Program-made: the position numbers and the translations under genes
Notes under the pieces: model-generated
The model's input: the letters and a program-made list of their open reading frames with translations, nothing else
Told to the model about the DNA's origin: nothing
Database searches by the model: none
Part shown: positions 1 through 20,000 of the stretch, in pieces
How the letters are laid out: every line of letters begins with the position of its first letter
How positions within the stretch are numbered: the stretch's first letter is position 1
IMG/VR virus record: IMGVR_UViG_3300025598_000032
DNA length: 20,000 nucleotides
Source: an uncultured virus (IMG/VR IMGVR_UViG_3300025598_000032)
Lineage: Duplodnaviria; Heunggongvirae; Uroviricota; Caudoviricetes
Strand: one strand, 5' to 3'

Positions 1-118
1 TGATGTAGCAAATGAATTAGATGAGCAAGGTATTTGTAATTTTATTGCAGGAAGACAAGAAGCACACAAATTCTGGCAATGGCAGTTGACAAGCACTTTA
101 AAGCCTACTATAATGTAA
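1..118 (+). CDS. 3' end of a Dps/ferritin-like protein (partial)
   Basis: Frame from base 2 reads DVANELDEQGICNFIAGRQEAHKFWQWQLTSTLKPTIM*, resembling the Dps C-terminal helix (D..t.nf...r...heK..W.L.s). Confidence 0.65.
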   Translation, partial: DVANELDEQGICNFIAGRQEAHKFWQWQLTSTLKPTIM

Positions 119-160
119 CTACAAAGGTCTTTCATCTCTTTTCTTTCGTAAAAATGTTAC

Positions 161-188
161 AAAAGGATCTAGAAATAGGTCCTTTTCT
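161..188 (+). terminator. Intrinsic terminator-like hairpin
   Basis: AAAAGGATCTA-GAAA-TAGGTCCTTTT followed by T-rich sequence. Confidence 0.7.
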
Positions 189-192
189 ATTT

Positions 193-265
193 GCCCCAGT
201 AATCCAGCGGTAGAGATAGTGGACTTAAAATCCATACAGCGACAGTTCGAATCTGTCTTGGGGTA
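193..265 (+). tRNA. trnL: tRNA-Leu(UAA), short variable arm, no encoded CCA
   Basis: Acceptor GCCCCAG/TTGGGGT, anticodon arm GTGGA-CTTAAAA-TCCAT, T arm GACAG-TTCGAAT-CTGTC. Confidence 0.93.
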
Positions 266-266
266 C

Positions 267-339
267 GCCTTTGTAGCTCAGGGGATAGAGCGAGACTCTT
301 CTAAGGTCTGCGTCGCAGGTTCGATTCCTGCCAAGGGCA
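267..339 (+). tRNA. trnR: tRNA-Arg(UCU), no encoded CCA
   Basis: Acceptor GCCTTTG/CAAGGGC, D arm GCTC/GAGC, anticodon arm AGACT-CTTCTAA-GGTCT, T arm GCAGG-TTCGATT-CCTGC. Confidence 0.95.
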
Positions 340-383
340 CGTAAGTAATAAATAATAAATAAGGTATAATAGGTTATGAGGAA

Positions 384-716
384 GTGAAAATGGAATACGA
401 TCCATCTGATGAAGATCACGTAGAGATTATGGAGTACCTTGTTTCAGAAGGTGCTGCAGAAATTGACGGAATTGATGAAGACGGTGAGCCATTTTATAAG
501 TTTGACATGGATGTTTTGGAAGAAGTTATGCCAGAACTACACCAAGTAATGATGGATGATATGGATCAAACATTAATTGATTTATATCAAAGAGATTTAC
601 TAGAAGTATCTTATGATGAAAATCTAAATGCCCAATTTAGCTTAACAGAAAAAGCTAAAGAGGAATTAATTAGACAAGGATTTTCTTTTGATGAAGAAGA
701 AATTCCAGACAATTAA
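384..716 (+). CDS. Acidic hypothetical phage protein
   Basis: 110 aa ORF with upstream GAGGA; start is GTG 384 or ATG 390. Confidence 0.8.
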   Translation: MKMEYDPSDEDHVEIMEYLVSEGAAEIDGIDEDGEPFYKFDMDVLEEVMPELHQVMMDDMDQTLIDLYQRDLLEVSYDENLNAQFSLTEKAKEELIRQGFSFDEEEIPDN

Positions 717-738
717 CCTATAAGGTGGTGATTTAAAT

Positions 739-975
739 ATGGATAACAATCAACAAGGTAAGGAAGGTGGAGTGCAGCAACCTGCTGCAGCAACACCAGT
801 TACAGAGCAGGCAGGTCCAGAGGCAGGCCTTCGTTCAGATGCAAAAACAGATCTCGGAGTTAATAACCCTGGCTCTATGAGCGTAGCATCTCCTTTTAAG
901 GGAAGTGATGTTTCAATGACCACTCCACAGTATGCTGGAGGAAACATCACCACAACAGAGGCGGGATCAAAGTAA
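739..975 (+). CDS. Low-complexity hypothetical protein
   Basis: 78 aa ORF after an AAGGTGGTG RBS, with codon usage like its neighbours. Confidence 0.75.
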   Translation: MDNNQQGKEGGVQQPAAATPVTEQAGPEAGLRSDAKTDLGVNNPGSMSVASPFKGSDVSMTTPQYAGGNITTTEAGSK

Positions 976-976
976 A

Positions 977-1807
977 ATGGAATTAGTAGAAAAAAGAGAA
1001 TTCTCTGATAAGAAGCGTAAGGAATTGGCAGACAAAGGTCATGCACTTCCAGACGGTTCTTTTCCAATCGAAAATACTACCGATCTTCATAATGCTATCC
1101 AGTCTATAGGTCGTGCATCAAATTATGCTGAAGCTAAAAAGCATATCATTGCCAGGGCTAAAGCATTAAATGCAGCAAAGTTACTTCCAAAAGATTGGAA
1201 GGTAACCAAGTTTATTGATGATGTTAAAGATGCTATTGAAAAAGCAATTGGAACATCATCTTCAGCAAATCAAGAGGCAGATGAAAGATCTGTCGAAAAT
1301 TATGTTAGAGGGAATTTTAATACAAACACCCCTACTAATGGGACAGGAGGTAATATAGTGTCAAATACAACAGAACCAGATCCACAAGGCGATATCGCTG
1401 TACAAAAGGATCTTCCTAATGCAACACGTCCAGATGCAGTTACAACAATTGCACAAGAAACACGTCCAGAAGGCGATGTAACCCCATCAGCAGCTGAACA
1501 CATCAACCCAGATGTTTCAACAGGCGGAGCAGGAGTCTACAAGGCTGATATGTGCCCAGATTGCGGTAAGCCTGCAGTTCATATGTGCAACATGGACAAA
1601 GCTGACGCTTCAGAAGAAGATGATAAGGTCGAAAAGGCTGCATCAGCAGATGAGGTCACAGAAGATAATGCTGATGATCAAGCTGTAACAAAGGCTGCAG
1701 ATGAAGTAGAGTCTAAGGAAGAAGATTCCAAGGAAACTGCTGCAGATGAGAAGGCTGAAATGAAGAAATCACTTTGGGGTGGAGCATTTAGCCCATTTAC
1801 AAAGTAA
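977..1807 (+). CDS. Putative head-associated/internal virion protein: N-terminal ALPDGSFPI (DUF6582-like) domain and long acidic disordered tail
   Basis: ATG 977 lies just after the previous stop. Motif REFS..KRKELA.KG.ALPDGSFPI....DL.NAI...GRA; recurrent x-x-K-A/S motifs. Confidence 0.55.
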   Translation: MELVEKREFSDKKRKELADKGHALPDGSFPIENTTDLHNAIQSIGRASNYAEAKKHIIARAKALNAAKLLPKDWKVTKFIDDVKDAIEKAIGTSSSANQEADERSVENYVRGNFNTNTPTNGTGGNIVSNTTEPDPQGDIAVQKDLPNATRPDAVTTIAQETRPEGDVTPSAAEHINPDVSTGGAGVYKADMCPDCGKPAVHMCNMDKADASEEDDKVEKAASADEVTEDNADDQAVTKAADEVESKEEDSKETAADEKAEMKKSLWGGAFSPFTK

Positions 1808-1831
1808 ACTAATATATACGTATATATTCAA

Positions 1832-1862
1832 ACAAGGACGGGAAACCGTCCTTGTGTGTTTC
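1832..1862 (+). terminator. Intrinsic terminator
   Basis: ACAAGGACGG-GAAA-CCGTCCTTGT then GTGTTT. Confidence 0.75.
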
Positions 1863-1875
1863 AGAAAGGTAGATT

Positions 1876-2244
1876 ATGAAAGTAATAGTATTTGGTAGTA
1901 AAAACTATACAGATTATAACGAGCTAATGCGTCAAATAACAGTATTGCTTGATGATCGTAAACATTTTTATCCAGATGATAAGTCCCACGTTTTTGTTCA
2001 TGGCGGGCATCAAGGTGCTGATAACATGGTTACTGAGTATATCGGTAAAGTAGAAAAATACATGCGTCAAAAAGGTTATTCAATTAAAGAAGAATTAGTT
2101 AAACTTAAATCATCTTTAAATGATTTAACATTAATTGAAAAAGGTGCTGATTTTGTATTGCTTTTTGGAACATCAGAAAGAACTTACACGTGTGAAAAAT
2201 TTTTAAAAGAATATGCAATTCCCTATAGATTTATTAAAGAATAG
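1876..2244 (+). CDS. SLOG-superfamily (DUF2493/YspA-like) protein
   Basis: MKVIVFGSKNYTDY...FVHGGHQGAD motifs. Confidence 0.7.
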   Translation: MKVIVFGSKNYTDYNELMRQITVLLDDRKHFYPDDKSHVFVHGGHQGADNMVTEYIGKVEKYMRQKGYSIKEELVKLKSSLNDLTLIEKGADFVLLFGTSERTYTCEKFLKEYAIPYRFIKE

Positions 2245-2246
2245 GC

Positions 2247-2276
2247 TTGACAAACCATCTTTATAAATGATACAAT
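2247..2276 (+). promoter_or_regulatory. SigA-type promoter
   Basis: TTGACA-N18-TACAAT with TG extension, upstream of groES. Confidence 0.75.
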
Positions 2277-2308
2277 AAATATAAGGTCCCTACTAACAAA
2301 GGAAAAAT

Positions 2309-2617
2309 ATGACACAGATTCAACCGCTAGGTAGTCTCGTACTTGTCAAAGAAAACAAACAAGAAGATAGAACAACAAAATCAGGTTTGGTTATTGCTGC
2401 AACTGTAGCTGAATCAAATTTGTCTCGTGGCGTAGTTGTTAAAGTAGGTCCAGGGGATAATGATAATGCAGGCAATCATTATGATATCCCTTTACAGCCA
2501 GGCGACACTGTAATTTATTCTCATAATCATGCAACAGAAGTTGAAGATGATGATAGCGAAAAATATCAATTTATTAACTGGAGAAATCTCCTTGGAGTTG
2601 TAAAGGAAAACAACTAA
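2309..2617 (+). CDS. groES: Co-chaperonin GroES (Cpn10)
   Basis: IQPLGSLVLVK...TTKSGLVI...GVVVKVGPG...LQPGDTVIY; AAGGA RBS. Confidence 0.92.
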   Translation: MTQIQPLGSLVLVKENKQEDRTTKSGLVIAATVAESNLSRGVVVKVGPGDNDNAGNHYDIPLQPGDTVIYSHNHATEVEDDDSEKYQFINWRNLLGVVKENN

Positions 2618-2847
2618 TGCCATCTTTTGAATTAAACTACGAAGAAGCACATGCTTTTGTAGAAAAAAATATTAAAAACAATTTTTTTTGGGACGGTTAT
2701 ACTTTAGTAAAGTGGAATCAAAACCCTGATGGTTACATGGCAACAAATGGTTTGTTTAGAAAAGGTAAGTGGGGATACGCAACTTATTATAAAATGACTA
2801 ACCGTGGTACTTGGAAGGTTAGCGATAAGTATGCCAGGTTTATTTAG
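2617..2847 (+). CDS. Hypothetical phage protein
   Basis: 76 aa, TAATG-coupled to groES. Confidence 0.8.
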   Translation: MPSFELNYEEAHAFVEKNIKNNFFWDGYTLVKWNQNPDGYMATNGLFRKGKWGYATYYKMTNRGTWKVSDKYARFI

Positions 2848-3157
2848 TCATTTAGGAATTGATGAAGTTGATATCAAATGGTATCACCTTGCAGCATGCA
2901 CAAATATGTCAATTAATTGGTTTTATGATGATTATGAATCAGATAAAGAGCTTGCCAAACAAATTGATCAAGTTTGTTTACATTGTCCAGTAATTAAACA
3001 ATGTCATAAAGAAGGTGTAGCAAATAAAGAGTTTGGTGTACGAGGCGGTATTTTTATGGACTTAGGTCGTATAGATAAACAAAATAACTCACACAAAGAC
3101 CCAGAAATATGGAGTCAGTTAAAGAAAATTCATGGCAAAAATATCTTACACAGTTGA
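2831..3157 (+). CDS. whiB: WhiB-family Fe-S transcription factor
   Basis: W...AAC, WFY, CxxCPVxxxC and a GVRGG turn; probable start ATG 2831. Confidence 0.9.
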   Translation: MPGLFSHLGIDEVDIKWYHLAACTNMSINWFYDDYESDKELAKQIDQVCLHCPVIKQCHKEGVANKEFGVRGGIFMDLGRIDKQNNSHKDPEIWSQLKKIHGKNILHS

Positions 3158-3410
3158 AATGGCTAAAAGGATTAGGGCAATTAAATGTCCTGTTAAAAAT
3201 CTTATATTAGATGTCAGAGCAAGACCAAACTACCTTGCTTTAACTGTTTATGAAAGTAATGTTATGGAATACAACGAAAGTCAAAGAATGCAGATCATGG
3301 AATACTTACTTCATGTTCGTGAATTAATTCAAGCATTTGGGACTCCATGCGAAATAGAAGGGATGAAATACACTGATGAGCAAGCAAGGGCAAGACGGGG
3401 ACAACGCTGA
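3132..3410 (+). CDS. Hypothetical phage protein
   Basis: 92 aa ORF in a tightly packed operon. Confidence 0.75.
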   Translation: MAKISYTVEMAKRIRAIKCPVKNLILDVRARPNYLALTVYESNVMEYNESQRMQIMEYLLHVRELIQAFGTPCEIEGMKYTDEQARARRGQR

Positions 3411-3600
3411 AGATTCAATCACCTACGTATATCTTCCATACGAAGATGTCTATGGAACTGTAAAAAGACATGGTGCTTGGGTATCTTTAATTGAATATTT
3501 TGAAGGCGGTGTTCAATATTTGGTAGAAGTGCCAAATGATGAGTTTAATATAGTAGATGAAATAGGAATAGGTTATATTGATGAGACGGAAGGTCTATAA
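3376..3600 (+). CDS. Hypothetical phage protein
   Basis: 74 aa ORF whose stop overlaps the next ATG. Confidence 0.7.
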   Translation: MSKQGQDGDNAEDSITYVYLPYEDVYGTVKRHGAWVSLIEYFEGGVQYLVEVPNDEFNIVDEIGIGYIDETEGL

Positions 3601-3830
3601 TGCTGTGCTTTAGCTGTGGAAAATCAAAAAATGAGCTACATCCACAAAAATCCGATATAATTAATGGAGTAATGCTCTATATGTGTCAGGTCTGTATTGA
3701 TCAAAAATTTGAGCCACGATGGGTTATTATCCTTGGCGGAAGACAAAATGGTCCTGAGTCTGTAAGAGATTATATACTTAAGCATCGTTATGTTGGTAAA
3801 ACAATTTCAGCGGAGGAATTAATTGCTTAA
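3600..3830 (+). CDS. Small Zn-finger protein
   Basis: CFSC...CQVC pairs; TAATG coupling. Confidence 0.75.
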   Translation: MLCFSCGKSKNELHPQKSDIINGVMLYMCQVCIDQKFEPRWVIILGGRQNGPESVRDYILKHRYVGKTISAEELIA

Positions 3831-4119
3831 AATTACAAATGATGTAAACGAATTTATTGCTGAAGATGAATGTGTAGTTTATTTTACAGCAGACTGGTGT
3901 AATCCCTGCAAACAGTTAAAACCACATTACGGCAAAGTATCCGTAATTGATGCTGAAACTAATTATTATTTGGTAGATGTTGACAAAATTGACTCATCTA
4001 CTGTAGAATATTATGGAATCAAGAGTATTCCTCAAATTTTTACAATGAAGCGAGGAGAGATTGTTGATCGTATTGAATCACGTACTGCTGAAGCAATTTT
4101 GGAGGAGCTAGGTAAATGA
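3823..4119 (+). CDS. Thioredoxin
   Basis: VVYFTADWCNPCKQLKP active site, VDVD, and GIKSIP cis-Pro motif; GGAGG RBS. Confidence 0.92.
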   Translation: MLKITNDVNEFIAEDECVVYFTADWCNPCKQLKPHYGKVSVIDAETNYYLVDVDKIDSSTVEYYGIKSIPQIFTMKRGEIVDRIESRTAEAILEELGK

Positions 4120-4658
4120 CAACTATTGTTGCAGTATGTAAAAATGGTAATGTCACAATGGGAGCTGACTCTCAAGTTACCGATGGTGCCCGTCCAAATA
4201 TGCATGCCAGCATGCAGAAGATTACCAAAAATAATGGTTGGATGATTGCTGGTAGCGGTGACTCACAACCTTGTGATATATTGCAACATGTTTTTGTACC
4301 ACCAGTTCCTACCGTAAAGGAAAGAGAAAATCTTTATCGTTTTATGGTTGTTAAATTTATTCCAGCCATGAAAGAATGCTTAGAAGAGTACGGGTGGAAA
4401 GAAGATAAAGAAGAAAAAGATTCAGGGTTTAATATGCTCTTTGCATTTGACGGAGAGATATTTGATATAGGAAATGATTTTAGTGTTTTGCTGAATAGCG
4501 ACGGCATTTATGGTGTAGGATCAGGTTCACAAATCGCTATTGGTGCGTTGTACGCTGGAGCAAGTGTAGAAAAAGCTCTAGAAATTGCTGCTAACAATGA
4601 TATTTATACGTCTGGACCTTTTCAGATTGTTAAACAACAGAAACAAGTTAAAAAATAA
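4116..4658 (+). CDS. HslV/proteasome beta-like Ntn peptidase
   Basis: N-terminal (M)TTIVAV, ADSQVT, K.., AGSG, GSGSQIAIGAL and A...DIYTSG motifs. Confidence 0.88.
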   Translation: MTTIVAVCKNGNVTMGADSQVTDGARPNMHASMQKITKNNGWMIAGSGDSQPCDILQHVFVPPVPTVKERENLYRFMVVKFIPAMKECLEEYGWKEDKEEKDSGFNMLFAFDGEIFDIGNDFSVLLNSDGIYGVGSGSQIAIGALYAGASVEKALEIAANNDIYTSGPFQIVKQQKQVKK

Positions 4659-4831
4659 TGCTAGATGTTAGAGGAATACCAACTGCAGAATGTCCAGAAT
4701 GTTCTTCAGATTTATTTAATATTACTGCAAAATTTGACAAGGATACTTACGAGCTGGTATTCTATAAGCTAAGTGCACAGTGCTCAGAGTGTGGCACTTT
4801 ATTAACAGCACCCACTCCAATTGACAAATAG
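4658..4831 (+). CDS. 57 aa Zn-ribbon protein (not in ORF track)
   Basis: MLDVRGIPTAECPECSSDLF...CSECGTLLTAPTPIDK; TAATG-coupled. Confidence 0.8.
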   Translation: MLDVRGIPTAECPECSSDLFNITAKFDKDTYELVFYKLSAQCSECGTLLTAPTPIDK

Positions 4832-4889
4832 AATTGGTTGTATAATCAACCATTATCCTGTACAGGGATACTAAATAGATAGGAAAAAC

Positions 4890-5918
4890 ATGAAGGTAAC
4901 AAAGAAGATCGCTATTGCAACTGCTGCAGCCCTTGCAATCGTAGGCGTATCAACCGTTGCTCACGCTACACCGCTTGCGGTAACAGTAGCAGGAGTAACA
5001 AACGTAACAACTTCTGCAGCACCAAAGACAGTAGCAGTTCCAGTATCAAATGTAATTGATTCGTCAAATACAGTAGCACTTGCTTCTACAGCAGATACAG
5101 GTACTGTTGTAACATATGTTGCTTCAGGCGTTAAGCTTGTTTCAGCACTTAACACAACAAATGCTCCAGTAAATTCAGCATCTGGGGTATCATCACTTTC
5201 ACTAACATCTCAAGGTGTTGCCGTAACAGTATATGCTTATACAACAAGCACAACTGTTGGATCAGTAACCATTACAAACGGTTCATATTCAACAATTGTC
5301 TATATTCAAGGAACAGCAGGAGTTGCAGCAAACGTTGCAGTTTCAGTTCCAGCATCGGCAGCAGTTAATACTGCTCCTACAATTTCAGTTTTAGCAACTG
5401 ACGTATTTGGTAATCCAGTAGCGTCTGAGGCCATTTCTGTAACACTTGTTGGTGCAACTTTCTCTGATGCATCAATCACAAAGACTCTTACAACTTCTGC
5501 AGTTACTTCTGCAGCAGGTGTAACACCAGTAACAGTTCTTGGTTCAGCAACAGGTACACTTTCTGCAGTAGCAGCGGGTACAGTTACAGTCCTTGCAACT
5601 GATTCATCAATTGCAGCAACATCTGTTGGCCTACCAACAGCAGTTAAGTCTGCTATTGCAACATTTTCAGTATCAGATTTAAGTGGTCAGATTACATTTT
5701 TGAATGCACAAATTGCATCACTTAATGCACAGATTGAATCAGCAAAGTCTGCGTCGGATGCAGCAACAACTGCACTTACAGTTGAAAAGGCAGCACACGC
5801 TGCAGATAATGCTACAAACACCGCAGCAATTGCTGCAGTAAATAAGTCATACAAGGCACTTTTTGCCAAGTATAATGTTTTGGCTAAGCGTTTTCGTCAG
5901 CCATTACTTACTAAGTAA
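4890..5918 (+). CDS. Secreted Ala/Thr/Val/Ser-rich surface (S-layer/Ig-like) protein with C-terminal coiled coil
   Basis: Signal peptide MKVTKKIAIATAAALAIVGVSTVAHA, beta-rich body with a TDVFGNPV motif, heptad LNAQIASLNAQI, basic tail. Confidence 0.7.
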   Translation: MKVTKKIAIATAAALAIVGVSTVAHATPLAVTVAGVTNVTTSAAPKTVAVPVSNVIDSSNTVALASTADTGTVVTYVASGVKLVSALNTTNAPVNSASGVSSLSLTSQGVAVTVYAYTTSTTVGSVTITNGSYSTIVYIQGTAGVAANVAVSVPASAAVNTAPTISVLATDVFGNPVASEAISVTLVGATFSDASITKTLTTSAVTSAAGVTPVTVLGSATGTLSAVAAGTVTVLATDSSIAATSVGLPTAVKSAIATFSVSDLSGQITFLNAQIASLNAQIESAKSASDAATTALTVEKAAHAADNATNTAAIAAVNKSYKALFAKYNVLAKRFRQPLLTK

Positions 5919-5930
5919 GTATTACAACTG

Positions 5931-5967
5931 GGGAGGGTAGACAAAAGTCTACCCTCTTTGGTATAAT
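5931..5967 (+). terminator. Terminator hairpin overlapping a SigA-type promoter
   Basis: GAGGGTAGAC-AAAA-GTCTACCCTC-TTT; TAGACA(5938)-N18-TATAAT(5962). Confidence 0.7.
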
Positions 5968-5983
5968 AGAATAGGTGATATAA

Positions 5984-6265
5984 ATGGCATGGTGGGTATC
6001 GTGGGCACTTTCAATATTAGGTGTTATTGGAATTTGGCTTACAGGTAAAAAGAAATGGTACGGATTTGCGGTGGGAATTGCAAACGAGTGTGCATGGGTA
6101 GCATATTCTATTAACACTAAGCAATGGGGATTTATTTTTGGATCAACAATTTATATTGCAGTTTATTCATTAAATATAAATAAATGGCTATCAGATGAAA
6201 AGAAAGCAAGGGTTAAAAGCATGTTTACATTTAACCCATTCCATAATTATAGAAAGAGTAAATAA
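5984..6265 (+). CDS. Small PnuC-like/triple-helix membrane protein
   Basis: Three hydrophobic segments: SILGVIGIWLTGKKKWYGF, W..Y, QWGF. Confidence 0.6.
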   Translation: MAWWVSWALSILGVIGIWLTGKKKWYGFAVGIANECAWVAYSINTKQWGFIFGSTIYIAVYSLNINKWLSDEKKARVKSMFTFNPFHNYRKSK

Positions 6266-6507
6266 TGTCAGACGGTTCAGTTCCATTACATTTTAAACAA
6301 TTAGAAGATTTAGTAACACAGGTTGCAGGTGAGCTTTTAGAGCATTGGGCAATTAATGGTCGTTACGAAGAAGCAGAGCAAGATAAGGCTGCTCAAAATG
6401 CTATTGATGACACAGTATATGTTATTAATGCATACATGATTAAATTTAATGAATTAGTTGCACTAGCGGAATCAGCAAAGAGCAATGTTCAAATTCAAAC
6501 AAAATAA
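6265..6507 (+). CDS. Hypothetical protein
   Basis: 80 aa, TAATG-coupled. Confidence 0.75.
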   Translation: MSDGSVPLHFKQLEDLVTQVAGELLEHWAINGRYEEAEQDKAAQNAIDDTVYVINAYMIKFNELVALAESAKSNVQIQTK

Positions 6508-7216
6508 AATTAAAGAAGGCGAAATTCATTTTCAGCCAATTGCACCTTCATCTTTTTTTTCTGATTCTCAACCAAAACCAGCAGTAAAAAGTATTCCCGA
6601 GTGGTATAAAAATATTGCTAGAAATGTGGATGTGACTCAAGAAGAAAAACAAAAAAGCCCTAAATTAAATTCAGTGCCGATGGGTACAATTAAAAAGTGT
6701 ATTCCAGTTTTAGATGCATTGAGTGTTGGTTATATTTACTCTCTTCCTATTGAATTAGCTTATGATGAAGAAACCTTTACATTTGGCCATAACTCAGATA
6801 TTGATATGATCCAAGGTCATGATGGTAGACAAGTTCAAGGATTTGCAGCAGGACCAGAGTATGTTCCAATGGCTTATAAATGGCGTAATTTAAATATAAT
6901 TCGTACAGCTCCTGGGTGGTCTTGTTTATTTACACATCCATTAAATAGATTTGATTTGCCATTTACAACTATGTCGGGAGTTGTTGATACTGATACTCAT
7001 CCTATGCCAATCAATTTTCCATTTTTAATGAAAAAAGGATTTACTGGTAAGCTTGAAATTGGTACACCTCTTATACAAATCATTCCGTTTAAAAGAAAAG
7101 ATTGGAAATCTGTTACAAGAGAATATAGTCAGTACGATTCATCGGGGTATGAAGCAACAAAATTAACTGAAGATAATTATAAAAAAAGTTTTTGGAACAA
7201 AAAGAATTATAATTAA
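6485..7216 (+). CDS. Conserved phage protein, DUF6065-related (dUTPase-like C-terminal motifs)
   Basis: PEWYK, TIKKCIPVLDA..GY, T.PGWSCLF.HP.N, SGVVDTD, GTPLIQIIPFKR. Confidence 0.55.
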   Translation: MFKFKQNKIKEGEIHFQPIAPSSFFSDSQPKPAVKSIPEWYKNIARNVDVTQEEKQKSPKLNSVPMGTIKKCIPVLDALSVGYIYSLPIELAYDEETFTFGHNSDIDMIQGHDGRQVQGFAAGPEYVPMAYKWRNLNIIRTAPGWSCLFTHPLNRFDLPFTTMSGVVDTDTHPMPINFPFLMKKGFTGKLEIGTPLIQIIPFKRKDWKSVTREYSQYDSSGYEATKLTEDNYKKSFWNKKNYN

Positions 7217-7245
7217 TTAACTAAACATGATATAATTGCTATATC

Positions 7246-7620
7246 ATGAAAAAAATCAAGCACTCTTTTAGAATATTTGAAAAAAGAATAGAGGAACTGG
7301 CAGACTGGACAGCAGAAACGTCCGCAAGCCCTTGGTTTCTTATTATTCACGCTGTTTGGTGGGGTTGTTGGATAGGGTTTAAAGTAGAACCCTTTCCATA
7401 TGGGCTTTTAACTATGATTTTAAGTTTAGAAGCTATTATATTGTCAGCACTTATTTTGTCTTCAAGTAATCGTGAAGGCGAAGCAGAAAAGAAAATATCT
7501 AGAAAAACATTAAGCAATACAAAAGAGACCAACTGGATGACGGAAGAAATTCTAGAAGCCGTAAGGGATCTTCGAGAAGACATTAGAGTCCTCAAAGAAG
7601 AAGATGAGGGGGAAATCTAA
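7246..7620 (+). CDS. DUF1003-family membrane protein
   Basis: ADW......SPWF.I.H..WW..WI....PFPYGLLT.ILSLEAI.LS..IL.S.NR. Confidence 0.8.
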   Translation: MKKIKHSFRIFEKRIEELADWTAETSASPWFLIIHAVWWGCWIGFKVEPFPYGLLTMILSLEAIILSALILSSSNREGEAEKKISRKTLSNTKETNWMTEEILEAVRDLREDIRVLKEEDEGEI

Positions 7621-7706
7621 TGCAATGCTTATTAATGTATTTTAGTATGCTTGTTATTATGGCTTTATCTTTTAAATGTCATAATGCTAATAAACATAAG
7701 AAATAA

Positions 7707-7736
7707 TTGACAAAATTGTCACCTATCTGATAGGAT
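7707..7736 (+). promoter_or_regulatory. SigA-type promoter, probably leaderless transcript
   Basis: TTGACA-N18-TAGGAT, with ATG 6 nt downstream. Confidence 0.7.
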
Positions 7737-7742
7737 AGCCTA

Positions 7743-8048
7743 ATGAAAGATCAAGAAGATATTGTTCAGTTAATTTTGGACAGATATTTGTTGTGTCCAC
7801 AGATTAAAGATTACACCTGCGACTTATGGTGGAAGCACGACGATTGTTTAGTACTATGGCAGTTACTATATGAAATCAACCCAAAAATATACCCTAAGCC
7901 TCCAGTTGAGGATAATTGGCATATTAAAAAAATGGATTTAATGAAAGCTAGTATACAAAAAGTAATGTACGAAAATGCAGAATTGTTTGATAAACTTGGT
8001 TCTGATTATGATGAAAACGGGATACCTTACTGGGAGAAGAATGATTGA
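7743..8048 (+). CDS. Hypothetical protein
   Basis: 101 aa ORF directly after the promoter. Confidence 0.7.
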   Translation: MKDQEDIVQLILDRYLLCPQIKDYTCDLWWKHDDCLVLWQLLYEINPKIYPKPPVEDNWHIKKMDLMKASIQKVMYENAELFDKLGSDYDENGIPYWEKND

Positions 8049-8475
8049 CTTTCAAGCCGAATCTAAAAGATCTGGCGATAAGTTTGAAGACTTAGTATAT
8101 AAAGATTTAATTAATCGTGAATATATTGATTTAAAAAAGAATTTTGATATTCCTGAAATTGGCATTCAAGTTGATTTTTTTGGCGACTATGGCCATTATA
8201 TTGAAGCAAAAGGCGGGGCAGAAGGCGATAAAAAGCGTCCAGGGGCTAAGAGAACAGATAATGTTAAAAAAGCAATTGCTAATGGAGCATTATTAAAAAA
8301 AGTAAACGCTAACGCATATTACATTGTTTATTTTTCATCTTATCCAGTTGAAGGTAGCTCGTCAGACAAAATGTTAAAAGCTGCTTTAAAATATAATTTT
8401 ATTGATGAAATTAGATATTTACAATTAGAAGATGATGATGTAGAATATACATTGTTTGATGAATGGATTAATTAA
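8041..8475 (+). CDS. PD-(D/E)XK restriction-endonuclease-fold protein
   Basis: SGDKFE...VDF...IEAKGG...RTDNVKKAIANG; likely start ATG 8041 after GGGAGAAG. Confidence 0.7.
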   Translation: MIDFQAESKRSGDKFEDLVYKDLINREYIDLKKNFDIPEIGIQVDFFGDYGHYIEAKGGAEGDKKRPGAKRTDNVKKAIANGALLKKVNANAYYIVYFSSYPVEGSSSDKMLKAALKYNFIDEIRYLQLEDDDVEYTLFDEWIN

Positions 8476-8511
8476 TGATAAATGAAAAAGAGTTTGATGA
8501 TGAATACCCTA

Positions 8512-8541
8512 TTGACAAAACACAACACTGATTGATATAAT
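8512..8541 (+). promoter_or_regulatory. SigA-type promoter, probably leaderless transcript
   Basis: TTGACA-N18-TATAAT, with ATG 5 nt downstream. Confidence 0.8.
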
Positions 8542-8546
8542 ACAGT

Positions 8547-8696
8547 ATGAACCAACAAGAAGATCCTATGGACTGGGATGATATACGTGCTCTTGAATCT
8601 TCCCGTCGTATTGAACTACTAACGAAAGCGATTGTAGACAAATGCAAACAAGACGTAGAGAACAAATACGGAAACAAAAAAAGACATCGCCAGTAA
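8547..8696 (+). CDS. 49 aa hypothetical protein (not in ORF track)
   Basis: MNQQEDPMDWDDIRALESSRR...KKRHRQ, immediately after a consensus promoter. Confidence 0.65.
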   Translation: MNQQEDPMDWDDIRALESSRRIELLTKAIVDKCKQDVENKYGNKKRHRQ

Positions 8697-8719
8697 CTAC
8701 AAATCCACGCATTAAGATC

Positions 8720-8860
8720 ATGACATATAACTTCTTTGAAGAAGAATGGTCAGGTAATTGCGGGGCTTGTGGTAAAGACTTTTATGCTCCAAGTAAATCA
8801 GAATATCTGATGCAATACACAAGACATACTAAATCTATTAATTGTTTAGGTGGTTACTAA
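8720..8860 (+). CDS. Small Zn-finger-like protein
   Basis: MTYNFFEEEWSGNCGACG...HTKSINCLGGY; start reassigned to ATG 8720. Confidence 0.6.
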   Translation: MTYNFFEEEWSGNCGACGKDFYAPSKSEYLMQYTRHTKSINCLGGY

Positions 8861-8991
8861 TGGGTTACGACACAAGAGATAAAGGGTTCCTGCAAGGAAT
8901 TGTGTGGTATAGAATTGTTCTTGGAATTTGGGGAACTGGAGTAATTGCAATGATTGCTACTGCAATTTGGGCGATAGCGACTAAAAAATGA
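8860..8991 (+). CDS. 43 aa single-pass membrane protein
   Basis: TAATG-coupled; hydrophobic IVLGIWGTGVIAMIATAIWAIA. Confidence 0.6.
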   Translation: MGYDTRDKGFLQGIVWYRIVLGIWGTGVIAMIATAIWAIATKK

Positions 8992-9131
8992 GCGGGACTT
9001 ATAATAGATGCCCATATTGCAAAAGCCTCAGAAAGCGTTATATGATGCTGGGTGATCAAAAGATATGTGGCGATTGCTATGAAGAGATGGCAGGAGATGC
9101 TTGGGTAAAGGAGCAAAAAGAAAATGGCTAG
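8988..9131 (+). CDS. 47 aa Zn-finger protein
   Basis: ATGA-coupled; CPYC...CGDC. Confidence 0.65.
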   Translation: MSGTYNRCPYCKSLRKRYMMLGDQKICGDCYEEMAGDAWVKEQKENG

Positions 9132-9228
9132 GATAGTAATATGTCCTGAATGCAAACGGGAGGTAGAAGTACGCTCTGGGTTTGCACATCATACTTTAAA
9201 TAATCATATATCAAAGGAGCATAAGTAA
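9124..9228 (+). CDS. 34 aa C2H2-like Zn-finger peptide
   Basis: AAGGAG RBS; MARIVICPECK...LNNHISKEHK. Confidence 0.65.
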   Translation: MARIVICPECKREVEVRSGFAHHTLNNHISKEHK

Positions 9229-9392
9229 TGACTTATGAAATGTGTGCGGTAAAGCGGGGGCATTGGCAAGCAACTAGTTTTCACTGGTGTAATGAATGTC
9301 CACCATTAGATGAGTATAGAAAGCTTGAAAAACTACAAAAGCTTGCTTGGTCTAACAGAAATAAAAAGTTAAAGGAATCTAAACGCAAATGA
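9228..9392 (+). CDS. 54 aa hypothetical protein
   Basis: AAGGAG RBS; TAATG and ATGA coupling on both sides. Confidence 0.6.
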   Translation: MTYEMCAVKRGHWQATSFHWCNECPPLDEYRKLEKLQKLAWSNRNKKLKESKRK

Positions 9393-9763
9393 TCTTTGCT
9401 TACATTCTCTTGGTTATAATCATATCTGCAACAGTTTTAGGTTATATTGCTTTTTTGGTGGGGCTTGTATACGTTAAAACACTTGAAAGATTTAACTTAT
9501 CACTTGAAGACATTATGAAAGAAGATTTTTGCGATTGTGCAGACTCTAAAATTGGTGATATGTCCTGCGAGATATGTGACACAGATTTGGCTAACTTTGC
9601 AAAAGATTGGCGTAAAAAAGAAGATAGGCGAATAGGCTTTTATCGTACTTATATGTGGGATGAAAACAAAAAATGGTGGCTATGTTGGCACTTTCAGTTT
9701 ATGAAGTTTATTAAAATAAACTTTCCTAGAATACCCCTACCAAAAAGAAAGCAGTTATGGTAA
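9389..9763 (+). CDS. Membrane-anchored hypothetical protein
   Basis: N-terminal TM helix, CDC...CEIC. Confidence 0.6.
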   Translation: MIFAYILLVIIISATVLGYIAFLVGLVYVKTLERFNLSLEDIMKEDFCDCADSKIGDMSCEICDTDLANFAKDWRKKEDRRIGFYRTYMWDENKKWWLCWHFQFMKFIKINFPRIPLPKRKQLW

Positions 9764-9918
9764 CAAAATTGAGCGAAAAACAGGATAAGCAAAAGATGCA
9801 AGAGTTGCTGGATCAGCAAAAAGGCATTACATATGAACCTGTAACAGATGAAGATTTTAATTTTTTTGTAAATGTATTGTTTGGAAACTATAAAGGTCCA
9901 GGATACAACCCAGAGTGA
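9757..9918 (+). CDS. 53 aa hypothetical protein
   Basis: Fills the gap; its stop overlaps the GTG of the next gene (GTGA). Confidence 0.55.
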   Translation: MVTKLSEKQDKQKMQELLDQQKGITYEPVTDEDFNFFVNVLFGNYKGPGYNPE

Positions 9919-10277
9919 AAATCTATATTTCAGGTCCAATGACAGGGCATACAAACTACAACTTTAAAGCATTCTTTGATGCAGAGGAATTTATAAGAAG
10001 CTTGGGTTACGTAGCATTGAACCCAGCATGGCAAGATGGTTATACTCTTGAAGAAGCAGTTAAACACGCTAAAATCAGTGGTCATTCTTGGGGCAAGTAT
10101 ATGCGTGAAGATTTAAAAATGCTTATGATGGCTGATAGCATTTTATTGTTGGATGGTTGGCGGGAATCAAGAGGGGCAAAGTTAGAAGCAATAGTAGCAC
10201 AAGCCTTAGATATGGATTTCTATAGACTAAAAGGCGGAAAAATGGTACCATATAACTATGAGCAAGTCGCAAGTTAG
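9915..10277 (+). CDS. DUF4406 / nucleoside 2-deoxyribosyltransferase-like protein
   Basis: KIYISGPMTG...NF.AF...LNPA...W..YMR.DL..L...D.I.LL.GW..SRGA.LE. Confidence 0.88.
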   Translation: MKIYISGPMTGHTNYNFKAFFDAEEFIRSLGYVALNPAWQDGYTLEEAVKHAKISGHSWGKYMREDLKMLMMADSILLLDGWRESRGAKLEAIVAQALDMDFYRLKGGKMVPYNYEQVAS

Positions 10278-10581
10278 GCGGATAGCAAAGATGACAAGTA
10301 ACACAGAAGCAGTAGCATTATTCTCTTTAGATAAGTTTACAGAGGGTTCAACAGCGTGGCTGTACTGGGCAGAGTTCAATGGCAATATTGATCAAGGCGA
10401 AGCACGTACAGTTGAAGAGGCGGAAGCAAAAGCATTTGCCTATCTATCTCAGTTTAAAGAGATTACAAACATCATCTCAAAGTACAAGCCAGAAAAAGAA
10501 GATTACAGGTTTGAACTAGACGAAGATCAATTATTATTAGGATACAAAGATGCGGATGAGTGGAAGCAGGCACAAGTTTGA
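10258..10581 (+). CDS. Hypothetical protein
   Basis: 107 aa ORF in the operon. Confidence 0.7.
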   Translation: MSKSQVRRIAKMTSNTEAVALFSLDKFTEGSTAWLYWAEFNGNIDQGEARTVEEAEAKAFAYLSQFKEITNIISKYKPEKEDYRFELDEDQLLLGYKDADEWKQAQV

Positions 10582-10701
10582 TTTACTGTCTTATTCCATT
10601 ATGTTTAATCTTATTCTTTAGATTAAAGCTGGAGCAATTTGAACTTAGACAAGAAAAACAGATTAATGATAATTTGCGGGAGCAATTAAAAAGGCTAACA
10701 G

Positions 10702-10890
10702 ATGTCAGAGATATATAAAGAAGCCTTTAGAGAAATAAATAAGATTAAACAATCTACCTGTTATTACTGTAAGAAAAAGGGTAAAACGCAGTTGGTAGCA
10801 GATGGTGCAATATTGCATTATGCATGTAATCAGTGTTATGAAACGCACGAGATATTGAGGCAAAAAAGGGGGAAAAATGAGAAAGAATAA
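10702..10890 (+). CDS. Small Zn-finger protein
   Basis: CYYC...CNQC. Confidence 0.65.
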   Translation: MSEIYKEAFREINKIKQSTCYYCKKKGKTQLVADGAILHYACNQCYETHEILRQKRGKNEKE

Positions 10891-11050
10891 TAAGGAAGTT
10901 TCAGCACGTGGACATAAGCGTCATATGAAGAATGTGGCACGAAAGAAACGATCTGAGGAACTTAAGAAGTTTAATGACCTTGCATATAGAGTCAAGGCTA
11001 TGCAAGCAATGGTAGAAGCTCAAAATAAGGCAGCGGAAGAGCAAAAGTGA
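10877..11050 (+). CDS. 57 aa basic protein (not in ORF track)
   Basis: AAGGGGG RBS; MRKNNKEVSARGHKRHMKNVARKKR...; GTGA overlap with the next gene. Confidence 0.6.
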   Translation: MRKNNKEVSARGHKRHMKNVARKKRSEELKKFNDLAYRVKAMQAMVEAQNKAAEEQK

Positions 11051-11538
11051 TAGCCTTAATACTTACAACAATGGGATTTGAAGCCTTATTTACAATAGGT
11101 TTATTATACTATTATGAAGATAAGGTTACCAAATTAAATATAGATTATAAAGAGTTAGAAGAAGATTTTATTGAGACATATAACGCATATTGTAATGTAT
11201 CTGAACTTGCCAGTCAATATAACGATCTAGCGAGAAAAGCAGAGGATAAGGCAGGTTTATATGAAAATGCCTATGAATCAGAGCATAGTGCCATACATTA
11301 TCAGTTGGAGATCAACGAAATCCTAGATGTGGATAATCAGGCCTTAAAAGCTCAGGTTAAGGCATTAAAGACGGAAAATTCTGCCCTTCGCAATGCCATG
11401 CCAATTCAATATGAATCTTCACAATGGGCGGGGATTGCCAATAATGTATTTCCAGCAGAAGAAAGATCAATTAAGACTACACTGGATATAGATAATCAAC
11501 CAGACCTATTTGAATCTATGGAGAATTTTGAAGAATAA
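11047..11538 (+). CDS. Membrane-anchored coiled-coil protein
   Basis: N-terminal hydrophobic helix; heptads LKAQVKALKTENSAL. Confidence 0.7.
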   Translation: MIALILTTMGFEALFTIGLLYYYEDKVTKLNIDYKELEEDFIETYNAYCNVSELASQYNDLARKAEDKAGLYENAYESEHSAIHYQLEINEILDVDNQALKAQVKALKTENSALRNAMPIQYESSQWAGIANNVFPAEERSIKTTLDIDNQPDLFESMENFEE

Positions 11539-11675
11539 AGAAGAATGTAAGCATAAATGGACACTAGTTGCACAGCAAATGAAGTGCGATTATTGTGGTC
11601 AAATATACGAAGTAAAATGAGCGGAAAAGTAGGAGAAAATTAGGCGGGAATCCCTAAAGGATCTCGTCCAAATAC

Positions 11676-11876
11676 GTGCCTATAATAGCTATAATAGATA
11701 AGGATAATATAATGGGTAAGAAGCATATCAAGATAGAACAATATGACCAAGAATCATGTAAGATCACATTTCCAGATGGAGCATCTATTATCCAGAAGGA
11801 TCATGATATCAACAATATGGTCAAGGCATGGATGAGATTAGAGCAGAATAGATATGGAAAGAAATTTAATCTATAG
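11676..11876 (+). CDS. Hypothetical protein, last gene of the + arm
   Basis: ORF; the true start may be ATG 11712 after AAGGA. Confidence 0.55.
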   Translation: MPIIAIIDKDNIMGKKHIKIEQYDQESCKITFPDGASIIQKDHDINNMVKAWMRLEQNRYGKKFNL

Positions 11877-11949
11877 GGCTATAGGTTGCTATCTGGCTAT
11901 ATAAAGTAGACTCGCTAACGCTCGTTTCCGCCCTTTTTATGGGCTATAT

Positions 11950-11975
11950 GTGGAGCATTGTGGAGCAAAGTGGAG
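11950..11975 (+). promoter_or_regulatory. MraZ-type binding repeat (3 x GTGGAG, 10 bp period)
   Basis: GTGGAG-CATT-GTGGAG-CAAA-GTGGAG in intergenic DNA. Confidence 0.6.
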
Positions 11976-12056
11976 AATATACACAGTATTATGTTAAATA
12001 AACTCAGTTAGTATATATAGATAGATTGTATCAAGTTATAGAGCATACCATAATGC

Positions 12057-12393
12057 CCTTCGTAATGTCAAATCCGTGCGATATGATATATATCACATAA
12101 AAATATGGGTGATTTTGCACACATTTTTGACAATTTTGATATAATATTAGACAATTTTGATCTAAATGTATAGAATATCGTGTGAATTTTGATCGAAATC
12201 GTAATGTTTTTATTTTATTATACATTTTATATAAATATATGATCAAGATCACACAGATATCTCTTGACAAATGTTACCGTATATGCCTTCGTAATGTCTG
12301 GTATATTTCTTATACTGGCTTTGATATATTTTTATTAATGTGTTAGTTTAAACCAGCAAACTCCCCGTGAATTTTAAGCCCCTTCGTAATGTC
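12057..12393 (+). repeat. Three exact direct copies of CCTTCGTAATGTC interleaved with CRP-like boxes
   Basis: Copies at 12057, 12286 and 12381; TGTGA-N6-TCACA-like sites at 12082, 12108 and 12238. Confidence 0.8.
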
Positions 12394-12419
12394 TGGGTTT
12401 TTAGATCTCTGGCTCTGGG

Positions 12420-12460
12420 AAAAGAGAAAGGCAGTTCACGGAATGACTCGTGAACTGCCC
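12420..12460 (-). terminator. Intrinsic terminator closing the - arm
   Basis: GGCAGTTCACG-N8-CGTGAACTGCC stem, with a TTTCTCTTT tail on the - strand. Confidence 0.8.
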
Positions 12461-12514
12461 TTGTATACCTAACTTGGCTGACACCTGAACGCTAGGATTT
12501 TGTTCGAATACCTA

Positions 12515-12811
12515 TTATACCGACAGGTATTCGTTTGTGTCAAGTTCCATTCTTCCATATTCTCCCATTAGGCCCAACTCCTGCAGGGTGGTAAGCATGT
12601 ACTTGCACAAATCGTGTGATTCTTTTAGATATAGTGGGACCGTATGTGCGGTGCCCATTTGGATTATGTAGTTTGTAAACAATTGGATGAACGATTCGTT
12701 AACATAACGAGATTCATTTAACATATGTCTTGCCATTGCTGCAGGTGAGACATCGTTGTGTCCAAGGCCTTCTACAAGCTTTTTATATGTACGCTCTTCT
12801 AGTTTATTCAT
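12515..12811 (-). CDS. Hypothetical protein
   Basis: 98 aa ORF with GAGGAAG RBS. Confidence 0.75.
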   Translation of the reverse strand: MNKLEERTYKKLVEGLGHNDVSPAAMARHMLNESRYVNESFIQLFTNYIIQMGTAHTVPLYLKESHDLCKYMLTTLQELGLMGEYGRMELDTNEYLSV

Positions 12812-13118
12812 CTACTTCCTCGCCCTCATAGTCTTGGATAAAGTCTTCACGGGACAACCATTGTACTACATCATATTCTTCTACGTCAAATCCGCCCCAA
12901 GGATCTTTAATAAACTTATTCCATACATCCTCTAAAGTAGTTCCAGGAACTGGGATAAGTTCTCCCCAAGAAGAATCCCCGTCAGATAATTCAATATCTT
13001 GAAAGACATCACGGGTGATGTCCCACATGTACAATAGGACCAACGGGGCATGATTAGGAAACTCCCATTTTAGATTATCTAGATATGAATTGGTTTGTAC
13101 AAACATTGATGATGACAT
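12804..13118 (-). CDS. Acidic hypothetical protein
   Basis: 104 aa ORF with GAGGAG RBS. Confidence 0.75.
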   Translation of the reverse strand: MSSSMFVQTNSYLDNLKWEFPNHAPLVLLYMWDITRDVFQDIELSDGDSSWGELIPVPGTTLEDVWNKFIKDPWGGFDVEEYDVVQWLSREDFIQDYEGEEVDE

Positions 13119-13243
13119 TAGTTGATCTCCTCAAAGTGCTCTATGTATAATATTTCGTTGTCATATACATCTACATCTGTAAATTTATTAATGGCTTCTA
13201 ACCATTTTTCATCACAGATAAAAGTGATACGATAAGTCTTCAT
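13118..13243 (-). CDS. 41 aa hypothetical protein (not in ORF track)
   Basis: MKTYRITFICDEKW...HFEEIN; TAATG-coupled at both ends. Confidence 0.7.
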   Translation of the reverse strand: MKTYRITFICDEKWLEAINKFTDVDVYDNEILYIEHFEEIN

Positions 13244-13503
13244 TACTTACCCGCCTTTGCAAATGCAATAGCATAAGTTAATTTATACAGTTCTGAGTAT
13301 GCTTCTTCCACACCCTCCCAGTACCGTCGCTCCATGCTATCCATGGCCTCACCCGAAGCCTCTTCGTCCTCTATGGCGTCTGCTAATGCACTCTCTGCAC
13401 GTGCCATTAGGACCTTAAGATGACCGTGCATGATATCCGCACCGTCCATACCTGCTTCAACCATACGTTGTAGATATGGGTCTAAAGTTAATTGGTCAGA
13501 CAT
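13243..13503 (-). CDS. Hypothetical protein
   Basis: 86 aa ORF with AGGAGG RBS. Confidence 0.8.
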   Translation of the reverse strand: MSDQLTLDPYLQRMVEAGMDGADIMHGHLKVLMARAESALADAIEDEEASGEAMDSMERRYWEGVEEAYSELYKLTYAIAFAKAGK

Positions 13504-14218
13504 TATTTGCCTCCTGTAGTTGGGTTTGTTTCTGGTCGTATTCTACACTATGGACAGGGCATTCGTCAACTGCACTCGCCCAACCACATTGCGGACAAGG
13601 ATAATCTGAGCAGTCTTCGCAAAACTCTAATGCATCACTAGTTGCATATTCACAGTCTTTACATTTGTAGTCATATTGATTATGACTAATTATTTCGCCT
13701 CTAAGGAATTCTGCTTCGCCACCCCAGCCTGTTTCTTCTTCGTAGCCTAACGTAAATAAAAGGTCGGAGAACTGTAAAGAAAGATTCTTAATAGCAGGCT
13801 CAGGATAACTCCAAGCAGTATTAAAGTTATAATAAACTACTTTATTATCACCGTTATTAATAGGGCCTTCCATATATGTTTCTGGATGGCTTTCAGTTAC
13901 AGATATGGCTACATCCCATTTTGTTCCCCAGTTACGCACATTCCAGTCGTACCAATGATTTGAATCAAATCTAATAGGCTTATTTAAATCAACTTTTGGA
14001 CTTGGACCATAATATGCATCCATGTCTGTTGGTTTAACTATATTCCAAAATGCAAAAACAGGGTTTGAATAAAGAGTATTTTTCTTAATAAAAGAATTGG
14101 TAGAAATATCCCATGTTTCGTGCATCACAGTAAATGGTTGATTAAGTTGAGATACAAGTTTATCTACAGATTCAGGACTACCTTCAATGGTTAATCCGTT
14201 ATACACCCAGTTTGGCAT
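13496..14218 (-). CDS. YubB ferredoxin-like / DUF1281-family protein with a Cys-rich tail
   Basis: MPNW..N.L.I.G, WYDWNVRNWGTKWD, FNTAWS.P; C-terminal CxxC pairs. Confidence 0.85.
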   Translation of the reverse strand: MPNWVYNGLTIEGSPESVDKLVSQLNQPFTVMHETWDISTNSFIKKNTLYSNPVFAFWNIVKPTDMDAYYGPSPKVDLNKPIRFDSNHWYDWNVRNWGTKWDVAISVTESHPETYMEGPINNGDNKVVYYNFNTAWSYPEPAIKNLSLQFSDLLFTLGYEEETGWGGEAEFLRGEIISHNQYDYKCKDCEYATSDALEFCEDCSDYPCPQCGWASAVDECPVHSVEYDQKQTQLQEANNV

Positions 14219-14252
14219 TTGTCATTCTTTCTACTAGTTGGTCAGTATGGGT

Positions 14253-14282
14253 ATTCTACTACATCAAGATATCAGATGTCAA
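14253..14282 (-). promoter_or_regulatory. SigA-type promoter
   Basis: TTGACA-N18-TAGAAT on the - strand. Confidence 0.7.
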
Positions 14283-14457
14283 GTCGTAACTGCACAGGTT
14301 CTGTGCGTAGGAAATCAATAATTAATTCAGTAGAATCAGTTGTCCACTCATCTACTGGTGTGTTTGCAGCAATAGCATTTGCTTCTGCCTCTGTTTCAGC
14401 CATTACCTTCTTTGATAGGTAAATTGATTGGGTTGCTAGTATCTCGTATTCTTTCAT
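14272..14457 (-). CDS. Hypothetical protein, probably leaderless
   Basis: 61 aa with a V.AETEAEA..IA motif; ATG 6 nt after the -10 box. Confidence 0.75.
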   Translation of the reverse strand: MKEYEILATQSIYLSKKVMAETEAEANAIAANTPVDEWTTDSTELIIDFLRTEPVQLRLDI

Positions 14458-14463
14458 AGCCCT

Positions 14464-14493
14464 ATTTTATCCTATCGTAAAAGGTTTTGTCAA
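14464..14493 (-). promoter_or_regulatory. SigA-type promoter
   Basis: TTGACA-N18-TAAAAT. Confidence 0.7.
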
Positions 14494-14522
14494 GCCCCTC
14501 GTAAATGTGTTCAAGCGATCCT

Positions 14523-14551
14523 CCGTAATGTCCGTAATGTCGTAAATGTCC
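14523..14551 (+). repeat. Tandem 9-bp-period repeat CGTAATGTC
   Basis: CCGTAATGTCCGTAATGTCGTAAATGTCC, with TGTC at 14529, 14538 and 14547. Confidence 0.75.
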
Positions 14552-14572
14552 AAATTACTGGTCAGGCTCAGG

Positions 14573-14728
14573 CTACTCAAAGTAGCCCTCTGCCCAAAGA
14601 CCCTGGAGAAAATCATTTGCTTTGGCTAGATTATCTGCAAGATCTGTTTGTGCGGGGGGAAGATAATTTAAAGCTAAATAAGTAGCATCAATCATCTTAT
14701 TCAAATCCTCTAATTTATACCCCAACAT
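14573..14728 (-). CDS. 51 aa hypothetical protein (not in ORF track)
   Basis: MLGYKLEDLNKMID...DFLQGLWAEGYFE; GAGGTG upstream. Confidence 0.65.
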   Translation of the reverse strand: MLGYKLEDLNKMIDATYLALNYLPPAQTDLADNLAKANDFLQGLWAEGYFE

Positions 14729-15083
14729 GATACTCTAACACCTCACCTTGATATTCAATGAATGATGAAAATGAATGCCAGTTTCCTTCATCATTTACCT
14801 GTTGAGTTGTAAGGTCTACTTCAACTGTGGTATCCCAATACATTTGGTCTTCATCCGCAATATAAAGACCGAAGCCTGTTTCTTCATCCCGACCTTCTTT
14901 TGTTAGTTGGTCAATGATAATACGGAGAGCATATGAACTATCACCCATTTTTAATCTAGGTGTTGCCTTATCTAAGGCATTAGCCAAATCTTCACGCCAT
15001 GAGTATTCTCCCCAATGACTATACAAAACAATCTTTGGCTTGTCTTCCTCGGTCTTGAAAACAAAATTAACTCGTGCTCCCAT
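14715..15083 (-). CDS. Conserved phage hypothetical protein
   Basis: MGARVNFVF...VLYSHWG; AGGAGG RBS. Confidence 0.8.
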   Translation of the reverse strand: MGARVNFVFKTEEDKPKIVLYSHWGEYSWREDLANALDKATPRLKMGDSSYALRIIIDQLTKEGRDEETGFGLYIADEDQMYWDTTVEVDLTTQQVNDEGNWHSFSSFIEYQGEVLEYHVGV

Positions 15084-15151
15084 TATAGTATTCCTCCTAG
15101 TGCTATTACTGCGATTACAAAAATTGTGCCTAATAAAAATATGATTGCCAT
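15083..15151 (-). CDS. 22 aa hydrophobic leader peptide
   Basis: MAIIFLLGTIFVIAVIALGGIL; ATG 6 nt after the -10 box, TAATG-coupled to the next gene. Confidence 0.5.
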   Translation of the reverse strand: MAIIFLLGTIFVIAVIALGGIL

Positions 15152-15157
15152 TTGCGT

Positions 15158-15198
15158 ATCCTATCAGATAAGGGGAGGGAAGTCAAGACTTCCCTCCC
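15158..15198 (-). promoter_or_regulatory. Hairpin fused to a SigA-type promoter
   Basis: GGGAGGGAAGTC-TT-GACTTCCCTCCC inverted repeat containing TTGACT-N17-TAGGAT. Confidence 0.7.
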
Positions 15199-15212
15199 AA
15201 GTGATTAACTAA

Positions 15213-15629
15213 TTAGAGATACTGTGCGATTGACTTAAATGTGGAAGCATTAACTGTTTCCTCATCTGTCATTTTGAGAATACGAATTGCGTTCTCAATT
15301 TCATCAACAATTTCACGATAGTTGTGGTCGTGAAGTTGCTCAAATTGACGAGTAGGTTGAGCAGGAAAATCCTTGCCTTGTGTATCAACATCAAAGTCAA
15401 TGTTAAGAGAGTTTGACCAACTACGATAATTGGTGCGGATATTTGTAGCAGAGTCAAACTTTGATAGAGCATAATCAAACAAAGCCTTATTCCAAGCCTT
15501 TAGTTCTTCTTGGAAAGCAGCCTCTAATTGCTTTTCATTTGCCTTAGTTGTTTTTATTGTTTCCAACTTTGTTTCCAAAGCGGCGATTACCTTTGGTGTT
15601 GCTACTTTAACTGAGATTGCTTTTGCCAT
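15213..15629 (-). CDS. Conserved phage hypothetical protein
   Basis: 138 aa with AAGGA RBS and its own promoter. Confidence 0.85.
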   Translation of the reverse strand: MAKAISVKVATPKVIAALETKLETIKTTKANEKQLEAAFQEELKAWNKALFDYALSKFDSATNIRTNYRSWSNSLNIDFDVDTQGKDFPAQPTRQFEQLHDHNYREIVDEIENAIRILKMTDEETVNASTFKSIAQYL

Positions 15630-15668
15630 TGTTGGGTTTTCCTTTTCTTTGTTAGGGGTTGAGGTTGT

Positions 15669-15698
15669 ATTCTAACACAAGCGGGGTGCTTATGTCAA
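15669..15698 (-). promoter_or_regulatory. SigA-type promoter
   Basis: TTGACA-N18-TAGAAT with TG extension. Confidence 0.75.
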
Positions 15699-15967
15699 TT
15701 CTTTCGGCGTGTCTGAATTGGTCTATGTGTCCTAGCATATTGGACTTCGTGCTTAGGGGCATCTGGTGTGATTGGTTTATGATTAAAAGCACTTAGGATT
15801 TTACCGCCAAAGGCTGTAATTATTCTAGCTAACTTCATCTCATCAGCACAAGTAATCTCTACCTGCATCCCACCCAGCATCTCATATTCAATTCCAGCGG
15901 TTAGGCATTTGCTAATCCCGTTCGCCATACGAGCAGGGGACGGGACTTCAATAACTGCTACTGCCAT
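15695..15967 (-). CDS. Hypothetical protein
   Basis: 90 aa with GAGGAG RBS, TAATG-coupled. Confidence 0.75.
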   Translation of the reverse strand: MAVAVIEVPSPARMANGISKCLTAGIEYEMLGGMQVEITCADEMKLARIITAFGGKILSAFNHKPITPDAPKHEVQYARTHRPIQTRRKN

Positions 15968-16608
15968 TAGTATTGCTCCTCTACTCGGTCTACATCAAAG
16001 TCGTGAACTGTGATTTCTCCACCATAGGCATCTACTGTGAGATTATTGCGAACAAGGTCTTCAACATCATATTCGCCTTCACGCATATCAACTTCGATAG
16101 TCATATTGACATTGACCCAAGCGGTTACTTCGATTTCCTTAGTTAGTGGAACATCAAAAATATCAGCAATTTTTTCAAGTGTGTCTTGGTCTTCTGAATC
16201 GTGAAATACATCATTTAGCAAAGTGCGTAGTTTTGACTCTTTGAGATACCAATTATTTTGTTGCTCTGTAAGGCTCTCATAGTTACGGCGGGATTGAGCA
16301 AGAGCCCACTCAATATCAGTTACCTTATCAGTAATATATTCAGTATTACCATCAGTAATCTTCTTATATGTAACCAACATATTTGGGTTATAAAGTTCAG
16401 CGATTGTTGTTTCCATAGTTTGTTCTTCTTTCTTTTGAGTTGGGTATATTGTAGCATCTACCACTGACATCAGAGTTAGACGCTCATAGCATTTAGAACA
16501 AATCTCGCTATGTGGATGACCATTAGATTTAATAGTCATCTCAATATGTGCATCGCAATTTGGGCATACATAATCCCATTTGAACCAAGTTTCTTTTACA
16601 TTTTCCAT
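15967..16608 (-). CDS. Hypothetical protein with N-terminal Zn ribbon; probable second in-frame start at 16416
   Basis: CPNC...CSKC; internal promoter and purine-rich RBS before ATG 16416. Confidence 0.75.
   Translation of the reverse strand: MENVKETWFKWDYVCPNCDAHIEMTIKSNGHPHSEICSKCYERLTLMSVVDATIYPTQKKEEQTMETTIAELYNPNMLVTYKKITDGNTEYITDKVTDIEWALAQSRRNYESLTEQQNNWYLKESKLRTLLNDVFHDSEDQDTLEKIADIFDVPLTKEIEVTAWVNVNMTIEVDMREGEYDVEDLVRNNLTVDAYGGEITVHDFDVDRVEEQY
16448..16469 (-). promoter_or_regulatory. RecA-NDp/PafBC-type promoter (copy 1, intragenic)
   Basis: TGTCAGTG-GTAGATGC-TACAAT. Confidence 0.7.
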
Positions 16609-16616
16609 AGGTGAGT

Positions 16617-16645
16617 ATTATAGCAAGTTACCCATGAGTAATCAA
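16617..16645 (-). promoter_or_regulatory. SigA-type promoter
   Basis: TTGATT-N17-TATAAT with TG extension; ATG 8 nt downstream. Confidence 0.65.
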
Positions 16646-16649
16646 TTTA

Positions 16650-16775
16650 GACACGCAGACAAATCGGACATATCGGTCATCCGTAAATGTGTTTATAATC
16701 ACATCCGTAAAGACTTGACATTATGGATTTTATGGGGCCAGCCCGCCCCAGCTGTTTTGTCAACTCGACACGCCG
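16650..16775. repeat. Composite intergenic element, copy A
   Basis: GACAAATCGGACATAT; TGTGT-N6-TCACA (16688); CCGTAA; TTGACA; GGGCCAGCC (16735); GTCAACTCGACACGCCG (16759). Confidence 0.8.
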
Positions 16776-16795
16776 TGATGACCATTTAAACTTTG

Positions 16796-16869
16796 CGATT
16801 CCAACGGGACTTGAACCCGCAACCTCTACCGTGACAGGGTAGCGATCTAACCAATTGATCTATGGAATC
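16796..16869 (-). tRNA. trnD: tRNA-Asp(GUC)
   Basis: On - strand: acceptor GATTCCA/TGGAATC, D arm GATC/GATC, anticodon arm CTACC-CTGTCAC-GGTAG, T arm GCGGG-TTCAAGT-CCCGT, discriminator G. Confidence 0.95.
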
Positions 16870-16876
16870 AAGAGAG

Positions 16877-16898
16877 GTGAGGGGCTTTCGCCCCTCAC
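16877..16898 (-). terminator. GAAA-loop hairpin between DUF932 and tRNA-Asp
   Basis: GTGAGGGGC-GAAA-GCCCCTCAC with a weak U tail (CTCTCTT). Confidence 0.6.
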
Positions 16899-16904
16899 AA
16901 TTTA

Positions 16905-17945
16905 TTAAGCGGTAAGTGCAAGAACCTGCTTAACAATTTTATTTTTTTCTGCTGTGATAACAGGGTCAAATCCGCTTGCACCTGCCATTAGCGAATCGCT
17001 GTTTCCCTTGCGGGCTGTGCGATAGTAATCAAGGCGTTCGGTTAGAGCATTTACAACGCCCCATGCTGTACCCTTGATATTAGCATTAGTAGGAGAGTTA
17101 TGGTAAAGGTCATCAAGCAGAACAACCTTGTTTTCCCACTTCTTGATTGAACCCTTAACATCTGCCTCTGGCTTAGGATACATCTTGTTAATGATTTCGC
17201 TAAACTTAGCATTTGTCACTTCACGAGAGAAAAGTTCTTTTGCTTGTGTTTCGAATTCATCCATGTACGCAAGAGTTAGACCTAGAGTCTCACGAGCAGC
17301 AGCAATTTTTCCATCTACTGTCTGAGTGTGGCGAATCTTGAAAGATTGCTTAGCCTTACGCATAGCGAAATTAAGAGTGTTTTGACACATAACACGAACA
17401 GGGGTAATTGCAGATTGAACCGCAACTGAACCATCGTGTGAAGTGTAAACTACGAGATAAAGATTGGTAGTGTCATTAGCACCATTAGGGTCAAGAACCA
17501 TAGTGCGGGGAATTGACATTGTGCCAAATACAACACGACCATTCTTTAGAGAACCTGCACTTTCCCAATTTACATCAGGGTTTCCATCATGTAGGTTATC
17601 TGCAAAAGAAAAGAGTTCTTCATTCTGAACAGCCTTATAGCGTGAGCCTACAACTGAGAGAACATCTTTTTGTCCTGCTGTGTAAGGGTTATCACGAACA
17701 ACCAAAAAATTCTCGCTAACAGAATCATAGTTGTCTGGCAATAAATCTGAAACAGACTCAAGAGAAACATTCCAATTTGAGAGTTTAGCAGCATCTAGCA
17801 TTTGTGCGGTTGTGACTTGCTCATCCTTAGCAAATACCTTGTTAGCAAAAGAGTGCCATGCAGGATTTGTGCGAAGTGATACAGCAAGAGATACAGAACC
17901 ATCCTCAACTTCTGAGCGATGAACCTGTGACATTGGGTTAGTCAT
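16905..17945 (-). CDS. DUF932 (TIGR03299 phage/plasmid-like) protein
   Basis: PAWH, LSNWNV, VVG.RY..VQNEELF, ESAGSL.NGR, SHDGS, TPVRVMCQNTL, IRHT, GTAWG..NA.TE..D. Confidence 0.92.
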   Translation of the reverse strand: MTNPMSQVHRSEVEDGSVSLAVSLRTNPAWHSFANKVFAKDEQVTTAQMLDAAKLSNWNVSLESVSDLLPDNYDSVSENFLVVRDNPYTAGQKDVLSVVGSRYKAVQNEELFSFADNLHDGNPDVNWESAGSLKNGRVVFGTMSIPRTMVLDPNGANDTTNLYLVVYTSHDGSVAVQSAITPVRVMCQNTLNFAMRKAKQSFKIRHTQTVDGKIAAARETLGLTLAYMDEFETQAKELFSREVTNAKFSEIINKMYPKPEADVKGSIKKWENKVVLLDDLYHNSPTNANIKGTAWGVVNALTERLDYYRTARKGNSDSLMAGASGFDPVITAEKNKIVKQVLALTA

Positions 17946-17976
17946 ATTTTTTCCTTCTTTCTGTTAATGTATGCCT

Positions 17977-17998
17977 ATTCTAGCAGATAAGGCTGACA
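17977..17998 (-). promoter_or_regulatory. RecA-NDp/PafBC-type promoter (copy 2)
   Basis: TGTCAG-CCTTATCTGC-TAGAAT, 31 nt upstream of the DUF932 ATG. Confidence 0.7.
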
Positions 17999-18029
17999 TC
18001 TGTCTACCCGTAAAGCCTAAGTTAAATAA

Positions 18030-18152
18030 TGATTTGTCTGATATGTCCGTTTTGTCCCCGCCCATTCCATGTGATTAAAATCACGCCCCGTAAACGGCGT
18101 GTCGGCTTGACGGGCCAGCCCAAAAATCAACGGTTGTCAACTCGACACACCG
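18030..18152. repeat. Composite intergenic element, copy B
   Basis: ATATGTCCGTTTTGTC; TGTGA-TTAAAA-TCACG (18070); CCCCGTAA; CGGCGTGTCGGCTTGAC; GGGCCAGCC (18112); GTCAACTCGACACACCG (18136). Confidence 0.85.
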
Positions 18153-18155
18153 CAT

Positions 18156-18245
18156 TTAAAAATCTTTTTTAGAAAATATAAAATAAAAAATGCATGCGAT
18201 AGCGAATGCAGATCCATAGACCAATACATATGCTACCGCTTGCAT
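18156..18245 (-). CDS. 29 aa single-TM peptide (not in ORF track)
   Basis: MQAVAYVLVYGSAFAIACIFYFIFSKKDF; GGTGGGG RBS-like sequence upstream. Confidence 0.55.
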   Translation of the reverse strand: MQAVAYVLVYGSAFAIACIFYFIFSKKDF

Positions 18246-18267
18246 TTTATTCCCCACCCAAGTTAAA

Positions 18268-18483
18268 TTAATTTAATACGGACCAATAGCTAATTCCAAG
18301 CTCGTCGCTGCAGTAACGTGCAACGTCGCTATGAGCTGTTTCATTATAAAAATATTTAACACGTTGGCCCTTGATCATGACCTTGAAAAAAATATCATCG
18401 TTACCGTCTTGATAAATTTTGCATTGATCATCTGCAAATACAGAATGCCATTGTGCACTGTTGACTGGTGGATGCTTTGCCAT
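18268..18483 (-). CDS. Hypothetical protein
   Basis: 71 aa with AGGAG RBS. Confidence 0.75.
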   Translation of the reverse strand: MAKHPPVNSAQWHSVFADDQCKIYQDGNDDIFFKVMIKGQRVKYFYNETAHSDVARYCSDELGISYWSVLN

Positions 18484-18642
18484 TTATTTAATCTCCTGTG
18501 CATAGTGCATTGCTTTGCCTAATGCGTCTTCTCTTGAGTTGGTATACTTTTTAATTACCTTGCCATTCTTCATGACCACGGCATAGCCGTTGAGGTCCTC
18601 ATGAACCTCAACGCCGTTAATTGTTGCATATGGTGCTGACAT
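18484..18642 (-). CDS. 52 aa hypothetical protein (not in ORF track)
   Basis: MSAPYATINGVEVHED...; GAGGTG RBS, TAATG-coupled. Confidence 0.65.
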   Translation of the reverse strand: MSAPYATINGVEVHEDLNGYAVVMKNGKVIKKYTNSREDALGKAMHYAQEIK

Positions 18643-19115
18643 TACGCCACCTCTTCAATTAAAATATTTGGCTCTTCGGTGATAGTATCCACAACTGAAG
18701 AATGCAATTCATTACGCATTCTAGTTAATTCGGAACCTGGCCAACCTGCTGAAAGAATTCTCTTCGCAAGTTTCATGAGATTATAATCAGGATTATTTTT
18801 TTCTGCAATTTCTAGCAGAGACTTAGCCAAGTCTGTGTTGCCTTGTTCAATATGATACATTGCAGAAATTGTGTCATATGCATATCCTTCTCGTGCATTA
18901 GTTACTCGTGAAAGATAGTTGACAAAATCAACGCATACCTGCATACCATAATCGGACGGGAGCCCAAGGAAGTAATCACGAATCTGCAAGTCATTATTTA
19001 CGGCATAGGTAATCGTTAATAGCATATCATCAGAGACTTCAATCTCGTTGATAAATTGTTCAATTGCGAAATCAATTGTATCTTTGGCTTCGCCACGGGT
19101 TAGGGTTGTTGTCAT
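18642..19115 (-). CDS. DUF4192-like actinobacterial protein (C-terminal helical part)
   Basis: DLQIRDY.L...G...LA...L..A...NPDY.L..L....L.AGWP; start is 19115 or 19127. Confidence 0.6.
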   Translation of the reverse strand: MTTTLTRGEAKDTIDFAIEQFINEIEVSDDMLLTITYAVNNDLQIRDYFLGLPSDYGMQVCVDFVNYLSRVTNAREGYAYDTISAMYHIEQGNTDLAKSLLEIAEKNNPDYNLMKLAKRILSAGWPGSELTRMRNELHSSVVDTITEEPNILIEEVA

Positions 19116-19116
19116 G

Positions 19117-19251
19117 TTAGTTTCCATTCTTTGGTTGGGTTAAGGATGTTATTGTAGCAGGCACCACTGACATTTGCCATGTGGCTTTCTTGAAATTATC
19201 CCAAAGGGTATCCATTTCATTAAATAGATCTTGAGCAGACTTGTCAGACAT
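19117..19251 (-). CDS. 44 aa hypothetical protein overlapping a promoter
   Basis: TAATG-coupled ORF MSDKSAQDLF...MSVVPATI... Confidence 0.45.
   Translation of the reverse strand: MSDKSAQDLFNEMDTLWDNFKKATWQMSVVPATITSLTQPKNGN
19151..19172 (-). promoter_or_regulatory. RecA-NDp/PafBC-type promoter (copy 3)
   Basis: TGTCAGTG-GTGCCTGC-TACAAT. Confidence 0.72.
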
Positions 19252-19442
19252 TATTCCCCCTCATCATATTCTAAAGATAGCGGGAAGGAATCAGACTCCA
19301 TTTCCGCCATCTGATAATAGCACTCAGGGCAGACATAATCATCGCCATAGATATCATACTCTTCTTCAGAGTAGAATACTTCGCTTGTACCGCATACTTC
19401 ATAGTATAGGCAGGCTACTTCAAAAATAGTTTCATTAGTCAT
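19251..19442 (-). CDS. Small acidic Zn-finger protein
   Basis: Start reassigned to ATG 19442 (TAATG, GAGG RBS); C.YYEVC...CPEC. Confidence 0.7.
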   Translation of the reverse strand: MTNETIFEVACLYYEVCGTSEVFYSEEEYDIYGDDYVCPECYYQMAEMESDSFPLSLEYDEGE

Positions 19443-19669
19443 TATTTGACCTCTTCTAGTGTTAGGCAAAGTGGGTTGCACTCGCAATAATCAAAATCAA
19501 AATCACCATCTGGAGATACCCATCCAGTAATTCCTTGACCATAGCAGTTATCGCAGGACTTGAAGATACACTCCCAGCAAGTAGAATCGGAAGTATAGGG
19601 AGCGTCATATACTGAAATATCAGATAAACGCTTATTGCAATCTTTGCAATATGTGGCAACAGTAGACAT
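19442..19669 (-). CDS. Cys-rich Zn-finger protein
   Basis: CKDC, CWEC, CDNC.G.G..GW.SPDGDFDFDYCECNP; AAGAAAGGGG RBS. Confidence 0.75.
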   Translation of the reverse strand: MSTVATYCKDCNKRLSDISVYDAPYTSDSTCWECIFKSCDNCYGQGITGWVSPDGDFDFDYCECNPLCLTLEEVK

Positions 19670-19699
19670 TTAATGCCCCTTTCTTTTCTTGATATCGGA

Positions 19700-19721
19700 A
19701 GTATAGCAGAACCCACTGACA
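19700..19721 (-). promoter_or_regulatory. RecA-NDp/PafBC-type promoter (copy 4)
   Basis: TGTCAGTG-GGTTCTGC-TATACT, 30 nt upstream of ATG 19669. Confidence 0.72.
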
Positions 19722-19732
19722 TTATCTAGTTG

Positions 19733-19817
19733 TACCCGCCAGTATTTGGGAGATTAAAATCACACCCCGTAATCGGCGTGTCGAGTTGACAGGGGCCAGC
19801 CGCACTCGGGCGTGTCG
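19733..19817. repeat. Composite intergenic element, copy C
   Basis: GGAGA-TTAAAA-TCACA (19749); CCCCGTAA; CGGCGTGTCGAGTTGAC (19774); GGGCCAGCC (19793); extra GGCGTGTCG (19809). Confidence 0.85.
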
Positions 19818-19842
19818 CATAGCTATGCAATGTTATAAATAT

Positions 19843-19953
19843 TTATTCAAATTTATTTTTATATTTATTTTTACGTGTATATTTTTTCTTGTTACGAATT
19901 GGAGTTGCAGCATTTGATCTCCGCAACTCTTGAACACGATTTACTTTATTCAT
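19843..19953 (-). CDS. 36 aa highly basic peptide (not in ORF track)
   Basis: MNKVNRVQELRRSNAATPIRNKKKYTRKNKYKNKFE; GGGAG RBS. Confidence 0.65.
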   Translation of the reverse strand: MNKVNRVQELRRSNAATPIRNKKKYTRKNKYKNKFE

Positions 19954-20000
19954 TATTTTCTCCCGCAATTTCACGACACTTCTCACATTCTGATTCTATT

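Follow-up and report, generated by a model that had tools for sequence, protein, structure and literature searches.

A block of small genes in an uncultured lake phage is preceded by an array of promoters which resemble, in box sequence and spacing, the promoters activated by the actinobacterial DNA-damage regulator PafBC, and it is probable that the phage borrows this switch from its host. The available sequences support the view that these sites are real, conserved members of one promoter class, whose box has the sequence and spacing published for PafBC. Four of them lie in the window, the whole stretch of 20,000 nucleotides that was analysed. The co-oriented TGTCAG-N8-GC-TANNNT sites pointed out in the earlier note are real, all on the minus strand (16448-16469, 17977-17998, 19151-19172 and 19700-19721), and three of them begin with TGTCAGTG and one with TGTCAGCC. 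The pattern TGTCAGNNNNNNNNGCTANNNT has exactly these four matches, all on the minus strand, at a chance level of 0.01 (mean over 200 shuffles, none of which reached four), and the looser TGTCRG-N10-TANNNT returns the same four sites with 0.40 expected and 2 of 200 shuffles reaching four. From their sequence we infer a distinct promoter class with putative promoter activity.

An ATG follows closely after each of the four boxes, as had been described, 31, 24, 32 and 32 nt beyond the final T of the -10, and is preceded by a AAGAAAGG-type ribosome site; all features mentioned in this paragraph are on the minus strand. Box 19700..19721 (TGTCAGTGGGTTCTGCTATACT) comprises the -26 element, a 10-nt spacer with TG and the -10 box, with a terminator-like hairpin with a T-rich tail just upstream (19761..19780), and 31 nt on, at ATG 19669, starts its first gene, which encodes 75 aa of unknown function (19442..19669) and has no Pfam or PHROG match. 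Box 19151..19172 (TGTCAGTGGTGCCTGCTACAAT), a pattern match identical in 18 of 22 bases to the recA box TGTCAGTGGCGCCTGCTACCTT of candidate-host genomes, lies 24 nt before ATG 19127 of a 161-aa gene (18642..19127). The label DUF4192-like that this gene had received is weak (E 6.8e-4, 20.1 bits, cut-off 27.8), while the label DUF932 stood for the 346-aa gene (16905..17945; Pfam PF06067 5.1e-56, phrog_1221 2.9e-102) whose ATG 17945 comes 32 nt after box 17977..17998 (TGTCAGCCTTATCTGCTAGAAT). A second terminator-like hairpin with a T-rich tail (18082..18101) is found upstream of the latter box, and a tRNA-Asp (GTC) gene (16795..16869) separates the DUF932 gene from the promoter that follows. This promoter, box 16448..16469 (TGTCAGTGGTAGATGCTACAAT), is situated within a long reading frame, 15967-16608, open up to 16608 (213 aa), and 32 nt before the internal ATG 16416 from which a 150-aa frame (15967..16416) runs; the long form shows a weak DpnI-type match in Pfam.

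The virus record comprises 108,356 bp with 36% GC. The phage is an actinophage, encoding WhiB and a portal about 53% identical to Streptomyces phage portals, and a Pfam scan of its reading frames returned no lysogeny genes. The genome-wide motif scan proposed in the earlier note located the boxes in one block: TGTC[AG]G-N10-TANNNT has 13 matches on both strands, 11 of them on the plus strand of the record, and 9 of these 11 fall within 56.4-63.3 kb. Nine exact boxes and one TGTCGT variant are clustered in this 7-kb block of small genes, five of the exact ones and the variant lying beyond window position 20000 (genome positions 56462-59392). Downstream of every box in the block come a ribosome site and an ATG, and even the promoter that opens the block is of the PafBC type. 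The layout consists of an extended -10, TGnTAnAAT, and of TGTCAG, which an exact gap of 10 nt separates from the -10, so that it lies at -28 to -23 as counted from the -10 box, and the GTC triplet is kept in all 10 sites. Nearly all genes of the block are without a known family in Pfam and PHROG, and a PHROG search with 27 of them gave matches solely to families of unknown function.

The same arrangement recurs in the phage family, sampled as 80 related viral loci or contigs (913,333 bases). TGTC[AG]G-N10-TANNNT occurs there 959 times on the gene strand and twice on the opposite strand, and of 915 unique matches to the extended -10 on the gene strand, 455 have TGTC[AG]G at precisely this distance. 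In 807 of 835 TGTCAG/TAnAnT pairs the two elements are 10 nt apart. An exact box precedes the DUF932 gene by no more than 150 nt in 77 of the 80 loci (TGTCAC in the other three), and in three complete relatives 14/16, 9/10 and 17/18 matches are co-oriented in a single block of 7-11 kb. The statement that the sites have no canonical -35 holds for the class, in which the position table of 806 unique sites shows no more than 0.22 bit at any -35 position and a TTGACA-like hexamer 16-18 nt before the -10, the mark of canonical sigma-A promoters, is not a class feature; it does not hold for site 17977, the only window site with such a hexamer (TAGACA at 18-nt spacing, a 5/6 match). The closest cultured relatives, Streptomyces phages of the BE cluster (Stanwilliamsviridae, e.g. 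Wofford and Blueeyedbeauty), have the DUF932/DUF945 gene in common with the lake phage and likewise have numerous small genes gathered in one block, every gene having a spacer of its own. Nevertheless, Wofford, the closest cultured relative that was examined, has no PafBC-type array in its 133-kb genome, in which the pattern and its reversed control gave 4 matches each.

According to published work, the PafBC consensus is tGTCgg(N10)tA(N3)T with its "-26 element", PafB contacts positions -23 to -28, PafBC promoters are without a -35, and the guanines of the GTC are almost invariant over actinobacteria (PMC8635444); the RecA-NDp motif is the PafBC motif (PMC6789036), and short ssDNA activates PafBC-dependent transcription in vitro (PMC11804915). 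With the PafBC promoters known from Mycobacterium and further Actinobacteria (RecA-NDp, recA P1-type), the phage boxes share the bipartite 22-nt motif (GTC core, 10-nt gap, TAnnnT), which as TGTC[AG]G-N10-TANNNT is carried by all four window sites and by nine sites of the block. Both the GTC triplet and the position of the element at -28 to -23 in place of a -35, beside a -10 of the housekeeping sigma-A, are those described for "sigma adaptation" (PMC8635444, PMC6789036, PMC11804915). In contrast to bacterial PafBC promoters, those of the phage form an array of 9-17 before small genes of unknown function and not before DNA-repair genes, in a genome of lytic type; position 5 of the box is A (672 of 740 unique boxes of the phage family, 91%) and not G, and the -10 is near consensus with a TG extension, the dependence on PafBC being putative. 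A literature search returned no description of PafBC-type promoters in phages; it did not extend to the text of a paper cited in PMC12848934 (ACS Infect Dis 2025), which deals with pafBC and the resistance to mycobacteriophages.

A second, canonical promoter class is found on the same strand. The TTGACA-type promoters reported nearer the convergence gap are present on the minus strand at the downstream genes and can be recognised by sequence: the class starts with TTGACA-18-TAGAAT at 15669..15698, followed by TTGACT-17-TAGGAT with a TG extension (15158..15186), a TTGACA-18 promoter (14464..14493), TTGACA-18-TAGAAT (14253..14282) and TTGACA-18-TATAAT (12514..12543). Some other promoters of the phage appear to use an extended -10 alone.

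As the reader of the box, the earlier note had offered either the ssDNA/DNA-damage sensor of the host or a WYL activator of the phage itself. The second option is rejected because neither a WYL nor a PafC-type HTH domain is encoded by the phage (0 matches when the whole record was searched in six frames, with E up to 1); moreover, a scan of 159 phage reading frames showed no HTH, WYL or sigma domain. The first option is partly supported, by the match of the box and by a candidate host order which possesses pafBC and the TGTCAG form at recA and dnaE2. This order, that of genome G530 (81 genomes of small-genome Actinomycetia, 1.2-2.2 Mb), is, as we infer, Ca. Nanopelagicales. Tandem WYL genes were present in all five of its genomes tested. 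In G530 the pair, adjoining tatC, encodes a WYL-WCX protein and an HTH_PafC-WYL protein, and the former, which aligns with M. smegmatis PafB (7p5x, E 4e-39), has retained both GTC-reading arginines (ERMFERDK vs SRMFERDK). The composite TGTCRG-N10-TANNNT-N-CGAAC, a PafBC-type box fused to a LexA box, is found in 70 of the 81 genomes (115 matches, whereas the reversed control gave 4). It stands upstream of recA (Pfam about 2e-143) in G530 and G625, and for a second time in G530 upstream of DUF6504 and a DnaE2-type polymerase, a layout that G625 shares as judged by its reading frames only. It is a new result that, on the genome sequences, this order carries pafB-pafC and uses the TGTCAG form at recA and at a dnaE2-type cassette. 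Position 5 is A in 96 of its 115 boxes, as it is in most boxes of the phage family, in comparison to only 23 of about 150 listed rows of a phylum-wide sample (all counted by eye), and the phage variants of positions 7-9 (TGG, ACC, TGC, TCC and CCC) all occur among its boxes.

The candidate hosts differ from the phage in GC content (44-52% in the sampled loci vs 36%) and in the -10 box, the phage TGnTAnAAT being much nearer to consensus than their TACCTT and TACTTT. Window DNA matched five candidate-host genomes in tRNA genes only (73-85% identity), and no host signal was obtained from the phage glutathione peroxidase (at most 56% identity to genome contigs, in several phyla) or from the phage Cpn10 (at most 44% identity among 401 Actinomycetota). 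Other candidates were rejected: the small, low-GC genomes G010, G018, G148, G174 and G245, from orders of 5-6 genomes each, have no recA box and four of the five no WYL match, and G225 possesses pafBC and TGTCAG boxes but has a GC content of 64-67%. Genome G348, marked as unpublished, was left out of the argument. PafBC is not universal in the actinobacterial phylum, and as four of the five other small low-GC genomes are without a WYL match, a host lacking PafBC is possible.

Since the phage promoters are built like PafBC-activated ones, the phage probably borrows the PafBC switch of the host, and we consider a promoter class that host PafBC reads and ssDNA triggers somewhat more probable than the other readings taken together. 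The TGTCAG element would be recognised by the PafB-PafC heterodimer of the host, which lodges between region 4 of sigma-A and the DNA ("sigma adaptation") and is activated by the binding of ssDNA. The appearance of ssDNA in the infected cell would then turn on the 7-kb block or raise its expression, whether this ssDNA stems from replication or recombination of the phage, from degradation of host DNA or from previous damage, for example by UV. Genes farther downstream on the same strand, like the remainder of the genome, use ordinary sigma-A promoters.

The main rival, unlikely but deserving attention, assumes that the boxes are self-sufficient extended -10 sigma-A promoters, that TGTCAG is read by an unrecognised phage activator or repressor or by another host factor, and that the likeness to PafBC is convergent or partial. 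The -10 boxes of the phage are much nearer to consensus than those of the hosts and extended-10-only promoters appear to exist elsewhere in its genome, so the boxes may fire without an activator and the near-consensus TGnTAnAAT could act without a -35; a novel regulator could hide among the block genes because nearly all of them are without a known family, and the TTGACA promoters of the same strand could express such a factor first. However, the element equals the PafBC box in sequence, in its strict 10-nt spacing and in its invariant GTC, its variants mirror the recA and dnaE2 boxes of the candidate hosts, the scan of 159 reading frames showed no HTH, WYL or sigma domain and the six-frame WYL/HTH_PafC searches no match, and the block opens with a promoter of the PafBC type.

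It is considerably less probable that the array serves as a sink, in which the 10-17 strong PafBC sites of each genome, increased in number as the phage replicates, draw PafBC-RNA polymerase away from the damage and defence genes of the host and transcription of the small genes is secondary. The density is suggestive (about 10 boxes in 7 kb of the phage vs one to four occurrences of the stricter TGTCAG-N7-TGNTANNNT in 1.3-1.5 Mb of candidate-host DNA), and so are the -10 boxes, stronger than those of the hosts. Nevertheless, almost all excess TGTCAG in the family is tied to a -10 at exact spacing (807 of 1063 on the gene strand stand 10 nt before TAnAnT; the opposite strand has 73), a ribosome site and a gene follow each box, and the box is kept before the DUF932 gene in nearly all loci. 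Coupling to the -10, gene context and conservation therefore form the pattern of working promoters and not of free decoys; a pure decoy role is unlikely, and the sink and promoter roles could coexist. A chance or compositional origin of functionless sites, favoured by nothing except the low G+C of the phage, is ruled out by the shuffles (4 found vs 0.01 expected), the strand bias (959 vs 2 in the family) and the fixed spacing.

Control by host PafBC may be compared with known cases of phage dependence on host regulators. Some phages place genes under host DNA-damage control through LexA boxes, and promoters of phi29 are bound by the host protein Spo0A. In these cases the sites are repressor sites and mostly concern the decision between lysogeny or dormancy and lysis. 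Expression is likewise tied to a host regulator which the phage does not encode, whereas here the promoter class is of activator type, repeated many times, in a large phage without lysogeny genes in the Pfam scan. The middle promoters of T4 (MotA box at -30 together with AsiA, "sigma appropriation"), a comparison drawn in PMC8635444, also define a phage gene class in which the -10 is kept, the -35 is replaced by a factor-specific box and the reader acts at sigma region 4, as it presumably does here. In T4, however, both factors are phage-encoded and remodel sigma, while in the lake phage no such factor was found and the box is presumably that of the host.

PafBC and "sigma adaptation" are so far known solely as a bacterial DNA-damage response. 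It can be suggested, still tentatively and from sequence comparison, that this family of abundant lake phages hands a gene class to the ssDNA alarm of its host, so that host PafBC would fire probable takeover or anti-defence genes upon replication or UV, possibly with some drain on PafBC; this would be the first natural use of host sigma-adaptor promoters by a virus. The compact, strong natural boxes would be ready test substrates for the mechanism of sigma adaptation, and the small genes of the block are candidates for functions in host takeover or anti-defence. The flavour of the box (TGTCAG with its position 7-9 variants) may mark the hosts of uncultured actinophages, such hosts being largely without CRISPR spacers. 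If the proposal is true, the ssDNA alarm doubles as a timing or sensing device of the phage, and the infection dynamics of highly abundant freshwater bacteria would be linked to DNA damage, for example by daylight UV.

The pattern TGTCAG-N8-GC-TANNNT is found exactly four times in the window, at 16448, 17977, 19151 and 19700, all on the minus strand, against 0.01 matches expected from 200 shuffles, which confirms the four sites listed in the earlier note; the looser TGTCRG-N10-TANNNT returned the identical four. The end of each box is separated by 24-32 nt from an ATG preceded by a AAGAAAGG-type ribosome site, and terminator-like hairpins directly precede two of the four boxes. The DUF932 label of the gene after 17977 is firm (Pfam, 5.1e-56), while the gene after 19151, described as DUF4192-like, does show such a match but one under the Pfam cut-off. 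The box at 16448-16469 is located inside a 213-aa open frame (15967-16608, minus strand), the first 64 codons of which comprise a CxxC...CxxC zinc-ribbon-like piece and the long form of which gives a weak DpnI-type match below cut-off. An in-frame ATG with its own ribosome site is placed downstream of this box at 16416, and the frame could encode two gene products or carry an internal promoter.

Further sequence elements are present in the spacers. A second repeated word, GGCGTGTCGAGTTGAC, is found upstream of the boxes in both orientations and often beside GGCTGGCCC (window 16720-16780, 18090-18160 and 19770-19830; sequence L007, in its own numbering, 6778, 8225, 8846, 11537 and 12914). The words GACAAATCGGACAT and GGACATTTACG (families D16 and I22) are repeated in spacers at L007 11635-11656, 13012-13033, 8266-8300 and 15130-15164. 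A CRP/GlxR-like palindrome, TGTGATTAAAATCACG, at window 18070-18085 shares bases with the terminator-like hairpin that precedes the DUF932 promoter, and a similar palindrome lies near 16690.

The conservation of the box was followed in 80 related viral loci retrieved with the DUF932 protein (54-100% identity, 913,333 bases in total). The gene strand, on which the small genes of the block are encoded, carries 959 boxes versus two on the other strand, with a median of 12.5 per locus, and the 806 unique sites give the consensus aA-TGTCAG-T-S-S-N4-(c/a)TGnTAtAAT. As was claimed for the window sites, the class has no canonical -35, the corresponding positions being without information across these 806 sites. 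When the box was not preselected, the gene strand gave 915 unique extended -10 matches, of which 455 had TGTC[AG]G at the exact place, and no such hexamer was met at the extended -10 matches of the other strand in the 80 loci. In 807 of 835 cases TGTCAG and TAnAnT are 10 nt apart. The exact box is present ahead of the DUF932 gene in 77 of the 80 loci, with TGTCAC in the other three, and three complete relatives have one co-oriented block each, holding 14 of 16, 9 of 10 and 17 of 18 matches. In the relative G838 (19474-21926) TGTCGG replaces TGTCAG in four of nine boxes; this lineage may be adapted to a host with the G-form box.

In reversed orientation the window spans positions 59691-79690 of a 108,356-bp IMG/VR virus record with 36% G+C and a completeness rating of 100%; a single-base difference between the two is noticed at window 11724. 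The genome-wide scan with TGTC[AG]G-N10-TANNNT gave 13 matches, nine of them co-oriented within 56.4-63.3 kb, where a tenth site reads TGTCGT and six of the ten sites are just outside the window. All ten are followed by small genes, almost none with a known family. Genes further along the same strand are preceded by canonical TTGACA-N17/18-TAnAAT promoters, as the earlier note had described, and the replication and structural operons of the opposite strand by TTGACA or plain extended -10 promoters. Because of this use of other promoter types on both strands, the TGTCAG promoters can be considered the separate class that had been proposed.

The element which this class resembles is that of PafBC, the host activator composed of PafB and PafC that responds to ssDNA and DNA damage. 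In PMC8635444 the in vivo consensus is given as tGTCgg(N10)tA(N3)T, in promoters that have a canonical -10 box but lack a -35; the "-26 element", from -23 to -28, is contacted by the PafB HTH, and the GTC guanines, almost invariant across actinobacteria, are read by R46 and R50. Phage TGTCAG occupies -28 to -23, counted from the -10 box, and therefore agrees exactly with the published consensus, in sequence as in geometry, save for position 5, which is A and not G.

Across 401 Actinomycetota genomes sampled from the whole phylum the box signal is clear (for example, 54 matches versus none in the reversed control in G001), the majority of boxes reading TGTCGGTG. The phage-style pattern TGTCAG-N7-TGNTANNNT picks about 20 small, mostly single-contig genomes of 1.3-1.5 Mb (class-wide sample, 401 genomes), to which orthologous boxes such as TGTCAGTGGCGCCTGCTACCTT are common. 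In two genomes of the candidate host order, G530 and G625, a TGTCAGTGGCGCCTGCTACCTT-type box before recA is immediately followed by the LexA-type box TCGAACAGATGTTCGG. G530 has another composite box in front of a DUF6504 gene and a DnaE2-type polymerase, with the same layout in G625 as judged from reading frames only, and further boxes lie ahead of carD-ispDF and an OGG-like glycosylase. The carD-ispDF box, TGTCAG(C/T)GATGGCTGGTAGAAT with an extended -10, is directly upstream (G530 C1:81501, L179; G625 C1:74767, L183). The composite box was detected in 70 of 81 sampled genomes of this order (1.2-2.2 Mb; 115 matches versus four in the control). We infer that the order is Ca. Nanopelagicales, with which the size range, the class and the 44-52% G+C at the fetched loci agree.

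Tandem WYL genes, for which a search of hosts had been suggested, were found in all five tested genomes of the order. In G530, where tatC comes next, their products are a WYL-WCX protein and an HTH_PafC-WYL-WCX protein; an alignment of the former to PafB of M. smegmatis (7p5x, E 4e-39) shows both arginines retained. Counted by eye, 96 of 115 boxes of the order have A at position 5, but just 23 of about 150 rows listed from the phylum sample do; the phage family has A in 672 of 740 unique boxes. The phage variants TGG, ACC, TGC, TCC and CCC at positions 7-9 are all present among boxes of the host order. PafBC presence is not universal in the phylum, and the WYL match is absent in four of five other small low-GC actinobacterial genomes. 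These four (G010, G018, G148 and G174, of 1.3 Mb) have no box at recA either, their recA loci being of 37-47% GC; G010 has a LexA box there. The lake virus, an actinophage, carries a gene for WhiB and a portal protein with about 53% identity to the portals of Streptomyces BE-cluster phages. Phage glutathione peroxidase, Cpn10 and comparison of window DNA with five candidate-host genomes gave no direct phage-host link.

PafBC dependence is the best-supported mechanism proposed for the TGTCAG class and is somewhat more probable than not. Firing independent of PafBC is possible, because the phage -10 boxes are near consensus. It is also conceivable that the boxes serve as a sink for PafBC, which is not favoured since the surplus TGTCAG copies are, with few exceptions, tied to a -10 box and a gene. 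A WYL activator of the phage's own, the other option of the earlier note, is ruled out, as six-frame searches of the whole record revealed neither a WYL domain nor a PafC-type HTH; Pfam scans of 159 phage reading frames also found no sigma factor or other HTH.

Literature searches on PafBC and phage, RecA-NDp and Nanopelagicales phages gave no description of PafBC-type promoters in a phage; PMC12848934 cites a study from 2025 that deals with pafBC and resistance to mycobacteriophages. In Streptomyces phage Wofford (L191) one 22-mer stands at both record ends (L191 7755 and record position 129548), from which a terminal repeat of some 11 kb follows; the small-gene block, with the DUF945/DUF932 homologue, would be contained in it. 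By analogy, the lake phage block may be a terminal host-takeover module.

It can be said that the promoter class is real, strongly conserved and copies the host PafBC box. Short ssDNA activates PafBC in vitro, according to PMC11804915, and under PafBC dependence the class would be switched on once ssDNA appears. The canonical promoters of the same strand would be expected to fire first, and if they do, the TGTCAG class could be delayed-early or middle as readily as early.
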